Assembly: GCA_034189385.1 (NCBI GenBank)
Contig: JAXHVD010000003.1
Coordinates: 1 to 64,000, forward strand
DNA: 64,000 nucleotides
Reading direction: 5' to 3'
DNA from: Thermodesulfobacteriota bacterium
Lineage (GTDB): Bacteria > Desulfobacterota > Desulfobacteria > Desulfobacterales > C00003060
Part shown: positions 1 to 64,000 of the stretch, piece by piece
Layout of the letters: the number at the start of each line of letters is the position of its first letter
Numbering within the stretch: position 1 is the stretch's first letter
Translations under genes and position numbers: made by a program
Notes under the pieces: model-generated
What the model saw: the letters and a program-made list of their open reading frames with translations, nothing else
What the model was told of the DNA's origin: nothing
Databases searched by the model: none

Positions 1-550
1 CGTAAAACTGAAAGGCATCCAGGTCCGAAACTGACATCTGGCCCCCGTGTGTCTCTCCAGAAGCGATGGGACCTCCGTCTGGATCCTCTGGGGAGGAAAC
101 CGTGCCTGGCATCTTCAATAAAGTGATGTTGTACGTCCCAGAGTGATCCAGATTGTGGTCTTGGACAATTATAGTATAAAGCCCACTCTGTTCCAGCTGG
201 TGGTCCAAACGACTACCACTGAGATCATAGGTGTATGCTTCAGCGGGTCCACCTCCCGGTGGATACAGGACTATCTCAGGGCGGTTGTCCCCACCAGTAC
301 GCACAGCAGTGATGACCACCCGGTCTCCTGTGCTGCCATCGAATGTCCACGAGTCTAGAAAAGACGGGGCAGTGAGGGAACCCGATTTTGTCTCTCCTGG
401 CAGGATATCGCCCATGTCCGCTGCCCTGACAGCCTGCGGAAAAAGCCAGAATACCAACAACAGCAGTAGAAACCCTGCTTGGAACCAAAGACTCAAACCG
501 CTATTACCGCGATCTTCCCGTCCGCTTCTCTTTCCAGTTTCCATTTTCAT
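1..550 (-). CDS. Partial (3' end beyond window edge) secreted protein with pre-peptidase C-terminal (PPC)-like beta-sandwich repeats
   Basis: Hand translation from ATG at 550 is open to position 1: MKMETGKRSGREDRGNSGLSLWFQAGFLLLLLVFWLFPQAVRA (signal peptide, AxA site), then ILPGETKSGSL..DSWTFDGSTGDRVVI..PEIVLYPPGG..SGLYTIIV..SGTYNITL, then a second repeat IASGETHGGQM..DLDAFQFY. SD GGAGGGGG upstream. Absent from the ORF track because it is truncated. Confidence 0.8.
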   Translation of the reverse strand, partial: MKMETGKRSGREDRGNSGLSLWFQAGFLLLLLVFWLFPQAVRAADMGDILPGETKSGSLTAPSFLDSWTFDGSTGDRVVITAVRTGGDNRPEIVLYPPGGGPAEAYTYDLSGSRLDHQLEQSGLYTIIVQDHNLDHSGTYNITLLKMPGTVSSPEDPDGGPIASGETHGGQMSVSDLDAFQFY

Positions 551-1026
551 AGTCCCCCTCCCTCATGTATTGGGTCCCAACTAACAATCACTTGCATCCT
601 AAACAACTCCGGCATCCAGCTCGCAGCGTGATTTTGAATGAAATGACATGACTGCTGCCTAGAATCCGCCTTGGAGAGCTGTTAGCCAGGAATTTAAGAT
701 CAACACCTAATTGTCAGCAACCAAAGGGCAATACTCTCATGTGCGGCGCACATGGAGTTACAAGCCTCAACACTGCTTTTCTCCGCAATACTACGCTCGC
801 CCATTCAGAGGCACACGAGAAATTCTCGGACCTGCTGAACAGACACCTTCAGATTCTATTCAACGACGAGGGTTTAGCTCGGAAGCATCAAAAATCGCCT
901 GCTGAGCTGCAGCAAAACCGACCACCACAAGAAACTGTGTTGCTACAAAAATCTCCACCGCACGCAACGACTGTATTTTGTTGAATCTTTCTCAAGTAGA
1001 CCTCTCATCTAACCGACATGACCAAC

Positions 1027-1084
1027 AAAAAAGCCGAACTGCGCCTTTCATGACCTTTACGATGTCATGCTCGGCAGTCCGGCT
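1027..1084 (-). terminator. Intrinsic terminator overlapping the riboswitch aptamer (expression platform)
   Basis: Minus strand AGCCGGACUGC pairs with GCAGUUCGGCU, followed by UUUUUGUU; an inner CAUGAC/GUCAUG stem lies between them. Confidence 0.75.
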
Positions 1085-1190
1085 GTCTTTGTTTTAGATC
1101 AACAGAGAGGTTGGCTTAGTGCCAACAAACAAAATCCCAAAGACCCGTGGCTTTCCGCCACCGCCTCACGACGGCTTCGGTTTTGGCTGT
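1071..1190 (-). ncRNA. GEMM-I (c-di-GMP-I / cGAMP) riboswitch aptamer
   Basis: Minus strand AAAACCGAAGCCGUC-GUGA-GGCGGUGGCGGAAAGCCACGGGUCUUUG...CAAAGACAGCCGGACUGCCGA shows the GNRA-capped P2, the CGGAAAGCC junction and the 3' AGACAGCCGG..UGCCGA hallmarks. Confidence 0.85.
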
Positions 1191-1704
1191 TTGAGACTCA
1201 GCTAAGCAACTTCTATTTTATTTTGTAGGACTTGCGTCCTCCAGAATGTTTATTCGCATACCACACAATGATGAGGGAGTCAATCCCCTCAACGTGCCAT
1301 TTTTGATGCAAAAACTACTATTTTTTTCTTGCGGAGATTGCTTATTCAGTAGAGGGAAAACACTTATTGACAGGACCGTGTTTGGCCTATTACCAGGTGT
1401 GGGATGAGGGTCTTTCAACATATTGTAGGGTTGGCTAGCAGGGCGTCTGATTCAAGTATTCTTGCCATACCTAGCCTGGTAAGGCCTCTCAGATAAGGTT
1501 GGATATCCTGCCCTGTACGTAAGTTCTGGACATGTACATATAACAACACCATATCAAAAGCCCACCTCTTTTCCCGGAATCACACCTTGCCCCCCTTTAT
1601 TACACTCTAAACTCGGCTTTAAGCCTCTTTTGGTTGCTCGTTTCGTACAGCCATCCTTCTCATTTCATATGACCGCCACTTCTGATTTGCAGTCAATTTT
1701 TCTC

Positions 1705-1745
1705 TTGACATTCAAACGTATGTTTCATATAAATGTTTGTATGAA
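1705..1745 (+). promoter_or_regulatory. Sigma70 promoter with overlapping imperfect palindromes (probable TetR operator)
   Basis: TTGACA (1705-1710), 17 nt, TATAAA (1728-1733); overlapping dyads TCAAACGTATGTTTCA and CATATAAATGTTTGTATG just upstream of tetR. Confidence 0.65.
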
Positions 1746-1759
1746 CCAGGAGGGAGGCT

Positions 1760-2398
1760 ATGAGCCAAGGCAATAAGAATGACCCGACAAAGAAGCGCAT
1801 CCTTGATGAGGCAGAGGCCCTGTTCGCCCAAAAGGGCTATCATGCCGTTAGCGTGAGGGAGATTACTGCGGCTGCCGAGTGCAACCTGGCAGCCATCAAC
1901 TATCACTTCGGCCACAAGAAAAACCTCTACCTAGAGGTGTTCAGAAGCCGTTGGCTGCCTCGGTCCAGGCGCGTGCGGGCCCACTTCAGCAAGTCTCTGA
2001 CCTCCCAGAAGGCAGTCTCGCCTAAGGCAGTGGCCCGAGCCCTAGCCGAGGCCTTTCTCATGGGACCTCTTTCAGATGAAGAGCGTCAGCGTCACCACCA
2101 ACTTATGGTCAGAGAGCTGGGCCAGCCTACGGAGGCCTTTGAGATGGTGGCAGAACAGGTCTTGCAGCCCTTTTTCAAGGGGCTTGCTGAGACCCTCCGT
2201 GCCTTTATGCCGGAGGATATGGAGGAAGAGAGGCTGTTGCTCAACGCCCTGAGCATGTTTTCGGTAATCCTTTATTTCAGCTTTGCAAGGGTTGCCGTTA
2301 CCCGTATCACGGACCGGGAGTATGACGAGCAATTCAAGGCCCTGCTTGTGGAGCAAATCGTGGAATTTTGCGGCAAAGGATTGGGAAAAAGCTACTAA
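1760..2398 (+). CDS. TetR/AcrR family regulator (CecR-like)
   Basis: N-terminal HTH ILDEAEALFAQKGYHAVSVREITAAAECNLAAINYHFGHKKNLY; SD AGGAGGGAGG; first gene of the efflux cluster. Confidence 0.93.
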   Translation: MSQGNKNDPTKKRILDEAEALFAQKGYHAVSVREITAAAECNLAAINYHFGHKKNLYLEVFRSRWLPRSRRVRAHFSKSLTSQKAVSPKAVARALAEAFLMGPLSDEERQRHHQLMVRELGQPTEAFEMVAEQVLQPFFKGLAETLRAFMPEDMEEERLLLNALSMFSVILYFSFARVAVTRITDREYDEQFKALLVEQIVEFCGKGLGKSY

Positions 2399-2446
2399 TC
2401 CGGCAAAAAGTATTTGGACATAGTCTTTCAATTTTAGAAATAAATA

Positions 2447-2741
2447 TTCACCGCAAAGCCGCAAAGAGCGCAGAGGCTAGTCTTGTTTATGTTTTCCGCT
2501 GAGACGCCGGAAAACATAAGAAGCTGTCTCCCATGGCAAACAGAAAGGGATAGCAAGTGTAAGGTTTATGATTATTTCAAAACACTTCAACCGAAAGATC
2601 ATTGATGCTGATGAGTTCTGCCCGAAGGGCAAGTTGGTTTTTGCTTTTCGGCGTCTCAGCGAAAAGCAAAAAGGCGCATTTCTTTGCGTCCTTTCCGTCT
2701 TGAGCGACCCGGAGCCACGTCGAAGGGGAGCGGGCGGTGAG
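2447..2741. mobile_element. MITE-like structured element with terminal inverted repeats and two complementary internal hairpins
   Basis: Ends TCACCGCAAAGCCGCAAAGAGCGCAGAG and CTTTGCGTCCTTTCCGTC..GCGGTGA; hairpins at 2487-2519 and 2638-2672. Confidence 0.6.
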
Positions 2742-2758
2742 TTCATCTCTAGATATCA

Positions 2759-4225
2759 ATGACCTCATTAGTAAGAGGTGCAGTCTCCGTGAATCTTATG
2801 CGTGTACATCTGTTTCTGGCGCTGACAGCCGTCTTGGCATTGGCAGGATGCATGAAGGTGGGGCCCGACTTCCATAGGCCAGATCTGGCCGCTGAAGTGC
2901 CGAACGCCTTTCAGCACGATGATACTGATTCGGGCAAAGGCCTTGAGACCGAAGACCACTGGTGGCAGGTCTTCGGAGACCCGGAATTAGACCGGCTGGT
3001 GAATGAAGTCCTGAGCAATAGCTGGGACATCAAAGGGGCCACCGCCAGGATCCTGGAGGTGCGGTCCCAGTTGACGCAGACCAGGGCCGATCGCTTCCCC
3101 ACTTTGAATATAGACGGCACGGCGGAAAAGAGACAACGGCCCATTATCGGGATTGTTCCCGGAGAAAGCTTCACCACCAAAACCGACACCTATACCCTGG
3201 CATTGCCTGCCTCTTTTGAGCTGGATCTCTGGGGGCGCCTGGCCCGGGCCGAAGAGGCGGCCAGGGCAGATCTTTTGCAGGCAGAAGAAAACCGGCGCAC
3301 TGTGGTCCAGACAGTAGTGGCCGAGACCGTGAATCTCTACTTGCAGATGGAATCCCTGGAGAGACGGATTCAGATTGCCCTTGAGAGTATTGAAAACTTC
3401 CGCCACAGCTTAGCCCTAGTGGAAAGCCGTTATAAGCGCGGTCTCACCTCCGTGTTGGACGTCAGGCAGGCCCGTCGCATCTTAGCCGGCGCCGAAGCCT
3501 TGCTTCCTCCGCTACGGGAGGAACTGGGCGGCACCCAGCAGCAATTGTCCGTCCTTCTGGGTCGCTACCCAGATACCCAACCACCCAGAATGCAGCCTGA
3601 AGATTACTTCACCCAGTTGGCACCGGTGCCGCCAGGATTGCCCTCAGAGTTGTTGTTGCGTCGGCCGGACCTGCGGGCGGCCGAGGCCGGCCTCATGGCC
3701 TTAAATGCCCAAGTGGGCGTGGCCAAGGCCAGCCGGTTTCCCACGATTACCCTCACAGGAAGCTACGGATACTCCAGTGACGAATTGGATCGACTCGTGC
3801 GCCGCCAGAGCGAGCTGTGGCACCTGGCCATGGGGATAGGGCAGCCCCTGTTTGACGCAGGGAAACTGAAGGCCGGCCAAGAGGCAGCCCAGGCAAGATA
3901 CGAGCAGGCCGTGGCCGAATACGCCAAGTCTGTGCTGACGGCATTCTCGGAGGTGGAAAAGGCCCTTTTGACCCGCAAGGAGCAGTCAGAGCGCCGGGAT
4001 CGGCAGTTGAAGTTTCTCCTGGAAGCACGGGCCACCCAGGATGTGGCTGAAAAGCGCTACAGACGGGGCCTTGTGGACTACCTGACCGTCCTGGAGGCCC
4101 AACGAACGCGTTTTCAAGCCGAAGAAAGCCTCGTGCTGGTAGATCTTGCCATTCTAACCAACCGGGTAGCCCTCCACCGGGCCTTGGGTGGCGGCTGGGG
4201 GGAATTGACCGGGGAAGAAGGTTAA
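2759..4225 (+). CDS. Outer membrane efflux factor (NodT/OprM/TolC family lipoprotein)
   Basis: Lipobox LAGC; motifs WWQVFGDPELDRLV, FELDLWGRL, PSELLLRRPDL, ALGGGW. The real start may be GTG 2789 or ATG 2798. Confidence 0.95.
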   Translation: MTSLVRGAVSVNLMRVHLFLALTAVLALAGCMKVGPDFHRPDLAAEVPNAFQHDDTDSGKGLETEDHWWQVFGDPELDRLVNEVLSNSWDIKGATARILEVRSQLTQTRADRFPTLNIDGTAEKRQRPIIGIVPGESFTTKTDTYTLALPASFELDLWGRLARAEEAARADLLQAEENRRTVVQTVVAETVNLYLQMESLERRIQIALESIENFRHSLALVESRYKRGLTSVLDVRQARRILAGAEALLPPLREELGGTQQQLSVLLGRYPDTQPPRMQPEDYFTQLAPVPPGLPSELLLRRPDLRAAEAGLMALNAQVGVAKASRFPTITLTGSYGYSSDELDRLVRRQSELWHLAMGIGQPLFDAGKLKAGQEAAQARYEQAVAEYAKSVLTAFSEVEKALLTRKEQSERRDRQLKFLLEARATQDVAEKRYRRGLVDYLTVLEAQRTRFQAEESLVLVDLAILTNRVALHRALGGGWGELTGEEG

Positions 4226-4241
4226 TCGAGTTTCCGAGAAA

Positions 4242-4374
4242 GATCAAATCGTAAAAAGTCCTCTAATCGTCATGCCGGACCTAATCCGGCATCCAGAACA
4301 TATTGATCTTACTGGATTCCGGCTTCCGCCGGAATGACATGGAATGGTGTTTATCGACTTTTTACGAAACCATC
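4242..4374. repeat. TCGTAAAAAGTC-ended element (copy 1) carrying a REP/dRS3-like hairpin pair
   Basis: Ends GATCAAATCGTAAAAAGTC and GACTTTTTACGAAACCATC; interior GTCATGCCGGACCTAATCCGGCATCCAG...CTGGATTCCGGCTTCCGCCGGAATGAC. Confidence 0.75.
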
Positions 4375-4391
4375 AAGAAAGATGATCTGAT

Positions 4392-5579
4392 ATGAGCAAA
4401 ACCAAAAGGCGTCTCTTACATGTTGTCATCACTGTTGGACTCATTGGCTTAGGTGCCTTGGGCATGCGCGAACTAACGGCGAGCAAGCCCGAGATTCAAA
4501 AGCGGAAGCCCTCTGCTCCAATACCGCTGGTCCGAACGACCAAAGTCAAAGCTGGACCGCAATCGGTCACGGTCCAAGGTGAAGGCACGGTTCGGCCATT
4601 GCAAGAGATCCAACTGGTCCCTGAGGTAAACGGCAAGGTTGTTTATGTGTCGACGGCCCTTGTGGACGGAGGCCAATTCAAGAAGGATGACGTACTGCTG
4701 CGCATTGACCCAGCAGATTACCACTTGGCCGTCACATTAGCCCAAGCCAAGGTCAAGGACGCCGAAAGCGCTCTGCAATTGGCTGAAGAAGAAGCGGCTG
4801 CCGCTGCAGAAGAGTGGCGCATGCTGTACGGTGCCCAGCTTGAGGCAGAGCTCAAGCCCCCGCCCCTAGTGGCCAAAGAGCCCCAACTGGCGGCAGCGCA
4901 GGCAAAGCTGGAAGGGGATAAGGCGGATTTGAAAAAGGCTCTTCTGAACCTAGAGAGGACCGAGCTGGCAGCACCCTTTCACGGCAGGGTGAGTACGGAA
5001 AATGTGGATCTGGGCCAGTATGTCTCCTCCGGCCAGTCTTTGGCCACGTTGTATTCCACAGAAGGGGCTGAGATTGTCGTTCCCCTGGAAGACGAAAGCT
5101 TGCTCTGGTTTCATGTCCCTGGCTTTACTGACGGCCAAGGTCCTGGTTCGACGGCAAATGTGCGTGCCCGGATTGCCGGCAGAGAACTCTTGTGGAACGG
5201 CCAGGTCGTTCGTGCTGAAGGCAAACTAGATGAACGCACCCGCATGATTAACGTCATCGTCCGGGTGGACGAACCCTATGCCACAAGACCACCCCTGGCC
5301 ATGGGTCTCTTTGTTACTGTGGATATTGAAGGCCGTCAGTTGCCGAAAGCGGCCATCATTCCCAGGCGGGCGCTCCATGAAGAGGAGGTGGTTTGGACTG
5401 TGGACGAAGAAGACAGACTGCGCTTCCGCAAAGTAGATGTGGCCCGCATCCAGGGTGACGAGGTGGTGGTGGAAGCTGGCCTTGAAGATGGAGAAAGGGT
5501 CGTGGTCACACCATTGAAGGCAGTTACCGACGGCATGGCCGTCCGAACCTTACCTGAAGAGAAGGACAGCCCCTCATGA
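4392..5579 (+). CDS. RND efflux periplasmic adaptor (membrane fusion protein)
   Basis: N-terminal TM helix, lipoyl-like EVNGKVV..LLRID, coiled coil, LERTELAAPFHGRV; overlaps the RND start (ATGA). Confidence 0.95.
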   Translation: MSKTKRRLLHVVITVGLIGLGALGMRELTASKPEIQKRKPSAPIPLVRTTKVKAGPQSVTVQGEGTVRPLQEIQLVPEVNGKVVYVSTALVDGGQFKKDDVLLRIDPADYHLAVTLAQAKVKDAESALQLAEEEAAAAAEEWRMLYGAQLEAELKPPPLVAKEPQLAAAQAKLEGDKADLKKALLNLERTELAAPFHGRVSTENVDLGQYVSSGQSLATLYSTEGAEIVVPLEDESLLWFHVPGFTDGQGPGSTANVRARIAGRELLWNGQVVRAEGKLDERTRMINVIVRVDEPYATRPPLAMGLFVTVDIEGRQLPKAAIIPRRALHEEEVVWTVDEEDRLRFRKVDVARIQGDEVVVEAGLEDGERVVVTPLKAVTDGMAVRTLPEEKDSPS

Positions 5580-8500
5580 AAGGCATGGTTGCCTGGTTTG
5601 CCAACAATCACGTTGCTGCCAATCTCCTCATGCTCTTTCTTCTGCTGGCGGGCGTGGTCACTGGTCTGACCATGAAACTGGAGGTCTTTCCTGAAACCTC
5701 TTTGGACCGGATCTCCATCACCATGGAATATCGAGGCGCCTCGCCAGCAGAGGTGGAGGAGGCCATTGTCCGTCGCATTGAAGAAAACGTAGCAGGCCTT
5801 GCGGGGATCAAACGGATCGATTCGCAGGCCAGAGAAGGATTTGGCTCCGTAACCATTGAGGTCATGAAGGATTGGGACCTTAAAGAGCTCCTGGACGAGG
5901 TCAAGGCCGAGGTAGATCGCATCACCACCTTTCCGGAAGAGGCAGAGGAGCCGGTCGTTCAGGAGATGACACGGAGAACTCAGGTCATTAACGTGGTGGT
6001 TCATGGTGATGCGTCAGAATCGACGATCAAGCACCTTACGGAAAGGATCAAAGACGACATCACCAATTTGCCAGACATTACCTATGCCGAACTCTTTGGC
6101 ATCCGCCAGGGGGAAATTCACATACAGCTCTCTGAGCAGGCCCTGCGCCGATACGGCCTTACCCTGGGCCAGGTGGCCGGTGTTGTGAAAAGGGCGAGCC
6201 TGGACCTCCCTGCCGGAAGGGTGAAAACTGCCGGGGGAGAGATCCTGGTGCGGACGAAAGGTCGGCGCTACTATGCAGCAGACTACGAAGATATAGCGGT
6301 AATCACCCGGCCTGACGGGAGCAAGGTGACATTAGGGCAGATCGCCTACCTGAAAGACGGATTTGAGGACATAGACATTGCCACCCATTTTGACGGCCAA
6401 CTGGCTGGCGTGATCGAGGTATACCGTGTGGCTGATCAGAATGCACTGGCTGTGGCCGATACGGTAAAAGGCTATGTGAAAGAAATCAAGCCCAGTCTGC
6501 CTGAAGGCGTGGACATTAGTTTTTATCGCGATAGATCCAAGATACTCCGGAGCCGTATTGAACTCCTGCTCAGAAACATGGCTATCGGCTTGATCCTGGT
6601 GAGCATCCTCTTGGGACTCTTTCTCAACGTTCGGCTCGCCTTTTGGGTCACCTTAGGAATTCCTATCTCTTTTGCAGCCGGCATCTGGGCTCTTCCCAAG
6701 TTTGATGTTTCCATCAACATGATTTCTCTCTTTGCCTTCATCACCGTCCTGGGTATTGTGGTAGATGATGCCATCGTTGTCGGGGAGAATATTTTTCGCA
6801 AGCATGACGAGGGACTAAAGGGCCTTGACGGGGCAGTGCAAGGCGCTTCTGAAGTGGGCCGTCCGGTCATTTTTGCAGTCCTCACGACAGTGGTGGCCTT
6901 CTGGCCATTGCTCATGGGCACGGGCACCATGGGCAAGGTGATGCGCAACATCCCCATTGTGGTGATCCTGGTCTTGCTCGGCTCTTTGGTGGAGTCGCTA
7001 CTCATTCTCCCTGCCCACTTGGCCCGGTCCAGGTATAATTCTACTAGCCGCCATGTTGGACCTCGAAAAGAAAAGGGCGTAGCCAGGGGACTGAACTGGG
7101 TCATCAGGGGTCCCTACGCCAGATTAGTCGATTTCTGTGTCCGGTGGCGCTACGTTACCGTGGCCGTAGGCATTGCCGTCTTGCTCTTAACCGTGGGCAT
7201 CTGGAAAGGGGGATGGATCAAGTTTACCCTCTTTCCCAAAGTGGAAAGCGACACCCTCATCTGCTCTCTTACCATGCCGGCAGGCACACCCATTGAACGG
7301 ACCACAGAGATCGCCGCCCATTTGGAGCGGGCTGGAAGAAATGCCTTGGCTGAAGCGGACGAGAAACGCCCTGAAGATGCGCTCCCCCTCTTTCAGCACA
7401 GCATTTCTTCTGTGGGATTGCACATGGCCGGGCGCGGCCCCATGGCCAAGGGGCCTAGCATCGGGAGCCATCTGGCCCAGGTCCGGATCGAAGTCCTGGA
7501 AGGCGAGAAGCGGGATGTGACGGCGACCCAATTGGCCACTGCATGGCGCAAAAAGGCAGGGCTCATCCCAGATGCCGAGGCCGTCACTTTTCAAAGTGCC
7601 CTTTTCAGCGCCGGTAATCCTATTGAAGTACACCTCTCTCTGGACGATCACGAGCGACTTCTGGCAGCTGCAGACGATCTCAAGGAAGAACTGAGAGGTT
7701 ATCCTGGCGTATTTGACGTGGAAGACAGCTTTTTGCCCGGCAAAGAGGAGATGCAGCTTAAGCTGAAGTTGACCGCCCGCAGCTTGGGCTTGACGTTAGA
7801 TGACTTAGCCCAGCAGGTGAGACATGCCTTTTACGGGGCAGAGGCCTTGCGCTTTCAGAGAGATCAGGATGAAGTCAAGGTCATGGTCCTCTACCCCGAG
7901 TCAGAACGCAAGTCATTGAGCGATGTCGAGCAGATGCGGATCCGCCTACCGGAAGGCTCTGAAACCCCCTTCAACCAGGTGGCGGAGGTAAAGATGGAAC
8001 AGGGCTATGCTTCCATCGAGCGGGCCCAGCGCCGACGCGTGATCAAGGTCGCAGCCGATGCAGATGAGGCCATCACTAATGCCAATGAGGTGCGCCAAGA
8101 ACTGGTGAGGGCATTCTTGCCACAACTGCAAAATAGCTACCCTGGATTACGATATGCCATGGAAGGTGAAGGCAAAGAACAGAAAGAATCCATGGCCGAC
8201 GTGCTCCGAGGCTTTGTCATTGCCCTCTTCTGCATTTACGCCCTCCTGGCCATTCCCTTCAGGTCATTTTCTCAGCCCTTTGTAGTCATGTCCGCCATTC
8301 CCTTTGGCCTTGTAGGTGCTGTGGCAGGGCACCTCATAATGGGCCACAACCTGAGCCTTCTGAGCATGTTCGGAATCGTGGGGTTGGCTGGCGTGGTGGT
8401 AAATGATTCTCTTGTCTTAATTGACGCCACCAATCGCATGCGCAGTCAGGGTCTGACCGCCCACGACGCCATTACCCAGGCCGGTGCCTTGCGCTTCAGG

Positions 8501-8731
8501 GCCATTATCCTCACCTCGTTGACGACCTTTGCCGGTTTGACGCCCATGCTTCTCGAAAGAAGCCTCCAGGCCCAATTTCTCATTCCCATGGCCATCAGCC
8601 TTGGCTTTGGTGTCCTCTTTGCCACAGGCATCACCTTGCTCCTTGTCCCTTCGCTGTACATGGTCCTGGAAGACGCACATCAGGTGGCAACCTACCTCAA
8701 AGCCAAGCTGGCTCCTCGTCTGCCAGTCTAG
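5576..8731 (+). CDS. RND efflux permease (AcrB/AcrD/AcrF family)
   Basis: 1051 aa; GIVVDDAIVVGENI, GVVVNDSLVL, RFRAIILTSLTT motifs. Confidence 0.97.
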   Translation: MKGMVAWFANNHVAANLLMLFLLLAGVVTGLTMKLEVFPETSLDRISITMEYRGASPAEVEEAIVRRIEENVAGLAGIKRIDSQAREGFGSVTIEVMKDWDLKELLDEVKAEVDRITTFPEEAEEPVVQEMTRRTQVINVVVHGDASESTIKHLTERIKDDITNLPDITYAELFGIRQGEIHIQLSEQALRRYGLTLGQVAGVVKRASLDLPAGRVKTAGGEILVRTKGRRYYAADYEDIAVITRPDGSKVTLGQIAYLKDGFEDIDIATHFDGQLAGVIEVYRVADQNALAVADTVKGYVKEIKPSLPEGVDISFYRDRSKILRSRIELLLRNMAIGLILVSILLGLFLNVRLAFWVTLGIPISFAAGIWALPKFDVSINMISLFAFITVLGIVVDDAIVVGENIFRKHDEGLKGLDGAVQGASEVGRPVIFAVLTTVVAFWPLLMGTGTMGKVMRNIPIVVILVLLGSLVESLLILPAHLARSRYNSTSRHVGPRKEKGVARGLNWVIRGPYARLVDFCVRWRYVTVAVGIAVLLLTVGIWKGGWIKFTLFPKVESDTLICSLTMPAGTPIERTTEIAAHLERAGRNALAEADEKRPEDALPLFQHSISSVGLHMAGRGPMAKGPSIGSHLAQVRIEVLEGEKRDVTATQLATAWRKKAGLIPDAEAVTFQSALFSAGNPIEVHLSLDDHERLLAAADDLKEELRGYPGVFDVEDSFLPGKEEMQLKLKLTARSLGLTLDDLAQQVRHAFYGAEALRFQRDQDEVKVMVLYPESERKSLSDVEQMRIRLPEGSETPFNQVAEVKMEQGYASIERAQRRRVIKVAADADEAITNANEVRQELVRAFLPQLQNSYPGLRYAMEGEGKEQKESMADVLRGFVIALFCIYALLAIPFRSFSQPFVVMSAIPFGLVGAVAGHLIMGHNLSLLSMFGIVGLAGVVVNDSLVLIDATNRMRSQGLTAHDAITQAGALRFRAIILTSLTTFAGLTPMLLERSLQAQFLIPMAISLGFGVLFATGITLLLVPSLYMVLEDAHQVATYLKAKLAPRLPV

Positions 8732-8920
8732 TGTCCATCCATAAATGGCTCTTTTTTCGATGAGCGGCGTTGTCCGCGGGTTCTCGGCTGCGATCCGCCT
8801 CAGGCGGACCTCGCCGCAAACCCTTGTGCCGCCTTGCTCATCAAAAAAACTGCTCATTTCTGAATTGGAAACTGACGCCAGTGCCCACCTTCTTCATGGG
8901 CATCCGTGGATGGGCACTAG
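8728..8920. mobile_element. 193-bp MITE, copy A
   Basis: CTAG-TGTCCATCCA...TGGATGGGCA-CTAG; near-identical to 23068-23260; long internal hairpin. Confidence 0.85.
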
Positions 8921-9061
8921 TCTAGGAGCTCATGGATTTTTTTGGCCTATGGCCATGAATAGCCACAATTCTTCTTGACTTTTCATCATTACTGATATAA
9001 ACGGCACCGAGTTATTACTTCTGGCCCTTCGTTTTCTGGCCGTGGTTAGGGACAACATATC

Positions 9062-9256
9062 TTGCTGAACGTGCTTTTAAAGATTCAACACCGCCTCAAT
9101 CCCCTCCATGTGTATTGTCGCTTGATAGATAAGGGGTTGGACAAAGACACATCCATCTCCATATGTAAATATTACGAAATTCTGGTCTACTGTTGGATTG
9201 CCTGGTTTACTGCTGTGGGCGTGCAGATTTGTAGATTCACCCAGCGCATGGGCTAA
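9062..9256 (+). CDS. Small hypothetical protein (QHRLNPLHVYCRL motif)
   Basis: 64-aa ORF with TTG start, AGGGA SD and upstream TTGACT..TGaTATAAA promoter-like sequence. Confidence 0.55.
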   Translation: MLNVLLKIQHRLNPLHVYCRLIDKGLDKDTSISICKYYEILVYCWIAWFTAVGVQICRFTQRMG

Positions 9257-9278
9257 GCGCTCCTTTCCTCATTTTCCT

Positions 9279-9650
9279 TCAATCGCCATTGCCCATCACT
9301 ATGCCCTTGCCCTTTTCTTGCAGTCCCTTGCATCCCACTTCCTGAGCGTGTTTCACGGATGCGGGGAAATATCTACATATGGTGGGTTTTACATCGTGAA
9401 TCTGACAGATATAGTGATTGGTGGCGGGCAGTTTCTCTAGCCAAGGGCATCTCTCCGCCACTGACCCTGTCTTGGGGTCAATCCAAACCTCGTATGCGTA
9501 TTCTCCGTGGCCGATGGACCTGGGGCGGACCCATTTCAGGATATCGGCGCGGCCCTTTCTCTCCCAAACTCGCACATCCTCTTCTCCTACTTCGCTAAAA
9601 GAGGCATAGAGACAGCAATTTCCACATCCTTTACAGACAAAGTTTCGCAA
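9279..9650 (-). CDS. YkgJ family cysteine-cluster (CxxCxxCC) protein
   Basis: FVCKGCGNCC...CPWL...CQIHDVKPTICRYFP. Confidence 0.85.
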   Translation of the reverse strand: MRNFVCKGCGNCCLYASFSEVGEEDVRVWERKGRADILKWVRPRSIGHGEYAYEVWIDPKTGSVAERCPWLEKLPATNHYICQIHDVKPTICRYFPASVKHAQEVGCKGLQEKGKGIVMGNGD

Positions 9651-9715
9651 GGGAGACCTCTTTTCCCAAGGGCTTTTTCTATGCGCCCTTGCCGACCCGG
9701 CCTCCTGGCTTTCCC

Positions 9716-10552
9716 CTAACCCGTGCCGCTGTGAAAGCGCGCGGCCATCCCTTTTAGCACTGTAGCCAGAAGATAGGCAAGCCCGGCAATAACGACAATG
9801 GTGGCCCCTGCAGGAAGGTTAGGCCCAAAGGATACAATGAGCCCAGATGAAGTAAAGACCGCACCAAGAATAGAGGCCAGGAACATCATCTGAGCGAGGC
9901 TTCGCACGAAGTAGCGGGCCGTGGCGGCTGGCAGGGTAAGCAAGGCAATGACGAGTACGATGCCCACGACCTGAATCAGAATGACCACGGTCAGAGCTAT
10001 CAGGCAAAGGAGTAAGAGATAGGTGGCCACCACCCCTATTCCTTGAAGTTCACTATATTCCTCGTCAAAACACACAGCCAGAAAACGTTTATAAAAAAGA
10101 AAGACCGAGACAATAATAAGGCCATCAAGGCAACCCAGGAGAAGGACGCTTTCCCTTTTTACCATCAAGATGTTGCCAAAGAGATAGCTCATCAAATCAA
10201 CATTGTAGCCCGGAGTCTTGTAGATGAAAAGGACTCCTACGGCCATTCCCACGGCCCAGAGGGCACCGATGATGGTGTCTTCATACTGGTGGTAGCGGAG
10301 ACTGACGAGACCAATAACCACCGCAGCGACAAGGGCCGCCGCCACTGCCCCATGGATGGGATTGTAGCCGTAGTAATAGGCTATCCCCATGCCTCCAAGG
10401 ACCGTATGGGAAATACCGCCGCTGATGAATACAATGCGTTTAACAACGACGTAGGTCCCCGTCACCCCGCAAGCCACACTGGCGAGCAGGCCGATAATGA
10501 CGGCGTTCTGCATGAAAGCCTGGCTTCTCAGCACCTCTAGGAACTCAAACAT
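9716..10552 (-). CDS. znuB: Zn/Mn ABC transporter permease
   Basis: ABC-3 motifs GTYVVVKRIVFISGGISHTVLGG, DLMSYLFGNIL, FDEEYS; multiple TM helices. Confidence 0.9.
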   Translation of the reverse strand: MFEFLEVLRSQAFMQNAVIIGLLASVACGVTGTYVVVKRIVFISGGISHTVLGGMGIAYYYGYNPIHGAVAAALVAAVVIGLVSLRYHQYEDTIIGALWAVGMAVGVLFIYKTPGYNVDLMSYLFGNILMVKRESVLLLGCLDGLIIVSVFLFYKRFLAVCFDEEYSELQGIGVVATYLLLLCLIALTVVILIQVVGIVLVIALLTLPAATARYFVRSLAQMMFLASILGAVFTSSGLIVSFGPNLPAGATIVVIAGLAYLLATVLKGMAARFHSGTG

Positions 10553-10650
10553 CACACATGTCCATTCCAGCTAGCTATGAGTAATCGGGTCTTTCTAGGG
10601 TACTGGCTCGCGTGAAATAGCAGTCTACTGCCCGAAAGCTCCAACTGTTT

Positions 10651-10852
10651 AGTAGCGTTCAGAAGTTATGACAGTCTATTTCTGAATAGAAAATTTCCGG
10701 ATAGGGCGCATCGCTTCTCTTCGGCATCCAATGCCTTTAAGTAGCCCATACCATTGGTGTGGATGGAAATGGCTGCATGCCTACGTTCAGCGATCCCCCT
10801 TATCCTTTTAACTGCTTGCTAAGAGAGTTTGTCTCAACTTTTGAACGTTACC
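10651..10852. mobile_element. 202-bp non-autonomous IS derivative (IS1/IS1595-like) with 17-bp TIRs and an 8-bp target duplication
   Basis: Left end AGTAGCGTTCAGAAGTT vs reverse complement of right end GGTAACGTTCAAAAGTT; flanks AACTGTTT (10643-10650) and AACGGTTT (10853-10860). Confidence 0.7.
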
Positions 10853-10888
10853 AACGGTTTTCAGATTTCTGGTTCCGGTCTTCGGTGG

Positions 10889-11629
10889 CTACAATTCACA
10901 GGTATGCTTTAACATGTGAACCGGCCCGCTGTAACAAGCCTCCATCACATCGCCTGTAATGTGCTGTGTGGGGTTACACACGAGGCGTCGGTTCACGCAA
11001 GCCACGCGATTCACATAGGTGGAGATGAAGCCCAAGTCGTGAGAAACGAGCATGATGGCGACGTTCTCGTTGAGTTTCTTTAAGAGCTCGTAGATGTCCT
11101 GTTCCACCCTGCCGTCTATACTTGCTGTGGGCTCATCAAGAAGAAGCAGTTCCGGTTTGCCCACCAAGGCCCTTGCCATGAGCACCCGCTGTTTCTGCCC
11201 ACCAGACAGGGTCCCGAAACGGTGATCACGCAGGTCATAGATCTCGGCCCTTTCCATGGCCTCGTCTGCTGCCTCACGATCGGCCTTGCGATACCTGCCC
11301 AAGATAGGCGCCTTTCCCAGGCGCCCCATGAGGACCACATCCATCACACTCACCGGGAAGCTTCCATCCAAGTTTGCATGCTGTGGAACATAGCTCACGA
11401 GATGACGGACACGATCCGGAGCCTTTCCAAAGACGCGAACCTGGCCCCTTAAGGGGTGAATGAAGCCGAGAATGAGTCTCAAAAGCGTTGTCTTGCCGCT
11501 CCCGTTGGGACCCACCACACCCAAGAAATCGTGTTCTAGCACCGTAAGCGAAATGTCCTCAAGGACGAGCTCCCCGTCATAGGCGAAATCGACATTAGAG
11601 ATCTCAACAACGGCCTTTTCTTTGCTCAT
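10889..11629 (-). CDS. znuC: Zn/Mn ABC transporter ATPase
   Basis: Walker A GPNGSGKT, LSGGQKQR, LLLLDEP, VSHD; His-containing tail. Confidence 0.92.
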   Translation of the reverse strand: MSKEKAVVEISNVDFAYDGELVLEDISLTVLEHDFLGVVGPNGSGKTTLLRLILGFIHPLRGQVRVFGKAPDRVRHLVSYVPQHANLDGSFPVSVMDVVLMGRLGKAPILGRYRKADREAADEAMERAEIYDLRDHRFGTLSGGQKQRVLMARALVGKPELLLLDEPTASIDGRVEQDIYELLKKLNENVAIMLVSHDLGFISTYVNRVACVNRRLVCNPTQHITGDVMEACYSGPVHMLKHTCEL

Positions 11630-11736
11630 GGCACCACCGAAACCCTTTCTTAAATGGCGCAGCCCTATGGAACTGCAACGCCTTTAGCGCTCTATAAATC
11701 ATCACCGGGACCGAGTGCCCACCTGTTGTCTCTCCA

Positions 11737-12174
11737 TTAGTTGCCGCCATGAAGACACTTCTCGCAGGTCCCTTCAAACCGTACATCAACATGTCTGACA
11801 ACGCCCTTTCCTTTGGGGTGAATCCTTGTCAGGTCGAATGGCAGCAAGTTGGGCTCCAGGCACTCTATGAGACCACATCGGCTGCACACAAAATGTGGAT
11901 GATCGGGGTGATGATGGGACGCGCCCATGCCGTATCTCCACGCCCTGTCTCCTGCGGACAGGCGCCTGACCAGGCCGCTGTCTACCAGGAGGTCAAGAAT
12001 CCGGTAAAGGGTTACCTTGTTGATGGACATCCGGCTTTGAATCCGTGTCATGATTTCAGCTGCCACCAGAGGCCTGGACTCCTCACCCACACATCGGAAC
12101 ACGGCCTCGCGAAGGGGGGTCGGGTCCAAACCAACGGCTTGGAGCATTTCCAGATAGTTGCACCTTTCACACAT
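11737..12174 (-). CDS. zur: Fur-family zinc uptake regulator
   Basis: TLYRILDLLVDSGLV, HHHPDHPHFVCSRCG, C-terminal CEKC; heads znuC/znuB and has a Zur-type box upstream. Confidence 0.8.
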   Translation of the reverse strand: MCERCNYLEMLQAVGLDPTPLREAVFRCVGEESRPLVAAEIMTRIQSRMSINKVTLYRILDLLVDSGLVRRLSAGDRAWRYGMGASHHHPDHPHFVCSRCGLIECLEPNLLPFDLTRIHPKGKGVVRHVDVRFEGTCEKCLHGGN

Positions 12175-12180
12175 GATTTT

Positions 12181-12209
12181 AGATTAATACGTATGCAACC
12201 AAGTTGCAA
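12181..12209 (-). promoter_or_regulatory. Zur box overlapping the -35 element of a probable leaderless zur promoter
   Basis: ATGCAAC-CAA-GTTGCAA at 12193-12209 resembles the ATGCAACnnnGTTGCAT motif proposed for Desulfovibrio Zur; minus strand TTGCAA, 17 nt, TAATCT, 6 nt, ATG. Confidence 0.75.
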
Positions 12210-12312
12210 GGGAAGAAATTGGGTTCCCTGACGGTACTCGGCATGCCTTTGGGCCGGGAGATGTCACCAGACATCTTGAGCCCTTGAGGAAAAGGTGGTA
12301 GGGACCAGGGGA

Positions 12313-12349
12313 AAATAATAAAGGCAGGGCCATTTCTGACCCTGCCTTC
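12313..12349 (-). terminator. Intrinsic terminator after the Ig-repeat gene
   Basis: AAGGCAGGG/CCCTGCCTT stem followed on the minus strand by a T-rich tail (TATTATTTT). Confidence 0.65.
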
Positions 12350-12406
12350 AATTCGTGAGAAGAGGCTGTCTATGGACGTGCCACTTCTTCTAGCCTCTGC
12401 CTCGGA

Positions 12407-15400
12407 CTAATAAAGCTCAATATTGTCAAAGGCAAATCCGTCTGAGAATCTAAAGGTGCTTGAAACAATCGGGTTCTGGCCATACTGCTGGAACTTGATT
12501 TTAAAGGCGCTATTGTAGCTGATACCGGCTGCAGCAACGGCCGCATCGAGGTCAACCGCATAGACTTGCCAACTCGAGCTGACACCGTCAACAGCGGTCA
12601 GGCCCTGTACCTTATACCAGGTCGTGCCATCGGCGCTGACAGCCACGCCATCGCTGTTGTGTGAGCCGGTAAATGAGGCCGGCATCACATGGTTGTCGTC
12701 GTTAAACTCCTTGTGCTCAAAGCTGAGAGTCACCCCGCTCTGGCCATTCAGGTTAACGTTTAGAACCAACTCGTTTAGCGAGAAGCTCATCCATGAGTAG
12801 CTGTCCATGGTAAGGTGGTAAGCACCAGAGGCTGGGCCATTGAGGGCCGTTATCTGGATTCTCCCCCTACCTGTAGACGATGTGCTCCAGTAGTCTTGAA
12901 GCGTTCCAGTTTCAAAATCCTCTGTAAACGGGAAGGCCGCTGTTGGCTCGGTCAAGACCGTGAGCCTGGCTTCGCTGCTGGTGGCAGTGCCTCCGGCATT
13001 GCTGACCTCACAGCGGAACTTTGCACCATCATCTGCTGCCACCGTAGGATCGGTGGTGTAGCTGGTACTGGTGGCACCGGTGATATAGCTTCCGTCACGC
13101 TCCCACTGATAGCTCAAAGGTCCTGGTCCCGTGGCCACCACACTAAAAGTGGCAGTATCACCCTCATCCACCGTCTGGTCTTGGGGTTGCTGGGTGATGG
13201 TAGGCAGCGCGCTTGGCTGCACGGTTAGGGTGGCCTCGTTGCTGGTAGCAGTGCCACTGTCATTTGAGACCACGCAGCGGTACTTCCCACCATCATCGGC
13301 TAGGGCCGCAGCAGGTGTTGTGTAGCTCGCACTGGTGGCACCTGCAATGTCTGCCCCATTCAGTTGCCACTGGTACGTTAATGTGGGTGAGCCTATAGCT
13401 GCTACAGTGAATATGGCTGTGTCGCCTTCCAAGACCGTGGCATCTGCCGGTTGCGTAATAATGGTTGGCGGCACACCGAAGACCACCGTAAGGGTAGCCA
13501 AATTACTGCTCACACTGCCATTGCTGTTTGTGACTACACAGCGAAACGTTATTCCGTTATCTGATGCGGTAGTGGGGTCTGTGACATGAGTTGCACTGGT
13601 CGCCCCTGCTATGGCGTTAGTCGTATTGTAGTACCACTGGTAAGACAAAGGAGGGGGGCCTGTGGCCGACACGGTGAACGTGGCTGTGTCGCCCTCATTG
13701 ACCGTCTGGTCTGAGGGCTGCATAGTAATGGTCGGAAGACCCGAGATCACAGTGAGGGTAGCTTCGTTGGTGCTCACTGTACCATTGGCGTTCGTGACCT
13801 CACAGCGAAATGTCGTGCCGTTATCTGTTGCCGTAGTGGGGTCCGTAACATGAGTTGCACTGGTCGCCCCTGCTATGGCGTTAGTCGTATTGTAGTACCA
13901 CTGGTAGGTCAATGGCCCCGTGTCAGTAGCTAACACGGTGAACGCGGCTGTGTCGCCCTCATTGACCGTCTGGTCTGAGGGCTGGAGGATAATAGTGGGG
14001 AGTCCAGGCACCACAGTCAGGGTAGCTTCGTTGGTGGTTACTGTCCCATTGGCATTCGTAACCTCGCAGCGAAATGTTATTCCATTGTCTGCAACCGTAG
14101 TGGGGTCCGTGACATAAGTTGCACTGGTTGCCCCTGCTATGGCGTTAGTCGTATTGTAGTACCACTGGTAGGTAAATGGCGGTGGACCTGAAGCGGTCAC
14201 AGAAAAGGTGGCTGTGTCGCCTTCATTGACCGTCTGGTCTGCAGGCTGCGTAGTGATGGTCGGGAGCCCCGAGATCACGCTGAGGGTGGCCTGGTTGCTC
14301 TTTACTGTCCCATTGGCGTTCGTGACCTCACAGTGAAACTTTAATCCGTCATCTCCTGGAATAGTGGGGTCCGTGACAAGGGTTGCACTGGTTGCCCCTG
14401 CTATGGCGTTAGTCATATTATAGTACCACTGGTAGCTCAATGGCAGAGTGCCTGCAGCCGTCACAGAAAAGGTGGCTGTGTCGCCTTCATTGACTGTCTG
14501 GTCTGCAGGCTGCGTAGTGATGGTCGGGAGCCCGGAGATCACGCTGAGGGTGGCCTGGTTGCTCTTTACTGTCCCATTGGCGTTCGTGACCTCACAGTGA
14601 AACTTTAATCCGTCATCTCCTGGAATAGTGGGGTCCGTGACAAGGGTTGCACTGGTTGCCCCTGCTATGGCGTTAGTCATATTATAGTACCACTGGTAGC
14701 TCAATGGGAGAGTGCCGGAAGCTACCACAGTGAAAGTGGCCGTATCGCCTTCATTGACTGTCTGGTCTGCGGGCTGCGTAGTGATGGTCGGGAGCCCCGA
14801 GATCACGCTGAGGGTGGCCTGGTTGCTGCTCACCGTCCCGTTGGCGTTCGTGACCTCGCAGTGAAACTTTAATCCGTCATCTCCTGGAATGGTGGGGTCC
14901 GTAACATAAGTCGCACTGGTCGCCCCTGCTATGGCGTTAGTCAAATTATAGTACCACTGGTAGGTAAATGGCGGTGGACCTGCAGCGGTGACAGAAAAGG
15001 TGGCTGTATCGCCTTCATTGACTGTCTGGTCTGCGGGCTGCGTAGTGATGGTCGGGAGCCCCGAGATCACGCTGAGGGTGGCCTGGTTGCTGCTCACCGT
15101 CCCATTGGCGTTCGTGACGTCGCAGTGAAACTGTAATCCGTCATCTCCTGGAATAGTGGGGTCCGTAACAAGGGTTGCACTGGTCCCCTCCGGACCAGCT
15201 ATGGCGTTAGTCATATTGTAGTACCACTGGTAGGTGAATGGCGGTGGACCTGCAGCGGTGACAGAAAAGGTGGCTGTATCGCCTTCATTGACTGCCTGGT
15301 CTGCGGGCTGCACGGCGATAATTGGGAGCCCGGAAATCACGCTGAGGGTGGCCTCGTTGCTACTGACGGTACCTGCAGGGTTTGTGACCTCACAGCGAAA

Positions 15401-16729
15401 CGTCAGGCCGTCATCTGCTGGCGTAGTGACATCAGTGACATGCGTTGCGCCGGTCGCCCCTGTTATAGGGTTGGTGGTATTGTAGTACCACTGGTAGGTC
15501 AAAGGCGGAGTGCCGGAAGCTACTACCGTGAAGGTGGCTGCGTCGCCTTCATCAACCGTCTGGTCCGCGGGCTGGACGTCGATTGTCACAGGCACGGCCA
15601 AGACAGTAAGCGTGGCAGCCAAGCTAAAAACGCTACCGTAACCATTGCTAACAGTACATCGGAAGACTGCGCCGTCGTCCGCCATTGTGGTCGCGGGTGT
15701 CGTATAACTAGGGCTTGTTGCCCCTGGGATGTTGCCGCCGTTCTTTAGCCACTGGTAGGACAATGGCGCTGTACCTGTAGCCTCCACGCTAAACGTGGCT
15801 GTCTCGCCTATGTTAACAGCCTGGTTTGAAGGTTGTGTGGTAACGGCTGGCTCGCCCACCACAGTAAGCGTGGCATAGTTGCTGTAAACATAGGTGGTAT
15901 ACCCCTCGTTGTTGACCCTGCACCGGTACTTCGCACCGTGATGGTCCGCAATGTTGACTGGCCCAGTGCTGTAAGCCGGCTCCGTGGCACCCGCTATATC
16001 TACTCCGTCCTTTTGCCACTGGTATTCCAGGTCCGTCCCTAAGACCCAGACACGGAATACGGCAACTTCACCCACCTCCACGATCCGGTCTTGTGGATGA
16101 ATAATGAAGGTGGGAAGTCTGGGTTCGACGGTGAGGGTAGCCTCTCTGGAGGGAACGGCGGTGCCTTCAGCGCTTGTCACCTCGCACTGAAACTTTGCCC
16201 CGTCATCTGACATGGTCGTTGGCACTGTCCTGTAGGTCGACTGGACCGCCCCCGGTATCTCAACTGCGTCCCTAAACCACTGGTATTCCAAGGGCGCACT
16301 GCCGACTGCCACAATACTGAAAGTCGCCCTTTGCCCCACCGTAACCGTCTGGTCTTCTACGTCCGTTAGAATCACGGCTTGGAGGGGCGTTACGGTGAGG
16401 GTGGCGACGCCGCTCGTATGAGTGCCACTACCATCGGTCACTTCACAGCGAAACGTGGCCTGATCGTCAGTTGCGTAGACTGCCTGGAAACTGTAGATGG
16501 GCCCATTAGCGCCCGTAATATTAGTTCCGTTCCTCTGCCATTGGTAGGCGGTAATGGGCAGAGCATCGCTCACTATGGTTTGCACGGTAAACGTGGCTAT
16601 CTGGCCGTCTTGAACCGTGTCGCTACTTGGCTGACCGTTCCAGTTGGTGATAGCAGCCTGGACAGAAGTGCCAACCATCATCGGGACAAGAAGGGTTATA
16701 GCCAAGAACAGCAGGGACTTAGTCTTCAT
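12407..16729 (-). CDS. Secreted 1440-aa protein with 14 tandem immunoglobulin (I-set-like) domains and a C-terminal beta-sandwich (MAM/cleaved-adhesin-like) domain; putative adhesin
   Basis: Sec signal peptide ending VQA; 14 repeats of ~88 aa (QPxDQTVxEGDTATFxV..YQW..C.V.N..G...S..ATLTV); tail FPFTEDFETG..W..DGFAFDNIELY; SD GGAGG. Confidence 0.93.
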   Translation of the reverse strand: MKTKSLLFLAITLLVPMMVGTSVQAAITNWNGQPSSDTVQDGQIATFTVQTIVSDALPITAYQWQRNGTNITGANGPIYSFQAVYATDDQATFRCEVTDGSGTHTSGVATLTVTPLQAVILTDVEDQTVTVGQRATFSIVAVGSAPLEYQWFRDAVEIPGAVQSTYRTVPTTMSDDGAKFQCEVTSAEGTAVPSREATLTVEPRLPTFIIHPQDRIVEVGEVAVFRVWVLGTDLEYQWQKDGVDIAGATEPAYSTGPVNIADHHGAKYRCRVNNEGYTTYVYSNYATLTVVGEPAVTTQPSNQAVNIGETATFSVEATGTAPLSYQWLKNGGNIPGATSPSYTTPATTMADDGAVFRCTVSNGYGSVFSLAATLTVLAVPVTIDVQPADQTVDEGDAATFTVVASGTPPLTYQWYYNTTNPITGATGATHVTDVTTPADDGLTFRCEVTNPAGTVSSNEATLSVISGLPIIAVQPADQAVNEGDTATFSVTAAGPPPFTYQWYYNMTNAIAGPEGTSATLVTDPTIPGDDGLQFHCDVTNANGTVSSNQATLSVISGLPTITTQPADQTVNEGDTATFSVTAAGPPPFTYQWYYNLTNAIAGATSATYVTDPTIPGDDGLKFHCEVTNANGTVSSNQATLSVISGLPTITTQPADQTVNEGDTATFTVVASGTLPLSYQWYYNMTNAIAGATSATLVTDPTIPGDDGLKFHCEVTNANGTVKSNQATLSVISGLPTITTQPADQTVNEGDTATFSVTAAGTLPLSYQWYYNMTNAIAGATSATLVTDPTIPGDDGLKFHCEVTNANGTVKSNQATLSVISGLPTITTQPADQTVNEGDTATFSVTASGPPPFTYQWYYNTTNAIAGATSATYVTDPTTVADNGITFRCEVTNANGTVTTNEATLTVVPGLPTIILQPSDQTVNEGDTAAFTVLATDTGPLTYQWYYNTTNAIAGATSATHVTDPTTATDNGTTFRCEVTNANGTVSTNEATLTVISGLPTITMQPSDQTVNEGDTATFTVSATGPPPLSYQWYYNTTNAIAGATSATHVTDPTTASDNGITFRCVVTNSNGSVSSNLATLTVVFGVPPTIITQPADATVLEGDTAIFTVAAIGSPTLTYQWQLNGADIAGATSASYTTPAAALADDGGKYRCVVSNDSGTATSNEATLTVQPSALPTITQQPQDQTVDEGDTATFSVVATGPGPLSYQWERDGSYITGATSTSYTTDPTVAADDGAKFRCEVSNAGGTATSSEARLTVLTEPTAAFPFTEDFETGTLQDYWSTSSTGRGRIQITALNGPASGAYHLTMDSYSWMSFSLNELVLNVNLNGQSGVTLSFEHKEFNDDNHVMPASFTGSHNSDGVAVSADGTTWYKVQGLTAVDGVSSSWQVYAVDLDAAVAAAGISYNSAFKIKFQQYGQNPIVSSTFRFSDGFAFDNIELY
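13480..15330. repeat. Near-identical 264-bp intragenic tandem repeats (Ig domains 6-12)
   Basis: TAGTGATGGTCGGGAGCCC recurs at 14251, 14515, 14779 and 15043 (264-bp period). Confidence 0.92.
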
Positions 16730-16782
16730 AGTGTACCTCCGCGAAAGGATTGATCTTTAGAGTTCAAGCATAATTTTATATA

Positions 16783-16791
16783 ATTATAGCA
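16783..16791 (-). promoter_or_regulatory. Extended -10 promoter element for the Ig-repeat gene
   Basis: Minus strand TGcTATAAT about 55 nt upstream of the ATG, in an AT-rich region. Confidence 0.5.
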
Positions 16792-17154
16792 AATTAATAT
16801 AGCAGCAAATCACCAATGAATCAACACAAATTCAAGCGTTTGCCCAATTATTCTTATCTTTATCATTGATTTCAATATATTGTGTGGCTAACTGGTCTCT
16901 AGACACTACATATGGAAATGATTTCATGAAGGAGCATCGTTTCTTGTACGAAAAAAATGGCTTGGAGAAAAACCGGGGCAGGGTTTTCTCCGTTCCGAGA
17001 AAGGAGATTGCAGGAAGTGGATACCCCAGGGGAAATCTCAGATGTGTAACGACTGGGGAGTGGGAAACTCCAGCCAATAAACGCTTGCGGATCGTGGGTT
17101 GCGGAGAACAGGGGCTAGCCGCAAAGCATGGGGGAAAACAAAGGGGGGCAAGCC

Positions 17155-18336
17155 TTACGTTCTATAGTTGGCATTGATTCTCACATAGTCAGTTGAAAGA
17201 TCGCAGGTGTGGACCGTGGCTCTTTTGGAACCCAGGCCCAGGTGAATGGTAATGGAAAAACGATTGTTCCTAAAGACCCTCGTTGCAGCAGCTTCAGCTT
17301 CCTGACCGCAACCCTGGCCGTCTTTCACCATTTGCATGCCATCGAAGTAGATCTGAATTGTATCTGGGTCAAGGGGCACACCAGCCCGGCCAATGGCGGC
17401 CATGATTCTGCCCCAATTGGCGTCTTCTCCAAAAAGGGCCGTCTTTACCAGAGGGGATTCGGCAACGGTGTAAGCCACCTTTTTGGCCTCTTCCTCGCTT
17501 GGCGCCCCTTCCACCTTCACCCGCACCAGCTTGGTGGCCCCCTCTCCATCTTTGACAATCTGCAAGGCCAGGGTCAAGAGAAGTTCGTTCAAGGTCTCCT
17601 GAAAGGCTTCTGCACACTGGGTTTCTTCTATATCCAGCCCAGACAGTCCATTTGCAAGGACAAGAACGGTGTCATTGGTACTCATGTCCCCGTCCACGGT
17701 GATGGTATTAAAAGAACTAGCCACGGCCCTTGTCAGGCTCTCAGCCAGGACCTCGGCCGTAGCCCCCACATCGGTGCAGACAAAACAGAGCATCGTAGCC
17801 ATGTCTGGGCGAATCATGCCCGCACCCTTTGCCACGGCAGCCACGGTAAAAGGCTTTTCGCCCACGTGGGCCTGCTTTGACACAGCCTTTGGAAATGTGT
17901 CGGTCGTCATGATGGCTTGGGCCACATCAAATAGACCATCAGGTTTGAGTTGCCCAGAAAGCTTCGGGAGGGCCTCCTCAATAGCAGACACATCTAAGGA
18001 TTGGCCGATCACGCCTGTGGAGGCCACCAGCACCAGTTCCTCTCCTATACCCAGGGCTGAAGCCGCTGCACGAGCCATGGCCTTGGCGTCTTCAATACCA
18101 CGGGCGCCGGTGCAGGCATTGGCATTGCCGCTGTTGACAATAACGGCCTGGGCACGGCCTGAGGTGATCCGCTCTTTGTCAAGAACCACCGGTGCTGCCT
18201 GGACCTGATTCGTTGTAAACACGCCGGCCGCGCAAGCCGGAACGCTAGAGAAAATAACGCCCACGTCTTTTCTCTTGTTCTTCTTAAGACCGGCAGCCAC
18301 GGCCCCGGCAACAAATCCTGGCACTTCGACTCTCAT
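17155..18336 (-). CDS. argJ: Bifunctional glutamate N-acetyltransferase/ornithine acetyltransferase
   Basis: NSGNANACTG, STGVIG, IMTTDT, KGAGMIRPDMATML, DGDMSTND, DGEGATK, INANYRT; start taken at MRVEVPGF. Confidence 0.97.
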   Translation of the reverse strand: MRVEVPGFVAGAVAAGLKKNKRKDVGVIFSSVPACAAGVFTTNQVQAAPVVLDKERITSGRAQAVIVNSGNANACTGARGIEDAKAMARAAASALGIGEELVLVASTGVIGQSLDVSAIEEALPKLSGQLKPDGLFDVAQAIMTTDTFPKAVSKQAHVGEKPFTVAAVAKGAGMIRPDMATMLCFVCTDVGATAEVLAESLTRAVASSFNTITVDGDMSTNDTVLVLANGLSGLDIEETQCAEAFQETLNELLLTLALQIVKDGEGATKLVRVKVEGAPSEEEAKKVAYTVAESPLVKTALFGEDANWGRIMAAIGRAGVPLDPDTIQIYFDGMQMVKDGQGCGQEAEAAATRVFRNNRFSITIHLGLGSKRATVHTCDLSTDYVRINANYRT

Positions 18337-18355
18337 GGTGTAGACCTGTGCCCCC

Positions 18356-21196
18356 TTATTTCCCGCAACACTTTTTGTATTTCTTGCCGCTTCCGCACGG
18401 GCAGGGCGCATTGCGCCCAATTTTTTTCTCCTTACGGCGCACGGGGGCTTTCACACCGTCTCCGCCGTGTGAATAGCTGATCCTATCCTGTTTGGCCTTC
18501 TCCTTGGCGGCCATCTCCTCTGGGCGAACCACTTGGATGCGAAAGAGAAACCGTATGGCGTCCTCCTTGATCCGTTCAATCATCTCCATGAACATGTCAA
18601 AGCCTTCCCGTTTGTAGACCACCAGGGGATTCTGTTGGCCATACCCGCGAAGGCCGATGCCCTCCTTCAGATGATCCATGGCAAGGAGGTGTTCCTTCCA
18701 GAGGTTGTCAACCACCTGAAGGACGACCATCCGCTCAACGCCTCTGAACTGATCGGCCCCGAAGTCCCTTTCCTTTTCTTCATAGACCTTCATGGCCGAC
18801 TCAAAGATCAACTCGGCCAGAGCATCACGTGTAAGCCCCTCCACGGTGTTGCGGTCGACCTTGAGTCTAAACAGAAACTGGCGATAGACAGCGTCTTTGA
18901 GGCCCTTCATATCCCATTCATTGGGCGGCGCGTTCTCGTCCGCAAAGGCAGAGGCAACGCTTTGGGAAAGCTCTCTCATCATCTCTTCAATGGTGGGTCT
19001 CAGGCTTTCGCCACTTAAGGCCTCACGGCGCTGCCTGTAAATCACCTCCCGCTGCTTGTTCATCACATCATCATATTCCAGAAGCTGCTTACGTATTTCA
19101 AAGTTATGGGCCTCCACCTTGCGCTGGGCGTTTTCTATGGCCTTGCTGATCATGCCGTGTTCGATGGGCTCGCCTTCTTCCATGCCAAGACGCTCCATGA
19201 TGGAAGACAGGCGCTCGCCCCCGAATATGCGCAGAAGATCATCTTCCAAGGAGAGATAGAACCTGGAAGACCCCTCATCTCCCTGGCGGCCAGCACGACC
19301 TCGCAACTGATTGTCAACGCGGCGGCTCTCATGGCGTTCGGTCCCAATGATATGAAGCCCTCCGAGCTCCTTCACCCCTTCTCCCAAGACAATATCTGTC
19401 CCGCGGCCTGCCATGTTGGTCGATATGGTGACAAGGCCCCTTTGTCCGGCCTGGGCCACGATCTCGGCCTCCCTTTCGTGATGCTTGGCGTTTAGGACTT
19501 CGTGTTTGATCTTGGCCTTGGAAAGCATCCGGCTCAACTTCTCCGATTTATCCACAGAGATCGTGCCCACAAGGGCGGGTTGGCCTTTTTTGTGAAGCTC
19601 TCTGATTTCGTCAACAACGGCCCGGAATTTCTCGGCGTCGGTTTTGTAAATCACGTCTGCATAGTCATCCCTGATCATGGGCTCATTGGTAGGAATGACA
19701 ATGACGTCAAGATCATAGATCTTCTTGAATTCAGCAGCTTCTGTGTCAGCCGTTCCGGTCATGCCGGCCAATTTTTCGTACATCCGGAAGTAGTTTTGAA
19801 AGGTGACGGTGGCCAATGTTTGGTTTTCTTCGGCCACTTTCACCCCTTCTTTGGCCTCAACGGCCTGGTGCAGTCCATCGCTCCAACGCCTGCCCGGCAT
19901 CATGCGTCCTGTGAACTCGTCCACAATGACGACTTGGCCGTCTTTTACCACGTACTGCACGTCTTTGTTGAACAGCCAGTATGCCTTGATCAACTGCCGC
20001 GTCACATGGAACCGTTCAGACGCTTCTCTGTGAAAGGCTTCCGCCCTTTGGCGCTCTGTCCTCTTCTCCATGGTTGTCAACTGGCCGTCAGCTTCGATCT
20101 TCTCCAGCTCCTCGTCCAGGTCTGGGACAATATAGTCGTCGGCGTGTCCCCCATAGATGAGCCGTAACCCCTTTTCAGTGAGCTCTGCGATGTTGTGGTT
20201 CTCTTCAATAACGCAGAACAGGGCCTGGTCGATCTGGGGCAGAAGCTTCTGCGTAGAAAGTTGTCCTTCGAGCCTCTCGAGCTTCTTCTTCAAGGCTGGC
20301 TGCTTGGCAATGAGATCCAGCAGTCTGGCGTTCTTTGGATCTCCCCGCTTTACCTTGAGCAAAAGCTCCAATGCGGCTTCTCCTTCGCCTTCTCGTTCCA
20401 GCTTCTCCGAGGCCTCATCAAAGATGTCACGCATCAGACGATCTTGGTGCTGCTTCACCTTTATGACCTTGGGCTTCATTTCCTCGTAAAGCTGATCCGA
20501 GGAATGCTCCACCGGGCCGGAAATGATCAGAGGGGTCCTGGCCTCATCGATGAGGATGCTGTCCACCTCATCTACGATGGCATAGTAAGGCTCTCTTTGA
20601 ACCATGGACTCTGGGGAAAACTTCATGTTGTCACGAAGATAATCAAATCCAAACTCGTTGTTCGTGCCATAGGTAATGTCGCAATTATAGGCCTCTTGAC
20701 GCTGCCGGTCGTCCAATCCATGGACAATCGTTCCTACGGTGAGGCCCAAGTAACGGTAGATGACCCCCATCCATTCCGTATCCCGAGTGGCCAAATAGTC
20801 ATTCACGGTAACCACATGGACCCCACGTCCTGTAAGGGCATTCAGATAGGCCGGAAGGGTCGCGGCCAGCGTCTTTCCTTCACCAGTCTTCATCTCGGCA
20901 ATCTTTCCCTGGTGGAGTGCAATACCGCCAATCAACTGAACATCAAAATGGCGCATAGACAGGGCTCGAACCGAAGCCTCTCGGACGACGGCAAAGGCTT
21001 CAGGAAGCATCTCGTCCAAGGTGGCACCCTGGTCTATTTGCTCGCGGAAGGCCGGCGTTTTGGCCTTCAGCTGGTCGTCACTTAGGGACTGTACCTGTGG
21101 TTCCAGGGCGTTGATCTGCTCCACTATTGGCCGCAGCTTGTTGAGCTCTCGCTCGTTCTTGCTCCCAAACACTTTCTTGAGTACGCTACCGATCAT
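18356..21196 (-). CDS. secA: Preprotein translocase ATPase SecA
   Basis: [49 protein letters not shown]-terminal [13 protein letters not shown]. Confidence 0.99.
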
Positions 21197-21320
21197 GTCT
21201 CGTCATTCTTCCCTTTCCCCAATCTCCAACTGTTGAATCAAGACAGGGGCGTTAAGAGAGCCCACCGTGAAAAAGGGGGTTCTCGGTCGGCCTGTTGAGG
21301 TATCGCTGAGGCCACAGAAA

Positions 21321-21356
21321 GACAGTTTCGTAAAAAGCGCTCTTTGCGAAACCATC
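21321..21356. repeat. TCGTAAAAAG-family element reduced to its two ends (copy 2)
   Basis: GACAGTTTCGTAAAAAGC-GCTCTTTGCGAAACCATC, a 36-bp imperfect palindrome. Confidence 0.6.
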
Positions 21357-21426
21357 CTTTAAAAACCATATCAAACAAGGAGAAGGCTAACAACGGAATT
21401 TCGCAGGCGAAGACATCTGCGAGGGG

Positions 21427-22335
21427 TCAGTTGAGGATGTAGCTTGCAGGATCCACAGGAATGCCGTTCAGGTGGACTTCATAATGGAGGTGCGGGCCTG
21501 TACTTCTACCGGAATTTCCTACCAAACCGATCTCGTCACCACGATTAACTCTCTCTCCCGATGTCACAAGATATTTATTCAGGTGTGCGTATCGGGTAAT
21601 GATCCCATGCTCGTGGTCCAAGACCACGGTTCTGCCAAGCCCCCCATTGAAGCCCGCAAAGGTGACGATGCCGTCGGCCGGGGCAAGAATCGGTTTTCCC
21701 TTTTCTGTAGCGATGTCAATTCCCCTGTGAAATTCCTTCAAGCCTGTAAAAGGGGAGGTGCGATACCCGAAACCTGAAGAGACCCATCCTGTGGTTGGTC
21801 GGATAGCGGGAGTTGAAGCCAGAAGCGATCTTTGATCATACAGATAGGTGTGTAGCTCTTCAAGTGCCTGTTTTTCCGCAATAAAAGCCGCGCCGAGACC
21901 GTCTGCACCAGCATGCATATCCCGAACAAGGCTGTCGTGCCGCTCCGTAAGGGAACGTGTCGTGTCCAGATCACGGGGGATCGCGCCACCAACACCAAAG
22001 ACGGCATTTTTGTCCGAAGGATCATTCACGTTCGCAATGATCCGTATCTTTTTTTCCAGCTCGCGCAGGCTCACGAGCTCTTCATTCAGGGTTTGAATCT
22101 TCTTTGCAAAGACTTGAATCTGTGCCCTTTGTTCCGTCACTTCTTTGGTAAGAGCTGTTCTGGAAGGGGCAGTTCTCTTTAACGCAAGGTAATCATTAAT
22201 GATAACTGCAAGCCCTGCCGTGACGAAGAAAGCTGCGCACGCGATCAATCCGACCCATGCCGTGGATAGGCTGAATGTCTTCACGTTGGCAGCATTTTCC
22301 GGAACGATGAGAAAGGTGAGTTTTTTCCGTGGCAA
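21427..22335 (-). CDS. M23 family peptidase (TM + coiled coil + LytM domain)
   Basis: FHRGIDIA, TRYAHL, STGPHLHYEV; probable TTG start at 22335 (ORF track extends to 22416). Confidence 0.93.
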   Translation of the reverse strand: MPRKKLTFLIVPENAANVKTFSLSTAWVGLIACAAFFVTAGLAVIINDYLALKRTAPSRTALTKEVTEQRAQIQVFAKKIQTLNEELVSLRELEKKIRIIANVNDPSDKNAVFGVGGAIPRDLDTTRSLTERHDSLVRDMHAGADGLGAAFIAEKQALEELHTYLYDQRSLLASTPAIRPTTGWVSSGFGYRTSPFTGLKEFHRGIDIATEKGKPILAPADGIVTFAGFNGGLGRTVVLDHEHGIITRYAHLNKYLVTSGERVNRGDEIGLVGNSGRSTGPHLHYEVHLNGIPVDPASYILN

Positions 22336-22593
22336 CGCTCTAACCTTTACATGCAGTTTATTGAAAAAATTGGGGGCAGAAAAAAAATTACACGCGTGTT
22401 TACCATGGCTTACCAAAACCTGTCAAGCATTTTGTCTGATGACAATGGCCTCCCTATCAAGGAAAAGCCGGACGCCTTCCCATGTGTGATTTTTTATGTA
22501 AAATCAAATGGATTTGGCCGAAACAAGGGGAAATGACCACCGACACCATATGGCCCCCACGCCGTTGCGCCAATTCATCATGTGGCCTCGTCG

Positions 22594-23052
22594 TCAAAAA
22601 AGGGATGTCAGCATGGCAGTCTCATCGCAGTCAGGAAACTTGACACACTTTACACATTCTGCCCACACCTTTTGCGGCAACGACGCCTTGTCTACAACCC
22701 GAAACCCGTGTCTGGCAAAGAAAGCTGTCTGATACGTCAAAGTGAATATCCTTTTTATGCCAAGGTCCTTGGCTTCAGCAAAGGCTTGGGCTATCATCTC
22801 CGAGCCTATGCCCCGGCCCTGGTACGGCCTGTCTACTGCCATTGAGCGGACCTCTGCCAAATCTTCCCAACACACGTGCAGGGCACAAACACCTACGAGG
22901 CTACCATTGGCCCTGTCTTCATAGACGCTGAAGTCCCTCAGATGGTCGTAGAGGTCACTTAGGGACCGTGGTAACAGCTCTCCCTTGTCGGCAAATTCCC
23001 TTAAAAGTTGATGAATTGTCTTCACGTCATGAATGGTCGCTTTGCGGATCAT
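22594..23052 (-). CDS. GNAT N-acetyltransferase (short ArgA-like N-acetylglutamate synthase type)
   Basis: LLPRSLSDLY, LAEVRSMAV, QGRGIG, LPQKVWAECVKCVKFPDCDE; same strand and near argJ. Confidence 0.85.
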   Translation of the reverse strand: MIRKATIHDVKTIHQLLREFADKGELLPRSLSDLYDHLRDFSVYEDRANGSLVGVCALHVCWEDLAEVRSMAVDRPYQGRGIGSEMIAQAFAEAKDLGIKRIFTLTYQTAFFARHGFRVVDKASLPQKVWAECVKCVKFPDCDETAMLTSLF

Positions 23053-23067
23053 AGGTCCCTTTTCTAA

Positions 23068-23260
23068 CTAGTGCCCGTCCATAAATGGCTCTTTTTTCGA
23101 TGAGCGGCGTTGTCCGCGGGTTCTCGGCTGCGACGTACCCCATGTACGCCTCGCCGCAAACCCTTGTGCCGCCTTGCTCATCAAAAAAACCGCTCATTTC
23201 TGAATTGGACACTTACGCTCGTGCCTATCAACCTAAGAGTGATGCGTGGATAGGCACTAA
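23068..23260. mobile_element. 193-bp MITE, copy B
   Basis: CTAGTGCCCGTCCA...TGGATAGGCACTAA; near-identical to 8728-8920 apart from the central loop and the last ~45 bp. Confidence 0.85.
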
Positions 23261-23314
23261 CTACGCTGAATAATCCTTCATGTTGGCTTTTCACTCGGCA
23301 AAAGGTTCTACGGT

Positions 23315-23512
23315 TCAAGGGGGCCCGTCCTGTCCCTCTGATGAGTCGGCACCCTCTTTCTTTCTTCGGCAAAAAATCAGATAATACAGAATGAGTACAG
23401 GATAGGGCAATAGCGCCTGGTCAAAGTGACCCCCAAAAAGAGAATAGGTAGAATAGGCCACACAAGACAACACAAACAGGATCTGGAGCCAGACTACAGC
23501 ACGTGCCATCAT
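23315..23512 (-). CDS. Small hypothetical membrane protein
   Basis: 65 aa, two hydrophobic segments then RRKK; GAAGG SD. Confidence 0.6.
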   Translation of the reverse strand: MMARAVVWLQILFVLSCVAYSTYSLFGGHFDQALLPYPVLILYYLIFCRRKKEGADSSEGQDGPP

Positions 23513-23905
23513 CCTTCACCACAGGGTTTCTGAGTAAACGTTCATCACATCATAAGAAATCAGCGCCCTTTCATCCCCGTATTTCTGGATATTACAGATG
23601 TACACAAAAGGCTAGCACTTTTGGCCCCAAAGGCTTTCCCTTTTCCCTTGACGCCAATCCCTTTGACTCATATAGAGACGAGACGCGCTACTACTTTTTT
23701 CGCTCTCTATCTGCAATTCCCGAAACAGAATAGATTTTTTTGCTCAAGTTTCGCACCCATATCAACCGTTAGAAATAACGGCTAAAAGTGTGCTGAGGTT
23801 CGTAGAAAACGGAAGGGCCCTGCCTGGGACCTTTTTGATGCAATGGGAGCCTCGGGAGTGGGAAATCCGCTTCTCTCCGGCTTCAAATGCCTTTAGTAGC
23901 TGTGC

Positions 23906-24118
23906 AAGGGTTTCGTAAAAAGTCTCCAATCGCTCACTCCGTGAGCATTCTTGGGATTCATTCTGCGCTCCGCTAAATCGCGGCACGAAGTGAAGCTGTG
24001 CGCTAAACTCTCCGCCGCGGCGGAGCAGACAGTTCGCGATTTTGACGCTTCGCTTATCATGAATCTTATCCCAAGAATACTCCATGTCGTTTGCGAAAAG
24101 ACTTCTTACGATTCTCTC
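23906..24118. repeat. TCGTAAAAAGTC-ended element (copy 3) with a long internal hairpin
   Basis: Ends GTTTCGTAAAAAGTC and GACTTCTTACGATTC; interior GAGCATTCTTGGGAT..AAATCGCG pairs with CGCGATTT..ATCCCAAGAATACTC; central CTCCGCCGCGGCGGAG. Confidence 0.7.
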
Positions 24119-24298
24119 AAAAAACCGTGGGTGGCAATGGCTATAGGCCGTTGTTCACCGGATTTCCCACTCCCTCTGTTGCACATCCCGGGGGGGTACA
24201 AGTCTTGACAGACCTACTATTAGTGGAAACGCCGGGTACGCCTCTTTTCAAGCCGTGAGGCGCAAACTTCAGTTTTTTGTTAAGGACAGGGTTTGGTC

Positions 24299-25345
24299 AT
24301 GAAGGACCTTAAAAGGCGCCTTGAATCTCATCCTGTTGACGCGTCCGCTCCCTGCAGGATCGATTGCGGCGGCACCCTTGACATCAAGACTCTCTACTAC
24401 ACCCTGGGTCACCTCTCCCCCTGCACCTTCAACATTGCGTTAAACATGCAGACTAGGGTCCACCTTCGACCCTACACATCTGGTCTTGTGAAAGTTTCGT
24501 CTGAGGGGTTTCAAAGTGCGGTACATCCTGCGGACAGGGCACCATTTGATTCTCCGTTGGGTCTCATGTTTGCCGTAACCGCCTATTTTCGAGTGGGGGG
24601 CGTGCACATTGACATCGTGTCAGAGTCCCCCCCGAGAAGCGCTCTGGGTGGTTCTTCCTCGGCAGCTGTGGCCTTGATAGGCGCACTTTCAATGACCTTG
24701 GAAGAGAGGGTTTATCTGGAAAAGACCGTGCTGTTGGCCCATGCCATTGAGGAGGCCGTTGCCGGTGTGCCCTGTGGCCTTCAAGACCAGCTTGCAGCAA
24801 CCTATGGTGGTATCCATGTGTGGTATTGGCCGTCCGATCCCACTGAGCCTCCCTTTAAGGGACGGGAAGTGCTCAGTAAGGAAGACTATGGAGAACTGAA
24901 AAACCGCCTTTTGGTGGCCTATTGCGGAGCCCCTCACGAATCTAGGAATATCAATACCAAGTGGATCCGAGGATTCATTACAGGTAAGAACAGGGATCGG
25001 TGGTCTGAGATAGCGGCATGCACAGAGACCTTTGTGAAGGCCCTGAGCGCGAAAGACTGGGCCTCTGCGGCTAATGCCATGAACAGGGAGGTAAAAACCA
25101 GGCGGGAAATGACTCCAGAGGTTTTGGACCCAGTCGGCAGGGTCCTGTGGGAAAAGGCCATGTCCCACCATTGCGGCGCCAGGTTCACAGGTGCCGGCGG
25201 AGGGGGATGCATCTGGGCCTTGGGTGACGCACTTGATATTAAAAGGCTACAAGCTGTCTGGACCGACATAGTGTCTACCAACAAGGAGGCCCGGCTACTC
25301 GATGGAACAGTGGATCCAAAGGGCCTGAAAGTCAGTTCGAATTGA
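24299..25345 (+). CDS. GHMP family sugar kinase (HddA/galactokinase-like)
   Basis: SAPCRIDCGGTLDI, PPRSALGGSS, CGLQDQ, FTGAGGGG. Confidence 0.88.
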   Translation: MKDLKRRLESHPVDASAPCRIDCGGTLDIKTLYYTLGHLSPCTFNIALNMQTRVHLRPYTSGLVKVSSEGFQSAVHPADRAPFDSPLGLMFAVTAYFRVGGVHIDIVSESPPRSALGGSSSAAVALIGALSMTLEERVYLEKTVLLAHAIEEAVAGVPCGLQDQLAATYGGIHVWYWPSDPTEPPFKGREVLSKEDYGELKNRLLVAYCGAPHESRNINTKWIRGFITGKNRDRWSEIAACTETFVKALSAKDWASAANAMNREVKTRREMTPEVLDPVGRVLWEKAMSHHCGARFTGAGGGGCIWALGDALDIKRLQAVWTDIVSTNKEARLLDGTVDPKGLKVSSN

Positions 25346-25401
25346 TGCTGCGCCCAGGTCGTCAGTCAGGGCCGGAGGCTACTATTTTTTGGATTTACCA
25401 T

Positions 25402-25512
25402 AACGTATTCGTAAGAAGTCCATTTTGTGCCTGCCGTAAGCAACTTGGGACCACTTGACATGTTCGGCCAATATGTTCAAGATTTGCGACAGAAGCCTTT
25501 TACGATTTCATC
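25402..25512. repeat. Degenerate TCGTAAAAAGTC-ended element (copy 4)
   Basis: Ends ATTCGTAAGAAGTC and GCCTTTTACGATTTCATC; interior contains TTGACA at 25455. Confidence 0.5.
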
Positions 25513-25655
25513 AACCATGATAAACTGGCAAAAAGCAGTCTTGCTGGGGTGAAAACCGGTGCCCAGGAGCATCTGAAGGCTTCTCCAGAATGACGAGAAA
25601 CAAGCATTTCGGACTTGTTGCGAGAGTGTCAACGACAGTTTGCAGGAGGGACCCC

Positions 25656-25988
25656 ATGTTTGGGTTAGGTGGAACAGAGATCATTGTCATTGCGGTGATC
25701 ATCCTGCTCATCTTCGGGGCCAAGCGGCTTCCGGACATCGGTTCGGGGCTGGGCCAGACGGTGAGGGAGATAGGGAAGATAAAAAAGGATCTGACCAAGG
25801 ACAAGAAATCCCAAGAAAAAACAGAGGAAAACAACGAATCGGAACCAGAAAAGGGCTCTATTGAAGGCAAGGTAATAGATTCCATTCAAGATAAGGTGTC
25901 TGATAAGGTCCTGGGGCAGATTCCTGGCGTGAAACAGGCCAAAGATATTAAGGCCAAAGCGGACAAGATCAAAAAGATCGTGAGCTGA
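25656..25988 (+). CDS. tatA: Twin-arginine translocase TatA/E subunit
   Basis: MFGLGGTEIIVIAVIILLIFGAKRLPDIGSGLGQTVREI; SD AGGAGG. Confidence 0.92.
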   Translation: MFGLGGTEIIVIAVIILLIFGAKRLPDIGSGLGQTVREIGKIKKDLTKDKKSQEKTEENNESEPEKGSIEGKVIDSIQDKVSDKVLGQIPGVKQAKDIKAKADKIKKIVS

Positions 25989-26221
25989 CAAAGGGCGTCT
26001 ACGTCAAACTCCCTGGGGAGAAGTCCTTGTTCGGGCGAAGGCCCCCCATCTCTTGACAAAATCCAGGCCTGTAGACATCTCTAGGGGGGTTGCTGGTTTG
26101 ATCCATCACCCCCCCACCATAAGGGAGCTGTAAGAAGAAACATCTATACCCGGCCTTAGATCCAAGACGCCGGGGGGCGTGGTCTTGAAAAGACGCAGCA
26201 GCGCGGAGGAGGAAGGTGGCC

Positions 26222-26710
26222 ATGGAGATAGGAAGTGCTGTCATCATCGTCTTGGGTCTGCTAATTTTGGGATGGTATCAAAAAAGTCGAATCGTCGCGC
26301 TGGAAAAAGACCTTGCCTCGCAGAAGGAGATATTGGATAGGCTCAAAGTCTACTTCGACATTTTTGACCCAGAGCAGCTTCAACGATGGGTGAAAAACAA
26401 AGAAGAGACAACAAAAAGGGAACACGATTCAGAGATCCAGGAACTGCGATCTTTGATGCAAGGGCTCGTGGCAGAACGGTTTGAAACCGGAAAGTGGGTA
26501 GAGAGAGAGGTCATTGCCTCGACAGATCTTATCATCAGATTGCTCTTTTATGCCTCACCTCGCGTTCGGGAAGAGTCCATGGCCAAAATGCCCAATAGCA
26601 TGTTTAAGGATGCCGTTCGCATGGTTGTTAACCGCATGCCGGAATACTGCCAGGTCTTGGCGGCTGGACAATCATCGGCAGATGAAGATCAAGCCGAGAC
26701 AAAGGCCTAG
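26222..26710 (+). CDS. Hypothetical protein with N-terminal TM helix and coiled coil
   Basis: SD GGAGGAGG; hydrophobic N-terminus; natural-looking composition. Confidence 0.7.
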   Translation: MEIGSAVIIVLGLLILGWYQKSRIVALEKDLASQKEILDRLKVYFDIFDPEQLQRWVKNKEETTKREHDSEIQELRSLMQGLVAERFETGKWVEREVIASTDLIIRLLFYASPRVREESMAKMPNSMFKDAVRMVVNRMPEYCQVLAAGQSSADEDQAETKA

Positions 26711-26740
26711 CCACACCAAAACTTGTTCTCCCCAGACAAA

Positions 26741-26837
26741 CCCTCTCGCGCCAGGGAAGAGGGAACTGAGCGGCAGCGCCGTCGCGACTCGACTGCCCTC
26801 GGCCATGAGCTCGGGCCGAATGGAGCTCGTCGAAGTC
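26741..26837. repeat. Cluster of REP-like palindromes, one nested inside another
   Basis: CCCTCTCGCGCCAGGGAAGAGGG, and GACTCGACTG[CCCTCGGCCATGAGCTCGGGCCGAATGG]AGCTCGTCGAAGTC, between convergent genes. Confidence 0.55.
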
Positions 26838-26947
26838 AAGCAGCCGGGTATAAGGAACAGTAATCAAAAGAAAAACTATTGTCGGCCAGGACATGGGCTT
26901 TGCTCGACGAACCGTTCATGTCGATTCCGGTTTGGATAATAAGCCTC

Positions 26948-27583
26948 CTATCGGGAGTCTTGGGCAAGGACTGTTGAATACCTTACCATCTTTAAGAGCT
27001 CACCTTTTGCACTGAAGGTGTCGGGAGATTGTATGTCAAGATCGACCCGTTCAGACCCTTCGGAACTGCGCCCCACCACAGAATGACTAACGATCTTTGC
27101 TACATCTTCCACCACACAAAGGACAAGGAAGTCTTTTCGTATTCCTTTTAGAAAAAGGTACCTTGCCAAGCGATGATAGGCGGGGGGGTAATCCAAAAGG
27201 GATCTCACATCACTATGGCTGCACTTCAGGTGAAACCTTACTGTCCTGTCCTCTGAGGGGTCATCTGATAGACGACAGGTAAAATGGACAATGATTTGGT
27301 TCTCCTGTTCTGTGATGTCATCCAGAAAGCCGTCGAAGAGGACCGGTCTGCCCTCCTTATTGGCAAGCAAACTCTTTAGGTTGTAGGTAAAGACCTTTCT
27401 GTCAACGAAGTCCTGATGGGGAAATCTCACAGGATGGTGCTGTCTGACCAGGGTTTGCGTGACGTCTCGCATCTCCTGTTCCCAGCGTTGCGTCGGTTCT
27501 TTACGATCCTTCGGGCCACAAGAAAAAAACAAGAGCGACACGCATACAAGGGCCACCGGCCCATGGAGATTTCTCTTTTTCAT
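26948..27583 (-). CDS. Hypothetical lipoprotein
   Basis: MKKRNLHGPVALVCVSLLFFSC: basic N-terminus, hydrophobic stretch, lipobox-like Cys. Confidence 0.7.
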   Translation of the reverse strand: MKKRNLHGPVALVCVSLLFFSCGPKDRKEPTQRWEQEMRDVTQTLVRQHHPVRFPHQDFVDRKVFTYNLKSLLANKEGRPVLFDGFLDDITEQENQIIVHFTCRLSDDPSEDRTVRFHLKCSHSDVRSLLDYPPAYHRLARYLFLKGIRKDFLVLCVVEDVAKIVSHSVVGRSSEGSERVDLDIQSPDTFSAKGELLKMVRYSTVLAQDSR

Positions 27584-27655
27584 AAGACCTACCTTCATGT
27601 CCCATGCGTTCACTGGTCTGAGAAGCCAGGATTGAATGTGCCAGAGTTTGGTCCT

Positions 27656-28036
27656 TTAAGGACAGTCGCCGGTGTGGACAACATGGAGATGTACTTTTTC
27701 CTCCCTATCGTTGAAGTCTCGAAATATCTCCTCTGCAATGGCGCCAATGGGCTCAACGTCATCGGCTACAATGACGGCACGAAAACGGTTCAGGCCCCGC
27801 TGGTCTCTCTCCTTCATGCCCTCAAGCAACATGCTCTTTAGGTGGGCTCTGACAAGGGATGGATCATTCGTTGGCCAAATGTAGATGAGCAGACGTTCTC
27901 CTATGGTCATCGTCTGGAGACATGTGTTTCCGAAACGATGACCAACACCGGCATCAATCTTTTCAAAGACTTCATCTGGGCATTGGCATCCCAAAACGCC
28001 TTTCACAAATTCTATGATCCTTTTCTTATCGTCCAT
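27656..28036 (-). CDS. Hypothetical protein (LGCxCPxEVF motif)
   Basis: SD TGGAG before MDDKKRIIEF; co-oriented just downstream of pabC. Confidence 0.7.
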   Translation of the reverse strand: MDDKKRIIEFVKGVLGCQCPDEVFEKIDAGVGHRFGNTCLQTMTIGERLLIYIWPTNDPSLVRAHLKSMLLEGMKERDQRGLNRFRAVIVADDVEPIGAIAEEIFRDFNDREEKVHLHVVHTGDCP

Positions 28037-28079
28037 ATTTCGTCTCCAAGGATATTCTGGGCAAGACATGAGCTGTCTT

Positions 28080-28865
28080 TCATGCTCCAGAAGGAAATAG
28101 ACTAGCATGGAGCCTTTTTTGATACCCTTCACGCAGGGTATCGATGATCTTGGGGGTCCCATAAGTTACATCGCCAACGGCAGTCACCGGCAGTATTTCG
28201 ATGACTGAATTGGTGACGAAGGCACCATCAAATTGATTCAACGCTTCCGGTGTGACCGTAGATTCGGTCACTACGATACCTATGGAGCGGGCAACCTCGA
28301 GGATCTGCTTGCGTGTCACACCTGGCAGCAGTCCTGCGTCTGTGGGCGGTGTGACCATTTTGTCGTTGTTTAAGAAGAAGACATTGGTGATGCTTCCCTC
28401 GGTAATAGCCCCACGTTCATTAATAAACAGGGCATCAAAGAAGCCCCCCTTTCTGGCCCAAGTGAGAACGTATATATTTTCAAGGTATGAGGTCGTCTTG
28501 AATCGAAGAAGGGGTGACTGTGAAAACCTCTGGAAGGGAGCAAAACCCAATCTTACCCCTTGCCCCTGCTCGATACGGACTTTCTTTAGGGGTTCCCAGG
28601 CGGTATGATAGGAGGTCTCCTCGGCGCCATGATCGCCGTGGGAGATCAGGTTGAGCCGCAACCGGGTCTCTGAGTCTTGAGGGATCTTCTTCAGGGCCTG
28701 GGTTAGAGCCTCCAGGGCCTTTTGCCTGGAGAAGGGAAAGGAAAAGAAACGGCACCCCTCTGCCATGCGATCCAAATGATCTTCTACAAAGGCCAGCCTT
28801 CCGCCTTGATAGACCCGGAAGGTTTCAAAAAGGCCCTCACCAAATAAAAGCGTACGGTTCTTCAT
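28080..28865 (-). CDS. pabC: Aminotransferase class IV / 4-amino-4-deoxychorismate lyase
   Basis: GEGLFETFR, HLDRM, FKTTSY (PLP lysine), TEGSITNVF, LLPGVTR; abuts pabB. Confidence 0.85.
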   Translation of the reverse strand: MKNRTLLFGEGLFETFRVYQGGRLAFVEDHLDRMAEGCRFFSFPFSRQKALEALTQALKKIPQDSETRLRLNLISHGDHGAEETSYHTAWEPLKKVRIEQGQGVRLGFAPFQRFSQSPLLRFKTTSYLENIYVLTWARKGGFFDALFINERGAITEGSITNVFFLNNDKMVTPPTDAGLLPGVTRKQILEVARSIGIVVTESTVTPEALNQFDGAFVTNSVIEILPVTAVGDVTYGTPKIIDTLREGYQKRLHASLFPSGA

Positions 28866-30122
28866 CTACTGCGCAATCCCCAAAGCCATCATGGAGGCCT
28901 TTGCCTTGATGATACTTTCCTCATATTCGAGCTCAGGATCTGAGTCAGCCACAATGCCGCCGCCCACCCCAAGGACGCCCTCTCCCTGCCAGAGTTCAAG
29001 GGTTCGAATGGCAACGTTTAGTACCATCTTGTCCTGAAAAAAATAGCCCATGGCCCCACAGTAGACCCCCCGTTCGTGGGGCTCCAATTCGTAGATAATC
29101 TCCATGGCCCTCTTCTTGGGAGCCCCAGTGATGGAACCAGGCGGAAAGGTGGCACCGATGATGTCAGAGATGGAGGTGTCACTCCTCGTCACTCCCCTCA
29201 CGTATGACACCATTTGATAGACCGTGTCGTACGCCTCTACCACATAGGGCCTGGGCACCGCAATGGAACGGTACAGGCAAAACCGTCCCAAGTCATTTCT
29301 CATAAGGTCAACAATCATCGTGTTCTCCGCCCTATCCTTTCCGCTCTCTTGTAGTTCTTTTCTAAGCCCCCTGTCAATGCTCGCCTCTGGGGACCTTTTT
29401 CTTGTTCCTTTCATGGGCTTGCTCAAGATCCTGTTGTTCCTCAATCGCAGGAAGAGTTCCGGACTCCCGGAAATAACCAGGCCGTCTCCCAAATTCACAA
29501 ATGCTGCATAGGAAACCGGCTGAATCTCTTTGAGGCGCAAATAGATATCAAAAGGGTCTGCCGGACAGGTGAAGTAGGCCCTCTGAGTATAGTTGATCTG
29601 ATAGACATCTCCAGCCCTGATATAGTCAAGGACACGACGGACGTTTTCGAGATAAGTCACCTTGCTCTGATTAAAGCCTGTGATTCTGCCGGCTGGGGAC
29701 TCTCTCCTCTTGAGCAGAGACAGTGGGGGGGAAAGGGGGGAGCCATTGTGCCAACAGTGCCAGGTCTTCTGGATATGGTCAAATACGAGAAATCGACGAT
29801 AGGCCGCCAGGTAGATGTGGGGATTTGGCGTGTCCTTGGTCCCTGGCAAGGGGAGATTCTCAATCCACTGGCAGGCCTCGTAGCCAATGTAACCGGCCAC
29901 AAAGTAATGTGGTGTCATGGAGGAAAGGAAGGAAAACAACTCAGCCCTGCTAAGCCCGGTGATATCTCCCTTGAAAACCTTCTCCGGCTCCCAGGCCACA
30001 AAGGAATGCCGGTTTGCAAAGGAAGGCTTCTGGGTTTCCAAAAAGATGGCGCCAGGCTCATGACGGACGGCTCTGAAGACCTGGCATGGGTGAGCCTCTA
30101 TATTAAGGCCCGTCTTGTTCAT
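28866..30122 (-). CDS. pabB: Aminodeoxychorismate synthase component I
   Basis: GDVYQIN, SPELF, KPMKGTR (PabB-type lysine), AENTMIVDLMRNDLGR, FPPGSITGAPK. Confidence 0.92.
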   Translation of the reverse strand: MNKTGLNIEAHPCQVFRAVRHEPGAIFLETQKPSFANRHSFVAWEPEKVFKGDITGLSRAELFSFLSSMTPHYFVAGYIGYEACQWIENLPLPGTKDTPNPHIYLAAYRRFLVFDHIQKTWHCWHNGSPLSPPLSLLKRRESPAGRITGFNQSKVTYLENVRRVLDYIRAGDVYQINYTQRAYFTCPADPFDIYLRLKEIQPVSYAAFVNLGDGLVISGSPELFLRLRNNRILSKPMKGTRKRSPEASIDRGLRKELQESGKDRAENTMIVDLMRNDLGRFCLYRSIAVPRPYVVEAYDTVYQMVSYVRGVTRSDTSISDIIGATFPPGSITGAPKKRAMEIIYELEPHERGVYCGAMGYFFQDKMVLNVAIRTLELWQGEGVLGVGGGIVADSDPELEYEESIIKAKASMMALGIAQ

Positions 30123-30137
30123 GAGGAGACACAGGGG

Positions 30138-32951
30138 TTATGTCGCTTTCGTATTCTTGCCAGTCCCCCATCCCAAATAGTGCATACCAAAATCGATCTC
30201 ACGTTCCACCTTGACCGCGCAAACCTTAAACTCCGGTATCTTTGCCACAGGGTCCAAAGCGTCGTGGGTCAATAAATTGGTCCTGGTTTCAGAATAGTGG
30301 AAGGTCATTGAAACAACACCGGGCGGCGTCGTCTTTGTAATTTTTGCCTTAGCCCGAACAGACCCCCGTTTAGAAGTTACCTTGACGGCGTCTCCATCTT
30401 CTATCTCCAGGGGGGCCGCATCAACAGGGTTGATCTCCACCCGCTCTTCGCCGCGCAGCACGTTCATTCCCGCTACCTTACGTGACAGCGTGCTGTGGAA
30501 ATGGAAGAAACTGCGTCTGGTAGTTAAGACAAAGGGGTACTCATGGCTCGTCACCTCGCCAGGAGGGGTATAGGCAACGGGACTAAACTTTGCACGACCT
30601 GAGGGTGTGGAAAATTTTTCGGCATACAAATACGGTGTGCCTGGGTGATTTTTGTTCGGACAGGGCCACTGGAGTCCGACCCCCTTAATCCGCTCGTAAG
30701 TAATGCCACCGTATTGCGGGGTCACGTCACGGATCTCTTCCATGATCTCTTCCGAGTTCTTAAAATCAAACCCCTGGGCTCCCGTGTTTTTTGCAATATC
30801 GCAGATGATCTCCCAGTCGGCACGACTGTTGCCCACTGGATCTATGGCTTTGCGGACGCGTTGAACGCGCCGCTCTGTGTTTGTAAAAGTGCCGTCCTTT
30901 TCGGCAAAACTCACTGCAGGAAAGACCACGTCTGCGAGTTGTGCCGTCTCTGTTAGAAAAAGATCCTGCACCACGAGCAGCTCCAGTCGGGGAATGGCCT
31001 CCTCAACAGCACTTGTGTTAGCTTCTGTCATGACGGGATTCTCCCCCATGATGTAGAGGGCCTTGACTTTGCCTGCATGGACGGCCTCAAAGAGCTCCGT
31101 CAGAGCTAGCCCTGGTAGTGGACTGAGCTGGCAGCCCCAGGCCTTTTCAAATCTCTCACGAACGGTGACATCTCCCACATGCTGATAACCCGGAAACACA
31201 TTGGGAAGGGCCCCCATGTCGCAGGCCCCTTGCACATTGTTCTGGCCCCTGAGGGGATTAACGCCTGAAGACGGTTTGCCAATATTGCCCGTAAGAAGTG
31301 CCAGATTAGCCACTGCCTTCACATTGTCTGTCCCATGGGAGTGTTGAGTAATCCCCATAGCATATAGTATGGTTGCCGGTGATGTAGAAGCATAGGAGAT
31401 GGCAGCATCAACTATTTTGTTGGCAGGAACGCCGGTGATTTGCTCTGCTGTGGCAAGATCAGATTCCATGACTGCGGCCTCAAAAGCTTCAAAGTCCTCA
31501 CACCGTTCTTTGATAAAGGCCCTGTCCAGCAGTTTCTCTTTGACAATAACCTGCGCCATAGCGTTGAGCAGGGCCACATCCGTTCCCGGCTGATGTCTTA
31601 TCCAGATGTGGGCCATACGACGCATCACAGTTCTTCGAGGGTCGGCCACAATAAGCGTTGCGCCCCCTTTCACTGCCCGGCTAATCTTTCTTCCAATAAT
31701 AGGATGGGCGGCCGTTGTGTTGCTCCCTATGATAAAGATACAACCAGCTGCTCCTATTTCGGATATGGCGTTTGTCATGGCGCCGCTACCTAGGGTGGCA
31801 GCCAGACCGGCCACCGTCGGGGAGTGTCAAAGGCGAGCGCAGTGGTCTACGTTATTCGTCTTCATGACCGACCTGACAAACTTCTGGAAGACATAGTTTT
31901 CTTCATTCGTACACTTAGCAGAAGAGAGGGCAGCAAACTGGTCCCCTTTGTAATGAACCAAGGTACTGGCCACGTACTTGATCGCCTGCTCCCAAGTGAC
32001 CTCAACAAACTCGCCTTTCTCCTTTACCAAGGGCCTCGTCACAGGGCCTGCCCCCACTTCTACATGGGCACCCTTCACTGTTATTCCAAGGGGATCATAG
32101 GTGCGGACGAAAGGAGAGGTGAGCCGATCTGGGCTATGAACGAATTGATAGCCAAAGCGCCCCCTAACACAAAGCTCTCCTTGATTCACAGGGTTACTAT
32201 AATCGCCTCTGGCTTTCACCACAGTGTTGCCACGGACGCCCAGATAAAGCCCGCAGCCGACACCGCAGTAAGGACAGATGGTTTTCACCTCCCGACTGGG
32301 ATACTGGATATTCTTGGGGATTAGAGCCCCTACTGGACAGCGCTCTACGCATTCCCCACAAGAAACACACACCGATTCTCGAAACGGTTTGTCGCCAAAG
32401 GTGGCGACCTTCAGGTCGTAGCCGCGATAGGCCATGTCAATGGCATCAACGCCGACGATTTCCCGGCACGTTCGGATGCATATGCCACAATGGATACACT
32501 TGTTTGCATTAAAATCAAAAAACGGATTGCTGGTATCAACAGGAAGCTCCTTGGCTACTCTCTTCAACCGGTTGAGCCGCCTCTCGTCGTAGCCGATGCG
32601 GTTCACAAGAGCCTGCAAACGGCAAGTACCGCTCTTTGGACAAAGCAGGCAGTTGAAATCATGGTCACTCAAGATGAGTTCAAGGGTCACACGGCGAACC
32701 CTTTCGATCTCCTCATCGTCTGTGATGACCACCATGCCCTCTTCAACGGGTGTGCGGCAGGCAGGATGGAGTTTTTTCTTCTTCTCAATCTTTACCAGGC
32801 ATATACGGCAAACCCCCTCAGAGGTGAGCCCAGGACAATAACACAAGGTAGGGATAAAAATCCCAGCACTTCGGGCCGCCTCCAGGATGGTCATCTCCCT
32901 TCTGGCCTTTAAGTGAATCCCGTCTATTTTCAGATTGACCTCGCCGCTCAT
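30138..32951 (-). CDS. fdhA: Selenocysteine-containing formate dehydrogenase alpha subunit (937 aa; joins track ORFs 31827-32951 and 30138-31814)
   Basis: In-frame TGA at 31827-31829 in DHCARL-U-HSPTVAGL; N-terminal [2Fe-2S], His-ligated and 2x[4Fe-4S] motifs, CPYCGVGC, LRGQNNVQGACDMG, C-terminal molybdopterin-binding domain. Confidence 0.96.
31797..31815 (-). promoter_or_regulatory. Bacterial SECIS element of fdhA
   Basis: GGUGGCC-GGUCU-GGCUGCC hairpin begins 11 nt after the UGA, resembling the E. coli fdhF SECIS (GGUCU loop). Confidence 0.85.
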
Positions 32952-33055
32952 GGCTTGCCACTTACCTGCTCATCGTTACTTGTTACTCGTCACTGGATGG
33001 TGGTACTCTCACACGCCCGAAATCATTATTCAGCGAAACCGGAACGTGTTGTAAA

Positions 33056-34960
33056 TCACATGGTCAGGCCCGAGATACATTCCACAGCGTTAAACTTTGT
33101 GGGACAGGCCTCCATGCATGAGCCACACTTGATGCACTTGCTCTGATCGATCTCATGAACCTGCCTTTTCCCGCCTATAATGGCGTCAACGGGACAGGCC
33201 TTCAGGCAGAGCATACATGCCTTACACCGATATTCTTTTATACGGTAAGAGATCAGAGACCTGCACACAAGGGCCCGGCACCGTTTGTCACGGATGTGCT
33301 CTTCATACTCGTCTCGGAAGTACCGAATGGTGGAGATGACAGGATTCGGCACCGTTTGTCCCAGACCACATATAGACCCAGCCTTCACAGCCTCGGCCAA
33401 TTCTAAAAGGACAGCAATGTCATCGGGCCGGCCCTCTCCTCTCGTGATATCCCTGAGAAGTTGAAACATCTGTCTGGTGCCGAGCTTGCATAAGGTGCAC
33501 TGGCCACAGGACTCGTTTTGGGCAAAATCGAGAAAATAGCGGGCCATGTTCACCATGCAGGTGCGCTCATCCATGACCAGCATGCCGCCCGAACCCATGA
33601 TGGAGCCCACTTCGGCCAATGACTCATAGTCCACGGGAAGATCCAGAAGGCTTTCAGGGATGCAACCTCCAGAAGGCCCACCAGTTTGGACAGCCTTGAA
33701 TTGTCTGTCTCCCCTAATGCCTCCGCCGATGTCGAAGATAATTTCCCTGAGGGTCGTCCCCATGGGCACCTCAACAAGGCCCGTATTCTTCACATTTCCA
33801 GACAGGGCAAATACTTTGGTCCCCTTGCTCTTCTCCGTGCCCATACTGGCAAACCAGTCCGCTCCCTTAGAGACAATGGCCGGGACGCAGGCAAAGGTCT
33901 CCACGTTATTCAAAACGGTGGGCATGCCCCATAGCCCCACTATGCTGGTGTTGGGTCGAGGCAGTGGCTTTGGAAACCCGCGTTTTCCCTCTATTGACAT
34001 CACCAGGGCAGTGGATTCCCCGCATACAAAAGCCCCTGCACCCTTAACGATCTCAATCTCAAACCCAAAACTGCTTCCCATGATCTGGGGACCCAGGAGT
34101 CCCAGGTCTGTAGCCTGAGCAATGGCCGTCGTCAGATGCCGCACAGCAAGAGGATACTCTGAGCGCACATAGATGATCCCTTTGTGGGCGCCCACGGCGT
34201 ACCCGGCAATGATCATCCCTTCCAGCACACTGTGGGGGTCGCCCTCCATGACGCTACGGTCCATGAAGGCGCCGGGGTCCCCTTCGTCACCATTGCAGAT
34301 GATATACTTTTCCTCACCCGGTGCATTTCGAGACGACTCCCACTTGCGCCCTGTGGGGAAACCTGCGCCGCCCCTTCCGCGAAGGCCGGAGTCCTTCACG
34401 CAGGCAATCACTTCGTCCGGTTGCCACCTAGCCAGGACCATGCCGGCAGCCCCGTAGCCACCTATTCTGATGTAGTCCCCAATGTCATTGGGGTCTATCA
34501 CACCGCAATTTCTCAGCACCACCTTGATTTGCTTCTGGTAAAAAGGAATTTCGTCTATGTGGCGGTGCTTCTGGCCTGTCTGGGGGTCTTCATATAGCAG
34601 CCTTTCAACACATCGCTTCTTAATGAGCGTTTCTTCCACGATCTCGGGCACATCGTCTGGTGTCACACTGTGATAGAATATGTTTTGGGGTCGTACGGTA
34701 ACAATGGGCCCTTTCTCACAAAGCCCCTGGCACCCTGTTCTTTTTACAATGATGTTCTCTTCGTTTTCCTGGGTCTTGATTTCTCTGAGGAAGGCTTCGT
34801 GGATCTGCTGGCCGCCCGATACACCACAGCCCGGCACGCCGCAAATAGTCACATAAACAGGGTCCAGCCCTTCGCTGGTGATGAGAGATTCCCTGAGGCT
34901 GTCCAAGTCATCAAGACTTGTTATGGGGGGCAAGGTGTGTTGTCTATCGGGAGTTGTCAT
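33056..34960 (-). CDS. NuoF/HydB-like FMN/NAD(P)H-binding subunit of the formate dehydrogenase complex
   Basis: Thioredoxin-like [2Fe-2S] N-terminus, SGLRGRGGAGFPTG, NGDEGDPGAFMDR, GGPSGG, ESCGQCTLC, C-terminal 2x[4Fe-4S]. Confidence 0.95.
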   Translation of the reverse strand: MTTPDRQHTLPPITSLDDLDSLRESLITSEGLDPVYVTICGVPGCGVSGGQQIHEAFLREIKTQENEENIIVKRTGCQGLCEKGPIVTVRPQNIFYHSVTPDDVPEIVEETLIKKRCVERLLYEDPQTGQKHRHIDEIPFYQKQIKVVLRNCGVIDPNDIGDYIRIGGYGAAGMVLARWQPDEVIACVKDSGLRGRGGAGFPTGRKWESSRNAPGEEKYIICNGDEGDPGAFMDRSVMEGDPHSVLEGMIIAGYAVGAHKGIIYVRSEYPLAVRHLTTAIAQATDLGLLGPQIMGSSFGFEIEIVKGAGAFVCGESTALVMSIEGKRGFPKPLPRPNTSIVGLWGMPTVLNNVETFACVPAIVSKGADWFASMGTEKSKGTKVFALSGNVKNTGLVEVPMGTTLREIIFDIGGGIRGDRQFKAVQTGGPSGGCIPESLLDLPVDYESLAEVGSIMGSGGMLVMDERTCMVNMARYFLDFAQNESCGQCTLCKLGTRQMFQLLRDITRGEGRPDDIAVLLELAEAVKAGSICGLGQTVPNPVISTIRYFRDEYEEHIRDKRCRALVCRSLISYRIKEYRCKACMLCLKACPVDAIIGGKRQVHEIDQSKCIKCGSCMEACPTKFNAVECISGLTM

Positions 34961-35469
34961 TTCTGCCCTTTTCCCCGCTCTGGCCTGGAGGTTCTTTGCC
35001 CAGCTTTGTCGCTATCTTCCTTGTCTCGGCTCAGGAGTTCATTCATCTTAAAAGCCGTCATCTTAGGATATACTTCATCATCTATCATAACCACAGGCGC
35101 CATGGCACAAGAGCCGACACAAGCAACGCGCTCAAGGCTATATTCATAGTCTCTTGTAGTCTGCCCCGTCTTTATGCCCAATCGATACTGGGCTGTTTCC
35201 AAGATGTCACTGGCACCGCGGACATGGCAGGCGGATCCTTGGCAAACTTTTACAAGGTGATCACCTCGCCGCGTGAGATAAAAGTGCGCGTAGAAAGTAG
35301 CCACACTGAAAACCTGGCTTCTGGGTAGCCTCAGGAAGGTGGCGATTTCCTTTAGCGTCTCTTCGGGCAAATAGCCGAATTCCTCTTGCACCCTTTGCAG
35401 TATGGGAACCAATGCCCCCCTTTTCCCTTCAAAGACCGCCAAAATTTTCCGCAACCGTGCCTCGATCAT
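34957..35469 (-). CDS. NuoE/HydC-like [2Fe-2S] subunit
   Basis: VATFYAHF, VCQGSACHVRG, ACVGSCAMAP. Confidence 0.95.
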   Translation of the reverse strand: MIEARLRKILAVFEGKRGALVPILQRVQEEFGYLPEETLKEIATFLRLPRSQVFSVATFYAHFYLTRRGDHLVKVCQGSACHVRGASDILETAQYRLGIKTGQTTRDYEYSLERVACVGSCAMAPVVMIDDEVYPKMTAFKMNELLSRDKEDSDKAGQRTSRPERGKGQK

Positions 35470-35477
35470 GAAATACC

Positions 35478-36488
35478 CTACCGCTTTCCCTGGACAAATT
35501 GCTCGGCCAGCTCCACATCAGCAGCACTGCCAATGAAGACCGGCACCCGCTGGTGGAGATGCTCAGGTTCTATATCCAATATCCGTTCCCGCCCCGTACT
35601 GGCAGCACCCCCAGCTTGCTCCGCCACAAAGGCAAGGGGGTTGGCCTCGCACATCAGCATCAGTTTGCCGTGCGGTTTCTTGGAATCTCTGCAATCGGCA
35701 GGATACATGTGTATCCCCCCTTTGAGGAGATTACGATGGAAATCTGCCACAAGAGAGCCAGAGTAACGTTGCACATAGGGCCGATCAGTCTTGATATCAG
35801 GGGTCTTGAAGTACTCCACCACATTCTGGACGTTCTCATCCCAGAAGTAGTAATTGCCTTCATTCACGCTGTAAACCCTTCCCTTTTCCGGTATCACGAT
35901 GTTCTCGTGTGAGAGAAAAAACTCGCCTATCCTCGGCTCTAGAGTAAAGCCGTAGACGCCATTGCCGGCCGTGTAGACCATCATCGTGCTTGAGCCGTAA
36001 ATGAAATAGCCCGCAGCCACCTGTCTATGGCCAGGCTGGAGGACATCTGCCGTGAGGCCCATTTCCCCTGCGCTCTCTTTTCTGAGAATGGAGAAAACAG
36101 TGCCTGCCGCCGTATTGACATCAATGTCTGTAATGCCCCCAAGGGGTTCGAAGACCAGGATGTACGGCCCTCTTGAATACTTGGCTGCAATGGGCAGGAC
36201 GTCCGTCTCCCTTTTGGAAGCCATGCAATACAAATGGCCTGTATGACGAACGCGGTTGATGATGGCAGCATGGGCAAACTGCACCAATCTCTGGAAATGC
36301 TCTTCGTCCCCACTGTCCGTGTCAACAAAGCCGAGATCCTCTGTAAGGTTTGCCTTGTTGACCTTCTGGTCAATGATCTTGGCTGCCACCGTCAGCTCCG
36401 CTAGCAAAGCTGTAAAGGCGCCGACAGCCTCTGGGCTCTCCCTTTGCTTGACCAAGAGATGTTCTGTCACAGTAATCCCTTTGGGCAT
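35478..36488 (-). CDS. Class 1 fructose-1,6-bisphosphatase homolog, probably catalytically inactive
   Basis: FBPase I fold motifs QVAAGYFIYGSST, YSVNEGN, RYSGSLVADFHRNLLKGGI, EANP are present, but DPLDGSSN reads EPLGGITD, ASEE reads ASKR and GKLR reads GKLM. SD GAGGAG. Confidence 0.88.
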   Translation of the reverse strand: MPKGITVTEHLLVKQRESPEAVGAFTALLAELTVAAKIIDQKVNKANLTEDLGFVDTDSGDEEHFQRLVQFAHAAIINRVRHTGHLYCMASKRETDVLPIAAKYSRGPYILVFEPLGGITDIDVNTAAGTVFSILRKESAGEMGLTADVLQPGHRQVAAGYFIYGSSTMMVYTAGNGVYGFTLEPRIGEFFLSHENIVIPEKGRVYSVNEGNYYFWDENVQNVVEYFKTPDIKTDRPYVQRYSGSLVADFHRNLLKGGIHMYPADCRDSKKPHGKLMLMCEANPLAFVAEQAGGAASTGRERILDIEPEHLHQRVPVFIGSAADVELAEQFVQGKR

Positions 36489-36549
36489 TTTCTGCTCCTC
36501 TTTTGTCTGGTTATCTTTCAGGACTGGGGCGAATACACAAAATCTGTGC

Positions 36550-37458
36550 TCAGGCACCAGGATACTGAACCGACTGCAAATGGGGCTCCGCTGCCAGAAA
36601 ATCCTGCACCCCCGAAATATCTATCTCATTATTGCCAAGGCCCAGGATCTCTTCGTCTAAGCCCATACTCAGTCCCAGGAGTTGAGGGTAGAGGATGGAT
36701 GGCACGTGGTGGTTTGTGCCCCCATTTGTTACCATCTCCTTCTGGATGGTCTCAAACTGCAACTGGCAAAACACGCACCCCGTTGTCAGATAGTGGGCAC
36801 CTGCACTTTTGGCATCTGTCAGTTTCTTTTCGGTAAAATCCAAAGAAAGGGCGTCGTTGGTCCCCAACAATGGGGCGCCACAGCACTCCAGCTTGGTGGA
36901 CCAGTCCACGCTCTCTGCCCCCGTCAGTTCCACCAGTTGATCAAACAAGGAGGGGGCCACGGGGTCGTCAAATTGAACGATCGGACTGGGCCGCAAGGCG
37001 TGACAGCCGTAATGGGTGGCAATCTTCAGGTCCTCGTAAGGCCTTAAGACTTTCTCCTTGATGGCATCAGTGCCCACATCGTGAAAAAGAACGCTGAGAA
37101 GATGCCTTACCTGAACCTTCGCCTCATATTTCAGACCTTCTTTGGCAAGGATTCTATTGACCTCCTCTCGCAACTGCCGGTCTTCTTTCATGAGATACTC
37201 GGCCATGCGGAATGTGCCGTAGCCGCACTTGCACAAAACGACCAGGTTTAGGTTCTCCCTTTCAGACAGGGCCAAATTCCTGGCCGAGGAGAGCACAAAG
37301 GCCTTTAGGTCGATGTTTCTCAATGGATACCCGCAACAGTTAAACTCTGCGATGTCCACCAGCGTCACACCAAGTTTTTCAAGCACCGCCCTTGAGGCTG
37401 TTTCATATTGCCTGAGTCGGATGGGAATGTTGCATCCAAGGAATATGGCAAGCTTCAT
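36550..37458 (-). CDS. hdrB: Heterodisulfide reductase subunit B-like protein (two CCG domains)
   Basis: FLGC, NCCG, HYGCH, ECCG, GCVFC. Confidence 0.9.
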   Translation of the reverse strand: MKLAIFLGCNIPIRLRQYETASRAVLEKLGVTLVDIAEFNCCGYPLRNIDLKAFVLSSARNLALSERENLNLVVLCKCGYGTFRMAEYLMKEDRQLREEVNRILAKEGLKYEAKVQVRHLLSVLFHDVGTDAIKEKVLRPYEDLKIATHYGCHALRPSPIVQFDDPVAPSLFDQLVELTGAESVDWSTKLECCGAPLLGTNDALSLDFTEKKLTDAKSAGAHYLTTGCVFCQLQFETIQKEMVTNGGTNHHVPSILYPQLLGLSMGLDEEILGLGNNEIDISGVQDFLAAEPHLQSVQYPGA

Positions 37459-37477
37459 GGGCTTCTCCCCTTATCTC

Positions 37478-39163
37478 CTATGCAGCCTTACTTTTGATCT
37501 GTTTCAAGGCCAGGTTCTTGAGTTCATAGAGCACGTCCGTAACGCGCACGCCCTGTGGGCAGTGTTCCTGACACATGTAACATGTCACACAGTCCCAAAG
37601 CATGTTGGAGCCAATAGCCAGATCCTTTTGTTTCAAAGCAAGGCAGTGCATAATCTCGTGAGGAAGGAGTCCCAGCACAGCCTTTGGATCTTCATAGTTT
37701 CCAACAACAGGACAAACGTTTGTACAGGTCTGACAGCCGAAGCAATAGGAAAAGGTACTTGCTTGACCAGAAATCTCAAGGGCACTGGCAAAGGCCTTGT
37801 CCACAGGGGTCAGGGAGATTGGTTTCTCCTTGAGATGCGCCAAATCGAATTGAGCCCCCATCGTCTCTCTGGCCCAGGCCTCGGGTTTGGGATAGCCTCT
37901 TTGAGCTAACCGCTCATTTAGTTCTGACCAGGCCTTTTCCAGGTTGATGCCTATGGGACAGACATCGGTACAGCGATGGCAATCGGTGCAGATATGGCTT
38001 CCTTCCTGAATCCTGGTAAGCCTTTTCTTGCTTAGCCAATTTCCCGCAAGAAGGGCCCTCAACGCGGCCAGTTTTTCAGAGGGCAGGATGTTGGGATTGG
38101 GAATCTCGTCAAAGGCCACTGCCACAGAACAGCGTAGGGTACAATCCCCACAGTGCGTGCAAGCATCGATCTGCAGGGCCTGTCTGGTTGCCATATTCGC
38201 AGGATCGGATTTCGCCTCATCCATGACACTATCTGCCAGAAAGTACACAGGGGTTGAGAAAATGTGGAAAAACTTGCTAAAGGGAAGGTAGGCCAAACCG
38301 ATGAAGCAAGCCAGAAAATGAAGATACCATAGCCCTGTGTAAACCTTTGCCCGGTCCGTCAACAGGGCCACGGGCTTCAGTGCCCTCGAGGCGGAATAGC
38401 TCATAAATGCCCATTGGGGCCTGGAATGGCAGCTTGCACAGCTCATTTCATGCAGTTCTTGGCCTTGGTCCAGTGTTTCTTTGTCAAAGGGCCCTTTCAC
38501 ATTAGGAGACACCACACCGAAGCTTTGCACCCAGTAAGCTTCAAGGGCCTTGCTTTCTTCCGCCTCTTCTTCTCCAAGGCCAGCATACTCATCCACCATC
38601 TCTTTATATATTGAATGAGATAGGATCTTTGTCGCTTCTAAGAAAAAACCGGATATCATGATGACGCCCAACACGGCGATGGCATAGACATCCATAGACG
38701 CATTTTTCGGTCGAGGCTTTTTCAAAAAGAACCTACGATAAACGGCCATCCCGAGCCCCACAAGCACGACCAGACCAAAAAAGTCTCGCAAAAACATGAA
38801 AGGATTGAGTGTAGAGTAATATTCATCAAAGACAACAGCAGTGACCACTTTGTCGAGTCCATGCATCAGTAAAAGAAACATGAAACCGCCATATATACAT
38901 ATATGGGCAAGCCAGCGGATGAAGTCCTTCTTCAACAACCAGACCTGAAAGAGCACATCCCAAAAAAGGACCTTCACCACTGTGCCAATCCTGGGACTGC
39001 ATAGGCTTGAGAGGATACCCCTAGCTGCTGCCCACACCCTGGCCAAGCTGGAAATCTCCGAAGCCTCAGGGCCGACTTTCCATCTAAACCAGTTTGATAC
39101 CCTGTAGACCAAGCCGACTGCGAAAACAGCCAAAGAGGTGTATAGGGCAACGTCATAAAACAT
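37478..39163 (-). CDS. Membrane NarI/HdrE-like cytochrome b fused to a CxxCH loop and duplicated HdrC-like domains (four [4Fe-4S] motifs)
   Basis: TM helices with His pairs RWLAH..LMH and YLH..KFFH; CASCH; CTHCGDCTLRC, CTDCHRCTDVCP, CFGCQTCTNVCP, CVTCYMCQEHCP. Confidence 0.88.
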   Translation of the reverse strand: MFYDVALYTSLAVFAVGLVYRVSNWFRWKVGPEASEISSLARVWAAARGILSSLCSPRIGTVVKVLFWDVLFQVWLLKKDFIRWLAHICIYGGFMFLLLMHGLDKVVTAVVFDEYYSTLNPFMFLRDFFGLVVLVGLGMAVYRRFFLKKPRPKNASMDVYAIAVLGVIMISGFFLEATKILSHSIYKEMVDEYAGLGEEEAEESKALEAYWVQSFGVVSPNVKGPFDKETLDQGQELHEMSCASCHSRPQWAFMSYSASRALKPVALLTDRAKVYTGLWYLHFLACFIGLAYLPFSKFFHIFSTPVYFLADSVMDEAKSDPANMATRQALQIDACTHCGDCTLRCSVAVAFDEIPNPNILPSEKLAALRALLAGNWLSKKRLTRIQEGSHICTDCHRCTDVCPIGINLEKAWSELNERLAQRGYPKPEAWARETMGAQFDLAHLKEKPISLTPVDKAFASALEISGQASTFSYCFGCQTCTNVCPVVGNYEDPKAVLGLLPHEIMHCLALKQKDLAIGSNMLWDCVTCYMCQEHCPQGVRVTDVLYELKNLALKQIKSKAA

Positions 39164-39281
39164 TTCTTCTTTTCCTATAGATTGACTTCTTGACTAAGCC
39201 AAACCGCGACTTCTGAGTTCCCCGTTCCACGTGGACAGTTCGACGGATGTGAACGCTTGGTTCCTCACACGAAAGGCAGCC

Positions 39282-40181
39282 CTATAATTCCAGCCACGAA
39301 TCCGAATAGAGGGAATGCCCTAGGAGTACCTTTGCCGTCTTTACGTAATCCAACTCCGCCCTTCCAAGGGTTTCCATGTTGACATCCTTTCCCTCTACCA
39401 CAGATGTGACCAGAGAGGCGATATCCGATCTGTTACCCCGGGCAATGTCATGGAGATCCTTGTCAAAGGCATCCACAATACACGATTTCATGCCAAAGGC
39501 GTCCAGCATGATCATGTACGTCTGGTTCAAGATGGGGCGAAGGTGTTCCGGCGCCCCGTTAGAGACGTTAGATAGCCCGCACGTGGACCTGCAACCAGGG
39601 ACCAGAATTTCTGCTATCATATCCAGCTCCGACATGAATTGATTGCATTCCAGTAACTGGTTTTGCTGAACATTTACGGGCGTAATGATAGGATCGACCC
39701 AAATATCTTCTCCTGCCACCCCGGCCTCTGCCGCCCTTTGGAGGATGTCGGCGGCCAGCAGCCCCCGCTCAGCTGCATCCCGAGGCATTCCTTCAGGCCC
39801 CCAGAGTAGGGCAACCATGCCTGCATCGTACTGCGTCACCAAGGGGATCTGTCCCTCCATCCTCTCGGGACGGCACATGATAGAATTGATGACCGCCTTG
39901 CCCCCTTTATTATTGTACACCTTGAGGCCGGCCTCAATGGCGTTGACGTTGGTGGTGTCGAGATAAAGAGGAAGATCGACCACTTCCTGGACGGTCTTCA
40001 CCATCCATTCCATCAATTCCTCGCCCCCTTTTCTGGCAGGACCCAGATTCACATCTATGTAATCGACGCCGGCTTCGGCCTCGGCTTCAGCCAGTTCCTG
40101 GATCGGTTTCTGGTCCCGGTCCTTCATGGCCTGGCCGATCCTCTTCACCATGATATTCAGATTTTCGCCTATCAGAATCAT
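39282..40181 (-). CDS. acsE: Methyltetrahydrofolate:corrinoid iron-sulfur protein methyltransferase
   Basis: Pterin-binding barrel LIGENLN, YIDVN, LDT, INS, VDP, GLSNVSNG; follows acsC. Confidence 0.92.
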   Translation of the reverse strand: MILIGENLNIMVKRIGQAMKDRDQKPIQELAEAEAEAGVDYIDVNLGPARKGGEELMEWMVKTVQEVVDLPLYLDTTNVNAIEAGLKVYNNKGGKAVINSIMCRPERMEGQIPLVTQYDAGMVALLWGPEGMPRDAAERGLLAADILQRAAEAGVAGEDIWVDPIITPVNVQQNQLLECNQFMSELDMIAEILVPGCRSTCGLSNVSNGAPEHLRPILNQTYMIMLDAFGMKSCIVDAFDKDLHDIARGNRSDIASLVTSVVEGKDVNMETLGRAELDYVKTAKVLLGHSLYSDSWLEL

Positions 40182-40199
40182 GCCCCCCCCCTATTAGAT

Positions 40200-40306
40200 A
40201 AGTGCCTAACGTGAAATAAGATGTGCTAAAGTGTCTAAAGTTACAGGTCTCGCAGAGCCTTTACTGCGACCGCAACTTTAGCTCACTCTAGACATTTTAG
40301 GCACTT
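40200..40306. repeat. Intercistronic inverted array of ~9-nt AAGTGCCTA/AAGTGAGCTA units (acsC-acsE)
   Basis: AAGTGCCTAACGTG..CTAAAGTGTCTAAAGTT vs AACTTTAGCTCACTCTAGACATTTTAGGCACTT. Confidence 0.7.
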
Positions 40307-40318
40307 CTGCTCACTCTC

Positions 40319-41668
40319 CTATGCCTTCCATTCCTTGAGATAGGCCGGGATATGCGCCGATTCCCTTGGTCCAACCAGGACTTCCCAGTCGCTCCCCAGC
40401 TCCTCTTCAAGATCCCCTAATATGGCTGCAGCATAGCCGGGTATGACTACCTTTCTGTGGTTGATCTTATCTCCAATGCCGCACTTCTTGATCGCCATGC
40501 CCACCACGTCTCCTACAAACTTACCAGCAGCCCAAGCCGTAAGGACAGACAGACCTTCGGTGTCCACAATAATCAACCAAGCCGGCACGCGACTGGTTTC
40601 AATCTCCCCGGACACGATAAAGTAGGTCAGAGAAAAATTGGACGTTACCAAGACAGGCGAGTTTTCCGTGGGCCCCCCGATTTCATAGATGCCTGGCGAC
40701 GTGGCCATGGGGCGCTGGGGATCTGTGTAAATGTTCATGCGGGCCAGCAGAAGGGGAAACAGGCTGTGTCCCTGTAAGTCTGAAAGCAAGACAATACCGC
40801 CGTACTTGGCTATACACATAGATGCCAGCAATGTCTCTTTCATGAGATCATCGGTCATCTCACAAGGCAGGCAAATGGTGGGAAAACCAAGGGCCTTGTT
40901 CTTCTTTAAGAGGGCTGCCCGGCGGATGAATATCTGATCTTCAAAGACCTTTCTTGGAGCCCTGGCCCCAGAGTCGATCACCAGATCGTTTAACCCGGCG
41001 GCTGTCAGTCTTGTGGTCAGCTCTGAGACGTCGTCAAGGCCATCTCCCTTGACCGTTAATGCACAGCCATGTTCTTTGGCAACTCCTGACATAGCGTCGG
41101 CATTCTCCTTGGTGGCCGCATACATGAGAGGTTTACAGTCCCCACAGGCTTTCAAGCCCGCCTCCATGACAGTGGCGTCTTCGGTCATGAGGATGATGCC
41201 CCCCTCTGTCTCGTTTTTTACTCTTGTGGCCAGTGCCGCGAACTTGCCAGCATCGCCTGATAGGGATTTCACGGCAACAAGGTCTGCCTTCAAGGTAAGG
41301 CCCACCCGCTCATATTCCAGGGTCTTGAATCGCTCAAGACGCCCGGCCACGTCATCATCAGCCATCTCATCTGTGACAACGACGCCTATGCCAGTTGGAT
41401 GCAAGAAGGTCTTTTCGTGGCGGAAAAGCACTGTTTCGCCGCCCATCTTAAATTTTCGTTCTCCCGTACCGATCTCAACGATCCTGATGGGTGGGGCCGA
41501 GGCATCAGCCAGCTCTGCCTTGGATTCTTCTGTGACATAAGGGCAGGCCGCCAGTTCCGCCTTGCCTGCTGCTAGGTTCATTGCAAATGCCAGACAGGTG
41601 GGCACTCCGCACTCCCCACAATTCGTCTTAGGTAGGAGTTTGTAAATCTGAATTCCCGTCAACGCCAT
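40319..41668 (-). CDS. acsC: Corrinoid iron-sulfur protein large subunit
   Basis: LPKTNCGECGVPTCLAFA, NIYTDPQRP, NFSLTYF, SVLTAWAAGKF. Confidence 0.97.
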   Translation of the reverse strand: MALTGIQIYKLLPKTNCGECGVPTCLAFAMNLAAGKAELAACPYVTEESKAELADASAPPIRIVEIGTGERKFKMGGETVLFRHEKTFLHPTGIGVVVTDEMADDDVAGRLERFKTLEYERVGLTLKADLVAVKSLSGDAGKFAALATRVKNETEGGIILMTEDATVMEAGLKACGDCKPLMYAATKENADAMSGVAKEHGCALTVKGDGLDDVSELTTRLTAAGLNDLVIDSGARAPRKVFEDQIFIRRAALLKKNKALGFPTICLPCEMTDDLMKETLLASMCIAKYGGIVLLSDLQGHSLFPLLLARMNIYTDPQRPMATSPGIYEIGGPTENSPVLVTSNFSLTYFIVSGEIETSRVPAWLIIVDTEGLSVLTAWAAGKFVGDVVGMAIKKCGIGDKINHRKVVIPGYAAAILGDLEEELGSDWEVLVGPRESAHIPAYLKEWKA

Positions 41669-41689
41669 ATCATCCCTCCGTTGTTGAAG

Positions 41690-41802
41690 AAGTGCCCAAA
41701 GTGAGCTAGAGTATGTAAAGTCAGAAAAACAAGACCAAGTAATTTCAAGACTGCTTTCAACTCCTCAACTCAAGGCACTTCAGGCATTTTAGCTCACTCT
41801 AG
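41690..41802. repeat. Second inverted array of the same ~9-nt family (acsB-acsC)
   Basis: AAGTGCCCAAAGTGAGCTAGAGT vs AGGCACTTCAGGCATTTTAGCTCACTCTAG. Confidence 0.7.
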
Positions 41803-41807
41803 AAAGC

Positions 41808-44015
41808 CTATTCCAAAATAGGATCCATGGACAGCGCCGGATGACCTTTCTCCTCGAGAAAAGAAAGGATCTCCTCTTCGCTTGTCCCCACCGTTTCATC
41901 AGCAATCATGTCGGGAAGATCGGGGATGCCGATTTCTTCTGCCCTCTTCTTGAGGCGGTCTAAGACCTCTTCTTTCAGACGTTTTGGCATCCAAACCAGC
42001 CGTTTGATCCCACCGTCGCCGCTGATCCATTTCCTCTGCGTAAGATTGTATTTGCCGTGTCCCACAAAGCCTGGCACACTCATGCCGCCGCCGATGGTTC
42101 CCGCAAGGGTAGTGAATTTCATGCCGCAGGGCGTCATCCCCATGTAATCCCGGTCTACGGTCATGACGCCGTTACAAATAGGAAGTATGGCAGCGATGCA
42201 CTCGCAACACCCGCACGTGGTCATGGGGTCATGGACAATGCTGTAGAAATTGTAGTGATCCAATGCCTGCCGTGAGGCCTTGTAGAGAAAGGCATTGCAG
42301 CCCTTCCATTGACCAAGGTTGGCGTCTAGACATTCCCCCTTATCCACAGGCTGGTTCGGACCAGTGGGATTGATCTCATAAGAAGCCTTGCAGTCCATCC
42401 AGTTATAGGCCCCACACAGTCCCGTACGTTCGGGACTGATAATACAGACATGGTTCGGTGCAAAGGACTGGCACAAGGTGCAGGAGTAAAACACTTCCGT
42501 TGTCTCGTCTGTCATCCCCTCGATGCGCGCGTCCCTTACTTGGTATACTTGCCTTGCCTTTTCCACCATCTCCTTGACTTTGTCTTCTTCCGTATACAGC
42601 TTGATCTGGACCTTGTCAAAGATGGCTCCAAAATCTTGATGAAACTTTGCATGGAGGATGTCTCCGATGTGTTTGATCTTCAGCCCTTTTCCCGCTGCCG
42701 CCTTGGACATCCTTATCCAGGCAATGTCTCTTTGGCCGATGTGCATGAGACCCTGGGCATAGTTGACAAAATGATGAATCTGCCGTTCCAGGATAGGCTC
42801 GAAGTCCTCCTGCATCTTCCTGCCAGCAAACTCGGCCAAAATGGCCAGAGGCAGCCTTGCCCCTGGTTCCACGTCGTCCACATCAGGGCCAAAGACCTCG
42901 ATCTTGCCATCTTCCACTTGATCCATTTCCCTGGTAGTCACCCATTCCACAGCCGGGGTTCTACCACCGCCGAACTCCACGTAGAGATCGTCCTTGCGGA
43001 CCCGTTCCCCTTCAAAGGCTGGCCCGTAGGACACCGGTACGGGCACTTTTGCCACGCTTACCTTCAGGCCTCTAACCTCAATGGCCCTGGCTACCAGTTC
43101 ATTGTGGGGGACATTGGAGACCACATGTTCATAGGTACAAATGCCCGTTGGCCGGATCTCCGGGATCGCCGTATCGGCAATGACCGGAAAACCCCAATTG
43201 ATGGCACCGGCTGCATTGGCATACCACTCATCGGTTACCATGCCCAGGGGCAAAGCAAAGGCAAAGATACGATCCTTGTTGTAGAGCAGGTTCCGTCTGA
43301 AATCCCCTGGCTTCACCCCCCCAAAGGACATGGCGGCCCGTGTGGCAAATCCCATGGCAAATATGGTGGCCGTGTACTCTGGACCGAAGGAGACCAGCCG
43401 TGTCCCCCATCCGATCTGTATCCCCGCCTCCACCAACTGTTCAGACATGGTACGCCCTTCGTGATCGGCACACATGAAGACATAGAGATTCTTCTCCTGA
43501 AGCTCCTGGGCAAGCTGGACAGCGATCTCTTTGGTGGGAGGCGCCCCAAGAATGGCTGCAAAGCCTGGCGCGGTGCCGTCAACAAATTCAACACCCCGCT
43601 TGCGCAGTATGATGTCGTCAGCAGCCCCCAACCAGAGGTTGCCGTCAGCCGGCCCTTCCGTCTTGGTATAGAAATCAGGGGCCTCTAGATACCGGATGGC
43701 CTCAATCACCTCTTCTGCAAAAAGTGTGGCCATGCCAGCTTCCAGGGCCGGTGCCAGATAGGGAAGCCACACCTCATCGGCCACCATCTCCGGCAGCAAG
43801 GACCTGCACCGACCAAGGACCTCTTCCACATCTTTGAGGTTTTTCACAGCAATGCCCAAGATGCCATAGATGATGGGAAGATAATAGGCTGTGTTGGGGA
43901 ATCCGATTTCCTGTTCAGGTCCCCATTTCTCCATGGCTGCTTGATGCTTGTCTTGTGCCCGTTGGACGATCTTGTGGGCACCACGAATCGCTGCCGAGCA
44001 GATGATTTTTGACAC
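41808..44015 (-). CDS. acsB: Acetyl-CoA synthase
   Basis: FPNTAYYLP; A-cluster motifs CTLCQSFAPNHVC, GLCGA, PMTTCGCCEC; GTG start. Confidence 0.98.
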   Translation of the reverse strand: MSKIICSAAIRGAHKIVQRAQDKHQAAMEKWGPEQEIGFPNTAYYLPIIYGILGIAVKNLKDVEEVLGRCRSLLPEMVADEVWLPYLAPALEAGMATLFAEEVIEAIRYLEAPDFYTKTEGPADGNLWLGAADDIILRKRGVEFVDGTAPGFAAILGAPPTKEIAVQLAQELQEKNLYVFMCADHEGRTMSEQLVEAGIQIGWGTRLVSFGPEYTATIFAMGFATRAAMSFGGVKPGDFRRNLLYNKDRIFAFALPLGMVTDEWYANAAGAINWGFPVIADTAIPEIRPTGICTYEHVVSNVPHNELVARAIEVRGLKVSVAKVPVPVSYGPAFEGERVRKDDLYVEFGGGRTPAVEWVTTREMDQVEDGKIEVFGPDVDDVEPGARLPLAILAEFAGRKMQEDFEPILERQIHHFVNYAQGLMHIGQRDIAWIRMSKAAAGKGLKIKHIGDILHAKFHQDFGAIFDKVQIKLYTEEDKVKEMVEKARQVYQVRDARIEGMTDETTEVFYSCTLCQSFAPNHVCIISPERTGLCGAYNWMDCKASYEINPTGPNQPVDKGECLDANLGQWKGCNAFLYKASRQALDHYNFYSIVHDPMTTCGCCECIAAILPICNGVMTVDRDYMGMTPCGMKFTTLAGTIGGGMSVPGFVGHGKYNLTQRKWISGDGGIKRLVWMPKRLKEEVLDRLKKRAEEIGIPDLPDMIADETVGTSEEEILSFLEEKGHPALSMDPILE

Positions 44016-44117
44016 CTTTCCACTACCTCGTCTGTTTGAGTTAGCCTTTAGCGCCTATCGACCTGGATACGCGCCGCACAACAGATGAAGGGTCTACCGC
44101 TCACGGCCACGGTGACA

Positions 44118-45065
44118 TCAGTTTGCCATCAAATCAGTGACGAAACCTCTGACCAGTTGAATAGCCTTTGGATGACGCATGATGAGGATATCTCCTCCCG
44201 CCAGCAGGAGCAAGAGCGCTGTCATGGCCTCAAGGAGGACGCCTCTTTTCAAAGGATCGCCCAACAAGGGGGCTTGCTCCGTGCTCAGTCTCGCCTCTTT
44301 TACCTTCCACACCTCCTTAGCCAAGTTGCACACAACGGGAAACTGGAGCCTCTCGTCCTCCTGGGTCAGGGCTGCCATCCGGTCTCTTTCCATGACGGAA
44401 TAACAATACTCCAATCCATATCCCAGCCCTGCCACAGTGGGATCTACAACAATGCCCTCGTCAGGCACGCCTAGGTTTCCCAACAGGATGTTCAGCTGTT
44501 TTGCCAGGTTGATATCAATGGGCGAAGAAGCAGCAATGGCGTGTTTATAGGCTATGGCAGCTGCGCCCAAAGCCTTGTGGCTATCTTCTTCCACGGGGCC
44601 GAGGATGAGGCTTTCTTCAGCGCAGGCCTCTGCCACCATCTTCAAGACCTCCGTATCCTTTTCCACGTTCCCGCTTCCCCACACCAAGACAGGGACTTCC
44701 ACGGCAGCAGCCACCTTCTTGGTCACCTCCACGGCCTGTTCAGCTGAGGCATTTTGGGCATTGGGGTCTGTGCTGGCCAACTGCAATGCCACCATCTCTG
44801 CCCCGTATACGGACACACACTTCTGGGCCCATGCTGCCGGGTCATTGATGACATCGGAAAACGGCTCCACTACCGCTTCAGGCCAGTCCTCAGGCGGCGC
44901 ATCATATACGTCCATGGCAATGACTGGCCGGTGGGGCATTTCTCCTTCAAAGAGATAAAAGGGATAGGAGGTCTCTCCTCCCACAGTGATTCGGTTCGCA
45001 TCTTTGCCCAACGGGATCTCCTTGATGACACCATTGTACGATATCTTCGGTGCTTCAAATACCAT
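44118..45065 (-). CDS. acsD: Corrinoid iron-sulfur protein small subunit
   Basis: VGGETSYPFYLFEG, SPIDINLAKQLN, LGYGLEY, ILIMRHP; SD AGGAG. Confidence 0.96.
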   Translation of the reverse strand: MVFEAPKISYNGVIKEIPLGKDANRITVGGETSYPFYLFEGEMPHRPVIAMDVYDAPPEDWPEAVVEPFSDVINDPAAWAQKCVSVYGAEMVALQLASTDPNAQNASAEQAVEVTKKVAAAVEVPVLVWGSGNVEKDTEVLKMVAEACAEESLILGPVEEDSHKALGAAAIAYKHAIAASSPIDINLAKQLNILLGNLGVPDEGIVVDPTVAGLGYGLEYCYSVMERDRMAALTQEDERLQFPVVCNLAKEVWKVKEARLSTEQAPLLGDPLKRGVLLEAMTALLLLLAGGDILIMRHPKAIQLVRGFVTDLMAN

Positions 45066-45173
45066 ATTTACTCCTCTCCTCACGTCTTTAGGTTAGCTGA
45101 TAACCGATGACTGCTTCCGCTTAAAGGACCACGGCCAAAGCTTGTGTCATGGGGCACCAATCAAACACCGCCC

Positions 45174-46049
45174 CTACATACCTAATTCATCCAAGATGGA
45201 AGGAATCTTGTTCTCCCATCCCAAGGCCATGATGTGCACGCCGTCGCAAAGATCCTTCATCCCCTTGATCAGGCGAACAGCAATGTCCATACTGGCTTGC
45301 GCCTTATCCTCCGATGCCTTCATCTCGTCAATCAGGGGCTCTGGAACAAAGACCCCTGCCACGTTCTTGTTCATGTAGCGGGCCATACCCACCGATTTGA
45401 GCAAGATGACGCCACCTAACACCTTGGCACCAAAACCCTCCACACGCTTCATGAATTTCTCAAAGATATCCAAGTCATAGACGGCCTGGGTCTGAAAAAA
45501 CTTGGCGCCCGCCTCGATCTTCTTCTCCATCTTTATGATCTGCAGCTCCAGGGCAGCTTCATTATCTGCCCCGGGGTTTACAACGGCCCCGCACAAGAAG
45601 TGGGGCGCTCCCTTGAGTTCCTTTCCAGCCATGTCAACACCGGAATGCAGCTTCCTCGCAGCTTCCAGGAGTGTCACAGAGTCCAAATCGAAAACCGGTT
45701 TGGCCTTGGGATGATCCCCCAGCGTGGGATGGTCACCAGTGAGGGCAAGCATATTCCTGATCCCAAGAACCCAGCCGCTTAAGAGATCTGCCTGCAAGGC
45801 GAGCCTGTTGCGATCCCTGCACGTGACCTGATAGATGGGGTCGATTCCCCTGTCCTTTAGCAGATGACAGACCGCCATGGAGCCCAGGCGCATGACCGAG
45901 CTCTGTAGGTCTGTCACGTTCACAGCATCTACTCGATCTTTAATGATATCAGCATCTTTTAGCAAATGCTCTACATCCGTTCCCTTGCCAGGTCCGACCT
46001 CGGCAGTCACCAAGAACTTCCCTGATTCTAAGGCTTCTCTAAAGCTCAT
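45174..46049 (-). CDS. metF: Methylenetetrahydrofolate reductase (copy 2)
   Basis: TAEVGPGKG, CRDRNRLALQ, LTGDHP, FQTQ, GVHIMA. Confidence 0.95.
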   Translation of the reverse strand: MSFREALESGKFLVTAEVGPGKGTDVEHLLKDADIIKDRVDAVNVTDLQSSVMRLGSMAVCHLLKDRGIDPIYQVTCRDRNRLALQADLLSGWVLGIRNMLALTGDHPTLGDHPKAKPVFDLDSVTLLEAARKLHSGVDMAGKELKGAPHFLCGAVVNPGADNEAALELQIIKMEKKIEAGAKFFQTQAVYDLDIFEKFMKRVEGFGAKVLGGVILLKSVGMARYMNKNVAGVFVPEPLIDEMKASEDKAQASMDIAVRLIKGMKDLCDGVHIMALGWENKIPSILDELGM

Positions 46050-46153
46050 GGCTCACCCCTTTACATGGACCATCTTCCATGGAAAATTAACGATTACAAG
46101 GCTCAAAAAAGAAAGCATCTCTTGGGGGGTTCAAAATACTTCGTCATCAATCG

Positions 46154-46819
46154 TCAATCCGCTTGCGTCTTTTCCACCTGCCGCAGATCCTCCCTGACTA
46201 CCCTTCCTGGGTGCACAGGCCAGTCTTTCACCTGGGGCCTTTCCTTGAGATAATGCAGCATGTCTAACCGCTTGAGGGCATAGTATATCTCCTGCCAGGC
46301 ACAGGGACGGTCCCTGGAGACCTCGCATTTCCCTCCTGATGCCCCTCCACATGCGCCATTGAGAAGGCCCTTGGCACATCGGGTCACGGGACACACACCA
46401 CCCGTCCTCCACAGGATACAGTCGCCACAGGCCTGGCAGTTCTCTGTCCAGACGCCTGTCTCCTTTTCCACCCCGATGAACTGGGTATTCAGGGCCGGCA
46501 AGACCGGTTTGTCAGGAAAACGACTGGCAACGGCTTGAACGCCATTGCCACAGGCCATGGAGAGGATAGCTTCATGGTTACCTATCTTCTCTTCCAGCCG
46601 ATCGATAAATCTATCGGCGCATTGTCTTGGGATGGTCGTCTTCTCGACAAAGATCTCCTTGTTTTCAGAAACAAGGGCCTCTGCGAGATTGTCTACCTGC
46701 TCTGCCCCACCGGCAGAGCAGAAGGTCACGCAGGCACCGCAACCTACCAAGAGGATCCTATGGTACGGAGCAACCATGTGCCGTATCTCTTCCATTTGCT
46801 TCTGTTCTGCAATGATCAT
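46154..46819 (-). CDS. metV: Methylene-THF reductase Zn/Fe-S partner subunit (copy 2)
   Basis: GCGAC, RQC, MACGNGVQ, CQACGDC, CPVTRCAKGLLNGACGG. Confidence 0.93.
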   Translation of the reverse strand: MIIAEQKQMEEIRHMVAPYHRILLVGCGACVTFCSAGGAEQVDNLAEALVSENKEIFVEKTTIPRQCADRFIDRLEEKIGNHEAILSMACGNGVQAVASRFPDKPVLPALNTQFIGVEKETGVWTENCQACGDCILWRTGGVCPVTRCAKGLLNGACGGASGGKCEVSRDRPCAWQEIYYALKRLDMLHYLKERPQVKDWPVHPGRVVREDLRQVEKTQAD

Positions 46820-46836
46820 TCTATACCTCCAAGACG

Positions 46837-48324
46837 CTATGCTTCCGAGGGCAGCGACACGACAAAAGTCGTTCCTTTACCCACCTCGCTCTCCAAGTGG
46901 ACAAAACCATTATGGGCCTCCACGATCCCCTTTACGATGGATAGCCCTAGGCCCGAGCCTGATATGCTCTTAGTTTCCTCAGTCTTGATGCGATAGAATT
47001 TCTCAAAGACCCTGTTCAAGTCCTGCGGTGGAATCCCAATACCAGTATCAACGACTTTAAACCGAATGTCTTTGCCCTTTTTACGAAGGCTCACCTCTAC
47101 CCTGCCCCCTTTCGAGGTATACTTAATAGCATTGCTGATCAAATTGACAAAGATGGCCTGCACGCCCCCCCTGTCTCCGTTAAAGGCTGGGATATCGTCT
47201 GCGACATCGAACGTGATCTCCACACCCTTTTCTTCTGCAGACAGGCGCATCAGGTCCGCTGTCCGCTCCAACTCATCAGCCATATCCAGGTTCTCAATCT
47301 TCTGAATGGATTTGCCTTCTTGAAGGCGACGATAATCCAAGATGTCGTTCACGAGGGTAATCATACCTTTGGTCTTTTCCTTGGCCTTGCTGAGCAAATC
47401 GTCCTGTTTGGGAGTCAAATCTCCGGCCAACCCGTCTAAGACAACAGAAATCTGCATCAACAGAGAACTCAAGGGGGCCTTGAGTTCGTGAGAGACCATG
47501 GAAAGAAAATCGTCCCTCAGTTTATCCATGGCACTCACGCCTGTGACGTCGTGAAACAGACTCATTGCTCCGATAACGGTTCCTGCTGCATTTTTCACAG
47601 GGTCCACGTGAACGCGAAGGGTCTTGTCTCCCACCTTCACCACCGGCTCCTCGCCGGCCATAAGCGTGATAAGGGAAGTGTCCGACTTGATGGCCCGCAC
47701 AAACAGGGACAGCAGTTCGTCTGATGCCAAACAGACAGAAACAGGGCTCCCTATGGCCTTTTCCTCGGTCAACCCAAAAAGACGAGCGGCTTCGTCATTG
47801 AACAGGACGACGTTCGTCTGCCAATCGGTGACGACAAGGCCATCGCTGAAGCTGTGGAGAATGGCCAGGAGGTTTTCGTCATAGCTCACCTTGGTCAGAG
47901 CAGCCTGCCTTTGCCGGGTCAATATCCCCAGTTGGCGTCTCAGCCGAAAGGCCTCAATGGCACGGTTTATCTTTATTTCAAAATGCTCGGGAGTGAAGGT
48001 TTTCCGAAGGCAGTCGTAGGCCCCGGCGTGCATAGCCTCTAGGGCCTCCTCCCCACAGTCTTCGGACATGGCCATAATCAGGAGTTCGGGTCGAGCCCTT
48101 TGGAGCGTCTCAATGAGCGTTATGCCTCCCTCCTTTGGAAGGTCAAGGGAAAGGAGCATAATGTCTACCTCTGCCGGATGCCTCTGAATGATGCCCAGAG
48201 CCTCTTCCACAGATTCAGCCGTCCGAACCCTATGGCCCTCGTTTAAAAGGAGCTCCCGGCATTTCTGCATCATGGCGATATCGTTTTCCGCCACCAATAC
48301 GTTTATGCTTGGCTTGATTAACAT
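46837..48324 (-). CDS. Cytoplasmic histidine kinase: pseudo-receiver, PAS, HisKA, HATPase
   Basis: H-box VSHELKAPL, NLISNAIKY, DTGIGI, GSGLGL; PAS DGLVVTD..FNDEAARLFG; no TM segment. Confidence 0.95.
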   Translation of the reverse strand: MLIKPSINVLVAENDIAMMQKCRELLLNEGHRVRTAESVEEALGIIQRHPAEVDIMLLSLDLPKEGGITLIETLQRARPELLIMAMSEDCGEEALEAMHAGAYDCLRKTFTPEHFEIKINRAIEAFRLRRQLGILTRQRQAALTKVSYDENLLAILHSFSDGLVVTDWQTNVVLFNDEAARLFGLTEEKAIGSPVSVCLASDELLSLFVRAIKSDTSLITLMAGEEPVVKVGDKTLRVHVDPVKNAAGTVIGAMSLFHDVTGVSAMDKLRDDFLSMVSHELKAPLSSLLMQISVVLDGLAGDLTPKQDDLLSKAKEKTKGMITLVNDILDYRRLQEGKSIQKIENLDMADELERTADLMRLSAEEKGVEITFDVADDIPAFNGDRGGVQAIFVNLISNAIKYTSKGGRVEVSLRKKGKDIRFKVVDTGIGIPPQDLNRVFEKFYRIKTEETKSISGSGLGLSIVKGIVEAHNGFVHLESEVGKGTTFVVSLPSEA

Positions 48325-48337
48325 AGACTCACAAATC

Positions 48338-48715
48338 CTAGCTTAAGAGGGCCTCCACGCGTTTCACCAGCTCTTCAGATTCAACTGGCTTGGCAATATA
48401 GTCCTCAGCCTCCGTCATGAGACCCATATGCTGTGTATAGGCTGTTCTAAAGATGGCCTGGTCCACGGCAGTGAGAAGAACCACGGGGATCTCTTTAAGT
48501 TCCGGATCTGCTTTTAGGACGACACACACATCGTATCCGTTCATCTCAGGCATCATGACGTCCAGGATGACTAGGTCAGGTTTTTCCGCCCGCACTTTCT
48601 CTAGCCCCTCCTTTCCATCATGAGCCAGAATAACCTCGTAGGACTTGCTTTCCAAAAGGAGCGCTGTGGCCTCACAAAAATCCATGTCATCGTCTACTAA
48701 CAAGACCTTCTTCAT
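48338..48715 (-). CDS. Single-domain response regulator
   Basis: LLVDDD, VILDVMMP, LLTA, YIAKP. Confidence 0.95.
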   Translation of the reverse strand: MKKVLLVDDDMDFCEATALLLESKSYEVILAHDGKEGLEKVRAEKPDLVILDVMMPEMNGYDVCVVLKADPELKEIPVVLLTAVDQAIFRTAYTQHMGLMTEAEDYIAKPVESEELVKRVEALLS

Positions 48716-48735
48716 GGCTACCTCTGTGTTTTGTC

Positions 48736-49143
48736 TTACTCTTTTGAAATTCTTTGAATGATTTTTCCGACCCTGTCGAGTAACACGCTGCTTTCCACGG
48801 GTTTTTCCACATAATCGTCAATGTCCAGGCGCACTCCAGTCTCCAATTCGTAGCGGCGCTGGCTGACCCCTTCTTGTACTGAGCTGAGGATGATGATCGG
48901 CATGGAGGCATACTTTGCATACCTGGGGTCCTTTAAGGCCTTGCAGACCTCGAAACCATCCATGTTGGGCATCAAGAGATCCAGAAGGAGCAAATCAAAG
49001 GGCTCCTCTTTCAGCTTTGACAGACATTGCTCCCCGTCTTCGGCCAGGACCACAGCGTATCCTGCAGACTCCAATATCATCTGCAAAGTCTCCCGCATGT
49101 CAGGGTCATCGTCCACAACCAAAATCTTAGTACTTGTTCCCAT
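48736..49143 (-). CDS. Single-domain response regulator
   Basis: LVVDDD, LLLDLLMP, ILSS, YVEKP. Confidence 0.95.
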   Translation of the reverse strand: MGTSTKILVVDDDPDMRETLQMILESAGYAVVLAEDGEQCLSKLKEEPFDLLLLDLLMPNMDGFEVCKALKDPRYAKYASMPIIILSSVQEGVSQRRYELETGVRLDIDDYVEKPVESSVLLDRVGKIIQRISKE

Positions 49144-49212
49144 GTCATCCCCCCCTAGTTGCCTGGCCATGGGTCATCTGTTATCCCTTCTGAGCAACCC
49201 CAAAGTGAGACT

Positions 49213-50130
49213 CTAGACGATCGGCCTGGGCATCAAGCCGGCTTCCTCCACAATTCGCGGTACAATGTCTTCCCAGGCTACGGCCATGATGTGCACACCG
49301 TGGATCCCGTCAACCTCCTTGAGCTGCTCAATGGTCTCAAGGCAGATCCGCACCCCTTCTTCCTTGGGATCCTTGGCATCGCCCATCCGATCAACGATCG
49401 CCTTTGGCACGCTAAGGCCAGACACGTTGTTTCGCATGTAGCGCGCCATGCCAACGGACTTAATCGGTATGAGCCCGGCAAGTATGTGGGTTTTTTCATC
49501 CAGGCCCCTGTCTTTAACCATCGTCATCCACTCAACGAATTTGGCCATGTCAAATATGCCCTGGGTTTGGATGAAGTCTGCGCCGGCCTTCACCTTTTTG
49601 GCCAAACGGGTGACGCGAAATACAAAGGGATCGGCAAAAGGATTGGCTGCTGCACCAATAAAGAAGGGGGTGTCTCCTGAAAATTCTTCACCGTTGATGA
49701 ATTGGTGTTCATCCCGCATGTTTTTGACCATCTGAAGGAACTGTATGGAATCGATGTCATATACCCCCTTGGCCGTGGGGTGATTGCCGAAACGCTGATG
49801 ATCGCCGGAAAGGCAAAGGACATTTCGAATACCCAGGGCCGCCGCCCCTATGAGATCACCCTGCAGGGCGAGACGATTCCGGTCTCTGACAACCATCTGC
49901 AGGACCGGCTCCACGCCCACTTCTTTTAACAGCACACAGCCGCTCATGCTGGACATGCGCACAATCGCGGTCTGGTTGTCTGTCACATTCAAGGCGTCAC
50001 AGCAAAACTTGAGAAGGTCGCCCTTTCTCCTAATGACGGTGGGGGCCGGTCCCTTTGGAGGCCCACACTCGGCCGTGACAGCGAATTGCCCGCTTTCCAA
50101 TATCCTTTCCAGATTGCTTCCTGCCTTCAT
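49213..50130 (-). CDS. metF: Methylenetetrahydrofolate reductase (copy 1)
   Basis: TAECGPPKG, VRDRNRLALQ, LSGDH, IQTQ, GVHIMA. Confidence 0.95.
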   Translation of the reverse strand: MKAGSNLERILESGQFAVTAECGPPKGPAPTVIRRKGDLLKFCCDALNVTDNQTAIVRMSSMSGCVLLKEVGVEPVLQMVVRDRNRLALQGDLIGAAALGIRNVLCLSGDHQRFGNHPTAKGVYDIDSIQFLQMVKNMRDEHQFINGEEFSGDTPFFIGAAANPFADPFVFRVTRLAKKVKAGADFIQTQGIFDMAKFVEWMTMVKDRGLDEKTHILAGLIPIKSVGMARYMRNNVSGLSVPKAIVDRMGDAKDPKEEGVRICLETIEQLKEVDGIHGVHIMAVAWEDIVPRIVEEAGLMPRPIV

Positions 50131-50795
50131 GACTCAAGATCCTCCCTGACCATCTTTCTGGGGCCGCCGTGTCCGGCCGGTGACCAGTCCTTGACGGGAA
50201 AGATCTCCTCTAGCATCTCCAGCCGATTCAGCTTGGTGAGGCGGTCTATGATGAGTTGCCATACACAATCTACCTCTTTGCTGATTTCACATTTTCCATC
50301 CACCGAACCGCCGCAGGGGCCATTTAAGAGTTGCTTGGAGCACCTGGCAATGGGACAAAGCCCGGCCGTCTTGTCCAGGATGCAGTTTCCGCAGCCAGCG
50401 CAGCGCTCTGACCAGACCCCCAGTCTTTCAGTCACCCCCAAAAAGGTCGTGTTGCAGCCAGGCAGGATGACCTTGTCTGGAAATCGCTCAGCCAAAAGTT
50501 GAACCCCTGCTCCGCAGGCCAAAGAGAGAACGGCATCGCATTGGGCCACCTCTTTTTCGGTCATATCAATGAATTCAGGCTCGCACTGCCTGGCAACAGC
50601 GTCATATAAGACCTCACTCTTGTCGCCCGACATCTTCCTGGCCACACGAATGGCAGCAGCCAGGACTTCGGCCTCTTTCTTGCCACCTGCCAACGACATG
50701 GCGGCACAGGTCTCACATCCCAGCACCAGCAGGCGTCCGCACCCCTTGGTCATCTTTTCAATCTCTTCAAATGGCTTCTGCTCTAAAGTAATCAC
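50127..50795 (-). CDS. metV: Methylene-THF reductase Zn/Fe-S partner subunit (copy 1)
   Basis: GCETC, RQC, LACGAGVQ, CAGCGNC, CPIARCSKQLLNGPCGG; GTG start. Confidence 0.93.
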   Translation of the reverse strand: MITLEQKPFEEIEKMTKGCGRLLVLGCETCAAMSLAGGKKEAEVLAAAIRVARKMSGDKSEVLYDAVARQCEPEFIDMTEKEVAQCDAVLSLACGAGVQLLAERFPDKVILPGCNTTFLGVTERLGVWSERCAGCGNCILDKTAGLCPIARCSKQLLNGPCGGSVDGKCEISKEVDCVWQLIIDRLTKLNRLEMLEEIFPVKDWSPAGHGGPRKMVREDLES

Positions 50796-50797
50796 GG

Positions 50798-52876
50798 TTA
50801 TCCTCTTTTTACTCCCATCGGATTTGGCGCCATCTCTTTGACTCGTTCTTCCAGATCCTCAATGAATGCCTTGTCTACAAGGCCCTGCTTCGGCATATGG
50901 CAAAGGGCAAGACGCTCTCCGTCCAGACCCAGAGCGTTCAAAAGAGTTTTGGTACGGGCCATCCGTTGTTTCACTGCCTCCCGTGTCTCGGGAAAGGGGT
51001 CTTTTTCCACTGGGCACCCTGCAAGGAACACCACTTGAGCGCCCCACTCAAAGGCCTTTAAGATGTCTACTGTATCGATTCTTCTCAGCCCGAAGACCAT
51101 GACAGGCAAGATGTTGGGATGCTCCTGTCGAAGTCTTTCCTTGTCGCTGGGGCCGAAATCCCCGTGGAGATCAAAAAAGCCCACCATCAGAGGATCTGGA
51201 TGGGCCGATCTGCTCATGGCCGCCGTCATCTCCCTGTCAATGTCCCCTCGGGGATGGAGATCTATGTCAATGGCCTGGACAGGACATTCCAGGGCGCACA
51301 TGCCGCAAGCCTGACACTCAAAAGGATCGATGGTGATCTCTCCCATTTTACTTGCCCTTGGGATCTGGAGCGGACAGACCCTCAGGCAGGTGAGGCAGGA
51401 CACGCACTTGTCTTTGTCGATCTTTGCGCCGAGAAAACAATGGAGGCACCTCAAAGCCTCTGAGATGGCCCGATCCTCCGTCAAAACGGCTTCTACTTCC
51501 TCAAACCCCTTTAACCTGCGGTCCATGGGCAGACAGATCTTTTTAGCCCGTTCAAATTTTCTGGTCTTTTCGATAATGGCAGAAGAAAGCCTTTCTCTTT
51601 CATCGGATCGGGCCGGCCCAGGGACAGGGTGCCATTTCTTTTTCAAGTAAAGATCTATGGCACAAGCCCTTTCCTTGCCTGCCGCAATGGCCTGTATCAC
51701 CGTGGCTGGGCCGGTGACGGCATCTCCTCCTGCAAACACGCCTGGACAGACCGTGGCACCAGCTTCGTTGACGACGATCCGATGGCTTCTTTGGTCCAGC
51801 TCCAGTTCTTGAGCAAAGAAAGACGACTCCGGGGCTTGGCCGATGGCCGCAATGACCATGTCCACATCAAGGACAAACTCAGAGCCTGCCATAGGATCAG
51901 GGCTTCTTCGGCCGTTGGCATCAGGCTGCCCCAACCGATTCTCCATGCATCTCAGAGCCGTGACCTTTCCGTCCTCTCCCAGGACCTCAACGGGCGACGT
52001 AAGAACGGACAAATGAACGCCTTCGGCCACGGCTTCTTCGATCTCTTCTGGCGCTGCTGGCATTTCGTCTCTTGACCTCCGGTACAAGATGCGCACGGCG
52101 TCAGCCCCCCATCGGAGGGCCGAGCGGGCCGAGTCCACGGCCGTGTTTCCTCCGCCTATGACGGCCACCTGTCGGCCCACCTTCGGGTTTTGCCCACTGT
52201 TGGATCTTTGAAGGAAGGAGATGGCAGAAACGACCCCCTCAAAGGCGTCGGCACCGGCAATGTCCAGCTTCCGCTCCTGGTGGGCACCAACAGCCACAAA
52301 CACGGCCCCATATTGCTGGTCGAAAAGATCCTTAAGCTTCATGGCTTCCCCGATCCGGACTCCTGTCTTCATGACTACGCCCAAATCGCAAATAGCTTCT
52401 ATCTCTTCGTCGACCACGTCCTTGGGCAGACGATATGCCGGCACCCCGAGCCGCAGCATCCCGCCCAGAACGGGCAATGCCTCAAAGACCGTGACATGGT
52501 GGCCAAGGAGGGCCAAATCATGAGCCGCAGCAAGGCCTGCCGGCCCCGAGCCGATGACGGCCACCTTGTGCCCCGTCGGTTCGGCAGGCTGAAGAGCCTT
52601 ACACCGGCCCCTCCAAGGGCCGTCAGAGGCAAATCGCTTCAAAGCAGCGATGGCGATCGGTTCATCCACTTGTCCCCGTTTGCAGGCCCCTTCACAGGGA
52701 TGGGTGCAGATGCGTCCGCACACCCGAGGGAGCGGATTGAGCCCGCGGATGGCGGCATAGGCCTTTTCGAACTTTCTCTCGGCGATGAGCTGGATGTACT
52801 CCCGCCCGTCGGTCAGTATGGGACAGGCCATCGTACATGGCGGCCTGTCATGGTCTGGGCTCGTCATGTCATTCAT
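50798..52876 (-). CDS. GltD/NfnB-like FAD/NAD(P)H oxidoreductase fused to a 2x[4Fe-4S] ferredoxin and a degenerate MvhD-like domain
   Basis: PCTMACP, CGRICTHPCE, GSGPAG, GGGNTAVD..YRRS, RCLHC, CVSCLTC, CQACGMC; tail RIDTVDILKAFEWGAQVVFLAGC. Confidence 0.88.
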   Translation of the reverse strand: MNDMTSPDHDRPPCTMACPILTDGREYIQLIAERKFEKAYAAIRGLNPLPRVCGRICTHPCEGACKRGQVDEPIAIAALKRFASDGPWRGRCKALQPAEPTGHKVAVIGSGPAGLAAAHDLALLGHHVTVFEALPVLGGMLRLGVPAYRLPKDVVDEEIEAICDLGVVMKTGVRIGEAMKLKDLFDQQYGAVFVAVGAHQERKLDIAGADAFEGVVSAISFLQRSNSGQNPKVGRQVAVIGGGNTAVDSARSALRWGADAVRILYRRSRDEMPAAPEEIEEAVAEGVHLSVLTSPVEVLGEDGKVTALRCMENRLGQPDANGRRSPDPMAGSEFVLDVDMVIAAIGQAPESSFFAQELELDQRSHRIVVNEAGATVCPGVFAGGDAVTGPATVIQAIAAGKERACAIDLYLKKKWHPVPGPARSDERERLSSAIIEKTRKFERAKKICLPMDRRLKGFEEVEAVLTEDRAISEALRCLHCFLGAKIDKDKCVSCLTCLRVCPLQIPRASKMGEITIDPFECQACGMCALECPVQAIDIDLHPRGDIDREMTAAMSRSAHPDPLMVGFFDLHGDFGPSDKERLRQEHPNILPVMVFGLRRIDTVDILKAFEWGAQVVFLAGCPVEKDPFPETREAVKQRMARTKTLLNALGLDGERLALCHMPKQGLVDKAFIEDLEERVKEMAPNPMGVKRG

Positions 52877-52941
52877 GAAGCACTCTACTCACTTCGGCTG
52901 CTTTCGGTGTCCGTACCACGCCAGTCTCCAGGCCATGGCCA

Positions 52942-54894
52942 TTACAGCTCGCGCCGCATGGCCATATCATAGAGGACCCTTTCCTTTTCTTCCTGAATCC
53001 CCAGGGCCTCTCGCCTTTGGTCAATGGCCCGGATCATCTTCTGGGCCATCTCCACGGCGTGGGCCTCAACGTCCCAACGCCCGCCGTACTCTTGTTCAAT
53101 CTCTTTGAAGAGGTAATCGGTCACCACTTTGCTCCCCGTGGTTGGAAAGGTCCTGCCAAACAAGACATAGGCGCCACTGCCGACGAAATACTGACCAATG
53201 GCCACGGCCTTTTCGCTCATCCATTCTGGGGCACAACCGGCTGCCGGTATCTGGCTGATATCGTCGCCCAGTCCGCCTTCCTTACAGATCTGTGTGGCCG
53301 CGATCAGGATGCGGCTATTGTCCACGCAGGACCCCATGTGCAAGACAGGCGGTATGCCGACGGTCTCGCAGACCTCTCTAAGACCGGTTCCTGCATCGGC
53401 GGCTGCCTCAGGCGTCAGGAGCCCTTCCCTGCCACAGGCAGTGGCCACGCAGCCAGTGACCAGCACGAGGACATTGTTGGCAATCAGTTCCTTGACCACC
53501 GTGGTATTCTCACGTCCGGACTGCGTGCGGCAACTGTCGCATCCCACGACGGCGCCAATGCCTCGGATGCGGCCATTGATGATATTGTCGTTTAGGGCAC
53601 GATAAGAACCCCGGAAGGCGCCTCCCAGCATGTGCGTGATCGTCTCATGACTGAAACCGGCTACGACATCCATGCTGCTCTCAGGAATGCGAACCTTCTG
53701 CCTCTGCTGAAACCGCCCCACAGCCCGCAAGATGACGTCCTTTGCAATGTCAAGGGCACGGTGATGATCAAACTCAATGTGGGTCGCGCCTTCAATCCGT
53801 GCCCGTGGCGAAGTGGTAATGAGTTCCGTATGGAAAGACTTTGCCACCGCTGCACAGCCCTGCATAACGCACTGCACATCCACCACCATGGCCTCCACGG
53901 CCCCAGTGGCAAGGACAATTTCTTGTTGGGTGAAGCTTCCTGCAATGGGAACCCCGCGCCGCATCAGGATCTCGTTTCCTGAACAGCACACACCGGCCAG
54001 GTTAATTCCCTTTGCCCCCACTGCTTCTGCTGCCGCCACAACCTCAGGATCCTGAGACACGATGGCCATGGCCTCCGGGACCTGCGGTTCATGACCATGG
54101 ATAACAATGTTCACATGGTCTTCAGAAAGGGCACCAAGATTGACCGTGGTGCGAAGGGGCACGGGCGTACCGAACATGATGTCCTGCAACTCCGTGGCGA
54201 TCATGGAGGCCCCCCAGCCATCGGCCAGAGAACAACGGGTTGCCTGGAAGATCAGACTCCTATAATCCTGATCGGTCCCCATGTGGGTTCGATGCATGAT
54301 TTCCGTCACTTCCCGATCAACGCCTCTGGGCACGACGCCCATCTTCTTCCACAGGGCCTGGCGCTTGTCCGTTGCCCGAGAGGTCATGACCAAGGCACCT
54401 TCCTGCTGGCCGAATTCAGCAAGGGTTTTTTCTCCCAGCTCGATGGCAATGTCTTCCTTGCTGCGTCCTTCTGTTTTGATCTTGTACAGGTCTGCCATGA
54501 AATGGAGTTTTTTTTCGTCCTTGATCTCAAAGGGCGCCTCCCCTTTGGCAGTAGCTAGAAAGGTGAGGGCTGTTTCCCGGCCGTGGTCCATGTGGGCCGC
54601 GGAGCCCGAAGCCACCATGCGTACAAAATTGCGTGTTACCACTGTGGCGGCGTTTGCCCCACAAATCCCGAGGGACGCAGGATCATCTTCGATGATCATG
54701 CAGGGACCAAAAGAGCAGTTTCGACAGCAGGTGCCGCCCATGCCGAAGAGGCAAGGCTCAATGGCACGGTCTTCCATGCGCTGGACGTAGGTCTTTACGC
54801 CTTCCTTGCCACATTCTTCAACAATACACATGCTGGCGTCACAACTGAGGCCCTCGCACCTGTGCTGTGTCAAGGGAATAATCTTTCTGGTCAT
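52942..54894 (-). CDS. cooS: Anaerobic [NiFe] carbon monoxide dehydrogenase catalytic subunit
   Basis: CLFGMGGTCCRNCSFGPC, HGHEP, CCSGNE, VDVQC, VGC, TGC, GSCVDNSR, SEKA. Confidence 0.97.
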   Translation of the reverse strand: MTRKIIPLTQHRCEGLSCDASMCIVEECGKEGVKTYVQRMEDRAIEPCLFGMGGTCCRNCSFGPCMIIEDDPASLGICGANAATVVTRNFVRMVASGSAAHMDHGRETALTFLATAKGEAPFEIKDEKKLHFMADLYKIKTEGRSKEDIAIELGEKTLAEFGQQEGALVMTSRATDKRQALWKKMGVVPRGVDREVTEIMHRTHMGTDQDYRSLIFQATRCSLADGWGASMIATELQDIMFGTPVPLRTTVNLGALSEDHVNIVIHGHEPQVPEAMAIVSQDPEVVAAAEAVGAKGINLAGVCCSGNEILMRRGVPIAGSFTQQEIVLATGAVEAMVVDVQCVMQGCAAVAKSFHTELITTSPRARIEGATHIEFDHHRALDIAKDVILRAVGRFQQRQKVRIPESSMDVVAGFSHETITHMLGGAFRGSYRALNDNIINGRIRGIGAVVGCDSCRTQSGRENTTVVKELIANNVLVLVTGCVATACGREGLLTPEAAADAGTGLREVCETVGIPPVLHMGSCVDNSRILIAATQICKEGGLGDDISQIPAAGCAPEWMSEKAVAIGQYFVGSGAYVLFGRTFPTTGSKVVTDYLFKEIEQEYGGRWDVEAHAVEMAQKMIRAIDQRREALGIQEEKERVLYDMAMRREL

Positions 54895-55026
54895 TTCTCC
54901 GCCTCCTTGGTGGAGTGGCTGTCTGGTGTCTGTTCTTGGTTACCCGTGGCCGCATGCTGGCCGCCGCCGTGTGCCTCTGGCTCATACCGACCATGGGGCG
55001 CTCAGATTTCAGTGGCCCCCATGCCT

Positions 55027-55911
55027 TCATGGCTCCGTCATGGCCTTGGCTGCCACCACCGTGTTCTTCATGAGCATGGTGATGGTCATGGGGCCCACGC
55101 CGCCAGGCACAGGCGTAATGGCCGCTGCCTTTTCCTGGACCCCATCAAAATCCACGTCGCCCGCCAAAATGGCCTTGCCTTCCGGGGTCTTGCCCATACG
55201 ATTCACCCCCACGTCAATGACGACAACCCCTTCTTTCACCATGTCAGCAGTAATGGTCTTGGGATGCCCTACGGCCACGATCAGGATATCTGCCATCTTG
55301 GTAAAGGTAGCCAAGTCTGCCGTTTTTGAATGGCATATGGTGACTGTGGCATTGCCCCCTGGAGGGGCCTGCAGCATCAGATTCGCCATGGGTTTTCCCA
55401 CGATATTGCTTCTTCCCACGACCACCACGTGCTTGCCCTGGGTAGTGACATCTGAACGTCTCAGCAATTCCACAATGCCGTGGGGAGTGCACGGGAGAAA
55501 AGTCGCTGCCCCAATCATGAGTTTTCCCACATTTACGGGATGGAAACAGTCCACATCCTTGTCAGGGTTGATGGCGTAGATGACACGCTCGGCATCGATG
55601 TGCTTGGGAAGTGGCAGTTGAACCAGAATGCCATGGAGCTTGGCATCATCATTGAACTTGTCGACGAAGTCCAGCAGATCGGCTTCTGAGATGTCAGCGG
55701 GAAGATCGGTCCTTTCAGAATAGATGCCTAGGCTGTTGCAGGCCTTTTCCTTTTGTCCAACATAGACCTTTGAACCGGGATCGTCACCCACTAAAATGGT
55801 GGCGAGCCCCGGTGTGACGCCATGCTTCTTTTTGAGTTCCGTGATCTCTCTAGTAATCTCTTCACGGATCTGTTTTGAAATCTCCCCCCCTTTGATAAGT
55901 CTTGCTGCCAT
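55027..55911 (-). CDS. folD: Methylene-THF dehydrogenase/methenyl-THF cyclohydrolase
   Basis: GILVQLPLP, KDVD, PCTPHG, GRSNIVGKP, TPVPGGVGPMT; start taken at MAARLIKG. Confidence 0.97.
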   Translation of the reverse strand: MAARLIKGGEISKQIREEITREITELKKKHGVTPGLATILVGDDPGSKVYVGQKEKACNSLGIYSERTDLPADISEADLLDFVDKFNDDAKLHGILVQLPLPKHIDAERVIYAINPDKDVDCFHPVNVGKLMIGAATFLPCTPHGIVELLRRSDVTTQGKHVVVVGRSNIVGKPMANLMLQAPPGGNATVTICHSKTADLATFTKMADILIVAVGHPKTITADMVKEGVVVIDVGVNRMGKTPEGKAILAGDVDFDGVQEKAAAITPVPGGVGPMTITMLMKNTVVAAKAMTEP

Positions 55912-55925
55912 GATAGCCCCCTTCC

Positions 55926-56039
55926 GATTGACGATTGAATATGGAATACTGAAGATTGACGAATGTCCATCGAGCCATGACGATTGCAGCAAACAGCAAG
56001 CCGTTTCTTGCCCAATTCTCAATCGACAATGATCAATTC
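55926..56039. repeat. Inverted heptamer array between hdrA and folD
   Basis: GATTGAC-GATTGAA-TATGGAA-TACTGAA-GATTGAC ... AATTCTC-AATCGAC-AATGATC-AATTC; the hdrA stop codon lies within it. Confidence 0.65.
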
Positions 56040-59000
56040 AAAAAGGCCTTCACCTGCGAGTCCAACTGCTCATCAGTAAAAGCGTTGACGCCTATGGCGT
56101 GCCTGTAGCAAGAGGCGGCACAAACCCCGCACCCCTTGCAGCCTACGTCTATGACCTGGGCCTTGCGGCCATCTTTCGTTTCAGCCACCCTTAGGGCTCC
56201 AAAGGGACACAGTTCAGCACAAAGACCGCATCCCACGCACAGCTGCTCATCCACGCGGGCAATCACCCCTGGGGTGACAATAGAATCCTGACCAAGGAGG
56301 GTGCCCGCCTTAGCTGCTGCCGCCTGTGCCTGAGCAATGCTTTCCTCGATCGGTTTGGGATAATGGGCAAGGCCCGCCAAATAGATGCCGTCCGTGGCAA
56401 AGTCCACGGGCCTGAGCTTCACATGGGCCTCCAGAAAGAACCGTTCCTGATTCATGGCCACCTTGAAAACCCTGGCGAGTGCCTCGTTGTCTTTAGAGGG
56501 CACGATGGCCGATGCAAGGGTCAAGATGTCTGCCTCAATCGCCACAGGACACTGCAGCACATGATCTGTTACCGTGACGACGAGCTTGTCGTCCTTTTCT
56601 TTGACTACGGGTTTGTTTTCCAGTCTATACCTCATAAAGACAATGCCCTTTGACCGGGCCTCTCGATAAATCCCTTCCCGCTTCCCGTAGGTGCGAATGT
56701 CACGATGGAGGATATAGATGTCCAACTCTGGGTTCAGATCCTTAAGTCTTAAGGCACTTCGGATCGAATGGGTACAGCAGACCTTGCTGCAGTAGGGCCT
56801 TTGAGGATCCCGAGAGCCCACACACTGGATGAAAACAGCTGTCTTGGCCTCGGCGAATCTGGGGCCATTTTCTGCCATCTCCTGGTCTAATTCCAAAGAC
56901 AAAAACACGCGTCCATCTTTGCCGTAGAGATACTCAGAGGGTTTGAAAGCCTCTCCACCTGTGGCCAATATGGTGGCGCCATGGGCGACCCTCTCCTCCC
57001 TGCCCTTACCATCGACGAGGGTCGATTCAAAGTTGCCAACAAATCCTTCCACGGCCTTGACCGAAGTGTCCACATGCACATGAACCGACGGGTGGTCCTG
57101 AACTCTCGTGGTCATCTCTAAAAGGTAGGTCCGGACATCCTCTCCTTTCCAGGTTTCATAGATTTTTCGGGCCTGCCCCCCCAGAGATGACCCTCGCTCT
57201 ACAAGGTGCACTTCATATCCCTGTTCCGCCAAATTCAGGGCGCTTGTCATGCCGGCCACACCTCCGCCCACGACGAGCCCTGCCTTTGTTACCGGAACAG
57301 TTGGCTCGTCCAGAGGCTGAATGACGCTCGCCTTGGCCACGGCCATGCGAACAAGGTCTTTCGCCTTTTCCGTGGCTTTTTCAGGTTCATTCGCATGGAC
57401 CCAGGAACACTGGTCCCTGATGTTAGCCATTTCAAAAAGGTACTGGTTCAGCCCCATTTCCCGCAGGGTCTCTCTGAAAAGGGGCTCATGGGTCCTAGGA
57501 GAACAGGAGGCCACCACAAGGCGGTTCAGATGATGCTCCTTGATGACCTGCTTGATGTCACTTTGCGTGTCTTGGGAACAGGAGAAAAGGTTCTCATCCA
57601 CATAGGCAACGTGGGGAAGCGTCTTGGCGTATTCTTTTACGTCAGGAACATCGACCACCCCTGCGATGTTGATGCCGCAGTGGCAGACGAACACTCCGAT
57701 GCGGGGTTCTTCCTCCCCCACATCCCTCTCGTCGGGATAGGCATGGGGCTCTGCCAAAGTGAACCGTGCCGGTGCCAAGAGGGCAGAGGCCTCACCAGCT
57801 GAAGCCGTTGCCTCCATGACCGATTCGGGGATATCCTTAGGCCCTTGAAAGGCACCACACACGTAGATGCCGGGCCTGGACGTGCTCACCGGTGTAAAGC
57901 TGCCCGTTTCGGCAAAGCCATCATGATCCAGGCGAATGCCCAGTTTTCTTGACAGCTCGACGGCCTGTTCAGACGGTCCCAGACCCACCGACAAGACTAC
58001 CATGTTAAAGATCTCACGGACCCGCTTGCCTTCTTCATTGGCGTAATGGAAAATGAGATTCCCCGTTTCTTCTTCCTGTAAGACCGCATCGATCCTCGAC
58101 TTTACAAAACGCACCCCGGCCTGTTCTCTCGCCCGGTTATAGAACTTTTCGAAATCCTTGCCGTGGGTTCTCATATCGATGTAGAAGATGGCAGTATCCA
58201 ATCCCTCTTGAGCATGCTCTTTGGCCAGCACGGCCTCCTTTATGGCATACATACAACAGACCGAGGAGCAATACCCCCGACCCACAGAGGGATCACGGGA
58301 ACCCACACATTGCAGCCATGCGATCTTTCTTGGCTCCTCGCCGTCAGAAGGCCTGCGCACATGGCCCTCAAAGGGACCTGTAGCAGAAAGGATGCGCTCA
58401 AACTCCAAGCTCGTCACCACGTTGGGGAATCGACCGTACCCGTATGCTGATTTCATCTTTGGATCAAAGGTCTCAAACCCCAGGGCAAGGACCACCGCTC
58501 CCACCTCCAAGGCAAACTCTTCTTCTTGCTGGTTTAGATCAATAGCGTTTCTCTGACAGGCCCCTGTACAGATCCTGCAGACGCCTCTTGTCTTGAAGAG
58601 ACACTTGGTGGGGTCGATGTAGGGAATGGCTGGAATCGCTTGGGCAAAATGGATATGGAGATTCTTGACCCCTGACATGCCTTCATTATAGGGGTCAGAA
58701 ACCGTCAACGGGCAATGCAGGGTGCACTGTCCGCAATTGGTGCAGCGATCTTCGTCAATAAATCGCGGTCTCTTGACCAAAATGACGTTGAAGTATCCCG
58801 CTTCCCCTTCAATCGTCTTCACTTCAGCCAGCGTTATGATGTCTATATTGGCGTTTCGATCACACTCAATCAGCTTGGGCGACAAGATGCACATGGAGCA
58901 ATCGTTGGTGGGAAAGGTCTTGTCCAACTGGGCCATCTTCCCGCCGATGGCGGCTTCCCGCTCCACCAGATAGACCTTGAATCCAAGATCTGCCAAGTCC

Positions 59001-59104
59001 AGGGCAGCCTGAACCCCTGCGATCCCAGCTCCCACCACCATCACCGAGCCGATAGGTGACAACGAGGAATGGGGTGTTGCAGCAATGTCTCTATCGTCTT
59101 CCAT
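56033..59104 (-). CDS. hdrA: Large heterodisulfide reductase subunit A with two FAD modules
   Basis: GAGIAG, LDKTFPTNDCSMC, QCVGSRD..CSSVCC, GPKDIP; then FVCHCG, GGGVAG, QCVGSRD..CSKVCC, YPKPI; C-terminal 2x[4Fe-4S]. Confidence 0.95.
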   Translation of the reverse strand: MEDDRDIAATPHSSLSPIGSVMVVGAGIAGVQAALDLADLGFKVYLVEREAAIGGKMAQLDKTFPTNDCSMCILSPKLIECDRNANIDIITLAEVKTIEGEAGYFNVILVKRPRFIDEDRCTNCGQCTLHCPLTVSDPYNEGMSGVKNLHIHFAQAIPAIPYIDPTKCLFKTRGVCRICTGACQRNAIDLNQQEEEFALEVGAVVLALGFETFDPKMKSAYGYGRFPNVVTSLEFERILSATGPFEGHVRRPSDGEEPRKIAWLQCVGSRDPSVGRGYCSSVCCMYAIKEAVLAKEHAQEGLDTAIFYIDMRTHGKDFEKFYNRAREQAGVRFVKSRIDAVLQEEETGNLIFHYANEEGKRVREIFNMVVLSVGLGPSEQAVELSRKLGIRLDHDGFAETGSFTPVSTSRPGIYVCGAFQGPKDIPESVMEATASAGEASALLAPARFTLAEPHAYPDERDVGEEEPRIGVFVCHCGINIAGVVDVPDVKEYAKTLPHVAYVDENLFSCSQDTQSDIKQVIKEHHLNRLVVASCSPRTHEPLFRETLREMGLNQYLFEMANIRDQCSWVHANEPEKATEKAKDLVRMAVAKASVIQPLDEPTVPVTKAGLVVGGGVAGMTSALNLAEQGYEVHLVERGSSLGGQARKIYETWKGEDVRTYLLEMTTRVQDHPSVHVHVDTSVKAVEGFVGNFESTLVDGKGREERVAHGATILATGGEAFKPSEYLYGKDGRVFLSLELDQEMAENGPRFAEAKTAVFIQCVGSRDPQRPYCSKVCCTHSIRSALRLKDLNPELDIYILHRDIRTYGKREGIYREARSKGIVFMRYRLENKPVVKEKDDKLVVTVTDHVLQCPVAIEADILTLASAIVPSKDNEALARVFKVAMNQERFFLEAHVKLRPVDFATDGIYLAGLAHYPKPIEESIAQAQAAAAKAGTLLGQDSIVTPGVIARVDEQLCVGCGLCAELCPFGALRVAETKDGRKAQVIDVGCKGCGVCAASCYRHAIGVNAFTDEQLDSQVKAFLN

Positions 59105-59211
59105 AATCGATCCAATAAATAAGAATAGCCTGTTGGGGTCTATACGTCAACATAAGGCCCAACGAAGTTCTTTTGTCATCTCTTCCTATTTTGAGCTGAT
59201 AATGGAAAGAC

Positions 59212-60981
59212 CTAGAACAGCCCTTTCACCTTTCCCGTCTCCACATCCACATCAACGCGGCGAAAGGCCGGGTTGGAACAGGTTCCGGGCATCAAGCTGA
59301 TGGCGCCGGCACAGGGGCACAAAAACCTGGCGCCAGAATAGATCAGAACGTCACGAATCGGCAGTGTCCACCCCTTGGGAACCCCTTTAAGGGCTGGATC
59401 ATGGCTAAGGCTCAGGTGAGTCTTGACCATCATCGTGGCGTAGTCATCATATTTAGAGTCTCCCTCAAGCATCTTCGCCTTGGCCTCGGCACCGGGGGTC
59501 CAGGCCACTCCATCTGCGCCATAGACCTCTCTGGCAATGGTTTCCACCCGTTCTCTGAGTTTCATCTCCAAGGGATAGAGATGTTGGAATTGGCTCTCCT
59601 CGTTGCAGGCATCAATGACGGCATCGGCAAATTCCAGGGCACCCTCGCCACCATGGGCCCAGTGGGTGGATTTGGCGCAGCGCGCCCCGGCGGCCTCGGC
59701 GACCTTTCTGACCGTTTCGATCTCATCATCTGTATCGGTATGGAAACAATTGATGCAGACCACAGGATTGATGCCGGCTTTGCGTACTGTGTTGATATGA
59801 TGGACCATGTTCTCACAACCCTTCTCCACCAATCCCACATCCTCCTTGGTATACTCATCAGGAAGGGCCAGACCTGCAACCACCTTGGGGCCGCCACCGT
59901 GCATCTTCAAGGCGCGAATCGTGGTGGTGAGCACAGAGACGTGAGGCTTCAGTCCGCTGTAACGACACTTGACGTTCCAGAATTTCTCAAACCCAATATC
60001 TGCTCCAAAACCGCTTTCCGTGACGTGATAATCAAACATTTTCAGCCCAATCCGATCAGCAATAATGGAAGACTGGCCCACGGCGATATTGGCAAAAGGT
60101 CCGGCATGTACCATGCAGGGCTGATACTCGGCCGTGCACATGAGCGTGGGGTTGATGGTGTTGCGCATCCATGCCGTCATGGCACCACCCACCTCCAAAT
60201 CACCCGTGGTGACCGGATTGCCATCCTTGTCAAAGGCCACGGTGATTTCGCCGAGACGCTTTCTCAGATCTGCCAGATCCCGGACAATGGAAAGGATGGC
60301 CATACATTCTGAACCCACGGCAATGCCGAACTTGGACTGCATGGTAAATCCGTCAAACCGTCCGCCAATGCCGATGATGATGTTTCTTAAGGCCTGGGCA
60401 CAGTAGTCGATGATCCAACCCATTTCAACGCGGGTAGGATCGATGTCGAGACGACGCATGCCGGTGAGCCTCTGCAGCTGTTCGTCACTGTAGTTGCGCT
60501 CATGCTGCATACGGGCCGTAAGAGCCACCATGGCCAGATTGTGGGCGTTCATGATGTCATTGATATCGCCCGTAAGCCCCAAGGAAAATTCGGTCATGGG
60601 AATGAGCAGGGATATGCCGCCGCCCGCTGCCGTCCCCTTAATATTCATGGTGGGGCCGCCTGACGGCTGCCTCAGGGCACCGCCCACCTTTACCCCCCGT
60701 TTGCCCAGGCCCTCCATAAGGCCGCAAGAAGTGGTACTCTTTCCTTCGCCCAGCGGCGTGGGGGTAATGGCAGTCACCTCAATATACTTCCCATCGGGCC
60801 TGTCTTTCAGACGGTCAATGATTCTAAGAAAATCAAGCTTTGCTAGCCTCCCCATGGGAAGAATCTCTTCTTTTTCAAGACCCAGTTTCTCCCTCCACTC
60901 CTCTGGCATGGGCATGTGCTTTTCGGCATCTTCAGAGATTTGCCAGTCCTTGTATTTGGTTGGATCAAGTGCCATCGTCAT
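59212..60981 (-). CDS. fhs: Formate--tetrahydrofolate ligase
   Basis: [49 protein letters not shown]. Confidence 0.98.
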
Positions 60982-61005
60982 CCTCCTTGTTTTCTAACGT
61001 CGTTT

Positions 61006-61155
61006 CTAGTCTCTAGGGCCTGTCAGACAACCAGTCTCAGCTGCTCTGGGGAAAAAGGCTTGGCAACAGGCGTCTCTTGTTCATTCTTCGTCATCGATAA
61101 TCAGTATGACTTCGCCCTCGCCTGAGAAGAACCTTGCTGGCTTCGCTTGGCACAT
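61006..61155 (-). pseudogene. Remnant of a receiver-domain gene upstream of fhs
   Basis: Minus frame reads MCQAKPARFFSGEGEVILIIDDEE*TRDACCQAF..., matching a REC beta1/alpha1 start with an internal stop. Confidence 0.5.
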
Positions 61156-61208
61156 ACCCCGCGTCACCCCCTTGACGGGCTGTTGGCACCACCGTTGAGA
61201 ACCGTGAT

Positions 61209-61223
61209 ACGAATTCTGTGCCA
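61209..61223 (-). promoter_or_regulatory. Possible sigma54 promoter for the WLP cluster
   Basis: TGGCAC-AGAAT-TCGT: perfect -24 element, imperfect -12 element. Confidence 0.35.
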
Positions 61224-61486
61224 AAGGAGGTATGAGAACACTCCAAGGAAGCCACCTTGTAATAAATAGATATCACATGTAAATTTTAATTCCAGTATTT
61301 AATGCCATTTTGGGCAGATCACCCGTGTGGGGCGTTTTGCATCGGCAACGATACAAACCTCCCCAACAAACCCTTTGTATTGCCTTGACAAAACCCCCTG
61401 TCCATCATTCTCGGTTCCGTCCCTTGACAACCGTTCTGGTTGTGGAGTACGTTCTTTTTTAATCTGTTGTGGAAGGGGATGAAGAG

Positions 61487-61753
61487 ATGTCCAGATTGAC
61501 CCTTAGCCTGGTTGAGGAAACCCTGCGAAAAGAAGTGCAGAGGCTAGACAAGCGTGTCCAGGTGTTGGGCGTCAACAAGGGCAAGAAGAAGGATTCCTTT
61601 CGGGTGACCCTGTCAAAAGACGGGAGAACCGGTGCAGCAGACCTGAACAAGCAGATCATAAAGGCGTATCTCTCACAGGAGGGCAAGGATAGCGGGTTGA
61701 GAAAGGCCCTTGGCAAGGCGGTGAGTCGCCTAAGCATTACCTTCGGCAAGTAG
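61487..61753 (+). CDS. Small basic hypothetical protein
   Basis: 88-aa ORF with a purine-rich SD, divergent from fhs. Confidence 0.7.
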   Translation: MSRLTLSLVEETLRKEVQRLDKRVQVLGVNKGKKKDSFRVTLSKDGRTGAADLNKQIIKAYLSQEGKDSGLRKALGKAVSRLSITFGK

Positions 61754-61811
61754 ACAACCATCCCTTTTGCCTGCCCTTATGTGTGCTTTTAGCTGAACCG
61801 GCACGTCCTCC

Positions 61812-62996
61812 ATGACCTTGTTTTTCACCATTGTCTTCTTCGTCTTCCTCCTCGTCGTCGTCCTTCAATGTGCCCTCATCCGTTTTATCCTTCCTGAGCG
61901 CATGTCTGGTCCACGGAAGACCGTAATCGCCGCCTGCGTGGCCTCTTGTTTCAACACAATCCCCTTTTGGTACATGGCAAAGGCCTCCATCTTGGATCAA
62001 CTCCCCTGGTGGCATCGAGAGCTTATTGTGTACCCCTACGCCATCGTCCTGGTGGCATCGGCCTTTTCCGGTCTGCTCTTTTTGGCCCTGTGGTCTTTCA
62101 GACCCCTTGTGCAAAGGCTGCGGCCTCCATTTGAAAAGGGTAAGCGAGATTTTCTGGGAACCTCAGCAAGAACACTAATGGTCACTTCCGTGGGGGCACT
62201 GGGCTACGGCGCTTACTGGGAGAATAAGAGCCTTGAAGTCTCGAGGCTGACCCTGAAGTACAAGGGACTTCACCCCCAGCTTTCTGGATTAAGAATTGTT
62301 CAGCTGACAGATTTTCATGCAGGGCCCTTGATATCGTTTCAGACTATTTCGGAGGTGATCTCGGCGGCCAATGCCCTCAAGCCGGATCTGATTGTTCTTA
62401 CCGGCGATTATGTGAACCATAACCCCGCCTATATCCATGGTTGCGCAAGCCTCCTTGACGAACTCAAGGCGCCCGCAGGGGTCTTTGGCGTCTACGGTAA
62501 TCACGATCACTATACGGGGATGGTGGCCATGAGGGAGGCCTTTTCAAAAACCCACCTGTCCATGTTAAGCAACGGCTGCGGCCCCGCCAAGGGCCTGGAG
62601 GGGGTCTTGAATATCATCGGTGCAGAAGACCCCGTGTCCGGCTGGGCCAGGGATGCACAGTTTTCCGATGTAACAAGAATCTCCAGCCTTGTTGATCCCC
62701 ATCAATTCAATCTTCTCCTCTCTCACAGGCCGGGACTCTTCAGGACATCCAAGGCATGGAAGGTGGGCTTGACCCTGTCCGGTCATACACACGGCGGGCA
62801 GGTCATTTTTCCGGGGATAGGGGATAAGGGATTCTCCCTTGCGGGCCTCTTTGTCACTTACACCCATGGCCTCTACAAATCCGAGAAAGATGCTGAAGTG
62901 CGTATGTATGTGAGCAGCGGCATAGGCACGATTATCGCCCCGGTGAGGCTCTTTTGCCCGCCAGAAATTGTGGAAATCACTCTGGCCGCGGCCTAA
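61812..62996 (+). CDS. Membrane-anchored metallophosphoesterase (YkuE/YaeI-like)
   Basis: TDFH, TGDYV, GNHD, LSH, SGHTHGGQ; N-terminal TM helices. Confidence 0.93.
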   Translation: MTLFFTIVFFVFLLVVVLQCALIRFILPERMSGPRKTVIAACVASCFNTIPFWYMAKASILDQLPWWHRELIVYPYAIVLVASAFSGLLFLALWSFRPLVQRLRPPFEKGKRDFLGTSARTLMVTSVGALGYGAYWENKSLEVSRLTLKYKGLHPQLSGLRIVQLTDFHAGPLISFQTISEVISAANALKPDLIVLTGDYVNHNPAYIHGCASLLDELKAPAGVFGVYGNHDHYTGMVAMREAFSKTHLSMLSNGCGPAKGLEGVLNIIGAEDPVSGWARDAQFSDVTRISSLVDPHQFNLLLSHRPGLFRTSKAWKVGLTLSGHTHGGQVIFPGIGDKGFSLAGLFVTYTHGLYKSEKDAEVRMYVSSGIGTIIAPVRLFCPPEIVEITLAAA

Positions 62997-63377
62997 CCTC
63001 CCTTCGGAGTAGGCACCCCACTTGTCACCCGTTCCTGTATGTTCTCTTCTGGCCTTTTGCACGCCCTGCCAGAGGCTCCACGGGCCCCCTTTCCCCGTTT
63101 CGCCCATCTCCTCATATTTCTTGACTTTTCCGTCTTTATGCTTAGGTTGATATAAAAGAAATTGCCAATGAACATCTTTCGTTGTGCAACTATGATAGAC
63201 GGCTAGAAAGTAGTAACTCAGGAAAAGGCCTGGACTCATGAGGGTTTTGACCGTTTGATATTGCAGTGTAACTGCTCGCACTGGATGGACATGAGATGAC
63301 TGTTTCGGACTTCTCACAAAAGCGTCAACAAACCCATAGGGATGATTTCAGGCCAGCAAGAATGAAGGAACATAACG

Positions 63378-63644
63378 ATGAACAAGGACCATTACACTGA
63401 ACGTATAGATACACAGGTTGATGGGGATGAAGGTTTCTGGAGTGAGGACTACGTGTGGGCCACTAGCGAAGAGTCAAAACGCAACACGCTGTCATTACAT
63501 ACCATCGGATCCATTGTGTACCGGCACGGAGGAACTTTAATGGTGGAAACGGAGACGCAGGCCGTCAACATAGACGTGCCGGATGAGAAAAAACGCTCAC
63601 TGGCCGAAGAACTGAGTAGGAAATTAGATATGCGATTGCAGTGA
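63378..63644 (+). CDS. Hypothetical protein
   Basis: 88-aa ORF with AAGGA SD. Confidence 0.6.
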   Translation: MNKDHYTERIDTQVDGDEGFWSEDYVWATSEESKRNTLSLHTIGSIVYRHGGTLMVETETQAVNIDVPDEKKRSLAEELSRKLDMRLQ

Positions 63645-63754
63645 GAAAATATGATTCCACACTGCAGCACCACGCCTAGCGGCTTTTGTTAGTTATCCGT
63701 TAACTAGGCAGAGATGGAAATAAGGTGTTACTTCGTTTTGTATAGGAGGTAGCA

Positions 63755-64000
63755 ATGCTGAGCATGGGAGAGTACTTTGACAACGCAAAAGGGTTGGGGG
63801 TCCTTGCCACGGCCGATTCAAAAGGAAAGGTAGACGTTGCTGTATTCTCTAGACCTCACGTTGTCGACAAGGAGACCGTTGCTTTTGTCATGGCAGATCG
63901 GCTGAGCCATGCCAATCTTCAGTCCAATCCACAGGCCGCATATCTTTTCAAGGAGTCAGGTGAGAAGTACATTGGCAAGCGGCTTTTCCTGACTAAGATT
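63755..64000 (+). CDS. Partial pyridoxamine 5'-phosphate oxidase family (split-barrel flavin-binding) protein
   Basis: SD AGGAGG; MLSMGEYFDNAKGLGVLATADSKGKVDVAVFSRPHV..SHANLQSNPQAAYLF, open to the window end. Confidence 0.85.
   Translation, partial: MLSMGEYFDNAKGLGVLATADSKGKVDVAVFSRPHVVDKETVAFVMADRLSHANLQSNPQAAYLFKESGEKYIGKRLFLTKI

Follow-up and report, generated by a model that had tools for sequence, protein, structure and literature searches.

A conserved class 1 FBPase-fold pseudoenzyme apparently tied to a predicted electron-bifurcating formate dehydrogenase in uncultured Desulfobacterales

The locus described here raises the question of what a full-length class 1 fructose-1,6-bisphosphatase (FBPase) without its catalytic residues may be doing directly ahead of the genes of a formate dehydrogenase (FDH). 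The window, i.e. the whole stretch of 64,000 nucleotides that was analysed (positions 1 to 64,000 of contig JAXHVD010000003.1, assigned to a Thermodesulfobacteriota bacterium), carries this gene, here called fbp* (protein Fbp*), in a cluster of Wood-Ljungdahl genes. An earlier note, drawn up from the nucleotide letters, had described it as intact, apparently dead as an enzyme, and a candidate sensor of sugar phosphates. The gene and its surroundings comprise the following features:

36550..39163, minus strand: hdrB-like and membrane hdrC-like genes (upstream context, outside the fixed module)
36495..36500, minus strand: Shine-Dalgarno-like GAGGAG, 6 nt 5' of the fbp* ATG
35478..36488, minus strand: fbp*, class 1 FBPase-fold pseudoenzyme of 336 aa (by domains, AlphaFold and Foldseek)
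34957..35469, minus strand: nuoE/BfuC-like gene, [2Fe-2S] subunit, 8 nt after the fbp* stop
33056..34960, minus strand: nuoF/BfuB-like gene, flavin subunit of 634 aa with A231/M233 and GGPSG (427-431)
30138..32951, minus strand: fdhA/BfuA-type formate dehydrogenase gene, with an in-frame TGA (31827-31829) presumably read as selenocysteine
32031..32111, minus strand: FdhA loop of about 27 residues with a conserved YD motif, typical of the fbp* module
30141..30206, minus strand: FdhA C-terminal tail with a conserved WG motif

The fbp* frame is free of internal stops, and a plus-strand frame tried across it is broken. Its stop is separated by 8 nt from the nuoE ATG, and the hdrB-like gene, whose stop lies at 36550, leaves a gap of 61 nt; the open reading frame, ribosome-binding site and both spacings given in the earlier note thus all hold on the minus strand. 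A promoter scan gave no useful signal (4 sites versus 8.1 expected). Both Pfam domains of the family, PF00316 and PF18913, score above cut-off in Fbp*, NCBIfam model NF006778 is matched with 411 bits (cut-off 368), and the best PDB match is E. coli Fbp (E 1.5e-85). With a deep alignment AlphaFold yields a model of pLDDT 91, in which residues 53-59 are of low confidence; a model built on a narrow alignment (pLDDT 51) was set aside. Foldseek aligns the model to E. coli, human and pig FBPase with TM scores of 0.87-0.91, and matches in the ESM Atlas are to generic FBPase clusters only. In domains and fold Fbp* is therefore a class 1 FBPase, and databases label the proteins of its clade class 1 fructose-bisphosphatase. 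By this label, genomes of the lineage are credited with an enzyme that they may lack.

Among the matches listed, 120 proteins were compared, 117 without canonical motifs and 3 canonical; residue counts rest on 111 full-length Fbp* proteins, 6 shorter ones having been dropped. Positions are given in E. coli numbering, from alignment with an E. coli Fbp. Judged by their place in the motifs, we take the mammalian equivalents to be E97 (E89), E98 (E90), D118 (D110), D121 (D113), D74 (D66), R276 (R271) and E280 (E275). Single changes at these catalytic sites cut FBPase activity by orders of magnitude. D113 also contacts a sugar hydroxyl, a contact that is removed with its loss. In the window gene the relevant residues are:

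36282..36284, minus strand: V69 in place of the catalytic-loop Asp D66 (non-Asp and variable in the clade)
36210..36215, minus strand: K92-R93 in place of the metal/base pair E89-E90 (K92 in 111/111)
36132..36149, minus strand: E114-P-L-G117-G-I119 in place of D110-P-L-D113-G-S115
35664..35864, minus strand: the kept 6-phosphate/sugar pocket (N209, R241, Y242, Y262, K275)
35658..35660, minus strand: M277 in place of the 1-phosphate contact R271 (M in 111/111)
35646..35648, minus strand: E281, the retained metal-site glutamate E275 (111/111)

Alignment displays every replacement that had been reported from the letters (EPLGGITD, ASKR, the DSGDE..RLV loop and GKLM), along with the retained NEGN, RYSGS, YP and GK. 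The loop is indeed replaced, but in a register shifted by one residue, SGDEE being the counterpart of E. coli NVQGE. Likewise, RYSGS is correct for the window gene but not as a motif of the clade, where RYTGS is found in 98 of 111 proteins. EPLGG fails altogether as a motif of the homologs: D110 (D114) is kept in 110/111 Fbp* proteins and is E in the window gene only, a relative 95% identical to it carrying D. The change being private, the motif of the clade is DPLGG.

According to excerpts of structural work on the enzyme, D118, D121 and E280 bind metal 1, E97 and D118 metal 2, and E97 metal 3, while the leaving phosphate is contacted by R276 and the backbone of G122/S123 (PMC3785478); D74 and E98 form a water relay, and an Arg of the neighbouring subunit binds the 6-phosphate (PMC5639204). 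Of the four metal ligands E89, D110, D113 and E275, the window gene keeps E275 only, and D113 is lost in all 111 Fbp* proteins (G in 108, A in 3). Water-activating E90 and loop residue D66 are both absent (R93 and V69 in the window gene): E90 is lost across the clade at a position that has become variable, and the D66 position, D in 32/32 canonical proteins, is mostly V (48 of 111), T (22) or R (10). The 1-phosphate contacts S115 and R271 have given way to I119 and M277; the former position is I, V or L in 107/111, and together these changes leave the 1-phosphate side hydrophobic. N56 is also changed throughout the clade. The contacts to 6-phosphate and sugar, on the other hand, are kept (N206, R238 and Y239 in all 111, Y259 in 110, K269 in 108), and the cross-subunit Arg is invariant in the Fbp* alignment. 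All catalytic residues are kept in the canonical proteins compared (13, plus the 19 best phylum-level matches), so that the replacements cannot be attributed to chance.

Compared to class 1 FBPase (E. coli Fbp, 2gq1; PF00316 + PF18913; NF006778), the Fbp* clade is hence alike in fold, length and 6-phosphate/sugar pocket and shares E275 and, in the relatives only, D110; it differs at E89K, E90, D113G, S115, D66, N56 and R271M, and in the position of its gene ahead of nuoE-nuoF-fdhA. Judged from these residues, catalysis is lost, and Fbp* is very probably not an FBPase. A literature search found no paper on an R276M mutant.

A gene that has lost its catalytic residues may simply be decaying. dN/dS was estimated by NG86 from pairs with 0.05<dS<1.5, pairs that are not independent of each other; the median is 0.080 for Fbp* (431 of 820 pairs usable) and 0.056 for the canonical paralog (33 of 78). 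For the window gene itself, comparisons to relatives give saturated dS values (1.5-3) or none that can be computed. Across 23 loci the dN of fbp* is the lowest (0.10), with 0.12-0.18 for nuoE, nuoF and fdhA. Among 41 distinct coding sequences (the set left after a no-stop filter), Lys is encoded by either of its codons and Gly by any of four at the replaced sites, and the same replacements are fixed across Fbp* proteins 63-95% alike. The clade-wide losses are, we infer from these sequences, fixed replacements and not random decay. A fold with its catalytic residues lost and a gene kept by selection, the two marks of a pseudoenzyme, are both found in Fbp*, and the earlier proposal of a selectively maintained pseudoenzyme is borne out by dN/dS of about 0.08, fixed replacements and synonymous codon variation. 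The opposite picture, i.e. relatives with canonical motifs, dN/dS near 1 and no synteny, was looked for and is excluded.

That the window gene is a recently decaying pseudogene is thus barely credible. It does form the longest terminal branch of the Fbp* clade (0.19) and carries the private D to E change, but besides the low dN/dS and the identical replacements in divergent proteins, the stop count is "none" for every fbp* match in the genome searches (family and order samples). At the level of the clade, recent decay is excluded by residue conservation, dN/dS and codon variation.

In a quick tree of 52 proteins the 20 sampled Fbp* form one clade (SH-aLRT 100, stem 0.36), nested in a group (support 95) with the canonical enzymes of the genus, which suggests a duplication followed by fixation of a new residue set. 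Of 37 genomes of the window's family, 24 carry fbp*; a search of 401 genomes of the order, only 19 of which contain any class 1 match, added 2 genomes from a second family. In the samples searched the clade is therefore confined to one order and, within it, to two uncultured families; its proteins are labelled mostly Desulfobacterales, Deltaproteobacteria or Thermodesulfobacteriota. Among 400 genomes of the phylum no match outscored the canonical paralog of the window's genome (G000); the best 19 of the 150 matches were inspected, and all are canonical. The K/G/I signature occurs in only 2 of the 150 best cluster representatives, both fragments (P0150, P0208). This narrow range limits the significance of the finding.

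Does the lineage need Fbp* as an enzyme? A canonical fbp elsewhere in the genome, a point raised in the earlier note, does exist: G000 has an intact class 1 FBPase on contig C20 (39094-40083), 62% identical to Fbp*, and also a class V FBP aldolase/phosphatase; no GlpX was found in this genome. The class V enzyme lies about 1.4 kb from a GGDD-type phosphofructokinase (G000:C14:55960-59422), giving G000, with the C20 gene included, up to three routes between fructose 1,6-bisphosphate (FBP) and fructose 6-phosphate (F6P).

Five genomes (91-98% complete) have no class 1 match besides fbp*, and searches for class II, class III and full class V FBPases found nothing in them; each of the five encodes a PPi-type phosphofructokinase that scores above cut-off and carries the GGDD motif. 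In G011 and G051, neither fbp* nor an FBPase of class I, II or V was found. The idea that Fbp* is needed as sole gluconeogenic enzyme was rejected on both grounds. Still, Fbp* passes the NCBIfam equivalog cut-off and is the only recognisable FBPase of five near-complete genomes, the best point in favour of a still working, perhaps slow FBPase. Six catalytic positions changed together, two of them by fixed charge loss or reversal, argue against such an enzyme, as do G011 and G051 and the PPi-type phosphofructokinases, which are reversible, although their sole use for gluconeogenesis is unproven according to an excerpt of PMC12203962; we regard it as highly improbable. Hardly more probable is a mixed tetramer in which Fbp* would inhibit or regulate the canonical FBPase as one of its subunits. 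The 62% identity of Fbp* to the paralog and the co-occurrence of both genes in many family genomes would favour such an arrangement, but the canonical partner is missing from the class 1 matches of the same five genomes, and fbp* lies beside a canonical fbp in no locus seen.

The neighbourhood of the gene points elsewhere. Forty-four distinct loci were compared. Wherever the sequence extends 700 bp or more past fbp* (37 loci), nuoE is the next gene, and wherever it extends 4.2 kb or more (22 loci), fdhA is reached as well; synteny, which the earlier note had proposed to check, is thus conserved. The gap from the fbp* stop to the nuoE start is 8-9 nt in 33 of 43 cases, 17-213 nt in 5 and unscored in 5. 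Upstream, among 35 visible loci, the adjacent gene is hdrB in 19, acsE in 9, metF in 2 and a paralogous fdh in 1, and in 4 no acs, met, hdr or fdh gene of the window's set lies directly before fbp*. With the upstream gene variable and nuoE constant, rearrangements fall before fbp*; one between fbp* and nuoE was never seen in the loci examined. The fixed unit is fbp*-nuoE-nuoF-fdhA, not the Hdr or acs genes. Of the neighbourhood named in the earlier note, the nuoEF and fdh part stands and the hdrB part does not (19/35 loci), so that the proposed link to Hdr is not supported; nor, given the four loci just mentioned, is a fixed place in the Wood-Ljungdahl operon. A search for fusions gave 12 longer matches (41-56% identical), none with NuoE, NuoF or Fdh Pfam domains. 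In one locus (L031:1701-3655, G018) nuoF is matched in two pieces around residues 482-502, possibly by a frameshift or an assembly error.

Presence and absence follow the same unit. Of the 37 family genomes, 24 have fbp* together with the loop-type FdhA, 8 have neither and 5 have FdhA only; the latter are uninformative, all being cut upstream by a contig end or N gap. In the 401 genomes of the order, the 12 genomes with FdhA matches below 1e-70 are also the 12 that carry fbp*. Joint loss is visible on contiguous DNA in G004, G009, G011, G013 and G051. In G004 all that is left between acsE and pabB is a stub of 28 codons of the fdhA tail (L217:4479-4562), a trace of the deletion that removed the entire four-gene module; acsE is followed by a paralogous fdh in G009, G011 and G013 and by an unrelated gene in G051. 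G008 and G047 end at contig edges here. On an acsB tree of 26 genomes, parsimony requires 5 changes, at least 3 of them on well-supported branches. However, adjacent genes go together by block deletion, so that joint loss is not an independent proof. pabB- and pabC-like folate precursor genes follow fdhA in the window (28080-30122) and in many relatives, and stay where the module is deleted.

Taken together, a functional tie of Fbp* to the NuoE-NuoF-FdhA complex appears likely. An alternative without contact to the FDH would be a co-transcribed regulator of operon expression, acting via the nearby kinase and response regulators or at the RNA level. FBPase/IMPase-fold proteins are known to moonlight, fbp* is the first gene of the module in three loci (L042-L044), and the cluster holds a kinase and two receiver proteins. 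Pfam, on the other hand, finds no nucleic-acid-binding domain in Fbp*, and the kinase genes persist in the module-less G009, G011 and G051, making this alternative quite improbable. The region in question (window 45174-50795) contains two metF/metV pairs (41-48% alike in relatives) flanking a PAS histidine kinase and two stand-alone receivers, and this layout of the Wood-Ljungdahl cluster recurs in G011, G051 and G020.

The three downstream genes resemble Type 1 Fdh-Bfu, known e.g. from Carboxydothermus hydrogenoformans, in the Pfam layout described in the main text of PMC9304861: BfuC, BfuB with extra Fe-S domains and BfuA with a pterin domain are all found. Of three bifurcation criteria for the flavin subunit, taken from section 17 of PMC7311640 (A/E232 with M234, GGPSG, and a Phe at T. 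maritima position 367), the first two are seen in NuoF, where by motif position they correspond to A231 with M233 and to GGPSG (427-431). NuoE-NuoF-FdhA is accordingly predicted to be an electron-bifurcating formate dehydrogenase. It differs from the Type 1 Fdh-Bfu of that main text, in which the word "bisphosphatase" occurs 0 times, by the FBPase-fold gene leading the module as a fourth gene and by the extra loop and tail of FdhA. The WG tail is present in 22/22 module-type FdhA ends and 0/4 paralogs. The loop site apparently tolerates insertions, as unrelated ones of 14-17 residues occur there in other families. One genome (G200) has a second loop-type fdhA without a preceding nuoF (L218:3536-5197); it is preceded by a frame of 554 codons, which we presume to resemble FmdE-type proteins. 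The position of the in-frame TGA is Cys in the FdhA of L138, and the fdhA frame is open in L138:12473-15277 (Cys) and L130:3327-6125, with TGA in other relatives; these two are selenium-free versions for expression.

Residues lost, a strongly preserved gene and a fixed place before the FDH genes indicate that Fbp* is probably a partner rather than an enzyme. We hypothesize, tentatively but as quite possible, that it is a ligand-binding pseudoenzyme partner of NuoE-NuoF-FdhA and a regulator sensing sugar phosphate (F6P/FBP). Fbp* would have been born by duplication of the lineage's class 1 FBPase, would have lost the Mg-dependent phosphatase chemistry, and would have become a dedicated non-catalytic partner of the complex encoded directly 3' of it. 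Its pocket may still bind a hexose phosphate, the simplest candidate being the ancestral ligand, F6P or FBP. Invariant Lys92 could take the place of Mg2+ and Glu89 and pair with the retained D114/E281 or with the 1-phosphate, providing positive charge without water activation, such that a ligand would be held and not hydrolysed. The Fbp* oligomer might contact the FDH complex, possibly via the FdhA loop or tail of the module, and its occupancy might tune the interconversion of formate and CO2 with NADH and ferredoxin to the level of hexose phosphate. In a Wood-Ljungdahl cell of the sulfate-reducer type, gluconeogenesis needs NADH and reduced ferredoxin. Because the predicted FDH handles both, a hexose-phosphate signal would make sense. 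In its most specific form, with Fbp* as fourth, allosteric subunit of a bifurcating selenium FDH that holds FBP/F6P uncleaved by Lys-for-Mg2+ exchange, docks at the FdhA loop or tail and gates electrons between formate, NADH and ferredoxin by gluconeogenic status, this idea becomes rather less likely. If true, it would place a Bfu enzyme and the methyl branch of the Wood-Ljungdahl pathway under the direct control of a metabolite.

The sugar-hydroxyl contact lost with D113 speaks against a hexose-phosphate ligand, and the hydrophobic 1-phosphate side would suit a different phosphomonoester equally well. Fbp* may be a structural, assembly or cofactor-handling subunit of the FDH, with a pocket that is empty or takes up FMN, a nucleotide or the pterin cofactor by its guanine-nucleotide end; a phosphate would then sit in the kept site and a ring system against the hydrophobic face (G117, I119, F246, M277). 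Synteny and co-loss apply equally to such a subunit, the tight coupling of 8-9 nt suggests stoichiometric synthesis, and the hydrophobic changes are fixed beside a kept phosphate site. We nevertheless consider it unlikely: the Type 1 Fdh-Bfu of the main text of PMC9304861 has three subunits, a separate FdhD is present in 5/5 genomes tested, with or without the module, and the sugar contacts K269 and Y239 are kept. Improbable, too, is a new enzyme in which Lys92, D114 and E281 would form a one-metal or Schiff-base site on a sugar phosphate. These residues are kept in 111/111 (K92, E281) and 110/111 (D114) proteins, leaving two of three ligands of metal site 1 (site as in the excerpt of PMC3785478), but position 93 and the catalytic loop are variable, the loop is of low confidence in the model (residues 53-59), no such reaction suits an FDH operon, and no sugar genes were seen among the neighbours.

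In comparison to ligand-binding pseudoenzyme regulators such as those reviewed in PMC5106787 and PMC10211241, the regulator favoured here is alike as a dead duplicate with kept pocket under purifying selection. Our literature search, which covered listings and the openings of abstracts, brought up neither a pseudoenzyme of the class 1 FBPase type nor one that partners a formate dehydrogenase, and no published description of Fbp*; the supplementary operon table of PMC9304861 could bear on the matter. Fbp* is a real and conserved pseudoenzyme, apparently undescribed, whose gene is tied to those of a formate dehydrogenase predicted to bifurcate electrons. A conserved dead sugar-phosphatase on this operon is a concrete candidate for matching Bfu enzymes and the Wood-Ljungdahl branch to biosynthetic demand and, as one soluble 37-kDa protein with an active, 62%-identical paralog as control, it is cheap to test at first.

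Beyond this clade, E89 is replaced by S in six cluster representatives (P0164, P0162, P0196, P0226, P0245, P0284), and about 20 further ones display other catalytic-site changes, so that more degenerate lineages of class 1 FBPase may exist. One representative, P0141 (766 aa, with a transit-peptide-like start), contains two FBPase domains, of which the second keeps SEE and DGSSN and the first has several of its catalytic positions degenerate.
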